From Patescibacteria group bacterium (GTDB lineage: Bacteria; Patescibacteriota; Minisyncoccia; Phycocordibacterales; Phycocordibacteraceae), in NCBI GenBank assembly GCA_040390125.1, contig JAZJYZ010000001.1, positions 243,026 through 307,025 on the forward strand: a DNA stretch of 64,000 nucleotides, in the 5' to 3' direction. Below the pieces are notes generated by a model. That model did no database searches and was not told the DNA's origin. It worked only from the letters and a program-made list of their open reading frames with translations. The position numbers and the translations under genes are program-made. Below are positions 1 to 64,000 of the stretch, piece by piece (position 1 is the stretch's first letter; every line of letters starts with the position of its first letter).

Positions 1-397
1 GCTCAACGACTGGATTTATTATTGATTTCTTGCCGTCTTTCTCACTGACTTTCCCACGAATCCGCACCAGCTCATCTACTGGAAACATTTTTGCAAGATA
101 GGGTTGGTGAAACCACACAATACGCATTTTCCCCGTGTCGTCGTTGAAGGTGCCTTCTGCCATAGGCACCTTAGTTTTCCATGAACGTTTCATTTCAAGC
201 TTTGAGAATTTCCCATAGAGTGTTGCCACTTCACTGTCTCGTGCATCAGACACCGTGCGTATATCTGCCGCTGACTCATAACGCACAGGAAAGTGATAGA
301 GCAAATCTCGAATGCTTGTGATACGCAGACGTTTTAGACCTGCACGCTGGATTTGTGTAAGACGAGTGAGAGAGTCAATGGACTCGTTTGCATTCAT
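1..397 (-). CDS. recG: ATP-dependent DNA helicase RecG, N-terminal part (gene continues beyond window start)
   Basis: The reverse-complement translation starts MNANESIDSLTRLTQIQRAGLKRL...FPVRYE. This matches the RecG N-terminal wedge-region motif (P-x-RYED). The ATG is at 397 and the frame stays open to the window edge. It is absent from the ORF track because it is edge-truncated. Confidence 0.55.
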   Translation of the reverse strand, partial: MNANESIDSLTRLTQIQRAGLKRLRITSIRDLLYHFPVRYESAADIRTVSDARDSEVATLYGKFSKLEMKRSWKTKVPMAEGTFNDDTGKMRIVWFHQPYLAKMFPVDELVRIRGKVSEKDGKKSIINPVVE

Positions 398-430
398 TTA
401 AAGGCAGTATACCGAATGTCACAAAATAGG

Positions 431-545
431 TGGAAGAGAGAGGGAAGAGGGGGTAGTGTTCAGTGAACAGTGAACAGTGGGCAGTTGGCAGCTAACAGCT
501 AGAGAGGATAGAGATAGTAGAGAGGCTAGAAGCTGAAAGCTGGCA
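431..545. repeat. degenerate short-word tandem array (gtgaaca/gtgggca/gctaaca/gatagag-type words)
   Basis: tggaagagagagggaagagggggtagtgttcagtgaacagtgaacagtgggcagttggcagctaacagctagagaggatagagatagtagagaggctagaagctgaaagctggca. Confidence 0.75.
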
Positions 546-622
546 CCCCCCAAGGGGACTGCTGTTTGCAAATCAATCGCAAGGCTCTTGAGCAAACAGG
601 GAGCCTAGCACCTAGAACCTTC
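546..622. repeat. ~70-nt repeat, copy 1 (inverted partner at 8741..8810)
   Basis: The sequence cccccaaggggactgctgtttgcaaatcaatcgcaaggctcttgagcaaacagggagcctagcacctagaacc is near-identical (about 2 mismatches in 59 nt) to the reverse complement of 8741-8810. Confidence 0.8.
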
Positions 623-663
623 CTCCTGCCGTATATACTGTGCATGTACTGTAATTTTAATAT

Positions 664-1791
664 ATGAAAAAAATAGTAATTTCGTTTGTCTTTGCTTTGC
701 TCGTGCTTCCAAGCGTTGTTTCTGCGGCAACGGTAGATGAACTCAACACAAAATTACAAAGACTCCTCTTGGAGGTAGAGCAGGTTCGCCAAGAGCTTGT
801 AGCGGCACAAGCTGCTGCAAAACCTTCAGTGACGCCCTCCACTGCTTCAAAGGATACATTGTGTGTCCAACTCACTCGAGCACTATCTATCGGTGTCTCT
901 GACCAGCAAACGGACGGCGAAGTTACAAAGCTCCAAAGAGTACTAGCCGAAGATAGAACGCTCTATCCCGAAGGCTTAGTGACAGGCTATTTTGGGCCCG
1001 CAACTCAAATGGCGGTGAAGCGTCTGCAATCACGAGAAAATATTCTTGCCGGTAATTCCACTCCCGCAAGTGCCGGAGTAGTTGAATCTTCTACACGTAT
1101 GTTTCTGGCGTCACGCTGTGGAACAAGTGTGCCAGTCTCATCAGGAACTACAGCTCGTCCGAGTTTAACCAATAACCTCGAGTCTGCACTTGCAACCATC
1201 ACTCTCGACACAATGTCATCATCTGTGTCCAGCACACCAACGATATCTGGCTCCGCAAAAAACCTCGCTGCGGTTTCCGTTTCAATCCGAAGTAGCGAGG
1301 TTGTGTATGCAAATGATTCAGTGCCAGTAACAAACGGCCGGTGGTCGGTAACAATACCAACACTGCGAAATGGTTCGTATCAGGTAATTGCGAAAGGTGC
1401 TGGTGGGGGAGCAATAGCGGTAGGGTTTATTACTATCGATGTGCCGAGTGCCACTGTTGCATCCAGCACTCCAAGAGTGCCGACAGACACAACACTGAAA
1501 GTCGTAGCTCCTACGTTAGTATCAAAAGTAATTTTGCGGTTGAACGGCTCTGACAAAGGCACGACGATACTTCCGGGGTCAAAGGTGCTTATAAGTTGGA
1601 GAACTGAAAATGTTTCTTCGTGCGTGTTTGTTTCCAATCCTCCAATAGAGCTTTCTGGTTCTGCTCTAGCGTCGGAGTCTGGAAAATCTAGCGGACCAAT
1701 TCTTAAAACTACTGTCTTTACACTTACGTGCATTGGTGCGGACGGTACGTTTGTCTCACACTCGCTCACGGCGAACGTAGCGAAGTATTAA
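664..1791 (+). CDS. secreted protein with putative peptidoglycan-binding domain (PG_binding_1-like)
   Basis: It has an N-terminal signal peptide (MKKIVISFVFALLVLPSVVSA). The segment LQRVLAEDRTLYPEGLVTGYFGPATQMAVKRLQ resembles a peptidoglycan-binding repeat. The C-terminal part is Ser/Thr-rich. Confidence 0.55.
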   Translation: MKKIVISFVFALLVLPSVVSAATVDELNTKLQRLLLEVEQVRQELVAAQAAAKPSVTPSTASKDTLCVQLTRALSIGVSDQQTDGEVTKLQRVLAEDRTLYPEGLVTGYFGPATQMAVKRLQSRENILAGNSTPASAGVVESSTRMFLASRCGTSVPVSSGTTARPSLTNNLESALATITLDTMSSSVSSTPTISGSAKNLAAVSVSIRSSEVVYANDSVPVTNGRWSVTIPTLRNGSYQVIAKGAGGGAIAVGFITIDVPSATVASSTPRVPTDTTLKVVAPTLVSKVILRLNGSDKGTTILPGSKVLISWRTENVSSCVFVSNPPIELSGSALASESGKSSGPILKTTVFTLTCIGADGTFVSHSLTANVAKY

Positions 1792-1812
1792 GCTTTTCTT
1801 GCTTTACATAAA

Positions 1813-1845
1813 AAAGCGGAGGTTGCCCTCCGCTTTTTTATTTTC
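1813..1845 (+). terminator. rho-independent terminator after 664..1791
   Basis: aaagcggagg-ttgc-cctccgcttt hairpin followed by a T-run. Confidence 0.75.
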
Positions 1846-2068
1846 CTTTTTTACCTGATTTCGGTGGTCTATTTTTCCCCTGATTCACCCATCCCTTCTT
1901 TTCTTTTGCCCGGTGGTCTTTCCCCTTATTGTGATGGCGAACCAAACTACCTTCTCCAAACATACGCATTCAAATCATTATTTTGTATAAATACCCTAAA
2001 GGATATAAAGGCAAGAATATTCCTAAAAAATATCTTGTCAAATCAAGCCTATGTAAAGACCCAAAAGC

Positions 2069-3100
2069 TTAGTTAATTTCAATGTCGATGTGTTGAATGG
2101 AGGGGAAGTGCTTTTTTAGCCTTCCTTCTATCTCATCTATTTTCTTACCCATGAGGCGTGGAATGCGGTCAGCATAGTCTACGGAGTGTCGTTTAAAGGC
2201 CTCGTAGTCGTCTTTGATTTCTTCGTACTGGTCTTTTAGGGCTTCACGCTGGAAGGCTTCTTGGAAAAGGGCAGGGCCGTTAAATTCAATCTCGCATTTG
2301 ATGCGGTATGAGCCGAAGCCCAAGGTCGTGGACTTGAAATCTATAACCTTCTCTATTGCGGGGTCAGCCGTTAAAAATTCAACCACTTCTTCTTGCATGT
2401 CTCGAGGCATTGAACGCCCAATTAAGTACGAGCGGTTTTTTGCAATGAGCGTAATGGCAACGCTGATGAGGAGAAATGAAATCAGCATTGCTCCGACAGC
2501 GTCCCAGAGTGGGTTTTTTGTGTAGTACGAGAGCGTAATAGAAATAGTAGCGATGAGGATACCAATAACGGCAACGGCATCTTCTAGGTAGACGGCAAGC
2601 GTTGAAGGGTCAGCTCGTGAGAAGCGTTCACGCCATGTGGCGTCGGGGAATGACTGTTTTAAATTTCTATCAGCAACGAAGAAGGTGTAGCCCTCTATGC
2701 CGAGCGACAAGAAAAGAACGACAAACACAATTGCGGTGAGCTCTATGTCATGCGGAGAGGTGAATGCGGAGAGGCCGTTGTATGCCGTAATGCCTGCACC
2801 AACGAAGAAAATCCCACATGCGGATATCAGTGCCCAGAAGAAACGCTCATTTCCGTACCCATATTCAAACTCCGAGTCAGCTTTTTTTGTTGAGCGTTGC
2901 AGTCCTATAAGTAGCAGGCCTTGGTTTAGTGTGTCGGCTAAACTGTGAATCGTTTCGGCAAACATTGCGCTTGATCCTGAAAGGATGGAAGCGCAGAGCT
3001 TTATGGCGGTGACGAGGGTATTACCAAGGAGCGCTGCAATAACTGGAGTAAATCCTATAATCTTTTTGAGAGGCATTTTTACCATTGTACGGTTTTTCAC
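2069..3100 (-). CDS. cation diffusion facilitator (CDF) family metal efflux transporter
   Basis: It has six TM segments and a cytoplasmic C-terminal domain. It carries CDF signature-like segments (SGSSAMFAETIHSLADTLNQGLLLIGL; HSLADT...HSVDYADRIP). Confidence 0.85.
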   Translation of the reverse strand: MKNRTMVKMPLKKIIGFTPVIAALLGNTLVTAIKLCASILSGSSAMFAETIHSLADTLNQGLLLIGLQRSTKKADSEFEYGYGNERFFWALISACGIFFVGAGITAYNGLSAFTSPHDIELTAIVFVVLFLSLGIEGYTFFVADRNLKQSFPDATWRERFSRADPSTLAVYLEDAVAVIGILIATISITLSYYTKNPLWDAVGAMLISFLLISVAITLIAKNRSYLIGRSMPRDMQEEVVEFLTADPAIEKVIDFKSTTLGFGSYRIKCEIEFNGPALFQEAFQREALKDQYEEIKDDYEAFKRHSVDYADRIPRLMGKKIDEIEGRLKKHFPSIQHIDIEIN

Positions 3101-3118
3101 GAATTAAATAAAGGAACT

Positions 3119-3150
3119 AAAAATGGACGCCCTTTGGGCGTCCATTTTTA
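3119..3150 (-). terminator. rho-independent terminator downstream of the cyclophilin gene
   Basis: aaaatggacgcc-cttt-gggcgtccatttt hairpin, with a T-run on the minus strand. Confidence 0.7.
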
Positions 3151-3169
3151 ATGTGCACGGCAGGAAAAA

Positions 3170-3826
3170 TTAATTGAGTGTTACTGACGTGATGATTACT
3201 GGCTCTAAAGGTCGGTCTCCTGAATCGGTAGCAGTGTTTTCGATTGCTTTAATTGCCTCTGCACCTGCAGTCACACGTCCAAATACTGTGTGCTTATCAT
3301 CAAGAAAATTGTTTGCTGCAACATTGATGAAGAATTGACTGCCGTTAGTGTTAGGGCCTGAATTTGCCATTGATATAGTGCCAATGTCATTTTTGTTATT
3401 GGTGTGAATCTCATCTGCAAATGAATAACCAGGGCCTCCCGTACCCCAGCGACTCATAGCCGAGTCATCTTTCGTCAAAGGGTCGCCACCTTGGAGCATG
3501 AATCCCTTTATTACACGGTGGAATTTTGTGCCATCGTAAAAGCCGGTTTGTGCGAGCTTGATGAAATTAGCGACGGTGTTTGGAGCGTCAGCACCAAAAA
3601 ATTCAATGGCAATATCTCCTTTGTTGGTGTGAATAGTTGCTGATGTGACCGTTTGTGGATTTGTGGCACTCGTTGCTCCGCTTTGGGTTTGCTCTGGTGT
3701 TGTGGAAGCGGTATTTGTTTCGCCTGCTTTTTTACTCTGCGAACGCATGTTGTGAGAGACCGCAATCCAGGTCCCTGCGATGGCTACGACGGCGATTAAG
3801 ATAAGAAAGATATATATTTTTGGCAT
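3170..3826 (-). CDS. ppiB: peptidyl-prolyl cis-trans isomerase, cyclophilin type, with N-terminal membrane anchor
   Basis: Cyclophilin motifs are present: FHRVIKGFMLQGGDP, NSGPNTNGSQFFI, HTVFGRV. There is an N-terminal TM helix and a Thr/Ser-rich linker. Confidence 0.85.
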   Translation of the reverse strand: MPKIYIFLILIAVVAIAGTWIAVSHNMRSQSKKAGETNTASTTPEQTQSGATSATNPQTVTSATIHTNKGDIAIEFFGADAPNTVANFIKLAQTGFYDGTKFHRVIKGFMLQGGDPLTKDDSAMSRWGTGGPGYSFADEIHTNNKNDIGTISMANSGPNTNGSQFFINVAANNFLDDKHTVFGRVTAGAEAIKAIENTATDSGDRPLEPVIITSVTLN

Positions 3827-3885
3827 ACGTTTTTATTCTTTTTAAGTTTGAGTGTGTATTTTACAGTACGATAGGCATAATAAAA

Positions 3886-3916
3886 AACATCCGCCCATAT
3901 GGGTGGATGTTTTTTA
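3886..3916 (-). terminator. rho-independent terminator downstream of 3936..5030
   Basis: aacatccgccc-atat-gggtggatgtt hairpin flanked by A/T runs. Confidence 0.7.
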
Positions 3917-3935
3917 TTGTTAGAAACTTCGAAAA

Positions 3936-5030
3936 TTATCTTTTCGTTGTTACCGTAACAATGTCTCCTCGTACTGTTCCGTAGGAGTTTTCAGCAACTA
4001 CTTGGTAGTAGTAGCGAGTGTTTTTAGAGAGGTCGGTCACTGTCGTTGATACTGAGACATTCGACGTACCAGAACCTGCAACGGTTGTTTTCGTACTAGA
4101 ACCTAAAAGCGATCCAAGTAGAGAATCCGTACCGTATTCGAACCAGTAGCGTGTGGTGTCCCCATTCGGGTTTACCTTACCGTTGAATTTGATAGACGTC
4201 TGTGCGATAGCGCTCGCAGAATCTGTGTCTGCTTTGGGAGCGCCAGGAGATGCAGGCCCTGCGGTCGTGAACGAAAGGATATTGCCGTTCGTCGTGCCGA
4301 ATTGGTTACTTGCATTCACACGGAAGAAATATTTAGTTTGCGGTTTCAAGTTTGAGATTGACGCCGAAGCTCCAAGGGAAGTGTTTCCGCTTCCTGCTCC
4401 TTTGAGTGCCGTTGCGTTTCCTAAATCATTTGTTTCTCCGTACTCGAACCAATAGCTTGTTGCAAGATTGTTCGGATTCACTTGCCCGCTCAAATTTGCT
4501 CCTGTTCGAGTAATATCCACCGCACTGTTTGTTTGTGTCGTTGGCACACTTCCAACAGGAGGAGGGTTGGTGTTTGTGGTGAGGCTGAGTGTGCTTCCGT
4601 TAACTACTCCGAAGCCGTTCGATGCGCTCAAGCGGTAGTAGTACGTGGTATTTGCTGAAAGACCGGTGATGTATGCAGGGCTTGGAATGGCAATGAAGCC
4701 GGAGCCAATGGTCTGTGATTGTGATCGCACACCTAAAGCTGTCGTCTTTCCGTATTCATACCAATACGTGGTCTGTGCACCGTTTGGCGTTACCTTGCCT
4801 GTTGCAAGAGCTGTGGAATTTGAAACAAACACCTCAGCCCCCGTAGAAACAGTAGGAACTGTTGCCTTTGTGGTTTGAGTAGGCGTAGTGCCGGTAGTTC
4901 CTGAAGGTGTGGTTGTAGCCGTCGTTGTTGGGGATGCGGGACCCGCAGTGTATGCATAGATAAGTGCTCCTCCAACGAGAAGTATGCCAATCCCTAGTAT
5001 CGTAATTATTGTATTTTTGCTGATGTTCAT
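3936..5030 (-). CDS. membrane-anchored or secreted protein with three tandem FN3/PKD-like repeats
   Basis: There is an N-terminal TM/signal segment and a Thr-rich linker. Three internal repeats each contain a YW(Y/F)EYG(K/E/T).....G...........G..S......L.P.T.Y..R..A.N..G motif. Confidence 0.5.
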   Translation of the reverse strand: MNISKNTIITILGIGILLVGGALIYAYTAGPASPTTTATTTPSGTTGTTPTQTTKATVPTVSTGAEVFVSNSTALATGKVTPNGAQTTYWYEYGKTTALGVRSQSQTIGSGFIAIPSPAYITGLSANTTYYYRLSASNGFGVVNGSTLSLTTNTNPPPVGSVPTTQTNSAVDITRTGANLSGQVNPNNLATSYWFEYGETNDLGNATALKGAGSGNTSLGASASISNLKPQTKYFFRVNASNQFGTTNGNILSFTTAGPASPGAPKADTDSASAIAQTSIKFNGKVNPNGDTTRYWFEYGTDSLLGSLLGSSTKTTVAGSGTSNVSVSTTVTDLSKNTRYYYQVVAENSYGTVRGDIVTVTTKR

Positions 5031-5194
5031 ATTATTTTTAATTTTTTAAGTAAGGTAAGAAAGTAAATAACTTAAGACTGATATTGCATAGTCGACCTAG
5101 TGTAGAAGCCGTTTTAAGACTAGTCTTATTACACTAAACTTCCTTGATTTGTTCGCTGTAACTAACGATTCGTGGTATGAATTGACTGTCCTAA

Positions 5195-5242
5195 GGAGAG
5201 GTGGCTGAGTGGAGAAAACAAGAACTGCTTCTTGTTTTCTCC
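5195..5242 (+). other. tRNA-Ser-like 5' fragment (acceptor/D-arm-like GGAGAGGTGGCTGAGTGG) running into a perfect 14-bp hairpin; not foldable as a complete tRNA
   Basis: 5195-5212 matches the canonical 5' end of type-II tRNA-Ser genes. It is followed by ggagaaaacaagaa-ctgc-ttcttgttttctcc (5211-5242). I found no matching 3' acceptor strand within a plausible distance. Confidence 0.35.
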
Positions 5243-5359
5243 GATCCTGTTTCAGGAAAGTTCGTTGCCGAGTCAAAAACGAGGCAGAACTTAGGAGGGC
5301 GAACTTGTTCGAACGCTCGGCCTCCTATACTCTTAGTCTTTGTCGCTTTGCGACAAATA

Positions 5360-5447
5360 GGAGAGGTGCCAGAGCGGTCGAATGGAGCACACTGCTAATG
5401 TGTTGAACCTCAAAAGGGTTCCGAGGGTTCGAATCCCTCCCTCTCCG
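5360..5447 (+). tRNA. tRNA-Ser (anticodon GCU), type II with long variable arm
   Basis: Acceptor GGAGAGG/CCTCTCC. The D-arm contains GCCAGAGCGG. The anticodon stem is GCACA/TGTGT with loop CTGCTAA (anticodon GCT). The variable arm is TGAACCTCAAAAGGGTTC. The T-arm is GAGGG-TTCGAAT-CCCTC, with discriminator G. A terminator follows. Confidence 0.8.
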
Positions 5448-5460
5448 CAAAATAAAAAAT

Positions 5461-5488
5461 GGGTGCTTTTGCACCCGCTTTTTTATTT
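5461..5488 (+). terminator. rho-independent terminator after tRNA-Ser
   Basis: gggtgc-tttt-gcaccc hairpin followed by gcttttttatttc. Confidence 0.65.
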
Positions 5489-5614
5489 CTGCTACGAGAG
5501 TCGGGATTCGAAAGTCGGAAGTGCGCCTGCGGGGCAGGAGGGAGCGCTGAGACGGGGTCGAGAACATTTAGTATTTTACGAGCTCCAGGAGTAAAATACT
5601 TAGTGATTCGTGAC

Positions 5615-5633
5615 CGAATCCCTCCCTCTCCGC
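5615..5633 (+). other. 19-nt exact duplicate of the tRNA-Ser 3' end (cgaatccctccctctccgc), 167 nt downstream of the intact tRNA
   Basis: It is identical to 5430-5448. The upstream sequence does not fold as a T-arm, so it appears to be a tRNA 3'-end remnant or att-like direct repeat. Confidence 0.5.
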
Positions 5634-5729
5634 TCACTAGAAAATACGCCCCACATGGGGCAATTTTCTTGAAAAACCCCTTTCCACACCCCATCCGTTC
5701 TTCTACGCTCTACTTGCTAGACTTCACGT

Positions 5730-6773
5730 ATGGCTACCATTACCAAGTACACGCAAGTTGAGTATCTTTGGCTCGACGGACGTAAGCCCACAGCGGGACT
5801 TCGCTCCAAGACCAAAATTATTAAAGGTGCTGTTACAAAATTAAAAGATATACCCGAGTGGGGCTTTGACGGCTCTTCGACAGAACAAGCAGAAGGAAGA
5901 TTTAGTGATTGCCGGCTCGTACCGGTTTCTTTCTTGCCTGATCCTCTTCGCTTGCCCGCCCAAGCGGGATGGGCTCCGAACATTCTTGTGATGTGCGAAG
6001 TGTTACAAGCAAATGGTGATGTGCATCCAACAAATACTCGTGCGGAACTTCGTGCAGTCGCTAAGAAATATCAAACTGTCGATTCGTGGTTTGGTATTGA
6101 GCAAGAGTACACACTGTTTCAAAATGGCAGACCACTTGGATTTCCAGAGACAGGTTTTCCTGGGCCTCAAGGTCCGTATTATTGCGGTGTTGGTGCAGAG
6201 AACGTAGTTGGCAGAGAGTTAGCAGAAGAGCACATGAGTGCGTGTCTTGAGGCAGGCATCGCACTTTCAGGAATTAATGCGGAAGTGATGCCGGGACAAT
6301 GGGAATTTCAAGTTGGTCCCGTGGGACCCCTTGCTGTGTCCGATCAACTTTGGATTGCGAGATGGTTGCTTGAGCGATTAGGTGAAGAATTTAATATCAG
6401 TGTTTCGTATGCACCAAAGCCTGTTGCCGGAGATTGGAATGGTGCAGGTTGTCATACGAATTTTTCAACAAAAGCAATGCGGGCTCCTGGCGGAATGAAA
6501 CACGTGAAGGCGGCGTGCGAAAAACTAAAGAAGAAACATCACGAACATATTGCAGTGTACGGGGCAGGGAATGAGGCACGACTTACCGGGCGTCACGAAA
6601 CCTGCAGTATTAATGAGTTTCGCTACGGTATTTCTGACCGTGGAGCATCCATCAGAATTCCTATGGCAACGGCAAACGATGATAAGGGATATCTTGAAGA
6701 TAGACGTCCCGCTGCAAACATGGACCCGTACCAAGTGTGCGCTGCGTTGATGAAGACGATTTGCGGAAATTGA
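5730..6773 (+). CDS. glnII: glutamine synthetase, type II (eukaryote-like GlnII)
   Basis: At 347 aa it is typical of GSII. Motifs present: WFGIEQEYTLF, GPYYCGVG, MPGQWEFQVGP, NGAGCHTNFS, ASIRIP. Confidence 0.85.
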   Translation: MATITKYTQVEYLWLDGRKPTAGLRSKTKIIKGAVTKLKDIPEWGFDGSSTEQAEGRFSDCRLVPVSFLPDPLRLPAQAGWAPNILVMCEVLQANGDVHPTNTRAELRAVAKKYQTVDSWFGIEQEYTLFQNGRPLGFPETGFPGPQGPYYCGVGAENVVGRELAEEHMSACLEAGIALSGINAEVMPGQWEFQVGPVGPLAVSDQLWIARWLLERLGEEFNISVSYAPKPVAGDWNGAGCHTNFSTKAMRAPGGMKHVKAACEKLKKKHHEHIAVYGAGNEARLTGRHETCSINEFRYGISDRGASIRIPMATANDDKGYLEDRRPAANMDPYQVCAALMKTICGN

Positions 6774-6796
6774 GTTGGTATATCTATCTACCGATT

Positions 6797-6853
6797 CCCA
6801 CATTCATTCTAGTGTTTTGCAAAACACTAGAATGAATGTGGGGGCAGTTTTTT
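6797..6853 (+). terminator. strong rho-independent terminator (perfect 22-bp inverted repeat) after glnII
   Basis: cccacattcattctagtgtttt-gc-aaaacactagaatgaatgtggg followed by gcagttttttg. Confidence 0.8.
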
Positions 6854-6896
6854 GATTGGTTTTTTTGGCGTGCATTAGTGAGTTTCACTCTGTAGA

Positions 6897-7511
6897 ATGG
6901 GCATCATGACTGCAAAACCTATCTTAGGTGTTGATTTTGATGACGTGTTGGTCCGAACCGGCAATGCTCTTGCAGAATTTCATAACGCCACCTACGGCAC
7001 CACGTATTCTCGTGATGATGTTTCGAGTTTTCATCTGCATGAGGTGTGGAACTGTACTCCAGAGGAAGCACGTGCAAGAATCGACGAGTTTATTTCGACA
7101 GAATTTCACCATAACTCTGAAGCAGTGTTGGGTGCGTACGATGCACTAAAACAGTTAAGCCAAACGTACGAGATTGTGATAGTGACTGGGCGCATGCATG
7201 TGTGGCGTGACAAGACCATTGAATGGCTTGAGAAAAATTTTCTTGGCCTATATAGAGAAATACACTTTACAAACCACGATGACCCCGATCCTTCCAAGCG
7301 TCGCTTGAAATCTGAGTTCGTCACCGAGCTTGGTATCTCACTTTTTATTGATGATGCATTGAAATTTGCTACCGATGTTGCAAGTGTTGGTGTTCCCGTT
7401 CTTCTCTTTGATACCCCTTGGAATCAAGGGGAAGTGCCTCCGGGGGTAACACGAGTACACTCGTGGGACGAGATTTTGCGAACACTTGCTTCAAAAGAGA
7501 CAGGGAAGTAG
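6897..7511 (+). CDS. HAD-superfamily hydrolase, 5'(3')-deoxyribonucleotidase (NT5C)-like
   Basis: HAD motif I GVDFDDVL (DxDxV) near the N-terminus. Length and C-terminal layout are consistent with the NT5C family. Confidence 0.55.
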   Translation: MGIMTAKPILGVDFDDVLVRTGNALAEFHNATYGTTYSRDDVSSFHLHEVWNCTPEEARARIDEFISTEFHHNSEAVLGAYDALKQLSQTYEIVIVTGRMHVWRDKTIEWLEKNFLGLYREIHFTNHDDPDPSKRRLKSEFVTELGISLFIDDALKFATDVASVGVPVLLFDTPWNQGEVPPGVTRVHSWDEILRTLASKETGK

Positions 7512-7583
7512 GGCGGGGTATAATAGAAGGGTACGGCTTTATCAAATCACTAATTAGCTTTTAGTTAAGCACTCATTACATCT

Positions 7584-7868
7584 ATGTCAGGAAATATAAA
7601 AGTAGCTATTGGAGTTGTACTCGTCGCTGTAGTTATTGGCGGATTGTATTATTGGTATTCATCCACAAAATCAGATGTGGCTCCGGCTGTAGTTGCCGAT
7701 CAAACAGCAACACCCGCTCCTACAGGACCAACATTACCTTCTGGAAGTGACACATCCGACACTGCGTTAGGTCAGGACGTTGCATCAGTTGATGCGGATG
7801 TAAGCGCAATGACTTCCGACACCGCATCCATTGATAGTGGAATGAACGATACGGCAGTTCAGCAATAA
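7584..7868 (+). CDS. hypothetical small membrane-anchored protein
   Basis: One N-terminal TM helix followed by a low-complexity Ala/Thr/Ser/Asp tail. Confidence 0.35.
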   Translation: MSGNIKVAIGVVLVAVVIGGLYYWYSSTKSDVAPAVVADQTATPAPTGPTLPSGSDTSDTALGQDVASVDADVSAMTSDTASIDSGMNDTAVQQ

Positions 7869-7893
7869 GTATTAGCTTCTAATAACCCACACA

Positions 7894-8739
7894 ATGAAAA
7901 AAATCACTTCAGCTCTTATTCCGTTTATAGCCGTTGCATTACTTCTCTCTCCGTCATCTGTGCGTGTTGTGGAGGCCGTGAGTGCAACTACGAATGCCAC
8001 AGTAAACGCAAGTGCCCCTGGTGTGAAGGCAGAAGGAACAGCAAGCCTCAGTGCATCGCAGTCTATTGCACTCATGCGTGGCAAAGATAAAGCACATCAA
8101 GAAATCGACCGCAGAGTTACTAATCTCAATGCACTAGTGCTCCGTGTGCAAGCGATGCTGAATTTGTCAGAGGCAGATAAAACTGCAATTGCAGGCACGC
8201 TGACTGCACAGGTGAATGCGCTCAATGCATTGAAAGCGAAGATTGATGCAGATGCGGATCCAGAAACACTGAAAGGCGATGTAAAGTCTGTCACTGATTC
8301 GTATCGCATTTATGCGCTCATCATTCCACAAGGTGCCATTATTGCTGCGGCTGACCGCATTGTGACGGTTGCTACAAAATTACACCTCATCTCATTGAAG
8401 TTTGAAACCAGAATTGCTGCCGCTGCTACAGCCGGCAATGATGTGAAAGCAGTACGAGTGACCCTTGAGGAATACAACTCGAAAATTGCAAACGCAAGTC
8501 TTCAAGCACAGGCGGCGGTGAATGCAATTGTGACACTTGTTCCTGACGATGGAGACGCAACAAAGAAGGCGGCAAACATCAAAGCACTCAAAGACGCACG
8601 TGCAAAAATTGTGCTCGCACAAAAAGATTTACAGACAGCACGCAAAGATGCTGACAAGATCATTACTGCTCTTAAGGGAATGAAGGTTAATTCGACTGCA
8701 ACGACTACGGCGGAAACATCTGCAGGAGTAGGACAATAA
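7894..8739 (+). CDS. hypothetical secreted Ala-rich coiled-coil protein
   Basis: Signal peptide MKKITSALIPFIAVALLLSPSSVRVVEA. The rest is Ala/Lys-rich and predicted helical. Confidence 0.45.
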   Translation: MKKITSALIPFIAVALLLSPSSVRVVEAVSATTNATVNASAPGVKAEGTASLSASQSIALMRGKDKAHQEIDRRVTNLNALVLRVQAMLNLSEADKTAIAGTLTAQVNALNALKAKIDADADPETLKGDVKSVTDSYRIYALIIPQGAIIAAADRIVTVATKLHLISLKFETRIAAAATAGNDVKAVRVTLEEYNSKIANASLQAQAAVNAIVTLVPDDGDATKKAANIKALKDARAKIVLAQKDLQTARKDADKIITALKGMKVNSTATTTAETSAGVGQ

Positions 8740-8740
8740 T

Positions 8741-8810
8741 TCTAGGTGATAGGCTCCCTGTTTGCTCAAGAGCCTTGCGATTGATCTGCAAACAGCAGTC
8801 CCCTTGAGGG
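8741..8810. repeat. ~70-nt repeat, copy 2 (inverted relative to 546..622)
   Basis: tctaggtgataggctccctgtttgctcaagagccttgcgattgatctgcaaacagcagtccccttgaggg is the reverse complement of copy 1. Confidence 0.8.
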
Positions 8811-8820
8811 ATTCTAGGAA

Positions 8821-8850
8821 AAATTCCCGACTCATGTCGGGAATTTTTTT
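8821..8850 (+). terminator. rho-independent terminator after 7894..8739, first of three consecutive hairpins
   Basis: aaattcccgac-tcat-gtcgggaattt followed by a T-run. Two further perfect palindromes follow it: 8859-8892 (caaaactatacgat-caa-tcgtatagttttg) and 8900-8933 (ttctgaaaattacca-cat-ggtaattttcagaa). Confidence 0.75.
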
Positions 8851-8990
8851 ATGAGTTGATCAAAACTATACGATCAATCGTATAGTTTTGAATTTGAATG
8901 TTCTGAAAATTACCACATGGTAATTTTCAGAACTACTTTCTACCGCCATCTTCTACCTACTACTCTCTACCCACTACCCTCTGTTCCACC

Positions 8991-9635
8991 TCAGTGGGCG
9001 AGGGTGATTGCAATAACTTCAGAAGCACCCGCTTGAATGAGTGCTCGTTTTGCATCAGCGAGTGTTGTGCCAGTTTCCGCAACGTCATCTATAAGGACTA
9101 TCTGCATGCCTGTGACCTTTTCAGGACGAATGACGGAGAATGCCCCAGCAATATTTTTTTCACGCTCTGACTTTAATACTTCTACTTGGCTTGCTCTGTC
9201 TTCCCGACCCAACACATCAGGTGCATAGATGACCTGCCCTTCAAGGTGGGGGAGTGTGGCGAGCACGATTCTCTCCACTTGATTGTAGCCTCGAGCTTTT
9301 AGGCGAGCTCTTGAGCTTGGAATAGGGACGAGGAGTGGATTTCGCCAGCCCTGAAGCGTTTTCTTTTCCTCGAGTATGTGGATGATTTCATCAGCAAGGA
9401 TTCTGCCCAGAGCTGGCAGGGGTGCTTTTTCGCCCCGGTATTTTATTGCCCGAATAAGTGCACGAACTTTATGGTTTCGGTATGGGAAAAGTGCAGTAAT
9501 CCACTGCCTATCTCGATGAATCATCGGATGCAGAAGCTCCGCAAGGGTATCTTCTGAAAGTGAGCGTGCGATTGAGGATTCGCTGGATATTGGAATCAAT
9601 GCATCAAGAATCCTCCTAAAAATGTGGCCAATCAT
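8991..9635 (-). CDS. comFC: ComF family competence protein (ComFC-like phosphoribosyltransferase domain)
   Basis: C-terminal PRTase motif IVLIDDVAETGTTLADA. The N-terminal part matches the ComF/GntX layout. Confidence 0.75.
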   Translation of the reverse strand: MIGHIFRRILDALIPISSESSIARSLSEDTLAELLHPMIHRDRQWITALFPYRNHKVRALIRAIKYRGEKAPLPALGRILADEIIHILEEKKTLQGWRNPLLVPIPSSRARLKARGYNQVERIVLATLPHLEGQVIYAPDVLGREDRASQVEVLKSEREKNIAGAFSVIRPEKVTGMQIVLIDDVAETGTTLADAKRALIQAGASEVIAITLAH

Positions 9636-9743
9636 GGTATACTTGGCAACATTGTACCCCCATACGGCGCTTTGACTGCACTCATAAGAAGAACACTGCG
9701 GGAGGCATTAGAGATTCATCATGATAATTATTAGTTTCCGTCT

Positions 9744-10883
9744 TTGTCAGTCGTAGTATCTCTTTTAAGTATGGATTTTTCTCTCGGCGGTTTGTCTGAA
9801 AAATTGAGGCAGTTCACTTCCTCTTTAGGAGTGAAGGATGGATTGAGTGTACTTGGCGTGGACATTGGCACATCATCCATAAAGATAGTGCAGGTGAAAG
9901 AAGTGCGTGGCAGTGCCGTGCTTGAAACGTATGGTGAAATTGCACTTGGTCCTTATGCGAATGCTGAAGTAGGACAAGCGGTCAGTCCTTCGTCCGAAAA
10001 AATTGGGGAAGCATTGAAGGATGTGCTCCATGAGGCAAACGCAACAGCGAAAGCCGGTGGATTCTCTGTACCACTCTCCGGTTCACTCATTAATGTCATC
10101 AGTCTGCCGACCAAAGATCCAAACGATTTGGCAAACATGATTCCCATAGAGGCACGCAAGTATATTCCTGTACCAATTTCAGAAGTTGCACTCGATTGGT
10201 TTGTGATTCCTGATGAAGAAGCAAAATTTTTAAGTCCACAAGGCGGAGCAGGGAAGACCGCAAACTCAACAGAGGTGCTCCTCGTTGCTATTCATAACCA
10301 AGTGCTTGCTAAATATCAATTAATTACGGAAGCTGCCACGCTCACGCCTAGGTTCTTTGAAGTAGAGCCGTTCAGTATGGGGCGAGCTTCATACGAGCAC
10401 ACCACTGCACCCGCCATGATTATTGATATGGGTGCTTCTTCGACCCGGGTATACATTATTGAATTTGGTATTATTGATGTGTCGCACACTATAGGGCGAG
10501 GAGGCCAGGATTTGACGTTGGCTCTCGCAAAATCTACAGGCGCTACGTTCCAAGAGGCCGAGAACATAAAGCGTGACAAAGGCTTAGCTGATTCTGAAGC
10601 TGGCTCTGCTGCACTTGATTTCGTATTTGCTGAAGCTCGCCGTATTTTGCTCACCTATCAGCGTAAAGAAGGTAAAGCGGTTTCGCAGGTTGTACTCGTC
10701 GGAGGAGGAGCAGCACTGAAAGGTATTAAGGAGATGGCTGCAAAATCATTTGACGCACGCATTATTGTTGCTTCACCGTTTGAAAAACTGGCAACTCCCG
10801 CTTTCATTGGCGATGTCTTGAAAGGAGCGGGACCTTCGTTTGCTTCGGCAATTGGATTGGCACTTAGAGCACTGCACCAGTAA
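9744..10883 (+). CDS. pilM: type IV pilus assembly ATPase-like protein PilM
   Basis: Actin-like N-terminus VLGVDIGTSSIKIVQVK. It is about 380 aa and is followed by the pilN/pilO-like genes. Confidence 0.8.
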   Translation: MSVVVSLLSMDFSLGGLSEKLRQFTSSLGVKDGLSVLGVDIGTSSIKIVQVKEVRGSAVLETYGEIALGPYANAEVGQAVSPSSEKIGEALKDVLHEANATAKAGGFSVPLSGSLINVISLPTKDPNDLANMIPIEARKYIPVPISEVALDWFVIPDEEAKFLSPQGGAGKTANSTEVLLVAIHNQVLAKYQLITEAATLTPRFFEVEPFSMGRASYEHTTAPAMIIDMGASSTRVYIIEFGIIDVSHTIGRGGQDLTLALAKSTGATFQEAENIKRDKGLADSEAGSAALDFVFAEARRILLTYQRKEGKAVSQVVLVGGGAALKGIKEMAAKSFDARIIVASPFEKLATPAFIGDVLKGAGPSFASAIGLALRALHQ

Positions 10884-10975
10884 CAGCCAGAGCTTCTAGG
10901 TGCTAGCTTCTAGCTTTAATAATTTCCACTAACACCTAGAACCTAGAACCTAGAACCTTTTTTCTAGTGTTATGC
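10884..10975. repeat. word array in inverted halves (cttctaggtgctagcttctagc ... cacctagaacctagaacctagaacc)
   Basis: The two halves are approximate reverse complements, giving an imperfect hairpin between pilM and pilN. Confidence 0.7.
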
Positions 10976-10982
10976 TTTCCAC

Positions 10983-11618
10983 ATGGAAGAGCGTGTGAAG
11001 ACGTCGTTTATACCTAAGGCAGCGCTAAAGGTTGAGCGAACTGAAGTGAGAAGGGCAAGTCCCGTTGCACTCGTGAATATAGTCGCAGGTGCCATTTTGG
11101 TTATTACTATTCTTGCTGCCGGCGGTTTATTTGTTTTTGAGCGTTATTCAGTTCAAGCAGTCGAGAGCAAACGTCAATCATTAGAGCGATCTCGTGCAGC
11201 ATTTGAACCCGCTACAATAAAAGAGCTGTCACGCCTTGATACCAGGATTGCTGCAGGCACCGCACTTCTCAAAAGTCATACTGCACTCTCGTATCTTTTT
11301 GATGAGCTAGAAAAGCAAATGCTTTCCTCCGTTAGGTTTGAAGACTTTTCATATGACATCGCAGATCCAACCCGCACACTTCTTTCTGCAAGCGGGGAAG
11401 CGGCGAGCTTTAACGCTGTCGCATTGCAATCCGACGCATTCAGTAAAAGCAGTATTATCACCGAGCCTATTTTCTCGAACGTGAATATTTCGAAAACCGG
11501 TACCATAATTTTTGACTTCACCGCAGTAATCGATACATCACGTATGGGCTATACCGGCACAGTTGCACCAGCAGTATCAGTGCCTTCAGTAGCAACCTCT
11601 TCAACACCAGCACTATGA
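10983..11618 (+). CDS. pilN: type IV pilus assembly protein PilN-like
   Basis: Single N-terminal TM followed by a coiled-coil region. It sits immediately after pilM. Confidence 0.5.
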   Translation: MEERVKTSFIPKAALKVERTEVRRASPVALVNIVAGAILVITILAAGGLFVFERYSVQAVESKRQSLERSRAAFEPATIKELSRLDTRIAAGTALLKSHTALSYLFDELEKQMLSSVRFEDFSYDIADPTRTLLSASGEAASFNAVALQSDAFSKSSIITEPIFSNVNISKTGTIIFDFTAVIDTSRMGYTGTVAPAVSVPSVATSSTPAL

Positions 11619-12157
11619 AACTTCTAGCACCCATTGTTTTCCTTGCCATCTCCGGAGCCATCTTTTTCTTGTATATTGATAAAACATACGCAGGTTTAAA
11701 GACTGTGCTTGCGGAGGAGGCTCAGTTTGACGCTGCCCTCTCTCGTTCAAGAGAACTTCAAGATGTGCGTGACCAATTATTGAGCCGTTACAATACCTTT
11801 CCACAGGCAGATCTCGCTCGTTTGCAAAAATTAGTTCCTGATCACGTTGATAACGTACGCCTCATTCTTGATTTCGACAGCATGGCGAGCCGATACGGCA
11901 TGCGTGTGCGAGACGTGGTTATTGAAACTGCAAAAGAACGAACGACCCGAGGTCAAATAGGTCCTGACGAAAAATCCTACGAGTCGGTCATTCTATCCTT
12001 TACGGTCAGCGGTTCATACGACACCTTCCGTCAATACCTCGCCGACTTGGAGCGGAGCCTCCGTCTCGTTGATGTAGTGGGGCTTTCTTTTACTGCAAAC
12101 GAAACAGGCATCTATGACTTCAGTTTCCATATTAAAACCTACTGGCTTAAACCATGA
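11615..12157 (+). CDS. pilO: type IV pilus assembly protein PilO-like
   Basis: N-terminal TM and a periplasmic domain. Its start overlaps the pilN stop. Confidence 0.45.
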   Translation: MKLLAPIVFLAISGAIFFLYIDKTYAGLKTVLAEEAQFDAALSRSRELQDVRDQLLSRYNTFPQADLARLQKLVPDHVDNVRLILDFDSMASRYGMRVRDVVIETAKERTTRGQIGPDEKSYESVILSFTVSGSYDTFRQYLADLERSLRLVDVVGLSFTANETGIYDFSFHIKTYWLKP

Positions 12158-12462
12158 CGATACTTACACGTTACAAAGGAGTTCTTATTGCGCTAGCGGT
12201 CATCGTGGTCGCTTTTTTTGCGTACTCGTATTTCTTTCCTAAAGATTCTGCTCCGGCTCTTTCGGCCGAAATAGCACCCGAGAATGTTTCTGTCGACCAG
12301 GACTTAATTTCGCTCCTTCTTGAGCTTAAATCTATAAAACTCAATGACGCTATATTTGCTGACAGTGCATTCAAGAGCTTGCAGGATTTCAGTCAGGAGC
12401 TCGTGCCAGAACCTGTGGGACGCAACAATCCGTTTGCTCCACTTGGCGCAAAACCGAGATAA
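12154..12462 (+). CDS. small membrane-anchored pilus-assembly accessory protein (PilP-like?)
   Basis: Translationally coupled to pilO. It has one TM helix. Confidence 0.3.
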   Translation: MTILTRYKGVLIALAVIVVAFFAYSYFFPKDSAPALSAEIAPENVSVDQDLISLLLELKSIKLNDAIFADSAFKSLQDFSQELVPEPVGRNNPFAPLGAKPR

Positions 12463-12584
12463 TTAATGAACCTCCAAAATACAAACCTCAAAAACTAAAA
12501 TCTGCCAAAATCTCAATGATTAAAATTTTATTCCTTCAAAATTCATTTGTAACTTCTAACTTGGTTCTTGATTCTTTTTGATGT

Positions 12585-14348
12585 ATGGATGTTCTCTCAC
12601 TTCTCTCTCAAAAGGGTCTCATTGACACAAATGCTCTCGCAGGCATAAAGGAAGAAATTGCTTCAGGTTCAAAAACTCTTGAGAAAGCACTTCTAGACAG
12701 AGGTGTATCGTCTGGCGATATTCTTTCAGCTCGGGGAGAGTACTACTCGGTTCCTACACGCTCTATTGGTGATGACGCCGTCCCATTTGAAGTCTTAAAT
12801 TACATTCCCGAGGAATCCGCACGGCATTATCGTTTTATTCCGGTGGCTTTGAATGATGGCGTGTTAGAGGTTGGTACTACAGATCCTGACAATCTTGATG
12901 CAATTGAGGCACTGAATTTTATTGCCTCGCGTACAAATATACCCTACAAGCTTTTTCTCATCTCCGATGAAGATTTCGATAAAGTTATCGGAATGTACAA
13001 GGGACTCTCTGGGGAAGTGGGGCAAGCGTTAGGAGAGCTAGAGACCGCTACGCCCGACAATGATGCACTCTCTGTAACTCTCGACGAGGCTCCGAGTGAA
13101 AAACTCACAGACGCAGAGAATGGTAACGTAAAAATAAAAGAAGATGCTCCGGTCACTAAGATTGTTGCCACCATATTGCGTTATGCCGTTGACGGTAAGG
13201 CGTCTGACATCCATGTGGAGCCCACACGAGAGGAGTTAAAGGTGCGTTTTCGTGTCGACGGCGTTCTCTATACCTCACTTCGTTTGCCAAAAAATTTGGA
13301 GCGTTCTGTTATTGCACGCATCAAGGTATTGTCGTCGCTGAAACTCGACGAGCGTCGTAAACCACAAGACGGACGTTTTTCTGCAACTATCGATGCCAGG
13401 CGTGTTGATTTTCGTGTATCTACGTTCCCGACGTATCACGGTGAGAAGGTGGTGATGCGTATTTTAGACAGGCGACATGAGTCTCAGAAGCTGGGGGATT
13501 TAGGTCTTACGCCGGAGAACACGGAAATACTTCGAACTGCTATAAAACGTCCGTTCGGAATTATCATCATCTCAGGCCCTACAGGGAGCGGTAAATCGAC
13601 GACGCTTTACGCAATGCTTCAGGAGTTTGATCGTGAGGGCTTGAATGTTGTGTCTCTCGAAGACCCGGTGGAATATGACATCGATGGCGTTGCACAGTCG
13701 CAAGTACGACCAGAAATAGGATATACATTCGCATCAGGTCTCCGCTCAATACTGCGCCAAGATCCAAACATCATCATGGTGGGAGAAATCCGTGACAAAG
13801 AAACAGCGCAACTTGCAATTCAAGCAGCGCTCACTGGGCATCTCGTATTGACGACACTTCACACCAATAACGCCATTGGTATCGTGCCACGCCTGGTTGA
13901 CATGGGTGTCGACCCATACCTCATTGCGCCAACGCTCATTCTTTCTATTGCACAACGTCTGGTGCGACTTCGTTGCGAAGATGCTGGGCGACCTATTCCA
14001 TTTGAAGGTGCGGTAGCAACCATGATAGAGAATCAATTTAAAGATCTTCCAGAAGAATTTAAGAAGAAACTTCCTGAAACAAAGACGGTATACGGGATTT
14101 CGTCCTCTCCAACCTGCGCTAACGGCACCCGCGGACGCATTGCAGTCTTCGAGATGCTTCCTGCATCTCCTGAACTGGAACACACAATTCTCACAAATCC
14201 CATTGAAGACGAATTATATAAAGTGGCACGTGCACAAGGTATGTTTACGATGAAAGAGGATGCTATTATGAAAATGCTCAAAGGTACAATTCCGTTTGAA
14301 GAAGTGAATACGCTTGGCGGAGAATTGCTTCGCGATGACGAAGCCTAA
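12585..14348 (+). CDS. pilB: type IV pilus assembly ATPase PilB (GspE family)
   Basis: N-terminal GSPII_E_N-like domain. Walker A GPTGSGKSTTLYA, an Asp box, a His box and a tetracysteine-less C-terminus are present. Confidence 0.9.
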   Translation: MDVLSLLSQKGLIDTNALAGIKEEIASGSKTLEKALLDRGVSSGDILSARGEYYSVPTRSIGDDAVPFEVLNYIPEESARHYRFIPVALNDGVLEVGTTDPDNLDAIEALNFIASRTNIPYKLFLISDEDFDKVIGMYKGLSGEVGQALGELETATPDNDALSVTLDEAPSEKLTDAENGNVKIKEDAPVTKIVATILRYAVDGKASDIHVEPTREELKVRFRVDGVLYTSLRLPKNLERSVIARIKVLSSLKLDERRKPQDGRFSATIDARRVDFRVSTFPTYHGEKVVMRILDRRHESQKLGDLGLTPENTEILRTAIKRPFGIIIISGPTGSGKSTTLYAMLQEFDREGLNVVSLEDPVEYDIDGVAQSQVRPEIGYTFASGLRSILRQDPNIIMVGEIRDKETAQLAIQAALTGHLVLTTLHTNNAIGIVPRLVDMGVDPYLIAPTLILSIAQRLVRLRCEDAGRPIPFEGAVATMIENQFKDLPEEFKKKLPETKTVYGISSSPTCANGTRGRIAVFEMLPASPELEHTILTNPIEDELYKVARAQGMFTMKEDAIMKMLKGTIPFEEVNTLGGELLRDDEA

Positions 14349-14362
14349 AGATTATTACTACT

Positions 14363-14764
14363 ATGGAACCAAGTGCAAAAAAACAGTACTCGATTCTCCT
14401 TGTTGACGACGACCGGTTCCTTTTAGACATGTATACGTTGAAGTTTAAGAACGATGGTTTCGTAGTTGAGGCTATTCCTGATTCTTCGCTCGCTCTTGAA
14501 AAACTTCGAAAGGGTTTTGTGCCAAATATTATTTTGTTGGACGTGGTTATGCCTGGGCTCTCTGGATTTGAACTGTTAGAAGCTGTTCAGAAAGAGGGTC
14601 TTGCGAAAGGAGCGGTAATTATTATGCTTTCCAATCAAGGCCTTCAGGAAGATATAGATAAAGGTATGAAACTCGGTGCTTCTGGATACATCATTAAGGC
14701 AAGCTCAATCCCTTCCGAGGTATTACAGAAAACGTTGGCTATTGCCGATGCAAAAATAAAGTAA
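14363..14764 (+). CDS. single-domain response regulator (CheY-like receiver)
   Basis: Residues ILLVDDD...LLDVVMPGLSGFELL...IIMLSN...K match a REC domain. There is no output domain. Confidence 0.8.
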   Translation: MEPSAKKQYSILLVDDDRFLLDMYTLKFKNDGFVVEAIPDSSLALEKLRKGFVPNIILLDVVMPGLSGFELLEAVQKEGLAKGAVIIMLSNQGLQEDIDKGMKLGASGYIIKASSIPSEVLQKTLAIADAKIK

Positions 14765-14781
14765 GAGTGTGAGATTCTCAT

Positions 14782-15843
14782 ATGGAATATAAAAGCGAAT
14801 TGGAATCATTAATAGAGACGGTTATTGCGGAAGGGGCCTCTGATCTGCATATCACCGCAAACTCGAACCCAATAATTCGGGTTTCCGGTGCCCTAATCCC
14901 ACTTTTGAAACGTGCAAAATACACTTCTGAAGATACGAGAGGGCTGTTGACCGTACTTATATCACCAGAAAAGTTGAAAGCATTTAATGATGAGCAAGAG
15001 GTTGATTTCTCGTATCAATATAAAGACAAAGGGAGGTTTCGTGGTAATGCGTTTGTTCAGCAGGGAGCTGTTTCAGTGGCACTCCGTCTTATACCTAAAG
15101 AAATGAAGACTCTCGAAGAGTTGGGGTTGCCACCAATTCTTGAAACATTTTGCCAATTACAACAAGGATTTTTTCTCGTTGTCGGGCCTGTGGGTCAAGG
15201 AAAGTCGACGACACTTGCAGCGATGATAGAAAAGATAAATCAAACACGAACTGAACACATCATCACGATTGAAGACCCAATCGAGTACATGTTCGAATCA
15301 AAAAATTCAGTTATCAATCAGCGTGAGGTGAGGATTGATACTAAAACATTTCAAGCGGCTCTTCTTTCTGCGTTCCGTGAAGACATTAATGTACTCATGG
15401 TAGGGGAGATGCGGGGTCCTGAAACCATGTCTGCAGCTGTGACTGCTGCAGAAACAGGACACCTTGTGTTGTCGACCCTGCATACCAATAATGCGGCGCA
15501 AACCATAGATCGTATTATTGATACATTTCCAACAGGCCAACAGGATCAGATTCGTCTCCAGCTTGCATCATCGCTTGCTGGAATCTTCTCGCAACGTTTA
15601 GTCCCACGTATTTCTGGTGGCCTTATACCTGCCTATGAGCTTTTGATAAATAACGACGCAGTGGCAAATCTTATTCGTGAGAAGCGGACCCACGAAATAA
15701 ATGCCGTCATTGAGACAGGTACGGAGTCTGGCATGATTGATATGAATCGCTGTCTTGCGGACTTGGTGCGCCGTGGAGAAGTTACTCCTGAAAATGCCCT
15801 TGCGAAAACCTGGAATCCGAAAGCATTCTCCCGTCTTATGTAA
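14782..15843 (+). CDS. pilT: twitching motility / pilus retraction ATPase PilT
   Basis: Walker A GPVGQGKSTTLAAMI. Motifs HLVLSTLHTNNAAQTIDRI and AYELL are present and the length is typical of PilT. Confidence 0.9.
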   Translation: MEYKSELESLIETVIAEGASDLHITANSNPIIRVSGALIPLLKRAKYTSEDTRGLLTVLISPEKLKAFNDEQEVDFSYQYKDKGRFRGNAFVQQGAVSVALRLIPKEMKTLEELGLPPILETFCQLQQGFFLVVGPVGQGKSTTLAAMIEKINQTRTEHIITIEDPIEYMFESKNSVINQREVRIDTKTFQAALLSAFREDINVLMVGEMRGPETMSAAVTAAETGHLVLSTLHTNNAAQTIDRIIDTFPTGQQDQIRLQLASSLAGIFSQRLVPRISGGLIPAYELLINNDAVANLIREKRTHEINAVIETGTESGMIDMNRCLADLVRRGEVTPENALAKTWNPKAFSRLM

Positions 15844-15844
15844 A

Positions 15845-15930
15845 AAGAATGTAGAATGTAGTGAGTAGTATGTAGAGAACTTCCAAATTTTTTTCTTCGC
15901 TACTTACTACCTACTACACTCTACTTTCCA
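15845..15930. repeat. word array in inverted halves (gtagaatgtagtgagtagtatgtagag ... ctacttactacctactacactctac) between pilT and pilC
   Basis: Seen directly in the sequence. The two halves are related by imperfect dyad symmetry. Confidence 0.7.
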
Positions 15931-15936
15931 CTCACC

Positions 15937-17148
15937 ATGTTATTCAAATACCAAGCAATTGATTCAACAGGGGCAAAGCAGGACGGCACCATAGACGCAA
16001 TATCTCGTGACGTTGCGATTACTTCACTGCAACGTAGGTCTCTCACTATCTCTTCTATTCAGGAAACCGAAACTGAAAAGAGCTCAGTTTTTGGAAGCAA
16101 CATCACCCTCTTCGAGAGTGTGACGAACCGGGACATCGTACTTTTATCACGGCAGATTGCGACCCTCTTCGAAGCACAGGTGTCGGCATTGCGTGTATTT
16201 CGTCTACTTGCTTCGGAATCTGAAAAACCGCTTTTAGGACGAGTGTTAACTGAAGTGGGGGACGACCTACAGTCTGGTAGCCCTATATCAAAGGCTCTCT
16301 CAAAGCATCCAAAAGTTTTCACTCCATTTTATGTGAACATGGTGAAGTCTGGCGAAGAGTCGGGCAAGCTCGATCAGACATTTATGTATCTCGCCGACTA
16401 TCTTGATCGTTCCTACGAGGTGACGAGCAAAGCAAAAAATGCCCTTATCTACCCGGCGTTTGTTATTGCTACATTTTTTGTAGTGATGATTCTTATGATG
16501 ACCATGGTTATTCCACGCATCTCATCAATTCTCACTGACGCAGGACAAAAAATACCTTTGTATACGCAGGTGGTTATCAATATCAGTAATTTTTTCGTAG
16601 ACTATGGTGTATTTCTTCTGATTCTCGCTGTGGTTGGCGGAGTACTTCTTTTCCGTTATGCAAAAACTCCCCAAGGACGGGCGTCATTTAGTTCATTTGA
16701 ACTCGCTATTCCCTATGTGGGCGATCTCTATAAAAAGTTATATTTGTCCCGTATTGCTGACAATCTTGCCACAATGCTCGGCTCCGGTATTTCTGTAGTT
16801 CAAGCAGTTGACGTGACCTCAAACGTTGTTGGGAATGCTGTCTACGCTGATATTTTGCAGGAGGTTTCTGTTGCGGTAAAAGGTGGGGGTTCAGTATCGG
16901 GGGCTCTTGAAAAGCGAGCGGAAGTTCCTGGAATTATGGTTGCCATGATGCGTGTAGGAGAAGAAACAGGTGAATTAGGTAGTATCTTAAAGACGCTTGC
17001 CAAGTTTTATCAGCGAGAAGTTTCAACTAGTGTGGATACCCTTGTCGGGCTTATTGAGCCAATCATGATCGTAACGTTAGGCTTAGGAGTGGGTATACTT
17101 TTGGCGTCAGTATTGGTACCAATCTACAACCTTTCGGCGGCAATTTAA
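15937..17148 (+). CDS. pilC: type IV pilus platform protein PilC (GspF family)
   Basis: Two T2SSF repeats, three TM regions, about 400 aa. Confidence 0.85.
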   Translation: MLFKYQAIDSTGAKQDGTIDAISRDVAITSLQRRSLTISSIQETETEKSSVFGSNITLFESVTNRDIVLLSRQIATLFEAQVSALRVFRLLASESEKPLLGRVLTEVGDDLQSGSPISKALSKHPKVFTPFYVNMVKSGEESGKLDQTFMYLADYLDRSYEVTSKAKNALIYPAFVIATFFVVMILMMTMVIPRISSILTDAGQKIPLYTQVVINISNFFVDYGVFLLILAVVGGVLLFRYAKTPQGRASFSSFELAIPYVGDLYKKLYLSRIADNLATMLGSGISVVQAVDVTSNVVGNAVYADILQEVSVAVKGGGSVSGALEKRAEVPGIMVAMMRVGEETGELGSILKTLAKFYQREVSTSVDTLVGLIEPIMIVTLGLGVGILLASVLVPIYNLSAAI

Positions 17149-17149
17149 C

Positions 17150-17250
17150 GATTAGCCACTAGCCATTAGGGTATAGGGAGTAGTCAAAAAGCTTCCCATC
17201 CTTCTTGAATTTCCCTAAACGCTAGCCACTAAACCCTAAACCCTCTTTAG
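17150..17250. repeat. word array in inverted halves (tagccactagccattagggtataggg ... ccctaaacgctagccactaaaccctaaaccct) between pilC and pilA
   Basis: Seen directly in the sequence. Confidence 0.7.
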
Positions 17251-17377
17251 TTCTTATCCACATTTTTAAAGGTCATACTCCGTGGGAGCCTATACAATGG
17301 ATATTAGCTCTCGGCATTGCAGTCTTTCTTAATTTAGTAATTTCCTTGAGTTAAAATATATTCATAATAGAAAGTCT

Positions 17378-17830
17378 ATGTACATTAATTCAACAAAGCG
17401 AGGCTTCACCTTAATCGAACTCCTCGTCGTTATTGCCATCATCGGCATTCTCTCCTCAGTAGTCTTGGCGTCACTCAACACTGCACGCCTTAAATCACGA
17501 GACGCACGACGCTTCTCAGACATCAAACAACTCCAAATCGCCCTTGCTCTCTACAGCGACTCAAACTCCTCAGCATACCCAACCACACTCACCGCTCTTC
17601 AACCTACCTATATCAGTGTTGTTCCTACTGACCCTGTAGGTAATGCTGCCTATCGCTACTCTGCACTCGGTACTGGCGCAACCTGCTCAAGCTACCACCT
17701 TGGTGCCACACTTGAAGAGACTACCAACCAAGGTTTGAGTGGTGACATCGACGCAGCCGCAGGCTCCGCATGCACCGGCTCTTCTGCTGACTTTGCTGGC
17801 ACCGACCCTATCTACGACGTGAAGCCGTAG
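17378..17830 (+). CDS. pilA: type IV major pilin (PilA-like)
   Basis: Prepilin leader MYINSTKRG|FTLIELLVVIAIIGIL with Glu at +5. Confidence 0.8.
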   Translation: MYINSTKRGFTLIELLVVIAIIGILSSVVLASLNTARLKSRDARRFSDIKQLQIALALYSDSNSSAYPTTLTALQPTYISVVPTDPVGNAAYRYSALGTGATCSSYHLGATLEETTNQGLSGDIDAAAGSACTGSSADFAGTDPIYDVKP

Positions 17831-17865
17831 TTAGATAGCTTCTAGCTTCTAGCTTTTAGGACAGA

Positions 17866-17897
17866 GATATAATAAAAAATCCCCCGAATGGGGGATT
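17866..17897 (+). terminator. rho-independent terminator after pilA
   Basis: aaaaatcccccgaatgggggattttt hairpin followed by a T-run. Confidence 0.8.
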
Positions 17898-17946
17898 TTT
17901 ATTTTTATACTCTGAGTCGCTATTCTCACGGGGTATACTTCCCTCT

Positions 17947-18792
17947 ATGATTGAAGTGTTACTCCCAGCATTTGTTTTTGTTGTTGGGTTGTGTGTTGGA
18001 AGTTTTGTCAATGTTAGCGTATTTCGGTTTGGTTTTTCTGAGCACTCTCGTTCCCGTTCATACTGTATGGCCTGCGATATAACAATTGCTTGGTATGACT
18101 TGATACCGGTGTTCTCGTACGTTGCACTTTCCGGCCGATGTCGCAAATGCGGGAGTTCTCTTTCACTGCAATACCCACTTGTTGAGTTGGTGGTGGGTAT
18201 TCTCTTTCTCTTAGCATTTCTTGTAGTTCCTCCAGTACTTGCACTTTGGTCAGTCGTTGCATTCGTCATGCTCCTTATATTCCTGGCGTCCTTGGTTGCG
18301 CTTGTTGCCTACGATGTGAGGCACACACTTGTACCGCTCCCGTTCGTATATGTGTTGTTGGGTTCAGCCACCTTAGCTTCTGTGGCAGGAAGTTTATTTA
18401 TGCATTCCTATCTTCCTCTTATAGATGCATTTTTAGGAGGCGTTGCCATTTTTTTATTTTTTTTCATGATTGTTGCAGTGACCCGAGGGCGGGGGATGGG
18501 TATGGGTGACGTATATGTTGCTGGTTCTGCGGGGCTCTTACTTGGGTTATCTCGGGGTGTCGAGGCGATTATGTTTGGGGTCTGGTCAGCAACTATCGTG
18601 TATCTCGGAATATTCTTTTTATCCTCCATTAGCGCAAAAAAACGATTGTTGCCTACACTCCCTCGGGTTACCATGAAAACAGAGTTGCCGTTCGTACCAT
18701 TCCTTGCGTTTGGTATAGGACTCGCCCTGTTTACCACTCTCTCCCCTCTAGCCCTCGGATCCTGGCTCGCCACTATAGTATGGTTCAGATGA
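17947..18792 (+). CDS. pilD: prepilin peptidase PilD (A24 family)
   Basis: N-terminal CxxC...CxxC (CMACDI...CRKCG). Polytopic membrane protein with the conserved GMGMGD segment. Confidence 0.8.
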   Translation: MIEVLLPAFVFVVGLCVGSFVNVSVFRFGFSEHSRSRSYCMACDITIAWYDLIPVFSYVALSGRCRKCGSSLSLQYPLVELVVGILFLLAFLVVPPVLALWSVVAFVMLLIFLASLVALVAYDVRHTLVPLPFVYVLLGSATLASVAGSLFMHSYLPLIDAFLGGVAIFLFFFMIVAVTRGRGMGMGDVYVAGSAGLLLGLSRGVEAIMFGVWSATIVYLGIFFLSSISAKKRLLPTLPRVTMKTELPFVPFLAFGIGLALFTTLSPLALGSWLATIVWFR

Positions 18793-19466
18793 AAAACAAC
18801 CAGCTTTCAGCTTTCAGCTTTCAGCTTTCAGAGGGGATTCGAAACCTCTTTAGTTGGGGAAGTTTGTCTTTAGCCAAAAGCCAAAAGCCAAAAGCCAAAA
18901 GCTTTTCAGTTGCTCGGGGTCTCACCTTGATTGAGCTTCTTGTGGTCATGGGAATTTTTTCGATCATTTCTCTTGTTGTGTTGGCGAATCATTCTCGCTT
19001 CAATAGCTCGGTCTTGCTTGGCAGTCTTGCGTACGACATTGCACTTTCTATTCGTGAGGCACAAGTGTACGGTCTGTCAGTAAAGCAATATGGAAATAAT
19101 TTTCAGGTCGGTTACGGGCTTCGTTTTGCAGGAGCTTCTTCCTATACTTTTTTTGCCGATACGAATGCAAATAAACGATACGACAGCGGAGTTGATTCAA
19201 TTGTGCAGACGTATACGTTTGGTAAGGGGCACACCGTTAAAAGTTTTTGTGGTTTGATGGCAAATGGTGGATCGGAGTGCTCTCAAGGCTCGGGGGCCAT
19301 AACTAACTTAGATATTGTTTTTTTCAGGCCTGAGCCTGATGCAATTGTCTCTTCCAATAGTCCGACGTTATATTCAGGCGGTCAGATTGTTATTACGTCA
19401 CCCTCAGGAGAAACACGCACCATCACGGTTGCTTCGACAGGTCAGATTTCTGTAACTAATCCCTAG
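18780..19466 (+). CDS. minor (pseudo)pilin with prepilin N-terminus; 5' end uncertain
   Basis: Leader ...SFSVARG|LTLIELLVVMGIF. The annotated N-terminus runs through word-repeat DNA (cagctttcagctttcagcttt; ccaaaagccaaaagccaaaagc). A TTG start giving MSLAKSQKPKAKSFSVARG is possible. Confidence 0.6.
   Translation: MVQMKNNQLSAFSFQLSEGIRNLFSWGSLSLAKSQKPKAKSFSVARGLTLIELLVVMGIFSIISLVVLANHSRFNSSVLLGSLAYDIALSIREAQVYGLSVKQYGNNFQVGYGLRFAGASSYTFFADTNANKRYDSGVDSIVQTYTFGKGHTVKSFCGLMANGGSECSQGSGAITNLDIVFFRPEPDAIVSSNSPTLYSGGQIVITSPSGETRTITVASTGQISVTNP
18797..18905. repeat. word arrays (cagctttx3; aaagccax4) inside the annotated 5' end of a minor pilin ORF
   Basis: The same aaagccaaaagccaaaagccaaaagc block recurs at 29936-29962. 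Confidence 0.8.
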
Positions 19467-19467
19467 T

Positions 19468-20163
19468 ATGAAGAAAATAGAAAATAGAAAGTTGAAAGTA
19501 GAAAGACTGCCAAACAGCAGGGGATTCTTCGTTTTTTCCTCTACCTTCTACTCTCTACCTTCTACTCTCTCAATCAACGTGAAGCGAGGCTTCACGTTGA
19601 TTGAGATGATGGTTGCAGTGAGTATCTTTGCAATAGTTATGATGGTGGGAGTCGGTGGCCTTTTATCCTTAGTTGCTACAAATCATCGTGCACAAGCAAT
19701 TCATTCGGTTATGAATAACTTAAGTGCAGCAGTTGAAGGAATGTCTCGCTCAATTCGGGTCGGCACCTTGTATAAATGTGTTACCTCTGCCACCACACCA
19801 CCGTCTGCTCCTCCTCCCTCAACAATTGCAACACCAGAGGATTGTGCATCGGGCGGCGCTCATCTTTTAGCGTTCGAATCATCAACGGGGGAACTTACCG
19901 ATCCAAACGACCAAGTGGTGTATCGGTTAAATGGCACACAATTAGAACGCTCTTTGCAGGGTGGAGCGAATGGTAGTTGGATAGCAATTACCGCTCCCGA
20001 GGTTTCAATTGATAGCTTTGATTTTTATGTTATTGGCTCTGCAAAAGGAGACGGAATACAACCTCGTGTTCTTATGCGTATTATTGGTTCTGCGGAGGTG
20101 CCGGGGGGCACAACCACATTTACGGTGCAAGCAAGCGTCGTTCAGCGAGTTTTGGATATATGA
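19468..20163 (+). CDS. minor pilin with prepilin N-terminus; probable true start GTG at 19579
   Basis: A GTG at 19579 is in frame and gives the canonical MKRG|FTLIEMMVAVSIF. The upstream annotated codons lie in word-repeat DNA (gaaaatagaaaatagaaag; ctaccttctactctctacc). Confidence 0.6.
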   Translation: MKKIENRKLKVERLPNSRGFFVFSSTFYSLPSTLSINVKRGFTLIEMMVAVSIFAIVMMVGVGGLLSLVATNHRAQAIHSVMNNLSAAVEGMSRSIRVGTLYKCVTSATTPPSAPPPSTIATPEDCASGGAHLLAFESSTGELTDPNDQVVYRLNGTQLERSLQGGANGSWIAITAPEVSIDSFDFYVIGSAKGDGIQPRVLMRIIGSAEVPGGTTTFTVQASVVQRVLDI

Positions 20164-20780
20164 AAACAGTGAACAGTGTACAGTGGGCAGTGTATAGAAT
20201 GAAAATCAAGAATTTTTTCACATGGCTTTTCCCTGTTCACCATCCACTGAACACTGTTCACTCAATCAAAGTAAAAGCACTTCGTGCTTTTACTTTGATT
20301 GAGACGTTTGTTGCAATCACTGTTTTGTTGATTTCTCTGGTGGGTCCTTTATCTATTGCTGCACAGTCACTTCGTTTGGCATATTACGCACGTGACCAAG
20401 TGACAGCTTTTTATCTCGCTCAAGAGGCTGTTGAGTATGTCCGTGCTATGCGGGATCAAAATTATCTTGCTACTCAAAATTGGCTTACGGGCATTGATGA
20501 TTGTGTTAATGCGTCCTGCGTTGTTGATTTTCCTAACTTCACGCATCGCACCTGCGGTGTACTTAGTGCGTGCCCTGCAGTTCACGTGAGTACGGCGACG
20601 ATGCTCTATAACGAAGACACAGTAAGTGGGCCTGCATCTCCCTTTACCCGCATCGTGTCCATTACTCCTATTGCTGGAACTGTCGACGAGGTAATTGTCA
20701 CCGTTCGTGTATCGTGGGTCTCAGTGGGTATCAGCCGATCGTTTCAGATTACAGAGCATCTCTTTAACTGGGCAGGATGA
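20160..20780 (+). CDS. minor pilin-like protein (Ala at -1)
   Basis: ...KALRA|FTLIETFVAITVLLISL with Glu at +5. The annotated 5' end overlaps word repeats (gtgaacagtgtacagtgggcagtg). Confidence 0.55.
   Translation: MKTVNSVQWAVYRMKIKNFFTWLFPVHHPLNTVHSIKVKALRAFTLIETFVAITVLLISLVGPLSIAAQSLRLAYYARDQVTAFYLAQEAVEYVRAMRDQNYLATQNWLTGIDDCVNASCVVDFPNFTHRTCGVLSACPAVHVSTATMLYNEDTVSGPASPFTRIVSITPIAGTVDEVIVTVRVSWVSVGISRSFQITEHLFNWAG
20163..20260. repeat. word array in inverted halves (gtgaacagtgtacagtgggcagtg ... ctgttcaccatccactgaacactgttcac)
   Basis: Seen directly in the sequence. It overlaps the annotated start of the third minor pilin. Confidence 0.7.
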
Positions 20781-21322
20781 GTATGAAAAAGTGTACAGGG
20801 TTTAGTGAACAGTGTAGAGGGGCGGAAGAAGCTAATTCTGTTCACAATAGCAGGTACCTGAAATCGCAACGTGGCTTTACGCTTCTTTTGGCAGTCTTGA
20901 TCGGGAGTATTCTCATCGCTATTGGCTCAGCAATTTTCAATATCGTTTCAAAACAAATAATTTTGTCATCGTCTGGGCGTGAATCGCAGTTCGCTTTTTT
21001 TGCGGCAGATACTGGTATTGAGTGTGCATTGTACTGGGATGTGAAACAGAGTGCTTTTGCAACAACATCCCCGTTGACTCAAGTTGCATGTGGTGGTGGT
21101 TTGGCAGATGTAACACGTACTCCTGGAGGTACAGCACTTCGACCAACCTATACGAGCGTATTCTCGTTTCCTCTTGATGGGGGGGTTACTAATCCGTGCG
21201 TCATTGTGACTGTAGTAAAGACGTTCTATCCAACCGAAACAGTGGTTGCGTCCCAAGGCTATAACACGTGCGTCACTACTAACCCTCTGCGTCTTGAGCG
21301 TGCAATTCGAGTGCAGTATTAA
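20777..21322 (+). CDS. pilin-like protein lacking Glu+5 (KSQRG|FTLLLAVLIG)
   Basis: It has a prepilin-like hydrophobic N-terminus but no +5 Glu. The C-terminal domain carries Cys pairs. Confidence 0.45.
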   Translation: MSMKKCTGFSEQCRGAEEANSVHNSRYLKSQRGFTLLLAVLIGSILIAIGSAIFNIVSKQIILSSSGRESQFAFFAADTGIECALYWDVKQSAFATTSPLTQVACGGGLADVTRTPGGTALRPTYTSVFSFPLDGGVTNPCVIVTVVKTFYPTETVVASQGYNTCVTTNPLRLERAIRVQY

Positions 21323-21351
21323 ATTAGGGTATTGCCTCTAGGAGCACTTCT

Positions 21352-21621
21352 ATGCCTCACTTTGTGTATATTCTTGAGTGTGCCGACCCAACACTCTATG
21401 TTGGGTCTACTAATGACTTAGAGAAAAGGCTCAGGCAACATAACCTGGCAAAGGCAGGAGCCCATTACACAAAAATAAGACGGCCGGTCGTTTTGAAGTA
21501 CGCCGAAGAGGTCCCCACGTTTGAGGGAGGTCGTGCCCGTGAGGCCGAAATTAAGAGGATGACCAGAAAAAGCAAGCTAAAGCTCATTGAGTCGAAAACC
21601 ACCCTAGTCAATTCGATGTAG
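21352..21621 (+). CDS. GIY-YIG nuclease superfamily small protein
   Basis: HFVYILECADPTLYVGSTNDLEKRLRQHN...R...E..K matches the GIY-YIG core. Length is 89 aa. Confidence 0.75.
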   Translation: MPHFVYILECADPTLYVGSTNDLEKRLRQHNLAKAGAHYTKIRRPVVLKYAEEVPTFEGGRAREAEIKRMTRKSKLKLIESKTTLVNSM

Positions 21622-21629
21622 GAAATGCG

Positions 21630-23342
21630 ATGGTGCGGTATTCTGTGTCGATGACGCAAGACGACGCACTGACTATTCTGAAGACCGGTGCAAGTGTTTT
21701 TCTTACTGGTGAGCCGGGTAGCGGAAAGACACACACAGTGAACGAATATGTTGCCTGGCTTCGCTCTCACGGGATTGAGCCTGCCATCACTGCTTCAACT
21801 GGTATTGCGGCGACCCACATCGGGGGAGTCACACTTCATTCGTGGAGCGGGATAGGTATTGCAGAGCATCTCTCAAAGCAAGATATTGATGCGATTGCCA
21901 GTAAGGAACACATAGCAAGAAGAATCATGAAGTCGAAGATACTCATCATTGATGAGGTTTCAATGCTTTCAGGCGAAACACTTGCCCTTGCTGAAGCGGT
22001 TGCACGAGAAGTACATCGCACCGATGAAGTATTCGGTGGTATGCAAATTATATTTGTGGGAGATTTTTTTCAGCTACCTCCTGTATCAAGACGTGGGAGC
22101 ATATCTCGTGCATCGTTCGCATTTGAATCATCCGTGTGGAAGGCAGTTAATCCGATAATTTGTTATCTCACTGAACAGCATCGACAAGAAGATGAAATAT
22201 TTCTCTCCGCACTTTCTTCTATCCGAGCAGGTTCTGCCGATGAGGAGACACTACTTTGTTTTCAAGACAGGTCTGTATCCCCGGGTGATGTTTCGCATAC
22301 GATTCCACGTCTTTTTGCTCACAATGTTGACGTTGATCGCATCAATGCAGATGCACTCGAAAAAATTGAGAATCAATCCTCAGTGTTTGTAATGACTGCA
22401 CAAGGTCCTGATGCGTTGGTGCTTGGCCTCAAGAGGGGGTGTTTGTCACCTGAGCAATTATTTCTTAAAAAAGGTGCAGTGGTGATGTGTACAAAAAATA
22501 ATCCAACCGCAGGGTTTGCAAACGGTACGCTCGGTACCGTGATTGGATTTGATGATATGAGCACGTATCCAATTATAAAAACAAAAGACGGGGACGTACT
22601 TGTTATAGAGCCAATGGAGTGGGCGGTGGAGCAGGACGGAAGAGTGCGGGCACGAATTACACAAGTACCGCTTCGTCTGGCATGGGCAATGACCATACAC
22701 AAAAGTCAGGGGATGAGTATGGATGCCGCTGCGATTGATCTCTCGGGTGTCTTTGAGCACGGACATGGGTATGTTGCACTCTCTCGGGTGCGGACCCTCG
22801 GTGGGTTGCATATCTTAGGATGGAGCGAGAGAGCCCTTCTAGTGCATCCTAGGGTAGCAACGCTCGATGTGCAGTTTCGTATCAAGTCCGAGGACGCCAA
22901 AGCAGTGTTTGAAGACATGAGCGATGCAGAGCACTCTGGAATGGAGGAGAATTTTATACGGGCATGTGGCGGTACGCTTGAGATGGCACCATCTTCAAAA
23001 GGAAAAAAGAAAAAAAGTAGCACATACGATACGACGCTCGCCCTTATTCAAGAAGGGCACTCTCTTCTCGACATCGCAAAGATACGGAAACTGAAAGTCG
23101 GCACCCTCATAGACCATCTTGAGAAATTGCTCGCACAAGGCACCTGCAGGGTTGAAGATATGCAGAACATGTTCTCGCCGTACATTATTGAAGCCCTCCC
23201 TGACATTCATGAGGCATTTACATTGGAGGGTTCAGAGCGTCTCAGTCCAGTATTTGAGCGTCTGAAAGGGGCTTATTCGTATGAAGATCTTCGCATTGCA
23301 CGTTTATTTTTTCTAAATACACCCCACTCTTTGGTGGGGTAG
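21630..23342 (+). CDS. Pif1/RecD-family ATP-dependent DNA helicase with C-terminal HTH-like domain
   Basis: Walker A TGEPGSGKTHTV. Also KILIIDEVSML, GDFFQLPPV and the C-terminal UvrD_C_2-like segment AMTIHKSQGMS. The C-terminus has an HTH-like segment LLDIAKIRKLKVGTLIDHLEKL. Confidence 0.8.
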   Translation: MVRYSVSMTQDDALTILKTGASVFLTGEPGSGKTHTVNEYVAWLRSHGIEPAITASTGIAATHIGGVTLHSWSGIGIAEHLSKQDIDAIASKEHIARRIMKSKILIIDEVSMLSGETLALAEAVAREVHRTDEVFGGMQIIFVGDFFQLPPVSRRGSISRASFAFESSVWKAVNPIICYLTEQHRQEDEIFLSALSSIRAGSADEETLLCFQDRSVSPGDVSHTIPRLFAHNVDVDRINADALEKIENQSSVFVMTAQGPDALVLGLKRGCLSPEQLFLKKGAVVMCTKNNPTAGFANGTLGTVIGFDDMSTYPIIKTKDGDVLVIEPMEWAVEQDGRVRARITQVPLRLAWAMTIHKSQGMSMDAAAIDLSGVFEHGHGYVALSRVRTLGGLHILGWSERALLVHPRVATLDVQFRIKSEDAKAVFEDMSDAEHSGMEENFIRACGGTLEMAPSSKGKKKKSSTYDTTLALIQEGHSLLDIAKIRKLKVGTLIDHLEKLLAQGTCRVEDMQNMFSPYIIEALPDIHEAFTLEGSERLSPVFERLKGAYSYEDLRIARLFFLNTPHSLVG

Positions 23343-23366
23343 AAAGGGGTATGATAGGCTGAATCT

Positions 23367-23894
23367 ATGGGTCATAAAGCACTGTGGGCGGGTATAGGAG
23401 TATTGGTAATTGCTCTCGTAGCGGGGGCGTTTTTGTTCTATCCGAAAGAAACTACTCCGCAGACAACTCTCTGCACCATGGAAGCAAAGATCTGTCCGGA
23501 TGGAAGTGCAGTTGGTCGCACGGGTCCGCAATGTGAATTTACTGCTTGCCCCACACCGGCATTGGTTTGGAGTTTTAAAGATAAAGGAGAGGATACGGTA
23601 ACTGGTGTTCCCCACACGGAAGTAACACTTACGATGAACAATACGAAGTACGAAGCAGGCACCTATGAAGGTAATTGTAGTGAAATTGTTGGTTCGAGTT
23701 GGCAACTTATGGCAGGCGAGCAGTCGGGAGTTATTTGTTGGTGGGCAGGCGGAGGCACAGAGCTCGGTGTTTTTGAAGAGAATGGTCAATTAGTTATTAA
23801 GAAAGGTCTCTTAGACGAGGGAGGTGCTGAAACGCCAGGCCTTCGAGGTAATTTTGAGACGTTCCTGAAGCTCGAAGTTCAACCTGCCACCTGA
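23367..23894 (+). CDS. hypothetical Cys-rich secreted or membrane-anchored protein
   Basis: N-terminal TM helix. Cys-containing segment CTMEAKICPDGSAVGRTGPQCEFTACP. Confidence 0.4.
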   Translation: MGHKALWAGIGVLVIALVAGAFLFYPKETTPQTTLCTMEAKICPDGSAVGRTGPQCEFTACPTPALVWSFKDKGEDTVTGVPHTEVTLTMNNTKYEAGTYEGNCSEIVGSSWQLMAGEQSGVICWWAGGGTELGVFEENGQLVIKKGLLDEGGAETPGLRGNFETFLKLEVQPAT

Positions 23895-23942
23895 GCGTGC
23901 GGCTCTAAGTGTATGTATTTTTTTTGAGAGATTGCTCGCTGT

Positions 23943-25505
23943 ATGCTTCATAACGCTCATTACTATTCTGACGGCTTCGCCATTTTTTTTATTGTCACTC
24001 TTTTGGCATTGATCACGTATTCGGCATTCTCAAATCCCTATGGCCGGATGAGTCGGGTGAGAAATCCTTTTGAAACAAAAATTCAAGGCAGAACCATCAA
24101 ACTGTTAAAGCGTTTCAAGTTACAAGTCTGCACGTCGTTGTTTTGGAGGAGCTTCGCATATGCAAAATGTGCATGGCACATTATCTCGAACGTGCACGCT
24201 GGCGATAAGGCGAGAAGTAGAAGTTTGGAAGGGGTTATCCGAGACATTCATACGGTGCGGTTCAATCCGAAAAGGCCCTATTTAATCTCGGGGGATCATT
24301 TCAATGTATTTTATCCACGCAATCTCGGCGTTTTTTATTATGCGATGCTTGATCCTAGAACTGCACTAGGGAAAAGTGATTGGCAGAATCGACAGAGAAT
24401 CTATTTACAGACTGTTGCATACGCTATTGCAGCGTTCGGGGAGCGGGGCGATTGCACCACCACTATAGTGCCCGTAGGCACGAGATCAGTGAGTTGCATC
24501 AATATCTATCACTATCCTTCCGATGCACTCTATGGCGTTTTGTTTGGTCTTGCCACACTTCTCGATAATTCTTTTTTCATGAAGCGATATCCATTCGAGT
24601 CGGAAAATAGTTTTCGTCTCGATACAAAAGAAGCAGCGGAAGGTCTTCTTGAAGAGAGTGCTGATACTCTCTCAATGCTTATTACAAAGTACTACAACCA
24701 GGTGTTTGACCAAGAATCAGGACTCATTCGGAAAGATATTCATATTTCATCTGCAAAGGACATCACGATGCGAAATAGTGCCTTCTATGACAACGTAATT
24801 TTCTGGAAAACGTTTATGCTCGCAAGACAGCTTGGCTTGGAGAATATCCCGGAAGTTGATTTGCCTAAGCTGAAAGCACGCATCCTTAAAACCTATTGGC
24901 AGGAAACAGAAGGATATTTCCTCGAAGATCTCTCTTCCGAAGGGGTTGCTGGAAAATACTATTCAGCAGATTGGCTCGCAGCGTATTTCACCGGGTTTCT
25001 TGACACAGCGAAAAGCGAAGAGCGTCGCTATCTTGAGCGTGCTGCTCTCTATACTATAAAAGAAGGGATTGATATGCCGTTTCCTCTGCGGTATCAGCAG
25101 ACCGATAGGGCATCACGTCAGGTTCCGATAGTGCGTATGGTAGTTGCGTCCTACGGAGGCACTGCTATCTGGAGCTTCTGGGGGGCAGAGTTTATTAAGC
25201 TACTGGTTGCACTCGGAGAACATGAGAAAGACGACGCATTTCTAGAGCGAGCGGCGAGACATATTGCTGCATACGGGAAAAATATGGTTCGCTACCACGG
25301 CTATCCGGAAGTGTATGATACAGAAGGAAATATGTTGCGTACCCCCCTTTATAACAGCGTTCGCCAGACAGGGTGGGTGGTCGGCTTCGAGCAGGCAGTC
25401 GCTATGTTTAAATCAATGTCAGTGCGTATGGCGTCAAAGCAAGTGGTGGTTATTGAGGGCATTCAGACTGATCTTGCCTCCTTTGAGCTTGCAGAGAGCA
25501 TCTAA
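23943..25505 (+). CDS. hypothetical membrane-anchored 520-aa protein (possible alpha/alpha-toroid glycosidase-like fold; unsupported by motifs)
   Basis: Long ORF with clean codon usage and an N-terminal TM. I recognised no family signature. Confidence 0.4.
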   Translation: MLHNAHYYSDGFAIFFIVTLLALITYSAFSNPYGRMSRVRNPFETKIQGRTIKLLKRFKLQVCTSLFWRSFAYAKCAWHIISNVHAGDKARSRSLEGVIRDIHTVRFNPKRPYLISGDHFNVFYPRNLGVFYYAMLDPRTALGKSDWQNRQRIYLQTVAYAIAAFGERGDCTTTIVPVGTRSVSCINIYHYPSDALYGVLFGLATLLDNSFFMKRYPFESENSFRLDTKEAAEGLLEESADTLSMLITKYYNQVFDQESGLIRKDIHISSAKDITMRNSAFYDNVIFWKTFMLARQLGLENIPEVDLPKLKARILKTYWQETEGYFLEDLSSEGVAGKYYSADWLAAYFTGFLDTAKSEERRYLERAALYTIKEGIDMPFPLRYQQTDRASRQVPIVRMVVASYGGTAIWSFWGAEFIKLLVALGEHEKDDAFLERAARHIAAYGKNMVRYHGYPEVYDTEGNMLRTPLYNSVRQTGWVVGFEQAVAMFKSMSVRMASKQVVVIEGIQTDLASFELAESI

Positions 25506-25516
25506 CCAAAAGGGGT

Positions 25517-26182
25517 ATGTTTCAAAAAACACATAAGGGAGCAGTAATTCGTGGGAGCATCGGACGGTGGGTAGTTCTTTTACTCGCATTCGTTTTTTTC
25601 TTGTCATTATGGGTTTTTAATAATCAGTCTGTACTTGCAACGCTTTTTGGAAACAGAGTACTTGCTGAAAACGTAGAACCACCTGTCAGTTGGCGTACCT
25701 TGAATTCAACGAAACTTGGCATTTCTATTTTATATCCACCTAACTTTGTTGTTGATTCTTCGTACGTCTATACCCAACTCAGTCCACGGGCTGGTATTAA
25801 CGGTGTGAAATTTACTATTCCTGAGTCGGATGCCAAGGGCACTAATCTTTCTCATTTTGATACCGGTGTTTCTGTTGAGGTGCTCCCCCGTGAGACTGCG
25901 TGCATTGGCACTAGTTTTGTTGAGGGGAGTCTTGCCTCGGACACGTTAACAGAAAGAGGTGTTACCTATGCAGTGGTAAAAACCGCAGGTGCAGGAGTAG
26001 GAAATTTCTATGAGGAAACCGTATACGTGATTGTGGGAAGTGTGCCGTGCACAGCGGTACGGTATTTCCTTCACTCAACTAATATTCAGAATTATGAACC
26101 CGGCACCATTGTTGCATTCAATAAACCAGAACTTTTGAAGGAATTTGATATGATTCGACGCTCACTCATACTCACGCACTGA
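25517..26182 (+). CDS. hypothetical secreted protein
   Basis: N-terminal TM/signal segment, followed by a predicted beta-rich region. Confidence 0.4.
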   Translation: MFQKTHKGAVIRGSIGRWVVLLLAFVFFLSLWVFNNQSVLATLFGNRVLAENVEPPVSWRTLNSTKLGISILYPPNFVVDSSYVYTQLSPRAGINGVKFTIPESDAKGTNLSHFDTGVSVEVLPRETACIGTSFVEGSLASDTLTERGVTYAVVKTAGAGVGNFYEETVYVIVGSVPCTAVRYFLHSTNIQNYEPGTIVAFNKPELLKEFDMIRRSLILTH

Positions 26183-26348
26183 AGATAAAATAAATCTTGC
26201 AAAGAAGCCTGGGTGTCAAAGGAATCGCTATTTTTAATATACATGCAGGCGAAGAGTCCAGTTTATGGCATCTCTTGGGGGCATTTAACCTGTACTCGAA
26301 TTTCAAAAAATTTTGAGGAGGGGCTTTTTTCCTTTAGAATAGGGGTAT

Positions 26349-29297
26349 ATGGCGATTCGGATTGATGTAGTGCCTACCATCCCCGACGCACGTGCAGATG
26401 TAAAAAAGAAAGAATTTCAAAATCTTGTTCCAAGTGCCTCTATTCAAGCAGTGCACGTTGTTGACTCCTACCTCATTGATGCCCCTCTCTCGAAGGCTTC
26501 GCTTCTAAAAGCGGAAGTGGCACTGGTGAACCCTACGGTCGAGCGGTCTTTCATTGGCCGTTGGTTACCGGAGTCTTTCCAGGTGGCAATTGAGATTGGC
26601 TTTCTCCCGGGCGTGACCGACAACGTAGGGAACACTGCCACGGAAGCCATTGCAGACACCACCAAGCGAGCATTCAAGTCGGGCGAGAAAGTATATTCAC
26701 TCCAGGTGTTTTTTATTGAAGGCAAACTTTCTTCTGCACAAGTAGAAAAAATAGCATCAAGTCTCTATAACCCGCTTATTCAATCGGTGCAGATTTACGA
26801 TGTATCGCTCAAGGCTAAAAAAATACCAGCGGGCGTTCCTAAGGTTGAGCTCAACGGGTCATCTCGTGTACTTGAGGTAAACATGGAGGTTGATGATTCT
26901 GAGCTCATAGCAATAGGAGCTCATGGCATTAAAGACGAACAAGGTGTACCTCGAGGGCCTTTAGCGCTTGACTTGAATGCACTCCACGCAATTCGCAATC
27001 ATTTTCGTCGTCTCCGTAGAAACCCGACGGACGTGGAGCTTGAAGCTCTTGCACAGACGTGGTCAGAGCATTGTAAGCACACCATATTTGCAAATCCACT
27101 CGATTCAATTTCAGAAGGTATTTACAAGAAATATATTAAAGGAGCAACGGCACGTATTCGTGCGAAAAAAGGAAAGAAAGATTTTTGTGTGTCAGTTTTC
27201 AAGGACAATGCCGGAGGCATTGTGTTTGACGAGGAGTATGTGGTCACGCATAAAGTGGAAACCCACAACAGCCCATCCGCTCTCGACCCATTTGGTGGTG
27301 CCATTACCGGCATTGTGGGTGTGAATCGAGACACGTTAGGGTTTGGGCTCGGTGCAAAACCCGTTGCGAACGTATATGGTTTTTGTTTTGCCTTTCCTGA
27401 GGACACGAGGAAGTTATATAGAGATAAAAACCTGACACAGGAAATGCTTCCCCCAAAGAGAATTGCAGAAGGTGTCATAAAAGGAATCAACGCAGGAGGG
27501 AACCAAAGTGGCATCCCCACCCCAAATGGCTTCATGATTTTTGATGAATCCTATCGCGGAAAGCCGTTAGTATTTGCAGGGACGGTGGGCTTGATTCCAC
27601 AAAAGAACGGCAAGCGAATCCTGTATGAGAAGAAAGCACGCCCTGGAGATTACATGGTTATGGTTGGGGGCAAAGTGGGCTTAGACGGCATTCATGGTGC
27701 AACATTTTCATCGGTGAGTTTGGATTCAGGAAGTCCGGCAACAGCGGTGCAAATTGGAGATCCTATTACTCAGAAGAAATTTTCGGATGCCATTTGCAAG
27801 GAAGCAAGAGATTTGAATCTGTACAATAGTATTACCGACAATGGTGCAGGGGGCTTGTCGTCTTCTGTCGCTGAAATGGCGAGAGAATCAAACGGGTGCA
27901 AGGTGGATCTTGAAAAGGTGCCGCTCAAGTATCCTGGGCTTGAGCCTTGGCAGATATGGATTTCAGAGTCCCAAGAGCGAATGACGCTCGCAGTACCTAA
28001 AGGTAAATGGAAAGCATTCGCTACCCTGATGAAACGCCGTGGCGTTGAAGCCACTATTATAGGAGAGTTCACTCGCTCGGGGAGTTGTGTGATCACCTAC
28101 AAAAAGAAAAAAGTGATGGATTTAAAGCTTGCATTCTTGCATGACGGTCTACCTAAAGTGCAGATGCATACAAAGAAACCCGAATTTGTTTTTGAAGAAC
28201 CTAAACTCACTGAACCTCAAGATTTTTCTGAAGCCTTGCTGAGAATGCTTTCTCGTCACAACATTGCATCGCATGAGTTTCTTGCACGCCAATTTGATCA
28301 TGAAGTGCAGGGTGGTTCTGTTATAAAGCCGGTGCAAGGCGCTGGTCGTGTTACGGGAGATGCAGGTGTGTTTCGTCCACTCCTTAGCTCAAAGAAGGCG
28401 GTTGTACTTTCAAACGGGCTCACACCGTACTATGCAAACCTCGACCCATACAAAATGGCAGCCGCATCAATTGATACCGCTATCAGAAATGCCATCGTCG
28501 CTGGTGCAACCCTAGACCATCTCGCGATCTTAGATAACTTTTGCTGGACGTCATCCGATGAGCCAGAGCGTCTGTGGCAACTCAAAGAATCCGCACGAGC
28601 GTGCTACGACTACGCAACGCTTTACGGCACCCCGTTTATTTCAGGGAAAGACAGCATGTTTAATGATTTTAAGGGGTACGACGAAGACGGAGACTTTTTG
28701 AAAATTTCTATTCTCCCTACACTACTCATCTCAACTCTCGGTGTCATCAAAGATGCCGAAAAAGCAATTTCAATCGACGTAAAAAGTCCTGGCGACATTG
28801 TGTATGTGCTTGGAGAGACGCACGATGAGCTTGGTGGTTCTGAATACTATCGGATGCTTGGGAGTAAGATTGGTGGGGAAGTGCCTGCGGTGGATGGAAA
28901 AAAGAATCTAAAACTCTACCGTGCGTTTACCAAGGCAGGAGAGCTTGGACTAGTGGCTTCTGCTATTTCTGTAGGTAGAGGTGGACTTGCAGTCGCACTT
29001 GCTCGCATGAGTATGGCTGGAAAGCGTGGTCTTGATATAAATCTTTCAGACATTCCCGGCGATGCAAAGCGTGTTGATTCAATTCTTTTTTCAGAGTCTC
29101 AAGGAAGAATTGTCGCAACAGTTGCTCCTGAAAATGCTGAAAAATTTGAGAAACTTTTTGCAGATGTTGCTATCCATAACGTTGGTACGGTCACGAACGC
29201 CCAAACACTTTCCATAAAATGCTCAAATAGTCACTCTGCGCATTTTTCGTTTGAGCGAGCAATTCAAGCCTATCGTTCGACCTTTAAAAAATGGTAA
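26349..29297 (+). CDS. purL: phosphoribosylformylglycinamidine synthase subunit PurL with ~200-aa N-terminal extension (PurS-like fusion?)
   Basis: Two AIR-synthase-related repeats (GVPTPNGFMIFDESY; DNGAGGLSSSVAEMA; FISGKDSMFND). It is about 980 aa. It lies next to purQ. Confidence 0.85.
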   Translation: MAIRIDVVPTIPDARADVKKKEFQNLVPSASIQAVHVVDSYLIDAPLSKASLLKAEVALVNPTVERSFIGRWLPESFQVAIEIGFLPGVTDNVGNTATEAIADTTKRAFKSGEKVYSLQVFFIEGKLSSAQVEKIASSLYNPLIQSVQIYDVSLKAKKIPAGVPKVELNGSSRVLEVNMEVDDSELIAIGAHGIKDEQGVPRGPLALDLNALHAIRNHFRRLRRNPTDVELEALAQTWSEHCKHTIFANPLDSISEGIYKKYIKGATARIRAKKGKKDFCVSVFKDNAGGIVFDEEYVVTHKVETHNSPSALDPFGGAITGIVGVNRDTLGFGLGAKPVANVYGFCFAFPEDTRKLYRDKNLTQEMLPPKRIAEGVIKGINAGGNQSGIPTPNGFMIFDESYRGKPLVFAGTVGLIPQKNGKRILYEKKARPGDYMVMVGGKVGLDGIHGATFSSVSLDSGSPATAVQIGDPITQKKFSDAICKEARDLNLYNSITDNGAGGLSSSVAEMARESNGCKVDLEKVPLKYPGLEPWQIWISESQERMTLAVPKGKWKAFATLMKRRGVEATIIGEFTRSGSCVITYKKKKVMDLKLAFLHDGLPKVQMHTKKPEFVFEEPKLTEPQDFSEALLRMLSRHNIASHEFLARQFDHEVQGGSVIKPVQGAGRVTGDAGVFRPLLSSKKAVVLSNGLTPYYANLDPYKMAAASIDTAIRNAIVAGATLDHLAILDNFCWTSSDEPERLWQLKESARACYDYATLYGTPFISGKDSMFNDFKGYDEDGDFLKISILPTLLISTLGVIKDAEKAISIDVKSPGDIVYVLGETHDELGGSEYYRMLGSKIGGEVPAVDGKKNLKLYRAFTKAGELGLVASAISVGRGGLAVALARMSMAGKRGLDINLSDIPGDAKRVDSILFSESQGRIVATVAPENAEKFEKLFADVAIHNVGTVTNAQTLSIKCSNSHSAHFSFERAIQAYRSTFKKW

Positions 29298-29923
29298 TTA
29301 TGACTGAAGACGTAACAAAATTGAATTACGAAATCGCCCACGATTGGCATGCTGAAAAGAGTGCTTTGTATGATTGGCGGTCTCAAATTGATTCCTTCCT
29401 AAAGCTTTTGAGTCTCCCGTTGGCTAAAGTGCTCGATGTAGGGTGTGGTGATGAGAGGGATATTCGGACCTTTCGAGAGAAAGGGGTCAACGTTGAAGGT
29501 TTGGATTATTCCCACACATCCGTAGAAGTATTGAAGCAGAAATTTCCGACAGGGAAATTTTACGAAGCAGACATGCGGGCTACTGGGTTAGAGTCTGAGA
29601 GCTATGACGGTATCTGGGCGTGTGCCTCCATATTGAATCTTAAAAAAACCGACGTTCCTGTTGCTCTTGTTGAATTTAACCGCATTCTGAAAGCGAATGG
29701 CGTGCTATTCATCTCAGTTAAAGAGGGAGAAGGGGAGAGGATGGTTCCAGACAAAGCGGGCGAGAGATTCTTTAGTTTTTATTCTGAAGAAGAATTAAAA
29801 AGAATGATCGAGAGTGCCAGCTTCCAAGTAGTTCATACTGAAGTTATGGGAGATACGTTTTCTCTAGCATCACAAGGTGCAACCCTTCCCCGATGGATTT
29901 CTCTCTACGCAAAAAAAATATGA
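29291..29923 (+). CDS. class I SAM-dependent methyltransferase
   Basis: Motif I VLDVGCGDERD, and the post-I and motif II spacing, match Methyltransf_11-like proteins. Confidence 0.7.
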   Translation: MVIMTEDVTKLNYEIAHDWHAEKSALYDWRSQIDSFLKLLSLPLAKVLDVGCGDERDIRTFREKGVNVEGLDYSHTSVEVLKQKFPTGKFYEADMRATGLESESYDGIWACASILNLKKTDVPVALVEFNRILKANGVLFISVKEGEGERMVPDKAGERFFSFYSEEELKRMIESASFQVVHTEVMGDTFSLASQGATLPRWISLYAKKI

Positions 29924-30729
29924 AAAATCCTCCCTCAAAGCCAAAAGCCAAAAGCCAAAAGCTAGTCCGTGTCTTGGTATTTTCCGGCTACGGCCTTAAC
30001 TGTGAAGAAGAAGCACGCTACGGCTTCGAGCTTGCAGGAGCGGACGCTGAGATTGTGCACATTAACGACATCATTGATGGAAAAGTGAAGCTTGAGAAAT
30101 ACCAAATCCTCGCATTTCCTGGAGGATTTGCGTATGGCGATGACACAGGCTCTGGAAAGGCATACGCAAATCGGGTAAAAAATCATCTTTCAAAACCTCT
30201 ACAGAAATTCATAAAGGAAAAAAAGCTCATTATAGGTATTTGCAATGGTTTTCAAATTCTCACGCAAATAGGATTGCTCGAGGGAGCACTTACATTCAAC
30301 GAATCAAATCGCTACTCCGACCGTTGGACAGACATGGAAGTTGTGGGTGCGAGCCCGTGGCTCAGGGGAATTAAAAATATATCAGCACCCATTGGGCACG
30401 GAGAGGGGAGGTACATTGCTGATCAAAAAACTCTTGCGAACCTGAAAGCGAAAAATGAGGTTGCACTTCGGTACGTGAAAGGTGACACGGCAACCTATCA
30501 AGACTTACCCGCAAACCCTAACGGTGCAACTGAAAACATTGCCGGTGTTCTTTCCCATGAAGGAAGGGTTTTTGGGCTCATGCCACACCCTGATCGTGCT
30601 CTTTTTACAACCACGCTTCCAAACTGGCCTATCTTAAAAGAAGAAGCAAAACGCACAGGCGCTTCGTTTCCTGAGCACGGACCCGGATTTCAGATATTTA
30701 AAAACGGAGTTGATTATTTCAAAAATTAG
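29893..30729 (+). CDS. purQ: phosphoribosylformylglycinamidine synthase glutaminase subunit PurQ; 5' end uncertain
   Basis: Triad context GICNGFQIL...HPDRA and VLVFSGYGLNCE. The annotated N-terminus is translated through the aaagccaaaagccaaaagccaaaagc repeat (29936-29962). The likely true start is downstream. Confidence 0.8.
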   Translation: MDFSLRKKNMKNPPSKPKAKSQKLVRVLVFSGYGLNCEEEARYGFELAGADAEIVHINDIIDGKVKLEKYQILAFPGGFAYGDDTGSGKAYANRVKNHLSKPLQKFIKEKKLIIGICNGFQILTQIGLLEGALTFNESNRYSDRWTDMEVVGASPWLRGIKNISAPIGHGEGRYIADQKTLANLKAKNEVALRYVKGDTATYQDLPANPNGATENIAGVLSHEGRVFGLMPHPDRALFTTTLPNWPILKEEAKRTGASFPEHGPGFQIFKNGVDYFKN

Positions 30730-30899
30730 AGGTATAATATATTTAATCAAACGCCACGTATCTAATGCGGTTTTTGGTTCCTCAAGACTGATTTTGGCTT
30801 AGAATCTATTCCGATAGGCTCTAAATAAAACGACGACATTCCTGCCGCCTCTACCAGAACCAGCCTTTTTTAAGGGCTTTTTTTGTTTCCTTTTTATCT

Positions 30900-32585
30900 A
30901 TGTTTGAAACTGAAACTACACTTGAAAAAATACATAGACCACAAACTAACCATAAAATGGCGGATGGTCGCCATGGTGCATGGTCTGAAGCATCCACTAT
31001 GTTGGCGGAACTTTTGAGTAAAAAAACACGTTCAATAGAAGCGTCTCTCACACCGGAAACTCCACATTGGAAACGCATCATCATTGTGCACAATCGGCTT
31101 CCTTTCAATATTAAACACGATGCATTAGGGAATCCTTCTGTTTCGCCAAGTGCAGGTGGATTAGTAACTGCGATGTCGCCACTTTTCAAAGCTGGTATGC
31201 GTAGTAAATGGGTTGGCTGGCCAGGCACGGAGAAGGACGAAGGCCTTGAAGATGCCGTGCGTGCTGTCGCCAACGGTAAGGAGATAGGTATTGTTCGACT
31301 TACTAAAGATGAAGTAGAGGGACACTACGAAGGATATTCCAACAAAGTTTTAACGCCTTTATTTGAAAGTGCGATCGATAAAATCGATTATAGTGATATC
31401 GATACTAACTGGATTATTTATCAAGAGGTGCAGAAAAAGTTTGCCCATAAAGTAGCTGAGGACGTGCGTGCGGACGATGTTATATGGATTCATGATTGGC
31501 ATCTAACTGGTGTTGGTAAAGAGTTGCGTGAGATGGGTGTAGATCAACCTCTTGGTTTTTTCTTACACATACCCTTTCCGCATAAAGAAGAGCTTGCACT
31601 TCTGCCTCAATACAAAATATTGCTACAGAATCTTTTAGCTCATGACATCGTGGGTTTTCAGACAGATGTTTTTAAAAAACGTTTCATTGATGCGGTATGC
31701 ACATATATTCCTGGTGTTGTTGTTGAAAAACAATCCGACACTGTCACACTTTTGCACATTGGAGAGCGAGTTATTCGAGTGGGTAATTTCCCTATAAGTA
31801 TTGACCCTAAGGAATTTTTGGAGCAAGTTGCAGAGCCACCAACAGTAGAATACGCCAGACGATTAGATAAAGAGTTACGTAAAGATGGCGAAGTCCAATT
31901 GATTTTTAATGCTGGTCGACTCGATTACATTAAAGGATTTTATGAGGAATTGCTTGCGTTTGATCGTTTACTAGAAAAACACCCAGAGCTCATTGGGAAG
32001 GTGGTACTTTTCCAGTTAGTAATACCAAGTCGAGAGTCTATTCTTGCGTACAAAGAATATAAAGAAAAAATTCTTGCCTTGGCTGAAAAGATTAATAGGA
32101 AACATAAAATTGCAATTACACAAAAGCCGACTTCGGAATCTGAACAGGGTGAATCTTTTGCAGCGTACGAAGACATGCCAGTAAGGCAAGTGCACGCTCA
32201 TATGGACAGATCAATGTATTTGGCACATTTACACGTTGCCGATATTCAGAGTGTCCCTACAAAGGCAGATGGTATGAATCTTGTTGCTAAAGAGGGTGCG
32301 GTTGTTGGTAAGTCGACCATGGTGCAACTTCTTGGAAAAGATGCAGGTGTAGCAGAGGAACTTGCCGATTCCGCAGTTATTATTGATCCTGACAACACTG
32401 AATCATTTGCCGACGCTCTTTACGAGGCATATGCAATGAAGGATGCAGAAAAAACTACTCGAAAAAGTAAGATGCTTTCCGTTATACAGTCGAACGATGT
32501 CTTTAGTTGGTGGTCAAAAGAGCAGGGGCCACTTTTCCAAGAGGTGTGGACTGAAAAAACAAAAAATAACCCCTCACTTCACTAG
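30900..32585 (+). CDS. otsA: alpha,alpha-trehalose-phosphate synthase (GT20)
   Basis: GT20 motifs IIVHNRLPF, WIHDWHL and GFFLHIPFP. Confidence 0.8.
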   Translation: MFETETTLEKIHRPQTNHKMADGRHGAWSEASTMLAELLSKKTRSIEASLTPETPHWKRIIIVHNRLPFNIKHDALGNPSVSPSAGGLVTAMSPLFKAGMRSKWVGWPGTEKDEGLEDAVRAVANGKEIGIVRLTKDEVEGHYEGYSNKVLTPLFESAIDKIDYSDIDTNWIIYQEVQKKFAHKVAEDVRADDVIWIHDWHLTGVGKELREMGVDQPLGFFLHIPFPHKEELALLPQYKILLQNLLAHDIVGFQTDVFKKRFIDAVCTYIPGVVVEKQSDTVTLLHIGERVIRVGNFPISIDPKEFLEQVAEPPTVEYARRLDKELRKDGEVQLIFNAGRLDYIKGFYEELLAFDRLLEKHPELIGKVVLFQLVIPSRESILAYKEYKEKILALAEKINRKHKIAITQKPTSESEQGESFAAYEDMPVRQVHAHMDRSMYLAHLHVADIQSVPTKADGMNLVAKEGAVVGKSTMVQLLGKDAGVAEELADSAVIIDPDNTESFADALYEAYAMKDAEKTTRKSKMLSVIQSNDVFSWWSKEQGPLFQEVWTEKTKNNPSLH

Positions 32586-32593
32586 GTGAAATC

Positions 32594-33451
32594 TCAAACC
32601 TCGAATGCTTGTGACGCTTCATTTGTGAGTTCCAGCCACCTATCCTCAGTGAGCTTGGCTTTTGTGAAAATACGCGACAAAATACCTTCGTTTGGGAGTT
32701 GTGTAAAATTATATGCTGGGGCAACTCGCAGTTGCTCTTCTTTCAATGACACTTTTGGGAAAGTTGTCTGTTGGCTTTTGTGTGCTTCAAACAGTTGTTC
32801 TTTCAGGTTTCGCTCTTCTGCACTCAGTGGGAGTGAAAAGGTTTTGTTGTTTTTTGAGGGAACGAAACTTTGCCATGTGATATCTTCGATTTCTCCACGA
32901 TAGATAGGTGCTTCTATGATTTCTAAGGGTAACTTCTCTTTTGCCATTATCGCTTTTGCCATGTGCACTGCAAAAGCAGTGGCATCATGATCCGGGTGCC
33001 CTCCTTCATAAGAGTGGGTCAATACAAATCGAATATTGTTATTGATAAAAAGAGTGACAAGTCTTTCGATATTTTCAATGAGTTGAAATGCTACTTGCTG
33101 GTCTGTCACACCCAATGACACTCGTGGCCCTGTGTGTCCAGCAATATCGAGTGCATTTTTTAATTCATCGGCTCTTGCTACTGCATATTCTGCTTGTGTA
33201 TCGAATCCATTTTTCTGCCATTCTTTTGGGCTTTCAGGTGCTCCGTCTGTCACGTGCACCATGAGGCATCTTGGAAAGCGGGGAAGCTGGGCACCGAAAG
33301 CAATTGACTCATCATCAGGGTGTGCAACGACGACAGCAATTCTTGAATCATCAAGAATTGACTCACGCTTCTGGAGTTTCTCTAAAAAATCCAGGCTATC
33401 TCTGGGGCTTTGCTCTCGACGTTCTAGGTCATTTTCTCCCATATGTCTCAT
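32594..33451 (-). CDS. PIG-L/LmbE family N-acetylglucosaminyl deacetylase
   Basis: VVVAHPDDESIAFG motif, plus HxxH-type metal ligands further downstream. Confidence 0.75.
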   Translation of the reverse strand: MRHMGENDLERREQSPRDSLDFLEKLQKRESILDDSRIAVVVAHPDDESIAFGAQLPRFPRCLMVHVTDGAPESPKEWQKNGFDTQAEYAVARADELKNALDIAGHTGPRVSLGVTDQQVAFQLIENIERLVTLFINNNIRFVLTHSYEGGHPDHDATAFAVHMAKAIMAKEKLPLEIIEAPIYRGEIEDITWQSFVPSKNNKTFSLPLSAEERNLKEQLFEAHKSQQTTFPKVSLKEEQLRVAPAYNFTQLPNEGILSRIFTKAKLTEDRWLELTNEASQAFEV

Positions 33452-33796
33452 TCTCTATTCGCAACCTTTGCCCAAGAACACCTAGTTCTTCAATTTGAAG
33501 TAGTAGACCTTCCCTTTGACGAGATTTCGGAATCCCTTCACCTAACCTGTCGGGTCTCAACACCCGGCTTTGTATGCCGAGTGCTTCAATGCTCAGTTGT
33601 ATGTGATGTCTCAGAATTGCAACGAATGCTGCTGGCATAGGATCTTGGTTGGGCTTTCTTTCGGACATTTTAAAAATATAACACAGTTTTTATTAAAAGC
33701 AATTTTTGTACAAAAACTAAGCAGACAAAATATTTTGTATATTACAAGTAACCTAATGACGACAAAGGCTTCAGTTGGTATACTAGTCGTACATCT

Positions 33797-34321
33797 ATGG
33801 GAACGGTACAAGTTGGCATCATTATGGGTTCGGATTCGGATTTGCCGGTGATGAAGGCAGCACTTGAAGTGCTTCACGATTTGGGAATTGAATCAGAAAT
33901 CACAGCACTTTCAGCTCACCGTGCACCTGAAGCTGTTGCCGAATACGCAAAGACTGCAGCCGAAAGGGGACTTAAAGTGATTATTGCAGGAGCTGGCGTT
34001 GCTGCGCACCTGCCAGGAGTCATTGCTGCATTCACTCCACTTCCTGTTATTGGTGTTCCTATAAAAAGCTCTGGCACTGCAGGCATTGATTCACTGTTTG
34101 CTATTGCACAGATGCCACCAGGAGTTCCCGTTGCAACAGTTGCAATAAACGGTGCAAAGAACGCAGGCATCCTTGCCGCTCAAATGATTGGCACTGGCGA
34201 CTCCGTTGTGCGGGAGAAAATAGTCGCATTCAAAGCAAAGCTTGAGAAAGAAGTGTTAGAGAAAGCACAAAAGATGGAAGAAAAAGGCTTTGAACGTTAC
34301 ATGAAAGAGAATCTCACATGA
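33797..34321 (+). CDS. purE: N5-carboxyaminoimidazole ribonucleotide mutase PurE
   Basis: VGIIMGSDSDLPVMK...AHRAPE...IAGAGVAAHLPGV matches PurE. Confidence 0.85.
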   Translation: MGTVQVGIIMGSDSDLPVMKAALEVLHDLGIESEITALSAHRAPEAVAEYAKTAAERGLKVIIAGAGVAAHLPGVIAAFTPLPVIGVPIKSSGTAGIDSLFAIAQMPPGVPVATVAINGAKNAGILAAQMIGTGDSVVREKIVAFKAKLEKEVLEKAQKMEEKGFERYMKENLT

Positions 34322-35442
34322 CAGAACAATCTCTCTACGCAAAAGCTGGAGTTGATTACACAAAGCTAGAGCCGTTTAAGCAGGCGATGATTGCGGCGGG
34401 AAAGCGTACGACTAGTTTTCCAAACAAGAGAAATGTTTTTATTGCAGAAGATGTAATGCACTCACATGGTGCAGTGTATGAATATCGGGGAACAGAAGAG
34501 CATATTTGGTGTACGACGCAGGAAGGACTTGGAAACAAAAACTGGATTGCTGAGTGGATGTACCAGCATGAGGGCACGGGCAAAACGTACTACGACGCCA
34601 TTGCTATCGACACAGCCTTGATGATTGTCAACGATGTCATTGCGCAAGGTGCGATGCCGGTGGTTTTTTGTGACCACATTGATGTGGGTACGAGTGAGTG
34701 GTTTGCGGATGATAAAAGAAACAAAGATTTAGCGGATGGTTTTTATAAAATCTGTGAAGAGGTTGGCATGGCACTTCCAGCGGGGGAGTCAGCACCCTTG
34801 AAATATCTTTTGAAATCAGAGCCACCAGTGACTTCTGCGCCATCTCTTTCAGGCTCGGTGACCGGAATCATTTCTCCGAAAAGTCGTCTTATAACTGGGA
34901 AAAAGCTTGGAGCAGGCGATCACATCATTGCGGTTGCATCGTCGGGCCTGCATTCGAACGGCGTTTCATTAGTTATTCAAAAGGCACTTGAATTGCCTGA
35001 AAAGTTTTTAACAAAGCTTCCTAATGGCAATACGCTCGGAGCGGAATCCTTGATTCCTACACGCTCATACGTTGCCCTCGTGGAAGCTCTGCTTGAAGCA
35101 GGTATTGATATTCACGCACTTTTGCCTGGAACTGGGGACGGTGTAGGGAAGTTGGCGTTTGATAAACGCTCATTTACCTACCGTGTACATTCCTGGCTCA
35201 AGGTTCCAGATCTTTTTATGTATTTCAAAGATGTACTCAATGTTCCTCTCAAAGACTGCTTAAAAACTTTTAACTGGGGTGCCGGGTATTACATTTTTGC
35301 TGAAGCTTCAGAGGTGGAAAAAATAATTTCAATCGGTACAAAGGCTGGTTATACTCTTATGGACATTGGTACCGTGGAGGAGGGTAAGCGAGAAGTTATT
35401 TTTGAACCTGAGAATATAACTCTTCCACCTCCGGGGGAATGA
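34318..35442 (+). CDS. purM: AIR synthase family protein, probable phosphoribosylformylglycinamidine cyclo-ligase PurM
   Basis: N-terminal YAKAGVDY, with PurM-like N and C domains. It lies between purE and purC. Confidence 0.65.
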   Translation: MTEQSLYAKAGVDYTKLEPFKQAMIAAGKRTTSFPNKRNVFIAEDVMHSHGAVYEYRGTEEHIWCTTQEGLGNKNWIAEWMYQHEGTGKTYYDAIAIDTALMIVNDVIAQGAMPVVFCDHIDVGTSEWFADDKRNKDLADGFYKICEEVGMALPAGESAPLKYLLKSEPPVTSAPSLSGSVTGIISPKSRLITGKKLGAGDHIIAVASSGLHSNGVSLVIQKALELPEKFLTKLPNGNTLGAESLIPTRSYVALVEALLEAGIDIHALLPGTGDGVGKLAFDKRSFTYRVHSWLKVPDLFMYFKDVLNVPLKDCLKTFNWGAGYYIFAEASEVEKIISIGTKAGYTLMDIGTVEEGKREVIFEPENITLPPPGE

Positions 35443-35681
35443 TATTTTTTATGAGTACTCTTCTTGTTGTTTTTGAAGTAATTGTTTTGTACGGCGGATT
35501 TATTCTGTTGGCCGTAGGTACTCTCGTTGCTATTTTTATTCTTGGCAAAAAACTTGTTTCAAAATCACAGACTAGGAGAGATCGTCTTGTTACGATATTG
35601 GAGCTTGCTGTTCTTCTTGTGCTTGCCTTTGCTATACTTTTCCCTCATCAATTCGCTTCAGTTATGCGACTTATTATTTAA
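35439..35681 (+). CDS. small two-TM membrane protein
   Basis: 80 aa with two hydrophobic helices. Translationally coupled to purM. Confidence 0.35.
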   Translation: MIFFMSTLLVVFEVIVLYGGFILLAVGTLVAIFILGKKLVSKSQTRRDRLVTILELAVLLVLAFAILFPHQFASVMRLII

Positions 35682-35695
35682 TTTTTATTTTTAGT

Positions 35696-36631
35696 ATGGA
35701 CGTCATTAAAGAAACAAATTTTGAAGGGTTAGGAAAGAGAACACAGGGGAAGGTGCGGGATATTTATGAGCAACCGGCACAGCTTCTTTTGGTGACGACA
35801 GACAGGCACTCTTCGTTTGATAGAATTATTGCTCATATCCCACACAAGGGTGCAGTACTGAACCTAATAAGTGCGTTTTGGTTTGAACTTACGAAAGATA
35901 TTGTTCCCAATCAACTCATTGAAGTGCCCGACCCGAATGTGATTGTTGCCAAGCGAGCAGAGCCTTTCTTGGTGGAGGTAGTAGTGCGTGGATATTTAAC
36001 TGGTGTTACGGATACTTCTATATGGACTAATTACCAAAAAGGGAAGCGTGATTTTGGTGGCATTACACTCCCCGACGGCATGACAAAAAATATGCCACTT
36101 CCTCGAGCAATCATTACGCCAACAACAAAAGCAGGACATGACGAGAATCTAGAACTCTCAGAAGTAGTACCACGGGGTCTTGCGACTGCAGAGCAATGGA
36201 ACGAAATGCAGAAAGCGGCACTTGCTTTGTTTGCTCGTGGGCAGGAGCACGCATCGTCAAAGGGATTTATCCTCGTTGATACAAAATATGAATTCGGACT
36301 CTTTGACGGAAAAGTAATTCTTATAGACGAAGTGCACACGCCTGACAATTCACGTTACTGGCTCAAATCCTCTTTTGAAGAGCGTATTGCGAAAGGGGAG
36401 GAGCCAATGGCTTTTGATAAAGAGTTTTTACGTATTTGGTTTAAAGAAAATTGCGATCCATATAACGATGCCACTCTGCCAGAGGCTCCTACAGAAATGG
36501 TGACTGAGCTTTCTCGCAGGTACATTGAAATATACGAAACCCTTACGGGGACTAAGTTTGTAGTTGATGAGAGCGTGCCACCGCTGGAGCGGATGGAGAA
36601 AAACCTTGAGAAATATAAAACCTCCGCTTAG
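35696..36631 (+). CDS. purC: phosphoribosylaminoimidazole-succinocarboxamide synthase PurC (long form)
   Basis: Matches the SAICAR synthetase family (RDIYE...LLLVTTDRHSSFDR; VDTKYEFG). Confidence 0.85.
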   Translation: MDVIKETNFEGLGKRTQGKVRDIYEQPAQLLLVTTDRHSSFDRIIAHIPHKGAVLNLISAFWFELTKDIVPNQLIEVPDPNVIVAKRAEPFLVEVVVRGYLTGVTDTSIWTNYQKGKRDFGGITLPDGMTKNMPLPRAIITPTTKAGHDENLELSEVVPRGLATAEQWNEMQKAALALFARGQEHASSKGFILVDTKYEFGLFDGKVILIDEVHTPDNSRYWLKSSFEERIAKGEEPMAFDKEFLRIWFKENCDPYNDATLPEAPTEMVTELSRRYIEIYETLTGTKFVVDESVPPLERMEKNLEKYKTSA

Positions 36632-36644
36632 CGGAGGTTTTTAT
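36617..36644. terminator. bidirectional rho-independent terminator overlapping the purC stop codon
   Basis: aaaacctccgc-ttag-cggaggtttt. The stop codon TAG lies in the loop, and there are A/T runs on both sides. Confidence 0.75.
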
Positions 36645-36652
36645 TTTATCTA

Positions 36653-36886
36653 CTATTTACCTAAGCGTTTCAATTTCTTAATCACGCCCTTCTGTTCTGC
36701 AAGTAGTTGATCAAAGATTTCCTGGTTGCGATATGTTCGATTTGCATTTACACGACGACGAACGTCCGGCAGTATGGTTTCGATTACATCCAGTCGATCC
36801 TTTAGGTTTCTCGCACGCCATTCTTGAAGTCTCGCCCAAGGGTTCTTTTTTATTCCAAAGCTTTCTACTGCTACCGTCTGTTCCAT
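36653..36886 (-). CDS. hypothetical small basic protein
   Basis: 77 aa and Arg/Lys-rich. It lies convergent with purC. Confidence 0.3.
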   Translation of the reverse strand: MEQTVAVESFGIKKNPWARLQEWRARNLKDRLDVIETILPDVRRRVNANRTYRNQEIFDQLLAEQKGVIKKLKRLGK

Positions 36887-37005
36887 GTAGCGATATTACA
36901 CATTCAATAAAGTTTTGTCGATTTTAGGGAAAAGGGGATTGACCGATGCTTCAAAAGCGGTAATAGTGTATAAGAAGTTACTAGGAAATAGGTATTAAAG
37001 AGTAC

Positions 37006-37034
37006 TTGACAAAAATTAACTAGTCTGTTACTAT
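37006..37034 (+). promoter_or_regulatory. sigma70-type promoter (TTGACA-17-TACTAT) upstream of 37042..37440
   Basis: ttgaca at 37006-37011, a 17-nt spacer, and tactat at 37029-37034, which is 8 nt before the ATG. Confidence 0.6.
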
Positions 37035-37041
37035 ATACGGT

Positions 37042-37440
37042 ATGTCAGAAGCTCATAAGCCATACTCCTCAGATGAGGACATAACATTAACGGGGGTCGC
37101 CAAGGAGACTTGGGGGCGTTTAAGTGCAAACGCACGTATTGTTTTTGATGTCTTATTCCGAAATGCTGGTGCACCAAAAGGTCCTTCAGGTTTTAAGGGT
37201 GCGGGGGATGTTCCAGGTGTGAGTTTGATTGATTGGCAAAGGGTAAATGGTTTAAAGAATCCTAATCTACCACAGGAAGGGCAGGGCATTGTGCCAACAT
37301 TTGTGTCTAGAAACCTTGGCATGGATCCATACGATGAAGCGGGGATGCGAGAAGATATAGAGACTCCGGGTGAGACGATGGGATTTTCGATAGCAAAGGC
37401 ACGACTACTAAGGGAAGATCGTAGACGCATGGCAGTGTAA
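37042..37440 (+). CDS. hypothetical protein
   Basis: 132 aa with a consensus promoter and a terminator. No family was recognised. Confidence 0.4.
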   Translation: MSEAHKPYSSDEDITLTGVAKETWGRLSANARIVFDVLFRNAGAPKGPSGFKGAGDVPGVSLIDWQRVNGLKNPNLPQEGQGIVPTFVSRNLGMDPYDEAGMREDIETPGETMGFSIAKARLLREDRRRMAV

Positions 37441-37480
37441 ATACATTGATTGCGTATTGGTGCTTCTCGAGGTATTCTCT

Positions 37481-37505
37481 AAAAGGCTCCGTGCGGAGCT
37501 TTTTT
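37481..37505 (+). terminator. rho-independent terminator
   Basis: aaaaggctccg-tgc-ggagcttttt. Confidence 0.75.
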
Positions 37506-37529
37506 CTTAGATAGATCCTGAAAAACATC

Positions 37530-39314
37530 ATGGAAATTAGAAATATTGCAATTATTGCCCACGTGGACCATGGGAAAACCACGCTCACTGACGCACTGTT
37601 GAAACAAACAGGTGTGGGTGAAGAGGGTGTTTCGATGGACTCAAATAAGCTCGAGCTTGAGCGTGGAATTACCATTTATGCCAAAAATGCTTCCGTTCCC
37701 TATAAAGGTACAAAAATAAATATCGTTGATACTCCTGGGCACGCTGATTTCGGCTCTGAAGTTGAGCGAGTACTCCGCTCCATTGACTCGGTGCTTTTGG
37801 TGGTGGACGCTCAGGAAGGTCCAATGCCACAAACACGCTTCGTTTTGAAGAAGTCGTTAGAGCTTGGCCTGAAGCCTATCGTTGTTTTAAATAAAATTGA
37901 TAAGCCTGCGGCAGATCCGGCACGTGCTGAAGAGCAGGTGTTGGAACTTTTCTTGGAGCTTGGAGCGAACGATGAGCAGGCAGATTTTCCGGTGGTCTAC
38001 GCTATTGGCAAGCAGGGTATTGCAAAAAATAAACTTGAAGACGATTCAAAAGACTTGATGCCTTTGCTCGATACCATCCTCAAGTACGTACCTCCTGCAT
38101 CGAAAGAGTCTGAAGGGGGAGCACTTTTGATTCAGCCATTCAACCTCGCCTATGACAATTTCTTAGGACGTATGGCGATTTGTCGTGTGTATCACGGCAC
38201 CGTGACCACAGGTCAGTCAGTATTCATAAAAAAACCAGACGGAGAAACTCGTACTGGAAAAATTGTAAAGATGTTTACATTCAGTGGCTTGAAGCGGGTA
38301 GAGGCAGAGTCGGTAAGCTCGGGTGATATTTGTATGATTGCGGGGCTTTCTGATATTTATATTGGCGAGACAGTTACGAACGACAAGGATGTGGAGCCGT
38401 TGCCTGCAATTACCGTTGATGAACCAACGATTCAACTCAATTTTTATCCGAACTCTTCGCCCTTTGCAGGCAAGGAAGGAAAATTTGTAACCACTCGCCA
38501 AATTAGAGACAGACTTGAGCGGGAACTTGAAGTGAATGTGGGACTCAAAGTCGATTTCTCTTCGGGTGAAACATTTTTGGTGTCTGGCCGTGGAGAGTTA
38601 CACGTTGCAATTTTGCTTGAGAACATGCGTCGTGAGGGCTTCGAGCTTCAAGTGTCCCAGCCTAAAGTCATCATTCATGAGGAGAATGGCATAAAGATGG
38701 AGCCGTTTGAAGAAGTTATTGTTGATTCGCCATCTGAATTTCAAGGACCTATTATTGAGCGCTTAGGTGTTCGAGCATTCGTGATGCAAAACTTGGTGAC
38801 TCACGGCAATTCAGTTCGCCTTACCTTTGAAGGCCCTACACGTGGACTCTTGGGTTTCCGTAATCAGTTCATCATTGATACGAAAGGCGAGGGGATTCTT
38901 TCGTCACGCTTCGTTGGCTTTAAGCCGTATGCAGGAGAAATAAAGAAACGCTCAGTCGGTTCTATGATTTCAATGGCAGCAGGTAAGGCACTCGGTTTCT
39001 CTTTGTGGAATCTTCAGGACAGAGGGGTTTTGTACATCGGCCCTACAACTGAAGTGTATGAAGGCATGGTGGTGGGCAATACCTCGAAAGGTGAAGAGAT
39101 GTCTGTGAATCCAACCAAGGGAAAACAGCTCACCAACATGCGTGCATCTGGCTCGGACGAGGCTATTAATATCACCCCTCCCTACACACTTACTATTGAA
39201 CGCGGGCTTGAAATAATGTCAGACGATGAGTTTCTTGAAATTACTCCGTTGAATATTCGTCTACGCAAGCAATTTTTGTCTGAGAGCGAGAGAGCGAAAG
39301 CCAAGAGAAGTTAA
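37530..39314 (+). CDS. typA: translational GTPase TypA/BipA
   Basis: G1 [10 protein letters not shown]; G3 DTPGHADF; NKID. It is about 594 aa with the BipA C-terminal domain. Confidence 0.9.
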
Positions 39315-39344
39315 GACCTAGGTGCAGTTTGTTATACTGCGCCC

Positions 39345-39908
39345 ATGAAGAACCTTCTTATAGCCACTGTGCTTTTAGGTGCAGTGCTCTCTGCCTTTTT
39401 TGTGTTTAACCAGCGACGCCCCTTGTTGTCTGGTGCAGGCGAGATGCGTCAATATGTGAGAGACGATATTTCTTTTTCATATCCTGCTTATTATTTTGTA
39501 GAAGAGAAAGATGAAGAAAACACTACACGAAGCCATCACTCCATAACTCTTACTGAGGATACTGAAGAAAATAAAGCGATGCGAGAAGGGTTAGCGCCAG
39601 GTCGTGAAGGTCCAACCGCTATTGTGATTGATATATTTCAAAATGATCTTGATCATATGACAGCAAAAGACTGGATTGTGAAGATGCCTCGTTCCAACTA
39701 TGCGCTCTCTCCTGATTCTATTTTGACAGCACGAACAGTTGGGGCTATTAAAGGTTTTGAGTATCGCTGGTCAGGACTCTATGAAGCCAGAGCAGTTGTG
39801 GTAGTAAATGATTATTTTGTATATTCACTTACTGCCACCTATCTCACACCAGAGGATCTGATTCTTAAGGATTTCGAGACAATTCTTGAGAGCGTGAAAT
39901 TCGAGTAA
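39345..39908 (+). CDS. hypothetical membrane-anchored or secreted protein
   Basis: N-terminal TM helix. No family was recognised. Confidence 0.4.
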   Translation: MKNLLIATVLLGAVLSAFFVFNQRRPLLSGAGEMRQYVRDDISFSYPAYYFVEEKDEENTTRSHHSITLTEDTEENKAMREGLAPGREGPTAIVIDIFQNDLDHMTAKDWIVKMPRSNYALSPDSILTARTVGAIKGFEYRWSGLYEARAVVVVNDYFVYSLTATYLTPEDLILKDFETILESVKFE

Positions 39909-39932
39909 TAGAGAGTTATACTGTTTTTACCT

Positions 39933-40331
39933 ATGAAAAATAACAAATATACACTTATAGCAGTAGCTGTTGTGCTGATAGTTCTACTTGGAGGATTTGT
40001 TTCGTATCAGTCATACAAATCGGCAGGACCGGCAGTGTCGGGCGCACTTGATCCATTTGCGACGTGTCTAAAAGATTCAGGAGCGATTTTTTACGGGGCT
40101 TTTTGGTGTCCTCACTGCCAAGCGACAAAAAAAATGTTTGGCGCTTCAGCAAAATTGCTTCCCTATGTTGAGTGTTCAATGCCCGATGGAAGCAACCAAA
40201 CACAAGTTTGCATTGACAAAGGTATTAAGTCGTATCCGACATGGAAATTCTCCGATGGGTCAGAGCTTACCGGCGAGAGAACGCTCGCTGAGCTTGCCGA
40301 AAAAACAAGCTGTGAGCTTCCGGTTCAATAA
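39933..40331 (+). CDS. membrane-anchored thioredoxin-fold protein (DsbA-like, CPHC active site)
   Basis: N-terminal TM helix and FWCPHCQATKKMF. The adjacent downstream gene is DsbB-like. Confidence 0.6.
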   Translation: MKNNKYTLIAVAVVLIVLLGGFVSYQSYKSAGPAVSGALDPFATCLKDSGAIFYGAFWCPHCQATKKMFGASAKLLPYVECSMPDGSNQTQVCIDKGIKSYPTWKFSDGSELTGERTLAELAEKTSCELPVQ

Positions 40332-40334
40332 TAT

Positions 40335-40955
40335 ATGCTCACTCTTGAGACTCTCAACTACCTGATTGCCGTAAGCACTATTGGGATGCAAGTAGCATCC
40401 GTAGCACTTTTGGTAGTGTTCTTCTTTAGAAAAAGCCCATGGGCTCGAGGTATTGCTGAGCTCGTTACCAACTGGGGTTTGTGGGTTTCTTTGCTCCTCG
40501 TTGTAGCTGGTACTCTACTGAGCTTAGTGTATTCAGAATATTTCGGTATTGTGCCGTGCGGTCTTTGTTGGCTTCAGAGAGTCTTCCTCTATCCGCAGGT
40601 TGTCTTGTTTGCGTTGGCTACTTGGAAAAAAAGCGAACTGCTTCGCTTTTTTTCCGGTGGCGAAGCCAAGCGCCAATATTCGCAAAGCGAAAAGGCACTA
40701 GGAGGGACAAATGATTCCTTTTTTGCAGATTATTCAATTGTGCTTTCATTTTTAGGTGGGGCAGTTGCACTGTATCAACATTATTTACAGATGGGTGGAA
40801 CAAGTGCACTGCCTTGCCCAGCATCAGGCGTTACGGATTGTGCAAAGCGATTTCTCTTTGAATTCGATTACATCACATTTCCACTCGTTGCGTTCTCTTC
40901 GTTCGCACTTCTTTTCGTCATAATGCTTTTTGTACGACAGAAGCGAGCTACGTAA
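40335..40955 (+). CDS. DsbB-like disulfide bond formation protein
   Basis: Four TM segments. PCGLCWLQRVFLYPQ resembles the DsbB CxxC...QR...Y loop, and there is a second Cys pair (CPASGVTDC). Confidence 0.55.
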   Translation: MLTLETLNYLIAVSTIGMQVASVALLVVFFFRKSPWARGIAELVTNWGLWVSLLLVVAGTLLSLVYSEYFGIVPCGLCWLQRVFLYPQVVLFALATWKKSELLRFFSGGEAKRQYSQSEKALGGTNDSFFADYSIVLSFLGGAVALYQHYLQMGGTSALPCPASGVTDCAKRFLFEFDYITFPLVAFSSFALLFVIMLFVRQKRAT

Positions 40956-40966
40956 TTTAGAATGCC

Positions 40967-41407
40967 ATGCACATTAAAGAACTTGGGCATGTAGTGTTGT
41001 ATGTTTCCAACCTGGAGCGGTCGGCAAATTTTTATAGAGATACTTTGGGTTTTACTGAAATTGCCAGGGAACCTGGAGTTGCGGCATTCTCATCTGGTCG
41101 GACTCATCATGAGCTTCTATTGATCGAGATAGGGAAGGAACCCAAAGCAAAAGAAGTAATTGAAACCGGCTTGTACCACATTGGTTTCAAAATAGGGGAC
41201 ACCAGGGAAGAATTAAAGCAGGCATACAAGGAGTTGCAGGCGAAAGGGGTACAAATAATCGGCATGTCTGATCATGCAGTTACTCATTCGCTCTATATTC
41301 TTGATCCTGATGGAAATGAGCTCGAGCTCTATGCTGATGTGAGTGACGTGTGGAAGAAAGACCCTCGTGCCGTTATGAGTCCAACTCGCCCGCTGAGCCT
41401 TGACTGA
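40967..41407 (+). CDS. VOC-family (glyoxalase/bleomycin-resistance/dioxygenase) protein
   Basis: ELGHVVLYVSNLERSANFYRDTLGF, followed by a second beta-alpha-beta-beta-beta module. Confidence 0.7.
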   Translation: MHIKELGHVVLYVSNLERSANFYRDTLGFTEIAREPGVAAFSSGRTHHELLLIEIGKEPKAKEVIETGLYHIGFKIGDTREELKQAYKELQAKGVQIIGMSDHAVTHSLYILDPDGNELELYADVSDVWKKDPRAVMSPTRPLSLD

Positions 41408-41637
41408 TGTGACTTCTTAGGATATAGTATAGAAGTACTCATTTTCTCCATTCGCTTTTAGGGGTGTGCCCCTCACAGAGCCTTTGGAAATAAGGAATCT
41501 GTTTCCTGCAGAATCCAAGGGCGCTGTATTGATTTTTATTTCAATAGTAATGCGCATGTGTGAGATACACGCTTGCATATCGTAAGTGCATCTGGCGATC
41601 AATGCGCCGGTTATTATTGAAATAAATTAAAGCAGTT

Positions 41638-43113
41638 ATGTATAACTCAGATAGTAATAGTAAAGGTAAGTTTTCACGTACCCCTCGTCATTCGCGGGGA
41701 GGTTCTAGCTCTGCACCACGGAGTCCTCGAAGTGGTTCACGTGCTCCATATAGTGCGGATTCTGGTCCGAGCCGTTCTTCGTTTGCACCAAGTGCTCGCC
41801 CATACCAAGGAGGAGGTAGCCGTTCAGGTGGCGGAGGTAGTTCTCGTCCACCGTACCAAGGAGGACACTCTCGTCCATATCAGGGAGGTGGTCGCCCACC
41901 ATACAGAGGCGGTGGAGCTCCACGTTTTGGTGGCGGAGGCGGTAGTCGTTACGGCGGAGGCGGTGGTAGAGGAGGAGGTCGTTCGTTTGATAAATATATT
42001 GATGCTTCCCGTTTCGTAAACAAGGCAGTCATTACAGAGAGAGTAGAGCACTTTGTTCCTGAACATGCGTTTGCAGATTTTAAGGTAGATGAACGCTTGA
42101 AAACTGCCATTAGCAAGAAAGGATATGTTCTTCCAACACCGATTCAAGATAAGGCAATTCCTCATATTCTTCGAGGAGAAGACGTAGTGGGTATTGCAAA
42201 CACCGGCACCGGAAAAACGGCGGCATTTTTGATTCCACTCATCGACAAGATGCTTAAAAATCCCGAGGAAGAAATACTCATCATGGTTCCTACACGTGAA
42301 CTTGCACTCCAGATTGAGCAGGAGTTTCGTGGCTTTGCACCAGGACTTCGTTTGTATTCTGCCTGCTTCGTGGGAGGTGTGTATATCGGTAAAGATTTGC
42401 AAAAACTTCGCCAAAGAAACAATCTCGTCATTGGTACGCCAGGGAGACTCAAAGACTTGGTAGAGAGACGTGCACTCAATCTTTCAAAATTCAAGACGGT
42501 AGTTCTCGACGAAGCAGACCGCATGCTCGACATGGGCTTCATTGCTGATATGCGTTTTATGCTTTCAAAAATGGAACCTGTGCGTCACACACTCTTCTTC
42601 TCGGCGACACTCACAAAGGAAATTGAAAAACTCATCAAAGATTTCTTGCAGAATCCCGTTACTATTTCAGTGAAGACGCAAGAAACCGCTGAGTCTATTG
42701 ATCAAGACGTAGTCAAAGTAAGTGCCGATGAAACAAAGATCGATGTGCTCTTAGATTTGTTGAAGCAACCTGAATTCGATAAAGTGCTTGTGTTCGGAAA
42801 AACGAAGCATGGTGTTGAAAAATTGGCGAAAGCACTCGTTGCTATGGGTGTTAAAGCTGAATCTATTCACGGAAACAAGACTCACGGAAAGCGACAGAAG
42901 GCACTCGACCTTTTCAAGCGTGATCAAGTACAGGTGCTTGTTGCAACGGATGTTGCGGCACGAGGCCTCGACATCGTTGGTGTGTCACACGTGATCAACT
43001 TCGACATTCCTTCAACGTATGAAGATTACGTCCATCGCATTGGACGCACCGGCAGAGGTGGAAAGAAAGGGAAGGCTCTTACTTTCGTTGAACAGAAAGG
43101 CGGTCGTCGTTAA
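41638..43113 (+). CDS. DEAD-box ATP-dependent RNA helicase with ~130-aa N-terminal Gly/Arg/Ser-rich low-complexity region
   Basis: Q-motif/PTPIQ, Walker A AxTGTGKT, DEAD, SAT and HRIGRTGR motifs are present. The N-terminal RGG/PYQGG repeats are unusual in that they are N-terminal rather than C-terminal. Confidence 0.9.
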   Translation: MYNSDSNSKGKFSRTPRHSRGGSSSAPRSPRSGSRAPYSADSGPSRSSFAPSARPYQGGGSRSGGGGSSRPPYQGGHSRPYQGGGRPPYRGGGAPRFGGGGGSRYGGGGGRGGGRSFDKYIDASRFVNKAVITERVEHFVPEHAFADFKVDERLKTAISKKGYVLPTPIQDKAIPHILRGEDVVGIANTGTGKTAAFLIPLIDKMLKNPEEEILIMVPTRELALQIEQEFRGFAPGLRLYSACFVGGVYIGKDLQKLRQRNNLVIGTPGRLKDLVERRALNLSKFKTVVLDEADRMLDMGFIADMRFMLSKMEPVRHTLFFSATLTKEIEKLIKDFLQNPVTISVKTQETAESIDQDVVKVSADETKIDVLLDLLKQPEFDKVLVFGKTKHGVEKLAKALVAMGVKAESIHGNKTHGKRQKALDLFKRDQVQVLVATDVAARGLDIVGVSHVINFDIPSTYEDYVHRIGRTGRGGKKGKALTFVEQKGGRR

Positions 43114-43503
43114 TTTTTCTGCTCCACACTTTGACGTGCACACCTCTCGCACGTATGATGAGAGGTGTGACACCATTCTTAGTAGCCTGAAAAAATAATT
43201 TTCTTGATATGGATACAGATACACCAATGGTACCGACTCCTCCTATGGAGCCTGCACACGAAGTTCCTACTCCGGCAATGCCAGAAGCACCAGCTTCAGC
43301 ACCGGTCGAAGAGCATCCGGCAGTTTAGTAAGAGCATCCCTAAAAACTCCGTCCTGCCTGCAATGCATTTTTCCGGGCTACGACACACTCGTCTCATCCT
43401 CTACGTACTTCCAATACGTTTCGGATTCCGACTCGGTGTCTCACCTTCGGAAACATGCATCTCGGCTCGAACACCCCAGTTTTTAGGTATACTCTAGTTC
43501 TTT

Positions 43504-43535
43504 AAAAAGCGAGGCAGGGAAACCTGCCTCGCTTT
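43504..43535 (+). terminator. rho-independent terminator closing the unannotated 43114-43500 region
   Basis: aaaaagcgaggcagg-gaaa-cctgcctcgcttttt. Confidence 0.8.
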
Positions 43536-43590
43536 TTGTTATTGGTTAGTAAAGTCAATAATGGCCTCCAGAGAGTGGTAAAATGCTCAT

Positions 43591-44034
43591 ATGAAAAAAT
43601 ACCTTGTTCTTTTTGGGGTACTCGTACTTGTGGCTGTCGGAGCACTCTATTTTTTCTTTCTTTCTGAGGTGGATGCTCCGAGCGTCTCTACCGTACATTA
43701 CGTGAATGCAACAGCAGACAATATAGTAGTTGCGTCGCCAAAGCCTGGAGAAAGTCTAGGGTCTATTATTGATGTTTCCGGTCGTGCCAGAGGAATGTGG
43801 TATTTCGAAGCTAGTTTTCCAATTCAAGTCGTTGACGATACGGGGGCTGTGATAGCGCAAGATATTGCGACTGCAGACGGGGAATGGATGACGGAGGAGT
43901 TTGTACCCTTCACGGCAACAATTACGTTGACGTCTCCGTACACTGGCCCCGCAACACTCATTCTCAAAAAAGATAACCCTTCGGGTGAAGCGTCAAGGGA
44001 TGCCTCCATGGAGATTCCTATAGTGATTCAATAA
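43591..44034 (+). CDS. hypothetical secreted protein
   Basis: Signal peptide/TM (MKKYLVLFGVLVLVAVGALYFFF). Confidence 0.4.
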   Translation: MKKYLVLFGVLVLVAVGALYFFFLSEVDAPSVSTVHYVNATADNIVVASPKPGESLGSIIDVSGRARGMWYFEASFPIQVVDDTGAVIAQDIATADGEWMTEEFVPFTATITLTSPYTGPATLILKKDNPSGEASRDASMEIPIVIQ

Positions 44035-44041
44035 GCTGTAT

Positions 44042-44416
44042 ATGCAGGACATCGCACACACCAAACATCGAGCAGTGATTGTGGCGTTTATTATTTTGAT
44101 TATTACTATTGCGGCACTTGCCGTGTGGCCTGATGCACGTCGACAACCAAATCAAGTTAATAAGAGCGCTGATATTATTGCAACGGTAACGTATCAATGT
44201 GAAGAAGATAAGTGGGTTCGTGCGATGTATACAAAGGACAACACCGTAGAGTTAGAGCTCAGCGATCTTCGGGCAATCACACTGCCTTTGACCGTGTCCG
44301 CCTCTGGTGCGAAGTATGCCAATGCAAATGAAAATTTCGTGTTTTGGAACAACGCCAGTACCGCTTTCATACAAGAAAACAATGCTTTGACGTTTACGAA
44401 CTGCATCACTGAGTGA
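44042..44416 (+). CDS. MliC-like (membrane-bound lysozyme inhibitor of C-type lysozyme) domain protein
   Basis: YQCEED...SASGAKY...FWNNASTAF...C matches the MliC family conserved core (YxC...SASGA(R/K)Y...W(T/N)KG..A..C). Confidence 0.55.
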   Translation: MQDIAHTKHRAVIVAFIILIITIAALAVWPDARRQPNQVNKSADIIATVTYQCEEDKWVRAMYTKDNTVELELSDLRAITLPLTVSASGAKYANANENFVFWNNASTAFIQENNALTFTNCITE

Positions 44417-44455
44417 TTAACGGTTTTTAGTTGATTTCCTTATTTTTCTTTCATT

Positions 44456-44716
44456 TTGTATACTTTTTGTATGAGTATGTATACCCGTGATGGCTGTCCG
44501 GTTACTCGTGATATCCGTATGATTCACGGTGGAGCGGGGCAGGGAGGAGCACCCTATGATTCTGAAATCAGACCGCCTCTGTCCTTGAAGCAACAAGCCG
44601 TACAATACAGAAACAAAGCCGATGTGCTTGCTCATACGGGGCAGCATAAGCTTGCATTACTTTTTCGATCTATGGCTAATGCCATAGATCCGATTGCAAA
44701 GAAAAAGACCTCTTAA
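44456..44716 (+). CDS. hypothetical small protein (uncertain)
   Basis: 86-aa ORF in a 330-nt intergenic region, followed immediately by a bidirectional terminator. No homology was recognised. Confidence 0.25.
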   Translation: MYTFCMSMYTRDGCPVTRDIRMIHGGAGQGGAPYDSEIRPPLSLKQQAVQYRNKADVLAHTGQHKLALLFRSMANAIDPIAKKKTS

Positions 44717-44726
44717 GAGGTCTTTT
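44703..44726. terminator. bidirectional rho-independent terminator
   Basis: aaaagacctctt-aa-gaggtctttt. Confidence 0.7.
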
Positions 44727-44744
44727 GTGTTGAGGCCTTATAAC

Positions 44745-45224
44745 TCATTCCGTCACCACTAGTGTGCCCCACATACCCATGGAGCGGTGACTCCCTACGG
44801 AGCAGTAGTATTCGAATGAGCCCACTTTATCTGCGACAAACTCTACCACCGCACTCTCTCCACCTCCAATTTTGCTCGTTGCAACATTGAATTCGTCAAT
44901 TTTAAAATCATGCATACCGCCGGAGTTCACGAAGGTAATTTTCACTCGGTCACCTGCTCTAGCACTGATTGCTACAGGGGCAAAGGAAAAATTTGAACCA
45001 GTAATAGTGAATTCTTTAACACGTGCGGTTGGTGCCTCACTCATGACTTCGGCTTTAATTTCACCTGTTTCCATACCTCCAGGGGGAAGTGTGGGAGTTT
45101 CCTCGGTGACTACAGGTTCGGCAACGTCCTCAATCGAAGCTGGTGGGTTTTGCGAGAAGTAATACCAACCGCCGAAAGCTAGAACGATAACAACTATCAG
45201 AATGATGGTTGATTTTTGTTTCAT
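44745..45224 (-). CDS. cupredoxin (type-1 blue copper, plastocyanin/azurin-like) protein, membrane-anchored; start trimmed to MKQKSTIIL
   Basis: Copper ligands lie in ...H...YYCSVGSHRSMGM. The annotated longer ORF (to 45341) runs into the conserved structured element. The internal Met gives a TM anchor. Confidence 0.65.
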   Translation of the reverse strand: MKQKSTIILIVVIVLAFGGWYYFSQNPPASIEDVAEPVVTEETPTLPPGGMETGEIKAEVMSEAPTARVKEFTITGSNFSFAPVAISARAGDRVKITFVNSGGMHDFKIDEFNVATSKIGGGESAVVEFVADKVGSFEYYCSVGSHRSMGMWGTLVVTE

Positions 45225-45250
45225 AGTTACAGTAAAGCACATCGTACCTC

Positions 45251-45357
45251 TCGCACTACCTTTGGCGAAACATTCGGCTTCTCCTCTGGAAGCCTTATTC
45301 GTCCTCGCACCGATTTCCCACCCAAGGTGGGAACCCAGCAATCGGTACTGCGGATGT
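45251..45357. ncRNA. conserved ~107-nt structured element, copy A (candidate cis-regulatory RNA or small structured repeat); orientation unresolved
   Basis: It is about 85% identical to 56547-56653. The terminal 10-bp inverted repeats ttggcgaa.../...ttcgccaa form a closing helix. The internal hairpin ttcccacc-caag-gtgggaa versus ttcccgct-caaa-gcgggaa shows two compensatory pair changes. It lies directly upstream of the cupredoxin start. Confidence 0.55.
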
Positions 45358-45492
45358 TCGCCAAAGGTAGCACTCGTTTTTAAAGTTCGAAATTCTAGGG
45401 TTTTGCCGACACGGTGGTGCTATGTTATACTTTTCCTACTTGTATGATTTTAGTATCTACAGAATAATAATTACTACTATAAAAATATTGCT

Positions 45493-46107
45493 ATGATATA
45501 CGACACTATTCCCTCAGCAGAAGTTATTGAAAAAACCATCGCTGCAGTTGGTGCACGCAACGTGTCTGTGCACCTTGTGAATACCAAAGAAGAGGCGTTA
45601 GAGAAAGTGAAATCACTTATTCCTGAGGGGGCGGAAGTTATGACAGGGAGTTCAACGACGCTCCAGCAGATTGGTTTTGTGGACGTATTAAAGTCAGGAG
45701 AGCACCCTTGGAAGAACGTGAAAGAGACTATTGTTGCTGAAACAGATCCGGTGAAGCAAACGGAACTCCGAAAGTTAAGTGTCTCTGCTGATTATTTTCT
45801 CGGAAGTATCCACGCTATTACTGAAGCTGGGCAGACAGTCGTGGCCTCAGCTTCGGGTTTCCAGATTCCTTCGTATGCTTTTACCAGCGATAACGTGATA
45901 TGGGTCGCCGGTGCACAGAAAATAGTGCCCAATCTTGAATCTGCCTTTGCACGCATTCACGACTATGTATATCCACTAGAAGACGCTCGCATGAAGTCAG
46001 TGGGAATGGGCGGAAGTGTTATCGCAAAGATGTTTATATTCGAGCGTGAAATAATGCCGAATCGCCATGTACATCTTGTGCTCGTGAAAGAGGTCTTAGG
46101 TTTTTAG
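45493..46107 (+). CDS. LUD-domain (LutC/YkgG-like, DUF162) protein
   Basis: About 200 aa, with N-terminal TIAAVGARNVSVHLV...EEAL and a Gly-rich middle segment consistent with the LUD domain. Assignment is moderate. Confidence 0.45.
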   Translation: MIYDTIPSAEVIEKTIAAVGARNVSVHLVNTKEEALEKVKSLIPEGAEVMTGSSTTLQQIGFVDVLKSGEHPWKNVKETIVAETDPVKQTELRKLSVSADYFLGSIHAITEAGQTVVASASGFQIPSYAFTSDNVIWVAGAQKIVPNLESAFARIHDYVYPLEDARMKSVGMGGSVIAKMFIFEREIMPNRHVHLVLVKEVLGF

Positions 46108-46130
46108 TGATTTTTAGTTTTAGACAGGCT

Positions 46131-46193
46131 CTATTTTCCTCCTGTATAGTATAAAATCGCTACCGGAATTTTATACTATACAGCTGAAAATAG
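46131..46193. repeat. palindromic hairpin element, copy 1 (shared 17-nt arms ctgtatagtataaaat / attttatactatacag)
   Basis: ctattttc-ct-cctgtatagtataaaat-cgctaccgga-attttatactatacag-ct-gaaaatag. Confidence 0.8.
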
Positions 46194-46199
46194 GGATGT

Positions 46200-48050
46200 T
46201 TGTGTGCCTCCGTTCGCTCGGTGTGCGACAATGGCTCGATGTCGACCGAAACAAAATATCCTCGGGTGGGTACTCTGGATGTCTTTAAGGCATTATGGCG
46301 TGGTATTAAGCCCCAGAAGGGAATTTTCTTCCTCTTGATCGGTGCCTCAATCGTTTCGAGCATCGTAGCGTCCGTTCTGATACCGCTCTCCTATAAGGAG
46401 TTTTTTGACATTCTGAGTGGTGCTACTAACCCATCAGCTGCCGTATCGTCTCTTCTCACTGTTGTTGTTACGATCGCTCTGTTTAACGTTTTCAGGTGGC
46501 TTGCACGTCGCATTGTTGATTTCAGCATCTCAAACCTCGAAGCGAACAGCATGGCACGACTTCGTCAGCAAGCGTTCGAGTACCTGGTTCGTCATTCGCA
46601 TACCTTTTTCTCTAATACTTTTACTGGAAGTCTCGTGCAGAGGGTAAGCCGTCTTGCTCGTTCTGTTGAAAGGTTACTCGATACCTTGAGTTTCACGTTG
46701 ATCCCACTTCTCGTCACTGTGCTCGGTGCGATTATCGTCGTATGGCATCAGGATCATTTTCTCGCTTTCGTGATTGCTGGATGGATTGTTGCCTTTTTTG
46801 CTTGTAATTTTGCTTTCTCCCTCTGGCGGGTGAAATATAGCGTCCGTGTTGCTGAAGCCGATTCGAAGACCACTGGAACTCTGGCCGACATCATCTCGAA
46901 CCAGAGTGCAGTTTCCTTGTTCTCTGCTTTTTCTGCGGAAGAGGCACGTTTCAAAAGCGTTACGAGAGCTCAAGCAAAGATCACACGGTTCACGTGGGAC
47001 GTCGCTAATATATTTGATGCCCTGCAAGCAGCTCTGATTGGTGTCGCAGAATTTCTTATCTTTTGGTATGCAGTGCCCCTGTGGGCTGAAGGGGCAATAG
47101 GTATAGGAACGCTCGTCTTGGTGCAGGTCTATTTGTTCCAACTTGCCTCGCAACTCTGGGACTTTGGCAGAATAATCCGTACGCTCTACGAGCTCTTCGC
47201 CGATTCCAAGGAGATGGTGGAGATCATGACCTTGCCACACGAGATAAAGGATGCACCGGATGCGAGGGAGCTTAGTGTGCAAAATGGCGAAGTTGAGTTC
47301 AGGGGTGTTTCTTTCAATTTTCAGGCGAAGAATAAGATTCTAGATAACGTTTCTGTTCGCATCTCTGCCGGGCAGAAAGTTGCACTGGTGGGTCCTTCTG
47401 GAGCTGGAAAGACGACGTTCGTCCGCCTACTTCTCCGCTTCCATGACCTTGTGGAAGGGCGAATCCTAATAGATGGAGAGCCTATAGAAAAAGTGACGCT
47501 GGATAGCTTGCACGAGAATATTGCACTAGTGCCTCAGGACCCCGTTCTTTTTCATCGGACTCTGATGGAAAACATACGCTACGGACGTATCAGTGCTACC
47601 GATGAAGAGGTGAAAGAAGCAGCACGACTTTCTCACTCTGATGAATTTATAGAAGCGTTGCCGCTTGGCTATCAGACGTACGTGGGGGAGCGGGGAGTGA
47701 AGCTCTCGGGTGGTGAGCGTCAACGCATTGCCATCGCACGTGCGATTCTCAAGAATGCACCTATACTCGTCTTGGACGAAGCGACATCAAGCCTTGATTC
47801 ACATTCCGAAGCGTTGATACAGGGAGCACTCGAGACATTGATGCGTGGGAAAACGGTCATCGCCATCGCACACCGCCTCTCTACCATACGCACCATGGAT
47901 CGCATTATTGTTCTTGAAGGTGGTAGCATCCGTGAAGACGGTACGCATGAGGCACTGTTAAAGAACCCCACAAGTTTGTACCGAGAGCTTTGGAACTTGC
48001 AAGCTGGTGGCTTTATTTTGGAAGAAGAAGTTGAAGAGACACTTGTATGA
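46200..48050 (+). CDS. ABC transporter, fused permease/ATP-binding (type I exporter, MsbA-like)
   Basis: Six TM segments, then the NBD with Walker A GPSGAGKTT, signature LSGGERQRIAIARAIL, and Walker B ILVLDEATS. Confidence 0.85.
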   Translation: MCASVRSVCDNGSMSTETKYPRVGTLDVFKALWRGIKPQKGIFFLLIGASIVSSIVASVLIPLSYKEFFDILSGATNPSAAVSSLLTVVVTIALFNVFRWLARRIVDFSISNLEANSMARLRQQAFEYLVRHSHTFFSNTFTGSLVQRVSRLARSVERLLDTLSFTLIPLLVTVLGAIIVVWHQDHFLAFVIAGWIVAFFACNFAFSLWRVKYSVRVAEADSKTTGTLADIISNQSAVSLFSAFSAEEARFKSVTRAQAKITRFTWDVANIFDALQAALIGVAEFLIFWYAVPLWAEGAIGIGTLVLVQVYLFQLASQLWDFGRIIRTLYELFADSKEMVEIMTLPHEIKDAPDARELSVQNGEVEFRGVSFNFQAKNKILDNVSVRISAGQKVALVGPSGAGKTTFVRLLLRFHDLVEGRILIDGEPIEKVTLDSLHENIALVPQDPVLFHRTLMENIRYGRISATDEEVKEAARLSHSDEFIEALPLGYQTYVGERGVKLSGGERQRIAIARAILKNAPILVLDEATSSLDSHSEALIQGALETLMRGKTVIAIAHRLSTIRTMDRIIVLEGGSIREDGTHEALLKNPTSLYRELWNLQAGGFILEEEVEETLV

Positions 48051-48589
48051 TTATAGGTATCACGGGCACGATAGGCGCAGGGAAGGGCACGATTGTCTCT
48101 TATTTAGAGAAGAAAGGATTTCGGCATGTGTCTGTTTCAGACTTTCTTGCTGATGTCGCCAAAGAGCGAGGTATTGAAGCGACACGTATTGCACGGAGAA
48201 CTATTGGCAACGAGTATCGTACGAAAAGCAAAACCGCACTTATTGAAGCCGTTCTTGCCGACGTAAACCCTCTGAAGGAACATATTGTTGTTGAGTCTCT
48301 ACACACCGCCTCCGAAGTGGAGTATGTTCGTAGCCTCGGGGGCACAATAATTTCGATTGATGCACCACTCTCTGTCCGCTATGAGCGGATTGTCAAGCGA
48401 GGAAGTATGACCGACCAGGTAAGTCTGGAGGAGTTTGTGCTAGAAGAAAAACGCCAGCTCGCCTCTGACGATCCAAATGAGAATAATCTGATTGCTTCGA
48501 TTTCTCTCGCTGACATCCATCTTGAAAACAATGGCTCGCCTCAGGAGCTTTATCAAGCAATTGATGATATTCTTGAGCGACTTATATGA
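48047..48589 (+). CDS. P-loop nucleoside/nucleotide kinase family protein (dephospho-CoA-kinase/dNK-like)
   Basis: N-terminal MIIGITGTIGAGKGT Walker A, small at 180 aa. The exact substrate cannot be assigned. Confidence 0.45.
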   Translation: MIIGITGTIGAGKGTIVSYLEKKGFRHVSVSDFLADVAKERGIEATRIARRTIGNEYRTKSKTALIEAVLADVNPLKEHIVVESLHTASEVEYVRSLGGTIISIDAPLSVRYERIVKRGSMTDQVSLEEFVLEEKRQLASDDPNENNLIASISLADIHLENNGSPQELYQAIDDILERLI

Positions 48590-49311
48590 ACCCATTCGAT
48601 TCCCTCAGGGCAAGTCCTCTTCAATTTCGGTACCCAGGGCGATTCATCATCATTGGCAAAGATGCTGATTCGTACGTGGTGTTATATGGCGCAACGGGAC
48701 GTAGTCCGTCGAGCTTGGCGAGAAAGTTAGTTCGCAAAGATCATTCAGTATTTATGACAGCGGCGGATGAAACTGTTTCCAAAGAGGGTAATCCGGAACT
48801 CTTGGAATATCCCGCCCTTAAGGTCATTAAAAACGGTCTCGTAGTCGCAAATGGCAGGCAAATAGAAAATATTTCAAATATTGAGAAACGTGATGCACGC
48901 AAACAGCTCTCGTACGCAATGAGTGAAGAGGCATATGAGCCTGATGAATATCGAACACCTCGTATCACAGGTCTCTTGGCAGAAACTCAAGAAGGAATGG
49001 ACGGAGCACTCCATATAACACGTTCAGCGATTGACGGCATCGACCACTCTTCTTGGACTGTTCCATTTGAAAGCGGAAAAGGTCTTTTTATTTCTACCTA
49101 TGTTGGGGAAGACGTAAAACCGACTCCTTCTTTTGGAGGAGACCCTCTTCCTGTTGCACTTAATTTCGGATCTGCAAAAAATGCTGTACATGCCCTTTTC
49201 GATTCGTTCGCTCCTAGGGAAAGGCAGACTGATTACCGTGTGGGGTTTGTAGGGGTTTACTTGTCTTTTGGTAAACCGCTTGAAATTGCTATAGTAAATC
49301 GTATCTCATGA
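48586..49311 (+). CDS. hypothetical protein (weak resemblance to archaeal-type IMP cyclohydrolase PurO)
   Basis: The N-terminal GRFIIIGKDADSYVVLYGATGRSPSS pattern is reminiscent of the PurO N-terminus. This is recognition-level only. Confidence 0.3.
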   Translation: MNPFDSLRASPLQFRYPGRFIIIGKDADSYVVLYGATGRSPSSLARKLVRKDHSVFMTAADETVSKEGNPELLEYPALKVIKNGLVVANGRQIENISNIEKRDARKQLSYAMSEEAYEPDEYRTPRITGLLAETQEGMDGALHITRSAIDGIDHSSWTVPFESGKGLFISTYVGEDVKPTPSFGGDPLPVALNFGSAKNAVHALFDSFAPRERQTDYRVGFVGVYLSFGKPLEIAIVNRIS

Positions 49312-49784
49312 GTGACGACTTCGATGATATTCAGATGCCTGCAATGAATCCCGGCGGTAAATCGGCGGCCCTTATAGAGGATGGTTTATCTGCGAAAGAA
49401 TTTGAAAAAATAGTAACTGATGCTTTTCTTTTAGTTCCAGAAAAATTTAGCTCCAAGGTGAGTGCAAGCGCTATCGTAATTGAAGAGGTGCCGAGCGATG
49501 CTCTGCTTCGGAAAGAAAATGTTCCAGAGGGCCATACTCTTTTTGGTCTGTATCAAACCACTGACGTTGGCGAGGGAGTGGTGATATTTCGTAATCCTAT
49601 TTTGCATGCTGCCGCCCATGAGGCTGGAGTTGAAGTGGAGTGGGGGGCTCCCACTGAGCCAATGAAACGCCGTATTCGTTCCATCGTTCGTGACATCATC
49701 TGGCATGAAATTGCACGCCATTTTGATATGGATGAATTTGAAATAGGTGCTCGAGAGGAGACGGGGATTAGTGAATTTAAATAG
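49308..49784 (+). CDS. putative zincin-like metallopeptidase (Zincin_1/DUF1025-like)
   Basis: C-terminal HEIARHFDMDE and the earlier HEAGVE resemble HExxH-type minimal zincins. Confidence 0.35.
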   Translation: MSDDFDDIQMPAMNPGGKSAALIEDGLSAKEFEKIVTDAFLLVPEKFSSKVSASAIVIEEVPSDALLRKENVPEGHTLFGLYQTTDVGEGVVIFRNPILHAAAHEAGVEVEWGAPTEPMKRRIRSIVRDIIWHEIARHFDMDEFEIGAREETGISEFK

Positions 49785-49906
49785 CTTTCAGGTGTTGGCT
49801 TTCAGATTTTAGTTTTAGGCGATGCTTCATCGTGTCCGAGGGCCAGCTTTACTGTATCCGTAGGTTTCATAGGAAAAATTTTTTATTTTTCTCTGAAATA
49901 CGAAAA

Positions 49907-49957
49907 ACCCCCTGTATAGTATAAAATCACGGTCGTGATTTTATACTATACAGGGGT
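49907..49957. repeat. palindromic hairpin element, copy 2 (same arms as 46131..46193)
   Basis: cccc-ctgtatagtataaaatcacg-gtc-gtgattttatactatacag-gggg. Confidence 0.8.
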
Positions 49958-50030
49958 GATAGGTGGGGGTGAGAGGAGTGGGTGACTTTACATATTTAAA
50001 ATTCAAAATCTTCCTAACTTCTCTAAACCC

Positions 50031-50594
50031 TTAAGGGGTTATGCTTTGTGTTTTTAGGAGTTCTGCGAATTTTTCCTGAACTTTTTGGAGTTTTGGTTCG
50101 ATAATTACTTGGCAGTATCCTTGGTTTTTATTTCTGGCGTAGTAGTCGAGATGCTCTTGTTCTGCCGGATAGAATTTTGTAAGAGGCGCTATATCAGTTG
50201 CTATAGGCTTTCCTTCTTTTGATGAATCATTGAGTTCCTGTATAAACGTTTCAGCTTCTTTCTTTTGCGTTTCGTTCGTGTAGAGAATTATTGAGCGATA
50301 TTCTGTACCTACATCATTACCTTGGCGATTTACTTGTGTGGCATCATGTGTGCCGAAAAAGACCGTGAGCAAATCTTTGTAGGTAATCGCTTCTGCGTCA
50401 AATTCTATTTTTATTACTTCCGCATGCCCCGTGTCTCCATTCATTACAGAATAGTAGGTGGGGTTTTCGGTTATTCCTCCTGCATAGCCAGGTTCAACTG
50501 AAATTACGCCCCGAAGCATTTTAAACACTGCTTCGGTGCACCAAAAACATCCCCCGCCGAATACCGCACTACTTTTAGTGTTTTCCACATCCAT
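50031..50594 (-). CDS. msrA: peptide methionine sulfoxide reductase MsrA
   Basis: GGGCFWCTEAVF active site. MsrA length and motifs (GYCQV...) match. Confidence 0.9.
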   Translation of the reverse strand: MDVENTKSSAVFGGGCFWCTEAVFKMLRGVISVEPGYAGGITENPTYYSVMNGDTGHAEVIKIEFDAEAITYKDLLTVFFGTHDATQVNRQGNDVGTEYRSIILYTNETQKKEAETFIQELNDSSKEGKPIATDIAPLTKFYPAEQEHLDYYARNKNQGYCQVIIEPKLQKVQEKFAELLKTQSITP

Positions 50595-50609
50595 ACATAA
50601 TCAAATAGA

Positions 50610-51245
50610 TCAGCAAACTGGATTTCTTTTGATGTGTTTGTAAATGGGAACGAACATGAACGCACCGATCAATTCGAACACTGAGACTGCGAGTATCACA
50701 CTCTGAAATCCAAAAGTGATAGCGAGGTATCCACCTAACGCTGCGGTCGCCGCAGAGGCGAGGTCGAGCATGGTGAAATAGAGTCCCCACATGGTGGCTT
50801 CTTTGCTATCGGGTATGTATTTTGTGAAAAGTGCCATGAAAGAAGGGAACTGAAATGCGAATGCAAGTCCCAAGAGAAACTGTGCCACATAGAGCTCAAA
50901 TGGAGTTGAGATGAACAGGTACGAGAGAGGTATGAAGCTTGCAAAGATGAGACTGCCGAAGATAAACCAAAAATCATCTTTATCACCGCATATCTTGTCA
51001 ATCAAGGCAGCAGCGGGTATTTGAAACAGGCTCTTGGTGATGAGATAGATTGCTATCGCAATGCCTGCAACTTCTGCACTTCCTCCTTGAATAAAGTCCA
51101 CTACGAAGAGTGCGAAGATGGGGCCGAGGAGTCCAGCTGCGGAGAAGAATACTACGTCTCCGAAAATGAGAAATTTTATTACAGGATTCGCTTTGAGGAG
51201 ATCCCCCCAGAAAAAAAAGCGGCGAGTGTTCGTCTCAGTATTCAT
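50610..51245 (-). CDS. six-TM membrane protein (MFS-half-like)
   Basis: 211 aa with six predicted TM helices. It sits between msrA and msrB. Confidence 0.4.
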   Translation of the reverse strand: MNTETNTRRFFFWGDLLKANPVIKFLIFGDVVFFSAAGLLGPIFALFVVDFIQGGSAEVAGIAIAIYLITKSLFQIPAAALIDKICGDKDDFWFIFGSLIFASFIPLSYLFISTPFELYVAQFLLGLAFAFQFPSFMALFTKYIPDSKEATMWGLYFTMLDLASAATAALGGYLAITFGFQSVILAVSVFELIGAFMFVPIYKHIKRNPVC

Positions 51246-51420
51246 TTTTCTTTAAGAACCTGTTTCAAAAATAACGGCGTTACGAATCGCCCAAACTCCG
51301 TTGTGAGACTCAAAGCGTACTTCGATGGCGTGTCAGAGACACGGTGAGAAGTGTGCTGCAGGGTCGTAACAGGAGTTTGGGCGATGCAGTAGCCGAACGA
51401 GCTGGTTATATATGATTTGT

Positions 51421-51822
51421 TCATGGAGTGTTTATTTTTGAAACGGGTTCGAGATTTAGGCAGACGGAGTTAATACAATATCGTTTCCCCGTGTTGGTAG
51501 GGCCATCATCAAATACGTGCCCCAAGTGAGAGCCACATTTTGCACACACGACTTCCGTGCGTGTCATGCCGTGCGAGGCGTCTGTTTTCATTTCAACTGA
51601 TCCGGGGATTGCATCGTCGAATGATGGCCAGCCGGTGCCAGAGTCAAACTTCTTTTCGGACGTAAAGAGAGGATTGCTACAGACTTTGCAATTAAACGTG
51701 CCGGAGGCGTCGGTGTGTACGTATTCGCCACTAAAAGGGGCTTCAGTTGCACCGGTGCGGAGTACTGCGTATTCCTCGGGCGTGAGGCGAGCTTTCAGCT
51801 CTTCTTCATCGGGTGTATTCAT
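51421..51822 (-). CDS. msrB: peptide methionine (R)-S-oxide reductase MsrB
   Basis: Zn-binding CxxC pairs. GTGWPSF and [10 protein letters not shown] are SelR motifs. Confidence 0.9.
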
Positions 51823-51856
51823 ACTTCTATTCTAACAGGAGTATAATAAAAGGCAT

Positions 51857-52999
51857 ATGAAAAAACTCTCATTTTTAGCTTTTTTTGCAGTGGTAGCTTT
51901 AGTGATTCCGTTTGGCACTGTGCAGGCGGCACAAATGCAAGCAGAAAAGACTCTTACTATTTCTGAGGCATTGTCTGAAAATGCCTACCTAGTTGGACAA
52001 GAAGTCTACATATCTGCCACAGCTCGAAAAGACCTACTTGGTGCTGGCGGAAAGGTGACAGTGAATGCTCCAGTTGCCGGCGATCTTATGCTTGGGGCGG
52101 GTAGTATTAATATTCTCGACGAAGTAGCGGGGGATGTTCGTGTTGCTGGCGGAGATGTGACTATTTCGAAGTCTATTGGCGGAGACCTGCTTGTATTTGG
52201 TGGTACGGTTGTGATTCTTCCCGGGGCAACTATTGAAGGAGATGTTCTACTAGTTGGAGGAAGTGTAGACGTGCAGGGCACTCTCAATGGGAGTTTTAGA
52301 GTGTATGGAGGGGAGGCGACACTCAATGGCATCGTCGTCGGACCAGCCGTAATAAAAGTTAGCGAGACTATTGCTTTCGGCGAGAAGGCAGACTTTCGCT
52401 CTTCGCTCTCCTATTCTGCTCCAGCGGAGGCAACCATTACTGAGGGTGCAAAACTTGGCGACGAAGTGGTGTTTACAATGCAGGACACCAAGCCCCAGCG
52501 TAGTGTTGCAGGAGGAATTTTTGCTTTCATTGGTGTACTGATGATAATGAAATTCATCGGAATGCTTACGGCTGCACTTGTGGTCACGTACGCATTTAAG
52601 AATGCATCGCTCGCACTTTCTACGGGGGCGATTCAAAAATTCTGGCAGATGACCGGTATTGGACTTATTGCAACCGTTGTAACACCTATTGCTATTTTGC
52701 TTTTGTTCGTGAGCGTTATTGGAATGTATGTTGGTTTTCTTGTGGCTGTGCTCTATATATTTGCACTACTCACTGCAGGTATCTTCATGTGTATCATTGC
52801 GGGAGGTTTTCTTTCAAAATTAATTAAGAAAGAAATTCAAGTGAATTGGGTATGGGTGCTGGCTGGGACGATTCTTGTCTTCCTCCTCCCATTCATTCCG
52901 GTCCTTGGTTGGGTTGCTCTAGTGCTCCTCTTCTTTAATTCGATAGGTGCTGTGGTGATGAGCTTGAGGCAGGACGCTAAGGCAAAAATGGAAGTGTAA
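51857..52999 (+). CDS. membrane protein with N-terminal bactofilin-like (DUF583) beta-helix repeats and C-terminal polytopic domain
   Basis: Signal/TM, then repeated GD(V/L)xVxGG(D/S)VxIxG segments typical of the polymer-forming cytoskeletal domain, then at least four TM helices. Confidence 0.4.
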   Translation: MKKLSFLAFFAVVALVIPFGTVQAAQMQAEKTLTISEALSENAYLVGQEVYISATARKDLLGAGGKVTVNAPVAGDLMLGAGSINILDEVAGDVRVAGGDVTISKSIGGDLLVFGGTVVILPGATIEGDVLLVGGSVDVQGTLNGSFRVYGGEATLNGIVVGPAVIKVSETIAFGEKADFRSSLSYSAPAEATITEGAKLGDEVVFTMQDTKPQRSVAGGIFAFIGVLMIMKFIGMLTAALVVTYAFKNASLALSTGAIQKFWQMTGIGLIATVVTPIAILLLFVSVIGMYVGFLVAVLYIFALLTAGIFMCIIAGGFLSKLIKKEIQVNWVWVLAGTILVFLLPFIPVLGWVALVLLFFNSIGAVVMSLRQDAKAKMEV

Positions 53000-53010
53000 C
53001 TATTAAACAT

Positions 53011-53478
53011 ATGCCAAACGTAGGAGAACAAGCGCCTGACTTCACCCTTCTTGATCAAAATGGGAAGGAACACACTCTTTCGATGTATAAGGGACGTTTT
53101 GTACTTCTTTATTTTTATCCGAAGGACGATACCAGTGGATGCACTAAAGAAGCATGCATGATACGAGATGCGTTTCCTCGCTTCGAGGGTGTGCACGCTC
53201 ACGTATTAGGGGTGTCTACGGACTCTGTAGTAAGTCACAAAAAGTTTGCCGAAAAATACCAACTGCCTTTTTCACTGTTAGCCGATGAAAACAAAGAGGT
53301 TGTAGGGAAGTACGGCGTATGGGGCGAGAAGAAAATGATGGGACGCACCTACATGGGCACCAAGCGTACCTCTTTCTTAATAGACCCGAATGGCATCATA
53401 AAAAAAGTATACGAGGCGGTGAAGCCTGAAGTCCACGCAGAAGAAGTTCTTGCCGATCTCCAATCCTTAAATGCGTAA
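53011..53478 (+). CDS. bcp: thiol peroxidase Bcp (peroxiredoxin, AhpC/TSA family)
   Basis: FYPKDDTSGCTKEAC catalytic motif. It is 155 aa. Confidence 0.85.
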   Translation: MPNVGEQAPDFTLLDQNGKEHTLSMYKGRFVLLYFYPKDDTSGCTKEACMIRDAFPRFEGVHAHVLGVSTDSVVSHKKFAEKYQLPFSLLADENKEVVGKYGVWGEKKMMGRTYMGTKRTSFLIDPNGIIKKVYEAVKPEVHAEEVLADLQSLNA

Positions 53479-54133
53479 ACTGCTCGTACGTCGTGCTCGG
53501 GCGAAAAAAATAGTTGCGTATCTAAAAAAGGCCTACCCAGAGCCGAAAAGCGAGCTTCTCTATAAAACTCCGTTCCAATTTCTGACGGCAGTGGTGATGT
53601 CGGCACAATGCACCGACAAAGTGGTGAATAGGGTAACTGCTCCGCTGTTTAAAAAATACAAGACCGCCTTCGACTTCGCTCAGGCCAAAGCCTCTGTATT
53701 CGAGCGTGAGATTTCTTCCGTAACCTTTTTTAGAAATAAGGCACGACATATTATTGCAGCAGCGAAGCAAGTAGTAGAGGGATATGGCGGGAAAGTGCCT
53801 ACGAGTGAGCGTGAGCTCACCGCGTTGCCGGGGGTAGGGTACAAGACTGCTCACGTGATTTTAAATGAACTCTATGGTGTGTCAGAAGGTATTCCAACTG
53901 ATACCCACGTAAAGCGTTTCGCAAAACGCTTTGATTTGGTTGATTCAAATGATTTGAAAAAGGTATCAAAAGAGCTCGAATCCTTGATCTCAAAGGCGGA
54001 TTGGAAGTATGTAAATAACGGTCTGGTACTCTATGGACGGTATGTCTGCAAAGCCCAAAAACACGACTGTACATCACACCCGCTCACGAAGCTCTGGCCG
54101 AAGGCGGGAAGCAGGTGGCCAAAAGCGAAGTAA
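53471..54133 (+). CDS. nth: endonuclease III family (HhH-GPD) DNA glycosylase
   Basis: HhH LPGVGYKTAHVILN, with Asp after the Gly-rich loop. The C-terminal Cys cluster is partial. Confidence 0.7.
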   Translation: MRKLLVRRARAKKIVAYLKKAYPEPKSELLYKTPFQFLTAVVMSAQCTDKVVNRVTAPLFKKYKTAFDFAQAKASVFEREISSVTFFRNKARHIIAAAKQVVEGYGGKVPTSERELTALPGVGYKTAHVILNELYGVSEGIPTDTHVKRFAKRFDLVDSNDLKKVSKELESLISKADWKYVNNGLVLYGRYVCKAQKHDCTSHPLTKLWPKAGSRWPKAK

Positions 54134-54184
54134 GTTCTATGCTAGTTTGACTTTTACTAATAATAGTATTTAATTACAGGGTAT

Positions 54185-54466
54185 ATGTCACACGAACAAG
54201 GACACGATGAAGACTGGGTTGCATCATATGGGCGTGACGCAGAGGCATACACAGCCTATAAAGCTAAGCTCGTATCAGCTGACCTCCGCCGCAAGCTCGT
54301 TAATGCGGCACGCATCTCTATCTGGACATTACTCGGTATTGCGGGCGGTGCTGTTGCAGGGACAGCCATGGCAGGACCGATAGGGATGGCTGTCGGGACG
54401 GTCACTGGTGGAATAGGCGGTTTTGAGCTTGGTGGCGCACTCGTAAGGTCTGAAAATAAGAAGTGA
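54185..54466 (+). CDS. small glycine-zipper membrane protein
   Basis: GxxxG-rich TM segment (GIAGGAVAGTAMAGPIGMAVGTVTGGIGG). Confidence 0.35.
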   Translation: MSHEQGHDEDWVASYGRDAEAYTAYKAKLVSADLRRKLVNAARISIWTLLGIAGGAVAGTAMAGPIGMAVGTVTGGIGGFELGGALVRSENKK

Positions 54467-54495
54467 AGAGTTTCTTTAAATAAAATCCTCCGATA

Positions 54496-54525
54496 AAAAA
54501 CCCGAAAGCTCGCTTTCGGGTTTTT
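54496..54525 (+). terminator. rho-independent terminator
   Basis: aaaaacccgaaagc-tc-gctttcgggttttt. Confidence 0.8.
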
Positions 54526-54540
54526 GTATACAATATATGT

Positions 54541-55362
54541 ATGACGCAACACACGTTTTCTTCTGTGGGGGGATTCCGAACGATAGTGCGAACCTTTTTC
54601 AAGAGTAACGGAAGACACAATTTGCCATGGAGGAATACCCGTAACCCGTATCGTATTTTGGTATCAGAAATAATGCTCCAGCAAACGCAGGCTGATAGAG
54701 TAATTCCGAAATACAAAGCATTTCTGAAAAAGTTCCCGACAGTGCACACACTTGCACAGGCACCCCTTGGTGAAGTCCTCCGGGAATGGCAAGGCTTAGG
54801 CTACAACCGACGAGCCAAAATGCTTCATGGAGCGGCAAAAGTCATTGTTGAAAAGCACAAAGGCACGGTTCCGCTTCTTTACAATGAGCTTATTCAATTG
54901 CCGGGGGTAGGGGATTATACGGCAAAAGCAGTTCGTGTCTTTGCATGGAACAAACCGGAAGTAATGATTGAAACCAACATCCGTAGCGTTTTTATTCATC
55001 ATTTTTTTCCAAATAAGGTTGGAGTGGGTGATGAAAATTTACACCCATATATGGGTGAGGTTTTAGATACAAATAATCCTCGGGAGTGGTACTCGGCATT
55101 AATGGATTACGGGAGTTATTTGAAAAAGACACTACCCAATCCATCACGAAAAAGTGTACATCATGTAGCACAAAAACCCTTTAAAGGCTCTGATAGGGAG
55201 ATACGGGGAGCTCTCCTTCGTCTGCTTTCAAAAAAATCCTCTAGCGTTGAGGATTTATATGAATTACCCTTTCAAAGGTTACGGATTGATACGCAAATAA
55301 AAGCTCTTGTGAAGGAAGGTTTCATAAGGAGTCGAGGGTCACGATATATGCTCCAGAGTTAA
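54541..55362 (+). CDS. MutY/Nth-family HhH-GPD glycosylase (MutY-like N-terminal domain only)
   Basis: ILVSEIMLQQTQADRVIPKYKAFLKKFP...WQGLGYNRRAKML...LPGVGDYTAKAV closely follows the MutY catalytic-domain pattern. There is no FeS cluster or NUDIX-like C-terminus. Confidence 0.65.
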   Translation: MTQHTFSSVGGFRTIVRTFFKSNGRHNLPWRNTRNPYRILVSEIMLQQTQADRVIPKYKAFLKKFPTVHTLAQAPLGEVLREWQGLGYNRRAKMLHGAAKVIVEKHKGTVPLLYNELIQLPGVGDYTAKAVRVFAWNKPEVMIETNIRSVFIHHFFPNKVGVGDENLHPYMGEVLDTNNPREWYSALMDYGSYLKKTLPNPSRKSVHHVAQKPFKGSDREIRGALLRLLSKKSSSVEDLYELPFQRLRIDTQIKALVKEGFIRSRGSRYMLQS

Positions 55363-56516
55363 CGGGTGTCTTTGATCCGAAGTGAAATAGGAATACCTAA
55401 GAAAAGTATCGCACCGAAGACCGCAAACACGTATTCAAAAGGGGCATAAAAAAGAACGATACTACCGATCACTGGTCCGACTATCACCCCACACTGCCGG
55501 AGCACTCGAAATACGCTGATAAGCTCGCTGTCTTTGGCACCCACTTTTTTGAAAAAATATGTTTCGGTTGCGATTTCAAGGAGTGCTGCGCCGATCTGGG
55601 TTCCAATCACTAGGAGTGCAAGGACAAGGAGACCAGTCCCTTCGGCGAAGGCGAGCATAATGAATGCGATTCCGGAAATGACAAAGCCCGCAATGATGAA
55701 TTCTTTCTCGCCGAATTTCTTGTCAGCGAGGAAGCCGACAGGCACCTGAAGCAGGATAAATGGCAGTATTGAGAAGGCGAGTATTGTGCCGATCATGCTC
55801 CACGGCAGACCCGCATGGTTATGGAGATACAGTGGGATGTAGATACCGCTCCATATGAACAGAAGTTGGAGCAAGAAGTTTGCACCCATGACTGCAGTGA
55901 GGGACCGGTTTTTCAGAATTGAATCAATCGCTTCCTTCAGATGCATGTTGGTGTGCTCGACGTGGGTGATGCCAGAGAAGAATCTGAATGCTATGTATGC
56001 ACATGCCGCAAACGCCCCCGCTGCTATGAGGAACATCCTCCAATACTCACTATCAGTAAGGGTTGCAGCGATGATGAGCGATGATATGGCGACTGCCATA
56101 TTGCTTGCGGTCAGAAATATCGCTCGTGCCGAACCAGTTCCTTCTTCTTTTTGTCCGACGATTTTCTCTAATACGACGTCAAGTCCGAGGGCTACAATCC
56201 ACCCTGAAACCCAAGCGATTGCAAAAAGTGGAAGAACTAGCACATCTGAAAGATCTAATGAAAGTCCGATAAGTGCGAGTGCTGCGGCACATGCGGCCAC
56301 TATGAGTACCCGGTGCGTTCGCCACTTGCGAAATAGGTGTGGAGTGTGAAGCATCATGAAGCCCGCAAGGATTGATGCCCCGGAGAATATAAGACCCACG
56401 GCAGATTCGGGTATGTATTGTGCCAGGAATGTAGAGTAGACGAAGTAGGGGAGGTAGACCCCTACGGCTCTGAGGAAGTTCCCTACATGTATTGCGTTTG
56501 CGGAGAAGTATTTCAT
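55359..56516 (-). CDS. MFS transporter; start trimmed to MKYFSANAIHV
   Basis: Twelve TM helices. The annotated start at 56561 extends into the conserved structured element, so the internal Met at 56516 is preferred. Confidence 0.7.
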   Translation of the reverse strand: MKYFSANAIHVGNFLRAVGVYLPYFVYSTFLAQYIPESAVGLIFSGASILAGFMMLHTPHLFRKWRTHRVLIVAACAAALALIGLSLDLSDVLVLPLFAIAWVSGWIVALGLDVVLEKIVGQKEEGTGSARAIFLTASNMAVAISSLIIAATLTDSEYWRMFLIAAGAFAACAYIAFRFFSGITHVEHTNMHLKEAIDSILKNRSLTAVMGANFLLQLLFIWSGIYIPLYLHNHAGLPWSMIGTILAFSILPFILLQVPVGFLADKKFGEKEFIIAGFVISGIAFIMLAFAEGTGLLVLALLVIGTQIGAALLEIATETYFFKKVGAKDSELISVFRVLRQCGVIVGPVIGSIVLFYAPFEYVFAVFGAILFLGIPISLRIKDTR

Positions 56517-56546
56517 TTGCTCTAGTATAGCGTGTCGCTCGGATTG

Positions 56547-56653
56547 CTTTTGGCGAAGCATTCGACTTCTGCCGCGGAAGCCTTATTCGTCCTCGCACCA
56601 ATTTCCCGCTCAAAGCGGGAACCGAGCAATCGATGTTGCGGATGTTCGCCAAA
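56547..56653. ncRNA. conserved ~107-nt structured element, copy B; orientation unresolved
   Basis: See copy A. It lies directly upstream of the MFS start. It is followed on the plus strand by an intrinsic-terminator-like hairpin at 56673-56705 (tgtgcaacct-cagg-aggttgcaca + atttttg). Confidence 0.55.
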
Positions 56654-56972
56654 AGCAACCCTCGCTCTCAAGTATGTGCAACCTCAGGAGGTTGCACAAT
56701 TTTTGAGACGGGCACTAGAGAGGCTCGACGTCTTTCAGCGTTCTCTCCTTCGGCATCCACGATCCGCCTTTTGCACAATAACTGTATAGGTAGGTGAGGT
56801 GACCATCTGCGTGTCGAAGCGTATGTGTTGCAAAAACGGTGTGATGAAATTCACAGTAGCGAGGTAGTCGCTCTCGCCAAGGTTCTTTTGATTCGATCAT
56901 GGTATTAAAACACTTACGCCGGAGTGAGTTTCTCCAGCCTGAGTTGTTTCCCTAATCCTAGTATCCGGCAGA

Positions 56973-58991
56973 TTAAACTCCGATGAGGACAGGGATGACC
57001 ATAGGCCTTTTTGAAGTCTTTTGGAAGAGGTAACGCTCGACGGTGTCGGTGAGGTTGGTCTTTATGTACTCCAAGTCCACCGGATTCATGCCTGCTGCCA
57101 AATCTTCCGTCGTCTTCTTGATGAGGAGTCGTGTCTCCGAGAGGAGTCCTTGAGATTCCCTAAGGTACACGAATCCTCGAGAGATGATGTCGGGCGATTT
57201 TTTGAGGGTGCCTGTTCGCAAGTTTACAGTTGCGATGATGACGAACATACCATCTTGCGCCAAAGACTGACGATCTCGTATAACAACCTCTTGCATGTCG
57301 CCGATGGAGAAGCCGTCTACCATCATTGGGTTCGCTGGAACTTTTTCTTTTCGGACCGTCATGGTTGTTCCGTTTTCAATTTCTATGATGCTTCCGTTAT
57401 CTGGAAGTACCACGTTCTCTTTAGGGAAGCCTGCAGCGATTTGTGCATTCGCATGGTATTTGAGCATTGAGAAGTAGCCGTACGCTGGCATGAAGAATGT
57501 TGGATTTACTTGCTGACGCATCCAGACAAGCTCTCCTGTGTTGCCGTGTCCTGTGGAGTGCACGTCTGATGAGCGATAATGAATTAAGGATACGTTGTGA
57601 CGCAAGAGATTGTCTTTGAGTTTCTGTACCCGCACTTCATTACCTGGAATAACCGAAGAAGAAAGGATGATGGTGTCACGTTCAGTAAACGCAATATTTT
57701 TGTGTTTTTTTGTGGCGATACGCATCAGGGCTGCGGTGTCTTCGCCTTGTGAGCCTGTTGCGATTATGACGATGCGATCCGCTGGGTAGTCATTGATGTC
57801 TTCTGCACGAATCATCGTACCTGGCTTTGGTGTGAAGATATTTGCACGCTGAGCGATTTCGATGTTGGTTTTGATTGATCTGCCTTCGGTTATGATCTTC
57901 TTTCCGAGGTTCTCTGAGGTCTTGATGATGTGAATCATGCGTTCGAACTGCGAAGAGAAGGTGCCGATGATGAGGCGTCCCTTTACTGACTTGATGATGT
58001 CTTCGAGTGTCGTGTATACACGTGACTCAGGAATTGAAAATCCATCTCTTTCGGCGTTCGTTGAGTCTGCAATAAAGATAAGATTTTTATCACGACCGAG
58101 TCCTCCCCAGGTCTTTTCTTCTTTTGATGTTGGGATGCCGTCCTCGTGCTCCAAGCGTAAGTCTCCAGAAATGATGATGTTGCCGTGTTTGGTATGAATT
58201 GAAAGACCCATGGCGTCTGGAATGGAGTGAGTTACCGGAAACGTCTTTACGATAACTGGCTCTCCACCTGGCAAGCTTACCGAAACACTTCCTCCTGGTT
58301 CAATGACTCGAAGGTCAATGTCAGCAATATGTGGAAATTCTTCCTGCCGTCGTTTAATCATCAAGCTGGTGAGGTATTGCGTGTAGATAGGCGGGTTTCC
58401 AATTCGGTCGATGATGTACGGAATACCACCGATGTGGTCGAGGTGTCCGTGCGTAATGAAAACGCCGAGGATTCGGTCTTTGTTTTCTTCGAGGTAGCGA
58501 GTGTTTGGGAGGATGTAGTCGACTCCTGGCGTTGCTTCTTCGGAAACAAACTGAAAGCCGACGTCAGAAATAATGATGCCTTGTGGTAATTCAAAGATAA
58601 CCATGTTGCGACCCACTTCTTCAACACCGCCTATCGGTATGATGCGAACCGTATCTTCGTTGAGTGGAGGAAGAACGACACGGTCGACTGCACTCATGTC
58701 TCTCTCCGTGAGCTCTCGAGGCGGAGGGGTTGCACGCATTGGACGATTATTGGAGCGTGGTCGTTGGTGTCGTCTAGGCCCGTGTGCTGAGGGCGAACCT
58801 TGTGGGCGCCTTGGTCCTCGTGAAGGATGGGGTCTGCTCGTTGGTGTGCTTGGTCTTGCGGAGTGACTTGCTGGTCTCCCTGGTAGCGCATTAAAAGGGC
58901 GTGCACGGCCAGTTCGAGGGCCTGTGGAGCTTCGTTGAGGGCGTGATGGTTGCTGTGGGTTAGACCCTCGCGGTGGTAGTGGTGTATTCAT
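56973..58991 (-). CDS. rnj: ribonuclease J (metallo-beta-lactamase / beta-CASP) with ~100-aa Pro/Arg/Ser-rich N-terminal extension
   Basis: HxHxDH motif ITHGHLDHIGG, plus beta-CASP and C-terminal domains. Confidence 0.85.
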   Translation of the reverse strand: MNTPLPPRGSNPQQPSRPQRSSTGPRTGRARPFNALPGRPASHSARPSTPTSRPHPSRGPRRPQGSPSAHGPRRHQRPRSNNRPMRATPPPRELTERDMSAVDRVVLPPLNEDTVRIIPIGGVEEVGRNMVIFELPQGIIISDVGFQFVSEEATPGVDYILPNTRYLEENKDRILGVFITHGHLDHIGGIPYIIDRIGNPPIYTQYLTSLMIKRRQEEFPHIADIDLRVIEPGGSVSVSLPGGEPVIVKTFPVTHSIPDAMGLSIHTKHGNIIISGDLRLEHEDGIPTSKEEKTWGGLGRDKNLIFIADSTNAERDGFSIPESRVYTTLEDIIKSVKGRLIIGTFSSQFERMIHIIKTSENLGKKIITEGRSIKTNIEIAQRANIFTPKPGTMIRAEDINDYPADRIVIIATGSQGEDTAALMRIATKKHKNIAFTERDTIILSSSVIPGNEVRVQKLKDNLLRHNVSLIHYRSSDVHSTGHGNTGELVWMRQQVNPTFFMPAYGYFSMLKYHANAQIAAGFPKENVVLPDNGSIIEIENGTTMTVRKEKVPANPMMVDGFSIGDMQEVVIRDRQSLAQDGMFVIIATVNLRTGTLKKSPDIISRGFVYLRESQGLLSETRLLIKKTTEDLAAGMNPVDLEYIKTNLTDTVERYLFQKTSKRPMVIPVLIGV

Positions 58992-59079
58992 GCTGTTTTT
59001 AAAATTACGTATTTAGTTGTTAAATTTTTTAAATAATAGTTATTAGAGAATTTTCAAATGTTGTGGTTTTTTAATGTTT

Positions 59080-60828
59080 TTATTTTCTGAAAATAGGCCA
59101 GACACGTTCAGTCTTGAGATACCACATATCTACTGCATTGAAACGGTCGCTTGGTGTTCCTATAGTTCGAAGTGTTACGCCGGAGAGATTAGGTGGCGTC
59201 ACATAGACGAAATACGGGGTGTACAAGAAGACGGCGGCACTGTCGTCAGCTATGTCCTCAGCAACCGCATGTGCTTTCTCTAAGCGAAGCGATGGATCTG
59301 TTTCTGTACGCAGTGTCTCAAGCTTCTTATCTACATCAACTGTAGCATACAGTCCGATATTGAGCCCCGGATCATTGCGTTGGCTTGAGTGCCAGAATGC
59401 AAAGAGATCTAAGTCCCGCCCAATCACAAGACCGAAAAGTAGTGCGTCGTATTTTCGGGGTCTGATGACTCCCACGTTGAGGTCATTTTGGTCAAAGAAC
59501 TTCAATTCAACTTCAGCACCTACCTTTCTCCAGTCTTCCGCAACCAACTCTGCTGACCGTTTCAATTCCGGTATGTTTGAGGTAGAGAGAGAAAAAGAAA
59601 GTCGTACCGTCTGCTTTGACTTACCGCTCCCGGTCGTTTTTTTGAAAACCCCATCCTCGCCGGCTTTCCAGCCTGCTTTTACAAGGATCGCCTGTGCCTC
59701 CGCAATTCGTGTTTCTGCCGAACGCTCGTCCTTCAGAGCACTTGCTATCGAATCAGGAGGGAGTGGCCCGTCGATGACGGAGCCGTGACCTTCGAGGATT
59801 GTACTCACTAACATTTCTTTGTCAACTGCTCTGTCTAATGCGTGCCTCACGCTCTTTTCGGCGAATATTTTATTCTGGTTTTGATTGAAAAATACACTAA
59901 ATATTCTGCCGAAGACCGCTTCGTTTGTGGTGTATGCTCCGACTAGCCCACTAGTGCTTATTGAATGAACTGCACCAATTTCACCTTTGTTCAATGCACT
60001 CTTTAGTTCATCTGCATTCGCATATACTTTAAAAATAAAGCGTTCTATGTAGGGTATACGAGTACCTTCCGTCACTGCCTTAAGGCGATATTCGACGGGG
60101 ATACCTGATGAATTTTGTTTCATGCTTTCTACTTTGTATGGACCTGAGCCTATGGGATGTGCGTTTACCGTGCTGAAAGGAAATTCTTCCGGGGTTACGT
60201 TTTCCCAGATGTGTTTTGGAAGGATGCCCAAGGTCATGTTTTCAAGAAATGGGGCGTATGGGCTCTTCAGTGTGAAAGAGACGGTCTTTGGATCGAGAAC
60301 TTCCACGCTCACTCCTTCCCAGTCGGCTCTGCGTGGGCTTTTTATGTCGGGATTTTTAGACTCTTGTATCGTAAACGCCACATCTTCCGCCGTTACTGGA
60401 GTACCATCGTGGAAGCGTGCTCGGCTATCAAGTGTAAAGGTGTAGGTGAGTCTATCGTCGCTTACGGTGTAGGCATTTGCGAGGTCGTATTCAAGTGAAC
60501 CATCATGGTTTGCACGAAGCAGTCCTGAAAATACGAGGGTCGTGAGGTCCCGGTCGGTGTTGGAAATTGCAAGAAGCGGGTTCAAGAAGCGGGGAGACTC
60601 GGATAGGCCTTCAGTATATGTGCCACCGTGTGCAGGCACCTCGACTGCAAGTGCAAGTGAGATAGAAGCGAGCATGGATGCAGTTGCAAAGGCCATTACT
60701 GCACCTAACACACTGAGGACAAGCCAGTCTGATGGTTTCAGCAGTTCAGCCTTCGCTTCAAGTGTGCGAAGTGAAGGGGTTGTTCTGTGCCTCAAGAGTG
60801 CACGAAAGAATGCTCGTAAGGATGCCAT
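59080..60828 (-). CDS. ABC transporter substrate-binding protein, family 5 (peptide/nickel type), membrane-anchored
   Basis: N-terminal TM. Length and segments such as LDPKTVSFTLKSPYAPFL and GSGPYK match SBP_bac_5. Confidence 0.7.
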   Translation of the reverse strand: MASLRAFFRALLRHRTTPSLRTLEAKAELLKPSDWLVLSVLGAVMAFATASMLASISLALAVEVPAHGGTYTEGLSESPRFLNPLLAISNTDRDLTTLVFSGLLRANHDGSLEYDLANAYTVSDDRLTYTFTLDSRARFHDGTPVTAEDVAFTIQESKNPDIKSPRRADWEGVSVEVLDPKTVSFTLKSPYAPFLENMTLGILPKHIWENVTPEEFPFSTVNAHPIGSGPYKVESMKQNSSGIPVEYRLKAVTEGTRIPYIERFIFKVYANADELKSALNKGEIGAVHSISTSGLVGAYTTNEAVFGRIFSVFFNQNQNKIFAEKSVRHALDRAVDKEMLVSTILEGHGSVIDGPLPPDSIASALKDERSAETRIAEAQAILVKAGWKAGEDGVFKKTTGSGKSKQTVRLSFSLSTSNIPELKRSAELVAEDWRKVGAEVELKFFDQNDLNVGVIRPRKYDALLFGLVIGRDLDLFAFWHSSQRNDPGLNIGLYATVDVDKKLETLRTETDPSLRLEKAHAVAEDIADDSAAVFLYTPYFVYVTPPNLSGVTLRTIGTPSDRFNAVDMWYLKTERVWPIFRK

Positions 60829-60891
60829 TTTGTAGAGATGGTGTAGAGAAGCAGAACGTTAGCCCTTAAGAAGGGCTAATACACTAAGCTA

Positions 60892-61122
60892 CTAAGCCGT
60901 AATGAGTGCGAGTAGTGCCGAGAGGGCAAACAACACTGCAAGGACAATTGAGCTTTGAAAAAGAAAAAGCTCAGCTCCACGCCTGGTGTAGAAACTCTCT
61001 TGTGTACTGTCGCCAAAGGCACCTCCCAAGCCAGCTCCACGCTGTTGGAGGAGTATTGCTCCGATGAGGAGAATTGAGAGAATGACTTGTACCCCCGGAA
61101 GGAGGCTATTTATGAGAGCCAT
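60892..61122 (-). CDS. secG: preprotein translocase subunit SecG
   Basis: LLQQRGAGLGGAFG between two TM helices. It is 76 aa. Confidence 0.7.
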   Translation of the reverse strand: MALINSLLPGVQVILSILLIGAILLQQRGAGLGGAFGDSTQESFYTRRGAELFLFQSSIVLAVLFALSALLALITA

Positions 61123-61219
61123 AGTGCCTGGTTGCTAGGATACCACGCTCATGGAAAAAGAGGCAACCTGCCTGTTGACGAGGGTTGGGTATGTCATTAA
61201 TTTGCTGGCCCTCATTTCA

Positions 61220-61248
61220 TTGACTGCACCGACACATTTCCTTATACT
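61220..61248 (+). promoter_or_regulatory. sigma70-like promoter (TTGACT-17-TATACT) upstream of groES
   Basis: ttgact at 61220-61225 and tatact at 61243-61248. I found no CIRCE inverted repeat. Confidence 0.45.
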
Positions 61249-61305
61249 ACGTTCTATCTCATGGGCATAGGCCCGTGTCTTTAGTTCTAAGAAATCTGAC
61301 AGCAT

Positions 61306-61662
61306 ATGGCTAAAACGAAAAAGAATTCGTCTGTGAAGAATAGTGTAAAGGGAGATAGTGAATTTTCTGTTCGTCCTTTGCACGATAGGGTAGTAATCAA
61401 ACCACTTTCACCAGAAGAGGCAGGTTCACGAACACTTTCCGGCATCATTATTCCTGATACCGCAAAAGAAAAACCTGAGCAGGGCAAGGTTGTTGCAGTT
61501 GGGCCCGGCAAATGGGATGAGGACGGAGAGAAGAGAATTCCAGTATCAGTAAAAGTTGGCGACAGAGTAATGTTCTCGAAATATGGTTACGACGAAGTAA
61601 AAATAAATGGCGTTGAGTATTTTATTGTCAACGAATCAAACATCCTTGCTATCCTTTCTTAG
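61306..61662 (+). CDS. groES: co-chaperonin GroES (with ~20-aa N-terminal extension as annotated)
   Basis: [10 protein letters not shown]...[23 protein letters not shown]. Confidence 0.85.
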
Positions 61663-61667
61663 TTTTT

Positions 61668-61707
61668 ATTTATTTCACTAAACGCTAACCCCTAAACACT
61701 AAACCCT
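61668..61707. repeat. word array (cactaaacgctaacccctaaacactaaaccct) immediately upstream of groEL
   Basis: A near-direct copy lies at 63757-63790 (gttcactaaacactaacccctaaacact). An inverted relative lies at 63349-63385 (gtggttagtggatagtgtttagagtttag). Confidence 0.75.
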
Positions 61708-63348
61708 ATGAGTAAGAAGATTCTTTTTGAAGCAGATGCACGAAATGCAGTAAAAACCGGCATTGATATTGTAGCGAGAGCAGTGAAAGTAACGCTTGGG
61801 CCTCGTGGTCGCAACGTTATTCTCGACAAAGGCTACGGCGGTCCACACATGACTAACGACGGTGTTACTATCGCTAAAGAAATTACTCTCAAAGACAAGT
61901 TCCAAAACATGGGCGCAGAGCTCGTGAAAGAAGTTGCAAGTAAGACGAACGATATGGCGGGCGACGGCACCACTACTTCCGTCGTTTTGTTTCAAGCGCT
62001 GATTGACGAGGGAATGAAACACACCGCCATGGGTTTGAATGCCATGGGTATTCGAACCGGTATGGAGCATGCGTCAGAAGCTGCAGTGAAGGCACTCAAA
62101 GCAATGGCAAAACCGGTTGCGGGAGACAATAAAGTCATCAAGCAGGTTGCAACTATTTCAGCAGAGTCTGAGGAAATTGGTCGCACTATTGGTGAGGTCA
62201 TAAAGGAAGTTGGTCAAAACGGCGTCGTAACGGTTGAAGAATCGCAGTCGTTTGGTATTGAAAAAGAAGTAGTAGAAGGAATGGAATTTGATCGTGGCTA
62301 CGTGTCGCACTACATGATTACGAATCCGGAAAGAATGGAGGCGGAATATCGTGATGCACCAATTCTTGTTACCGATAAGAAAATTGCTTCGATTCAGGAA
62401 ATTCTTCCGATACTTGAAGCTGTTGCAAAAACTGGAAAGAAAGAACTCGTAATTATTGCAGACGATGTAGAAGGCGAAGCATTGACGACGTTTGTGGTGA
62501 ACAAGCTTCGAGGTACGTTCAACGTGCTTGCAGTGAAGGCACCAGGATATGGGGACAGAAAGAAAGATATGCTCCAAGACATTGCTTCGACAATAGGGGC
62601 AACAGTGGTATCTGAAGAAACTGGTATGACGCTCGATAAGGCGGACGTTTCGGTTCTTGGTCGTGCACAGAAAGTAATTTCAACAAAAGATTCTACAATC
62701 ATCGTTGGAGGTAAGGGAAAGAAATCTGCTATTGATGCACGTGTTTCTGCTCTTCAGAAACAACTTGAAGCAAGCGATTCTAAATTCGACAAAGAAAAAC
62801 TCGAAGAGCGTATTGCAAAATTGTCAGGTGGCGTTGCAGTGATTCGCGTTGGTGCTGCGACAGAAACCGAGATGAAGTATTTGAAAGACAAAATTGAAGA
62901 TGCGGTGAATGCAACAAAAGCGGCGATTGCTGAGGGAATTGTTCCTGGAGGTGGTACTGCACTAGTTAAAGCTGCAGCAAAGGCGGAGGCCTCGGCTGAC
63001 TGGAAGAGTATGTCCAAGGAAGAAGAAATTGGCTATCGTATTGTTCTCTCGGCACTCTTGAAGCCATTGAAGCAAATTGCTATGAATGCCGGAAAGGAGA
63101 GTGGGGAGGTTATCGTTGAGGCAGTCAAAAAGGCAAAAGGCTTTGCCGGCTATGATGCCGTCAAGGATGAAGTTGTTCCCGACATGATGATTGCGGGCAT
63201 CATTGATCCAGTGAAAGTGACACGAGGTGGACTTGAGCATGCAGTTTCTGCGGCTGCCATTCTTCTCACCACAGAAGTTGCTATCGCTGATGAACCAGAA
63301 GAAAAGAAAGAAATGGGTGGTGCCCCTGGAGGCGGAATGGATTATTAA
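61708..63348 (+). CDS. groEL: chaperonin GroEL
   Basis: AVKTGIDIV...GPRGRNV...AGDGTTT, with a C-terminal GGAPGGGM-type tail. Confidence 0.95.
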
Positions 63349-63385
63349 AAAGTGGTTAGTGGATAGTGTTTAGAGTTTAGATAAG
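63349..63385. repeat. word array, inverted relative of 61668..61707, immediately downstream of groEL
   Basis: Its reverse complement resembles the upstream array. Confidence 0.7.
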
Positions 63386-63796
63386 AAAATAAATTATGTC
63401 GGAAACATTAGGAGGAGAGAGTAGAACTGGTTTGAGCCACCCACTTAAGCGTCGACGCTGGGAAAGGATAGTTGGTTTGGGGCAAGTCTTTCACCCTAAA
63501 GGTCGGCGTTGGGAACACGTTGATAGAGATGGTATTGCTCAGGTCGTCAAGGAAGAAAGAAAAACAGCGCAAACAGAGTTTCTAAATTGAGCGTATGCCA
63601 GAACCAGGGCAGTACGAAACACCTCAACCTTTACCTATTCCACAAGGCCCTTGGCCAGTTCGGGAAGTGCCTGGTGATCCAGATGATGGGGATGATGAAA
63701 AAGAAAAAAAGCCACGTTACATTCATTAAGGTTGTTTCATGCTAAAATTCAGAAGTTACACTGTTCACTAAACACTAACCCCTAAACACTATTTTT

Positions 63797-64000
63797 ATGA
63801 CTCCACTCTATATCGTTCTTGCGGTAGTTGCGGTTATTATTATTTGGCTCGTTGTTGCGTACAACGGCTTTGTTGCACTAAGGAATCGTGCAAAAGAAGC
63901 ATGGTCTGACATCGAAGTACAGATGAAGCGTCGTTACGACCTTATTCCAAACCTGATTGAAACAGTGAAGGGCTACGCAGCACACGAAAAACAAGCATTT
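63797..64000 (+). CDS. lemA: LemA family protein, N-terminal part (runs off window end)
   Basis: N-terminal TM then [49 protein letters not shown]. Confidence 0.7.

Follow-up and report, generated by a model that had tools for sequence, protein, structure and literature searches.

The DNA analysed here is a stretch of 64 kb (the window). On its minus strand, an RNase J gene is followed by a conserved small ORF of the zinc-ribbon type and then by the gene for an MFS transporter. Between the small ORF and the transporter gene lie a perfect hairpin and a structured element (Table 1). The element occurs a second time in the window, upstream of the gene for a secreted cupredoxin. We refer to the element at the transporter gene as copy B and to that at the cupredoxin gene as copy A; loci of relatives are denoted L010, L011 and so on.

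Table 1. Position of the element copies, their flanks and the neighbouring genes in the window
Feature	Position	Strand	Details
Copy A of the module	45250..45376	-	127 nt; 25 nt upstream of the cupredoxin ATG; covariance model 147.7 bits
3' flank of copy A	45225..45249	-	Homologous to the native cupredoxin promoter region of relatives that lack the element
Cupredoxin CDS	44745..45224	-	Secreted, blue-copper fold; downstream of copy A
MFS transporter CDS	55359..56516	-	385 aa; true start MKYFSANAIHV
3' flank of copy B	56517..56537	-	CGACACGCUAUACUAGAGCAA; -10 box TATACT at 56524-56529
Copy B of the module	56538..56664	-	127 nt, CGAG...CGAG; alignment, covariance model 140.2 bits; P1a (16 bp and a G-C pair), bulge, P1b (6 bp), closing the three-way junction, which holds P2a, a 7-nt bulge, P2b, the invariant 13-nt junction GAGGACGAAUAAG and P3
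Conserved 5' flank of copy B	56665..56674	-	UACUUGAGAG (family consensus yCACUUAARAG), from the flank alignment; plus-strand reading CUCUCAAGUA, U-poor, in other copies CUUUUAAG or UUUUUAAAG
Hairpin	56675..56698		Perfect, 24 nt, TGTGCAACCT-loop-AGGTTGCACA; TGTGC-N14-GCACA family; outside the module
Hairpin tail	56699..56705	+	ATTTTTG (A5 tract on the gene-sense strand); specific to the window
Conserved small ORF	56715..56900	-	61 aa; CxxH...CxxC zinc-ribbon type; downstream of RNase J, upstream of the hairpin
RNase J gene	56973..58991	-	Upstream member of the same-strand gene row

An earlier, sequence-only reading had proposed that the two sites carry the same element, and this was borne out. 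Both copies contain invariant blocks of 24 nt and 16 nt, each of which occurs exactly twice in the window (0 and 0.6 occurrences expected), and a covariance model run over the 64 kb matched the two copies only. The limits of copy B had to be revised, as the start proposed earlier (56547) clips 9 nt. When the boundaries were refined by comparison with diverged copies, each copy was found to be exactly 127 nt long, running from CGAG to CGAG. All four full copies (two in the window, one each at L011 and L023) have this length, with no indel.

The element folds into a three-way junction, closed by a helix P1 of 23 bp (17 + 6) that makes about two helical turns in every copy. Over the four diverged copies, 97.7% of the cells pair, compared with only 34-48% in a register-shifted control in which the partners were slid along the alignment. 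Changes on both sides of a pair were observed in 15 of 43 pairs, a count for which the small sample of four copies limits the statistics. The arms of P1 are complementary within each copy, yet 11 of its 22 pairs differ between copies. The same helices were recovered independently by RNAalifold, which also offered an alternative junction pairing (24-25 with 73-74). With compensatory changes that exceed the register-shift controls (n = 4 sequences), the element is a conserved structured RNA by the generic test for this class.

Invariant columns of the alignment were more frequent among unpaired positions (33 of 41) than among paired ones (49 of 86; p = 0.010). The unpaired positions are purine-rich on the gene-sense strand, and the junction nucleotides are nearly invariant. 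The junction strands measure 2, 13 and 0 nt, the clearest invariant one being the purine-rich 13-nt GAGGACGAAURAG.

The CGAG at either end is invariant. Since a third CGAG lies inside the element and the conserved 5' flank reaches beyond the first, we regard CGAG as an internal motif, and a target-site duplication was ruled out. Other ideas on the architecture were also dropped. A pseudoknot of the 7-nt bulge with the P3 loop or with the CGAG flanks gave registers that were inconsistent between copies, with no covariation. Derivation of the outer part of P1 from the neighbouring hairpin (GUGCUACC resembling GUGCAACC) held for copy A only, and words like GTGCAACCT abound in the window (25, with 14 expected). 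A peptide coded inside the element was rejected, as the reading frames differ from copy to copy.

As found so far, the element is distributed within a narrow clade of Parcubacteria (Patescibacteria), and the four full copies come from about three genomes. L011 has one full copy and a half copy (47.5 bits), with several remnants piled at one locus. The copy at L010 is internally deleted (40.7 bits), and L026 retains the 3' half only (22.0 bits). No element is present at L013 or L027, nor at the cupredoxin loci L005, L006, L007, L008 and L025, while a relative with a locus of the L023 type has a gap of 42 nt, leaving no room for it. The module is dispensable, since relatives have it truncated, internally deleted or not at all at these loci. 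A profile search for remnants of the core at the 'empty' cupredoxin sites L005, L006 and L008, run against shuffled controls, found similarity in the shared promoter flank only. The cores of copy B and the L011 copy are ~88% identical, though the surrounding intergenic DNA is unalignable. Some substitutions are common to both window copies and missing from those at L011, L023, L010 and L026.

The element was also sought in larger collections. In a genome collection, the pattern CATCCGC-N-GAGGACGAATAAGG gave four chance matches; as this pattern is of the window type (CATCCGC, GAATAAGG) and would miss copies of the L011 or L023 type, absence from that collection is weak evidence. With a better pattern, a metagenome search returned one true copy (L023) and nine chance matches. 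Two copies stand in 64 kb, and only one pattern match was reported from the 316-kb contig of L023. Viral contigs yielded no copies with two patterns and the covariance model, so that a phage origin is unsupported. When the whole window was compared with Rfam 15 at the gathering threshold, only one tRNA was found. At E up to 10, both strands of the window copies and of the L011 and L023 copies gave only spurious miRNA, snoRNA and istR-hairpin matches, far below threshold. No family in Rfam 15 matches the module, which is previously undescribed. Resemblances to the hammerhead, 5S rRNA, the sarcin-ricin loop and glnA-type RNAs were discarded as superficial word matches with no model match.

At three unrelated genes of the leaderless type, the element lies 22-25 nt upstream of the ATG, always in the orientation of the gene and with a -10 box in between. 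These genes (n = 3 loci) encode the MFS transporter, the cupredoxin and, at L023, an unrelated hypothetical protein without a Pfam domain. The last is rare, and the search for a functional theme from it was dropped. The transporter gene belongs to a conserved oxidative-damage cluster. The module has been copied between unrelated genes. Shine-Dalgarno sequences are lacking in the genome, whose -10 boxes stand 6-9 nt before the ATG. At the transporter gene, the box TATACT stands 7 nt before the ATG and makes a promoter of the leaderless type; on the plus strand, 56523-56528 reads TAGTAT. The 3' flank of copy B that contains this box is nearly identical at L023 despite the different downstream gene. 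In copy A the box is weakened to TTTACT (45231-45236), with TGC before it. A good proximal -10 box is kept in three of the four copies; expression of the downstream gene thus does not require the module.

The start of the transporter gene was confirmed to lie downstream of the element. The ORF as annotated earlier runs further upstream, and the suggestion that this extension (56517-56561) is non-coding agrees with the NCBI protein model P0121 (100% identical), which has 385 aa and begins MKYFSANAIHV. The 13 closest orthologues begin at the homologous MKY[FL]...NAIH. In more distant orthologues the start is at the corresponding position but the motif varies; the two longer gene models have unrelated extensions. 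The extension overlaps the 3' strand of P1 and a -10 box; in the corrected annotation, the extra codons of the over-long ORF are RNA helix and promoter.

The hairpin beside copy B (tgtgcaacct-cagg-aggttgcaca) consists of 10 perfect pairs around a 4-nt loop, and its tail on the plus strand is ATTTTTG. Its folding energy is -15.3 kcal/mol (z = -4.3), and 1 of 200 shuffles folded as well. As had been stated earlier, a T-tailed 10-bp hairpin stands next to copy B alone, no comparable hairpin adjoining copy A. The distance of 20 nt reported for it is correct from the element end used then, and is 10 nt from the CGAG boundary. The hairpin has the form of an intrinsic terminator on the plus strand, i.e., a GC-containing stem-loop with an immediate T run, and this is its sole canonical U tail in the window. 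Terminator-like matches in the region total 5 against 4.2 by chance; it is the conservation at orthologous loci that raises the hairpin above chance.

In all five of five orthologous loci, downstream of RNase J, a 24-nt TGTGC-N14-GCACA hairpin lies 7-51 nt after the stop codon of the zinc-ribbon ORF (57-61 aa); in the window, that stop codon is 16 nt before the hairpin. Among these loci are L013, which is free of the element, and L010 and L026, where it is reduced to wrecks. The proposal that the terminator is borne by the element is thereby contradicted. The sequence-only reading had also held that the hairpin implies plus-strand transcription. The plus-side T tail is, however, absent from all six homologous hairpins in relatives and found in the window alone. 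The relatives have their better T run on the gene-sense side (L013, 7/8; L010, 5/8), where the window is poor (3/8; UACUUGAG). Hence, the hairpin alone cannot imply transcription of the plus strand. Upstream of the hairpin, the closest gene on the plus strand is 1.3 kb away, ending at 55362. As a plus-strand terminator, the hairpin would not stand at the end of a co-directional unit, and the arrangement is not conserved in relatives. No other plus-strand terminator-like hairpins were found between 55362, the stop of a convergent, overlapping HhH-GPD gene, and 56675.

The hairpin resembles the intrinsic terminators of this genome in its perfect, GC-containing stem-loop with a T run, and in its intergenic position at the end of a gene row. 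Unlike the standard terminators of this genome, which are symmetric A5-stem-T5 palindromes, it has a T run on the plus side only, with no gene end nearby. Conservation across genomes extends to its 24-nt length and its ends TGTGC...GCACA, neither of which a plain terminator needs. It is possible that the palindrome is a transcription-factor operator or a -35/-10 promoter (TTGTGC-N17-CAYAYT), but its covarying centre favours a hairpin. Judging from the orthologous loci, we take it to be an ordinary, older feature of the locus, separate from the module. It would be of the terminator type, ending the row of RNase J and the small zinc-ribbon ORF, and in this genome it would have lost the U tract of the sense side, so that it carries one on the plus strand only. 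The 'terminator' adjacent to copy B, as an inherited feature of the locus, is unusable as evidence on the element.

To which strand the element belongs was judged from its own helices. Among the non-Watson-Crick cells, the sense strand has 11 G.U pairs and 4 mismatches, and the counts are reversed for the other strand (15 cells from 4 sequences; binomial p ~0.06). RNAalifold gave -66.7 kcal/mol for the sense strand against -62.6 kcal/mol for the other, with covariation terms of -7.5 and -5.1. The 11:4 counts favour the gene-sense (minus) strand. That the element is transcribed, on which strand and from which 5' end, we infer from such features. A putative -10 box for it on the sense strand (CAYACT, 6 nt before CGAG) is convincing at the MFS locus only, and no U-tailed hairpin was found downstream of the element on that strand.

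Read in the opposite direction, an interpretation close to the sequence-only reading, the element could be a stand-alone small RNA gene of the plus strand, a mirror-image three-way junction transcribed from the near-palindromic -10 box read in reverse and ending in P1 and a U-rich tract. In copy B this tract is degenerate, and the hairpin with AUUUUUG would replace it as the terminator. A TAnnnT hexamer is indeed present 6-9 nt (in copy A, 16 nt) before CUCG and P1: TAGTAT in copy B and L023, TATTAT in L011 and L026, TATTGT in L010 and TACAGT in copy A. Past P1, CUCG is followed by UUUUUAAAG, CUUUUAAG or CUUUUUAG in copy A, L011 and L023, and by CUCUCAAG in copy B, which alone has a T5-tailed hairpin next. 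For a T run set off from a long stem by a spacer, there is a precedent in a terminator of the window at 6797-6842. With a promoter and a U tract, this is the tidier gene model, and it accounts for the joint movement of the element with the -10 box and the '5' flank'. The TAnnnT matches, however, are forced by the near-palindromic TATAMT-A box and are common in AT-rich promoter DNA, and the G.U counts and the RNAalifold energies point to the opposite strand. Those unpaired segments that are conserved would be pyrimidine-rich if read on the plus strand. Moreover, the locus had the hairpin ancestrally, and in L010, L011, L013 and L026 the plus-side T tail is missing. Finally, a free-standing gene needs no fixed orientation, while the element has the same orientation to the start of the neighbouring gene at three independent loci. 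We consider a plus-strand small RNA unlikely, though it has to be kept in view.

The three-way junction, the covarying stems, the nearly invariant purine-rich junctions and the alternative junction pairing would also suit a conventional riboswitch controlling the transporter and the cupredoxin, e.g., on sensing a metal or a metabolite of oxidative stress. The element is co-oriented upstream of a transporter gene and a copper-protein gene, and the former is part of the oxidative-damage cluster. With riboswitch aptamers of the purine or TPP type, the module shares the P1/P2/P3 topology, covarying stems, invariant junctions and co-orientation upstream of a transporter gene. It differs in a P1 of 23 bp instead of 4-8 bp, in having no expression platform, no Rfam match and, over the three loci compared, no apparent regulon, and in being dispensable. 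No terminator, anti-terminator or start-masking alternative was found. Duplexes between the element and the start region were no better than those of shuffles, the 23-bp P1 was closed in full-length folds, and the idea that P1 tracks the downstream start region gave no signal. Against a riboswitch also stand the lack of Shine-Dalgarno sequences in the genome, the -10 box between the element and the ATG, the unrelated hypothetical protein as the third gene, the lack of the element at orthologous genes, its free decay, and the failure to match any Rfam family even at E up to 10. A conventional riboswitch is therefore, in our estimate, very unlikely.

The patchy distribution raises the question of a selfish, MITE-like DNA repeat with no RNA function, in which P1 would be the terminal inverted repeat (TIR), CGAG the target duplication, and complementarity would be kept by processes at the DNA level, such as hairpin-templated repair. 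Presence and absence at orthologous sites, half copies, internal deletions and the remnants piled at L011 would all be expected of it, as would the bracketing of the unit by a direct repeat and the outward-facing -10 box, as in Correia elements (PMC2649163). Variable presence and truncated or decayed copies were thus found, as in repeats, but a conserved TIR sequence and a target duplication were not. Only the complementarity of the 'TIR' is conserved, not its sequence, while the internal single-stranded segments are nearly invariant. The copy number appears low (2 in 64 kb, and 1 match reported from the 316-kb contig of L023), no transposase lies nearby, and the position of the third CGAG and of the conserved 5' flank argues against target duplication. 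The ~88% identity of the copy B and L011 cores amid unalignable intergenic DNA is likewise hard to reconcile with such a repeat, to which we give little credence.

The behaviour of the module nevertheless resembles, by analogy, that of transcribed intergenic repeats that conserve structure, namely bcr1, ERIC and Correia. The bcr1 repeat of the Bacillus cereus group is described as intergenic, ~150 nt long, strain-variable and flanked by short direct repeats (PMC3184786, citing Klevan 2007 and Kristoffersen 2011). Its double-stranded structure is kept at the RNA level by compensatory changes, and some copies lose stability (PMC3184786). The likeness lies in the intergenic unit, the patchy distribution, the direct-repeat flanks and the compensatory changes; bcr1 is, however, multicopy and its transcription has been demonstrated (PMC3184786), whereas the module has two copies in 64 kb and its transcription is predicted. 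The module is further unlike bcr1 in its three-way junction with near-invariant single strands and its fixed distance to leaderless starts, and the two share no sequence similarity. The Correia element (CREE) of Neisseria is likewise small, with inverted-repeat ends and a conserved core, and can provide the adjacent gene with a promoter from its end. Its transcript forms a long helix open to binding or cutting by RNase III, and its location differs between related genomes (PMC2649163). CREE has conserved 26-bp TIRs, a TA target duplication and hundreds of copies (PMC2649163), while the module has a variable closing helix, an internal CGAG and apparently few copies. The ERIC or IRU element of Enterobacteriaceae is an imperfect palindrome of ~127 bp in transcribed intergenic regions, affects the stability of the flanking mRNA, has truncated forms and is present in some species and not in others (PMC3184786). 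It is a simple long hairpin of conserved sequence with TA flanks (PMC3184786). In sequence it is unrelated to the module, and the equal length of 127 is coincidental.

The fixed size, the three-way junction, the invariant junction purines, the mixed gene neighbourhoods and the truncated copies nearby could also be those of a new class of small self-cleaving ribozyme, or of a small RNA freed by cleavage of the P1 stalk. Ribozyme classes typically look like this at first, with a fixed size, invariant junction purines, freely varying stems, mixed neighbourhoods and truncated copies. The length of P1, about two helical turns in every copy, is in line with this. No Rfam ribozyme model matched, though, and the hammerhead core (CUGANGA / GAA / H), fitted by hand, disagreed in strand lengths (2, 13 and 0 nt) and in sequence; we regard this possibility as highly improbable. 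In a broader form, the element would be a new class of sensory or catalytic RNA suited to an organism whose mRNAs are leaderless and free of Shine-Dalgarno sequences: either an RNA responsive to a ligand or protein, choosing between a translatable leaderless and a non-productive long-leader transcript, or a new self-cleaving ribozyme class. In this form the idea still appears quite unlikely. To our knowledge, regulation by a choice between leaderless and long-leader transcripts has not been described for riboswitches.

The explanation we prefer combines a portable, undescribed 127-nt module, transcription in the sense of the gene, a post-transcriptional role in cis and a separate, older hairpin. 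As a whole it is tentative, and we would place it somewhat short of an even chance. The module would be transcribed on the gene-sense (minus) strand of the window from a start a few nucleotides before P1, giving an alternative, long-leader transcript of the downstream gene. The 5' end of this leader would be locked in a helix of sufficient length to serve as a substrate for a double-strand RNase or as a block to a 5' exonuclease, and the invariant junction may be where a trans factor docks, a protein being more probable than a small ligand. From a leader of this kind, with its locked end and docking junction, it would follow that the module acts in cis and after transcription; its predicted role would be in the stability or processing of the leadered as opposed to the leaderless transcript. 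Such an action would need neither a switchable terminator nor masking of the start site.

In bacteria of the candidate phyla radiation, the genomes are tiny and regulatory RNAs are known in very small number, and gene control with leaderless mRNAs that lack a Shine-Dalgarno sequence is little understood. With its clear covariation, its nearly invariant junctions and its fixed distance to leaderless promoters, the module would offer a rare opening for the study of RNA-based regulation or RNA mobility in these bacteria, and its copying between genes and repeated loss add to its value as such.

The sequence-only reading had placed copy B of the element, beginning at 56547, beside a hairpin. Its description of the region was correct on re-reading, and copy B is the same element as that near 45300, since two long invariant blocks each occur exactly twice in the window. 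A covariance model run over the 64 kb, part of a 749-kb contig of a Patescibacteria/Parcubacteria MAG, returned copies A and B only. Two further, diverged full copies (L011 and L023; L005 to L027 denote contigs or loci of relatives) were obtained from MFS-orthologue contigs and a single metagenome scan. The span from CGAG to CGAG was exactly 127 nt in all four full copies, with zero indels, and the boundaries of the window copies were refined accordingly (table). No copy was found in viral contigs.

Coordinates of the element, its fold (alignment columns 1-127) and neighbouring features
Feature	Position	Strand	Remark
Copy A	45250-45376	minus	
Copy B	56538-56664	minus	
Secreted cupredoxin gene	44745-45224	minus	directly downstream of copy A
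MFS transporter gene	55359-56516	minus	directly downstream of copy B
L011 full copy (L012 identical)			upstream of orthologous MFS gene, protein 84% identical
L023 full copy	316-kb contig		upstream of unrelated hypothetical gene without Pfam domain
P1a	columns 5-20 with 108-123		16 bp plus G4-C124 pair
Bulged base	column 107		
P1b	columns 21-26 with 101-106		
Dinucleotide CA	columns 27-28		
P2a	columns 29-37 with 62-70		
7-nt bulge GCUNGGY	columns 38-44		
P2b	columns 45-51 with 55-61		closed by loop UUG
Junction GAGGACGAAURAG	columns 71-83		
P3	columns 84-88 with 96-100		closed by 7-nt loop
Small conserved ORF, 57-61 aa, CxxH...CxxC	56715-56900	minus	between RNase J and MFS in every orthologous locus
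RNase J gene	56973-58991	minus	
Symmetric palindromic terminators	1808-1841, 3118-3150, 8819-8848, 17875-17900, 36617-36641, 40624-40655, 43504-43537, 44703-44726, 54496-54525		

In the proposed fold, standard pairs made up 97.7% of the cells over the four copies, and 15 of the 43 pairs had changed on both sides. When the partners were slid by 1–3 columns as a control, pairing was 34–48% and double changes were nearly nil. RNAalifold gave the same helices without a supplied structure. The unpaired columns, which are purine-rich, were more often invariant (33/41) than the paired ones (49/86; p = 0.010). Such a pattern of pairing and conservation, here in four sequences, marks a structured nucleic acid that is under selection. 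No Rfam 15 family matched any copy on either strand at E values up to 10, and no description of the element was found in a full-text literature search. A hammerhead identity was rejected, the junction being incompatible with the hammerhead core.

In every copy the element ended 22–25 nt before the ATG, with a TATACT/TATAAT-type box between. Many window genes carry this box 6–9 nt before the ATG, and a crude call over the whole window found a Shine-Dalgarno sequence at 1 of 59 gene starts; judging from these start regions, the organism appears to depend for the most part on leaderless mRNAs. Copy B and L023 have almost the same 3′ flank (CGAGCGACACGYTATACT) despite different downstream genes, so that the −10 box moves together with the module. 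Conservation extends to the 5′ flank too, which reads yCACTTAARAG ahead of CGAG. At the MFS gene, the longest ORF has 15 additional codons (56517–56561), which overlap the −10 box, the CGAG and the 3′ strand of P1. A length of 382–386 aa is shared by the NCBI model (P0121, 100% identical) and almost every MFS orthologue; the 13 closest orthologues begin at a homologous MKY[FL]...NAIH, and in more distant ones the start position is unchanged but the motif varies. The extensions of two longer gene models are unrelated. Hence the N-terminal extension is not coding, as had been claimed.

No sense-strand terminator was found after the element, no pairing between element and start region was better than in shuffled controls, and in full-length folds the 23-bp P1 remained closed and the AUG unpaired. 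These analyses thus revealed no expression platform, which makes a conventional riboswitch unlikely. Three-way-junction riboswitch aptamers share the topology of the module, but they have an expression platform and a coherent regulon, and the module is without both. The mechanism that we tentatively infer is that the module would be transcribed on the sense strand as a cis-acting leader and recognized there by a trans factor.

On the gene-sense (minus) strand the helix cells contain 11 G.U pairs and 4 mismatches, numbers that are swapped on the plus strand, and the consensus energy is −66.7 kcal/mol for minus vs −62.6 kcal/mol for plus. The G.U count, over 15 informative cells, and the energy favour the minus strand but are not decisive. 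Read on the plus strand, as the earlier proposal essentially had it, the region would make a tidy sRNA gene of promoter hexamer, element and U-rich tract: a TAnnnT hexamer lies shortly 5′ of CUCG and P1 in every copy, and a U-rich tract follows P1 (CUCG-UUUUUAAAG, CUCG-CUUUUAAG or CUCG-CUUUUUAG) except in copy B (CUCG-CUCUCAAG), the sole copy with a T-tailed hairpin next. It is the near-palindromic −10 box, read in mirror image, that supplies this hexamer. Such an sRNA would imply pyrimidine-rich junctions, and the G.U asymmetry, the constant orientation of the element relative to the neighbouring gene start, and the homologous hairpins of relatives, which are without plus-side tails, also speak against it. 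We consider the sRNA gene unlikely, and the sense-strand leader is preferred.

The hairpin itself (tgtgcaacct-cagg-aggttgcaca) was confirmed at 56675–56698, with ATTTTTG directly downstream on the plus strand. All five orthologous loci have, 7–51 nt past the stop codon of the small ORF, a TGTGC-N14-GCACA hairpin whose length is always 24 nt, whose ends are conserved and whose centre covaries; L011 and L026 have two each. This ORF, zinc-ribbon-like and easily missed by gene callers, is also found at L013 3697–3870, at L026 4612–4785, and in L010 and L011. The hairpin occurs even at loci with no element (L013) or a wrecked one (L010, L026), and it is missing beside copy A and the L023 copy. It therefore belongs to the locus, and the suggestion of an element-borne terminator does not hold. 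Nor does it imply plus-strand transcription, as had been thought: the T-rich tail is on the gene-sense side in L013 (7/8) and L010 (5/8), and a sense-side A5 tract, the plus-strand T5 tail, occurs in the window only, where the sense-side tail (UACUUGAG) is poor. The normal terminators of the genome are perfectly symmetric A-tract/GC stem/T-tract palindromes (A5-stem-T5) usable in both directions, so that the copy B hairpin looks by its sequence like a half-degenerate one. If efficient at stopping anything in this genome, it would stop plus-strand RNA, for which read-through from the convergent HhH-GPD gene or a transcript of the element itself are conceivable sources. No plus-strand terminator-like hairpin was found from the HhH-GPD gene to 56675.

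It may be noted that the MFS (minus) and HhH-GPD glycosylase (plus) genes overlap by 4 nt at 55359–55362 with no terminator between; the same overlap recurs in L010, L011 and L027, and mutual antisense read-through is likely from this arrangement. The MFS gene lies inside a conserved oxidative-damage cluster (two HhH-GPD genes, AhpC/TSA, MsrB, MsrA). The N-terminus of RNase J is extended by about 110 aa with a high Pro/Arg/Ser content (MNTPLPPRGSNPQQPSRPQRSS...), and orthologues of RNase J are similar in total length (654–670 aa). Unusually long perfect hairpins occur at gene ends at 6797–6842, with a 5-nt spacer before the T run, and 49909–49956 (21- and 22-bp stems). Two related ones on the plus strand (19568–19606 and 20261–20303), with stems of 18 and 20 bp and outer arms CTCAATCAA...TTGATTGAG, fall within the 5′ portions of adjacent ORFs (19468–20163 and 20160–20780). 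The 3′ arm of each encodes a prepilin-type (G/A)FTLIE and the 5′ arm, in leader-peptide codons, is its reverse complement; their inner stems differ with complementarity kept.

At the MFS locus, the window and L011 have an intact element. L010 has a copy with an internal deletion, L026 keeps only the 3′ half, and L013 and L027 have no element there. Of the cupredoxin loci, that of the window alone carries the element, which is lacking from L005, L006 and L008 (syntenic with the window) and from L007 and L025 (partly so; L025 and L010 are the same genome). A profile search of these element-less loci found the shared promoter flank only. In a relative, the L023-type locus shows just a 42-nt gap. 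The window copies share CAUCCGCA, GAAUAAGG and GGCGAA:UUCGCC; L011, L023, L010 and L026 group instead by CAUUCGCA, GAAUGAGG and CACGAA:UUCGUG. Such lineage-specific substitutions indicate that copies spread or homogenize within a lineage. Core identity between copy B and L011 is about 88%, and the surrounding intergenic DNA is unalignable. Judged by these comparisons, the module is both portable and dispensable, but intact copies are strongly conserved.

The RNase J–MFS intergenic region of L011 (1021–2160), enlarged to about 950 nt, holds two TGTGC...GCACA hairpins, an opposite-strand 78-aa ORF, an extra 5′ half copy, one further short remnant and the full copy, and has the look of a local rearrangement hot spot. 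In L008 (3001–4981) a permease and ATPase pair of ABC importer type follows the cupredoxin gene; in L025 (730–7955) this gene adjoins a MacB-type efflux system and a P-type ATPase, which hints at a metal-related role.

By analogy, the module would behave most like transcribed, structure-conserving intergenic repeats. The bcr1 repeat of the Bacillus cereus group is about 155 bp long, with short direct-repeat flanks, variable locations and compensatory changes at the RNA level (PMC3184786). Correia elements have inverted-repeat ends and promoters at either end, and are an RNase III substrate once transcribed (PMC2649163); ERIC, of about 127 bp, influences the stability of flanking mRNA (PMC3184786). 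The module has neither the conserved TIR sequence nor the true target duplication of strict MITEs. Unlike bcr1, Correia and ERIC, it combines a three-way junction bearing near-invariant single-stranded segments with a constant placement ahead of leaderless starts. It is a new structured RNA module with a narrow distribution, and of a kind that is broadly known.
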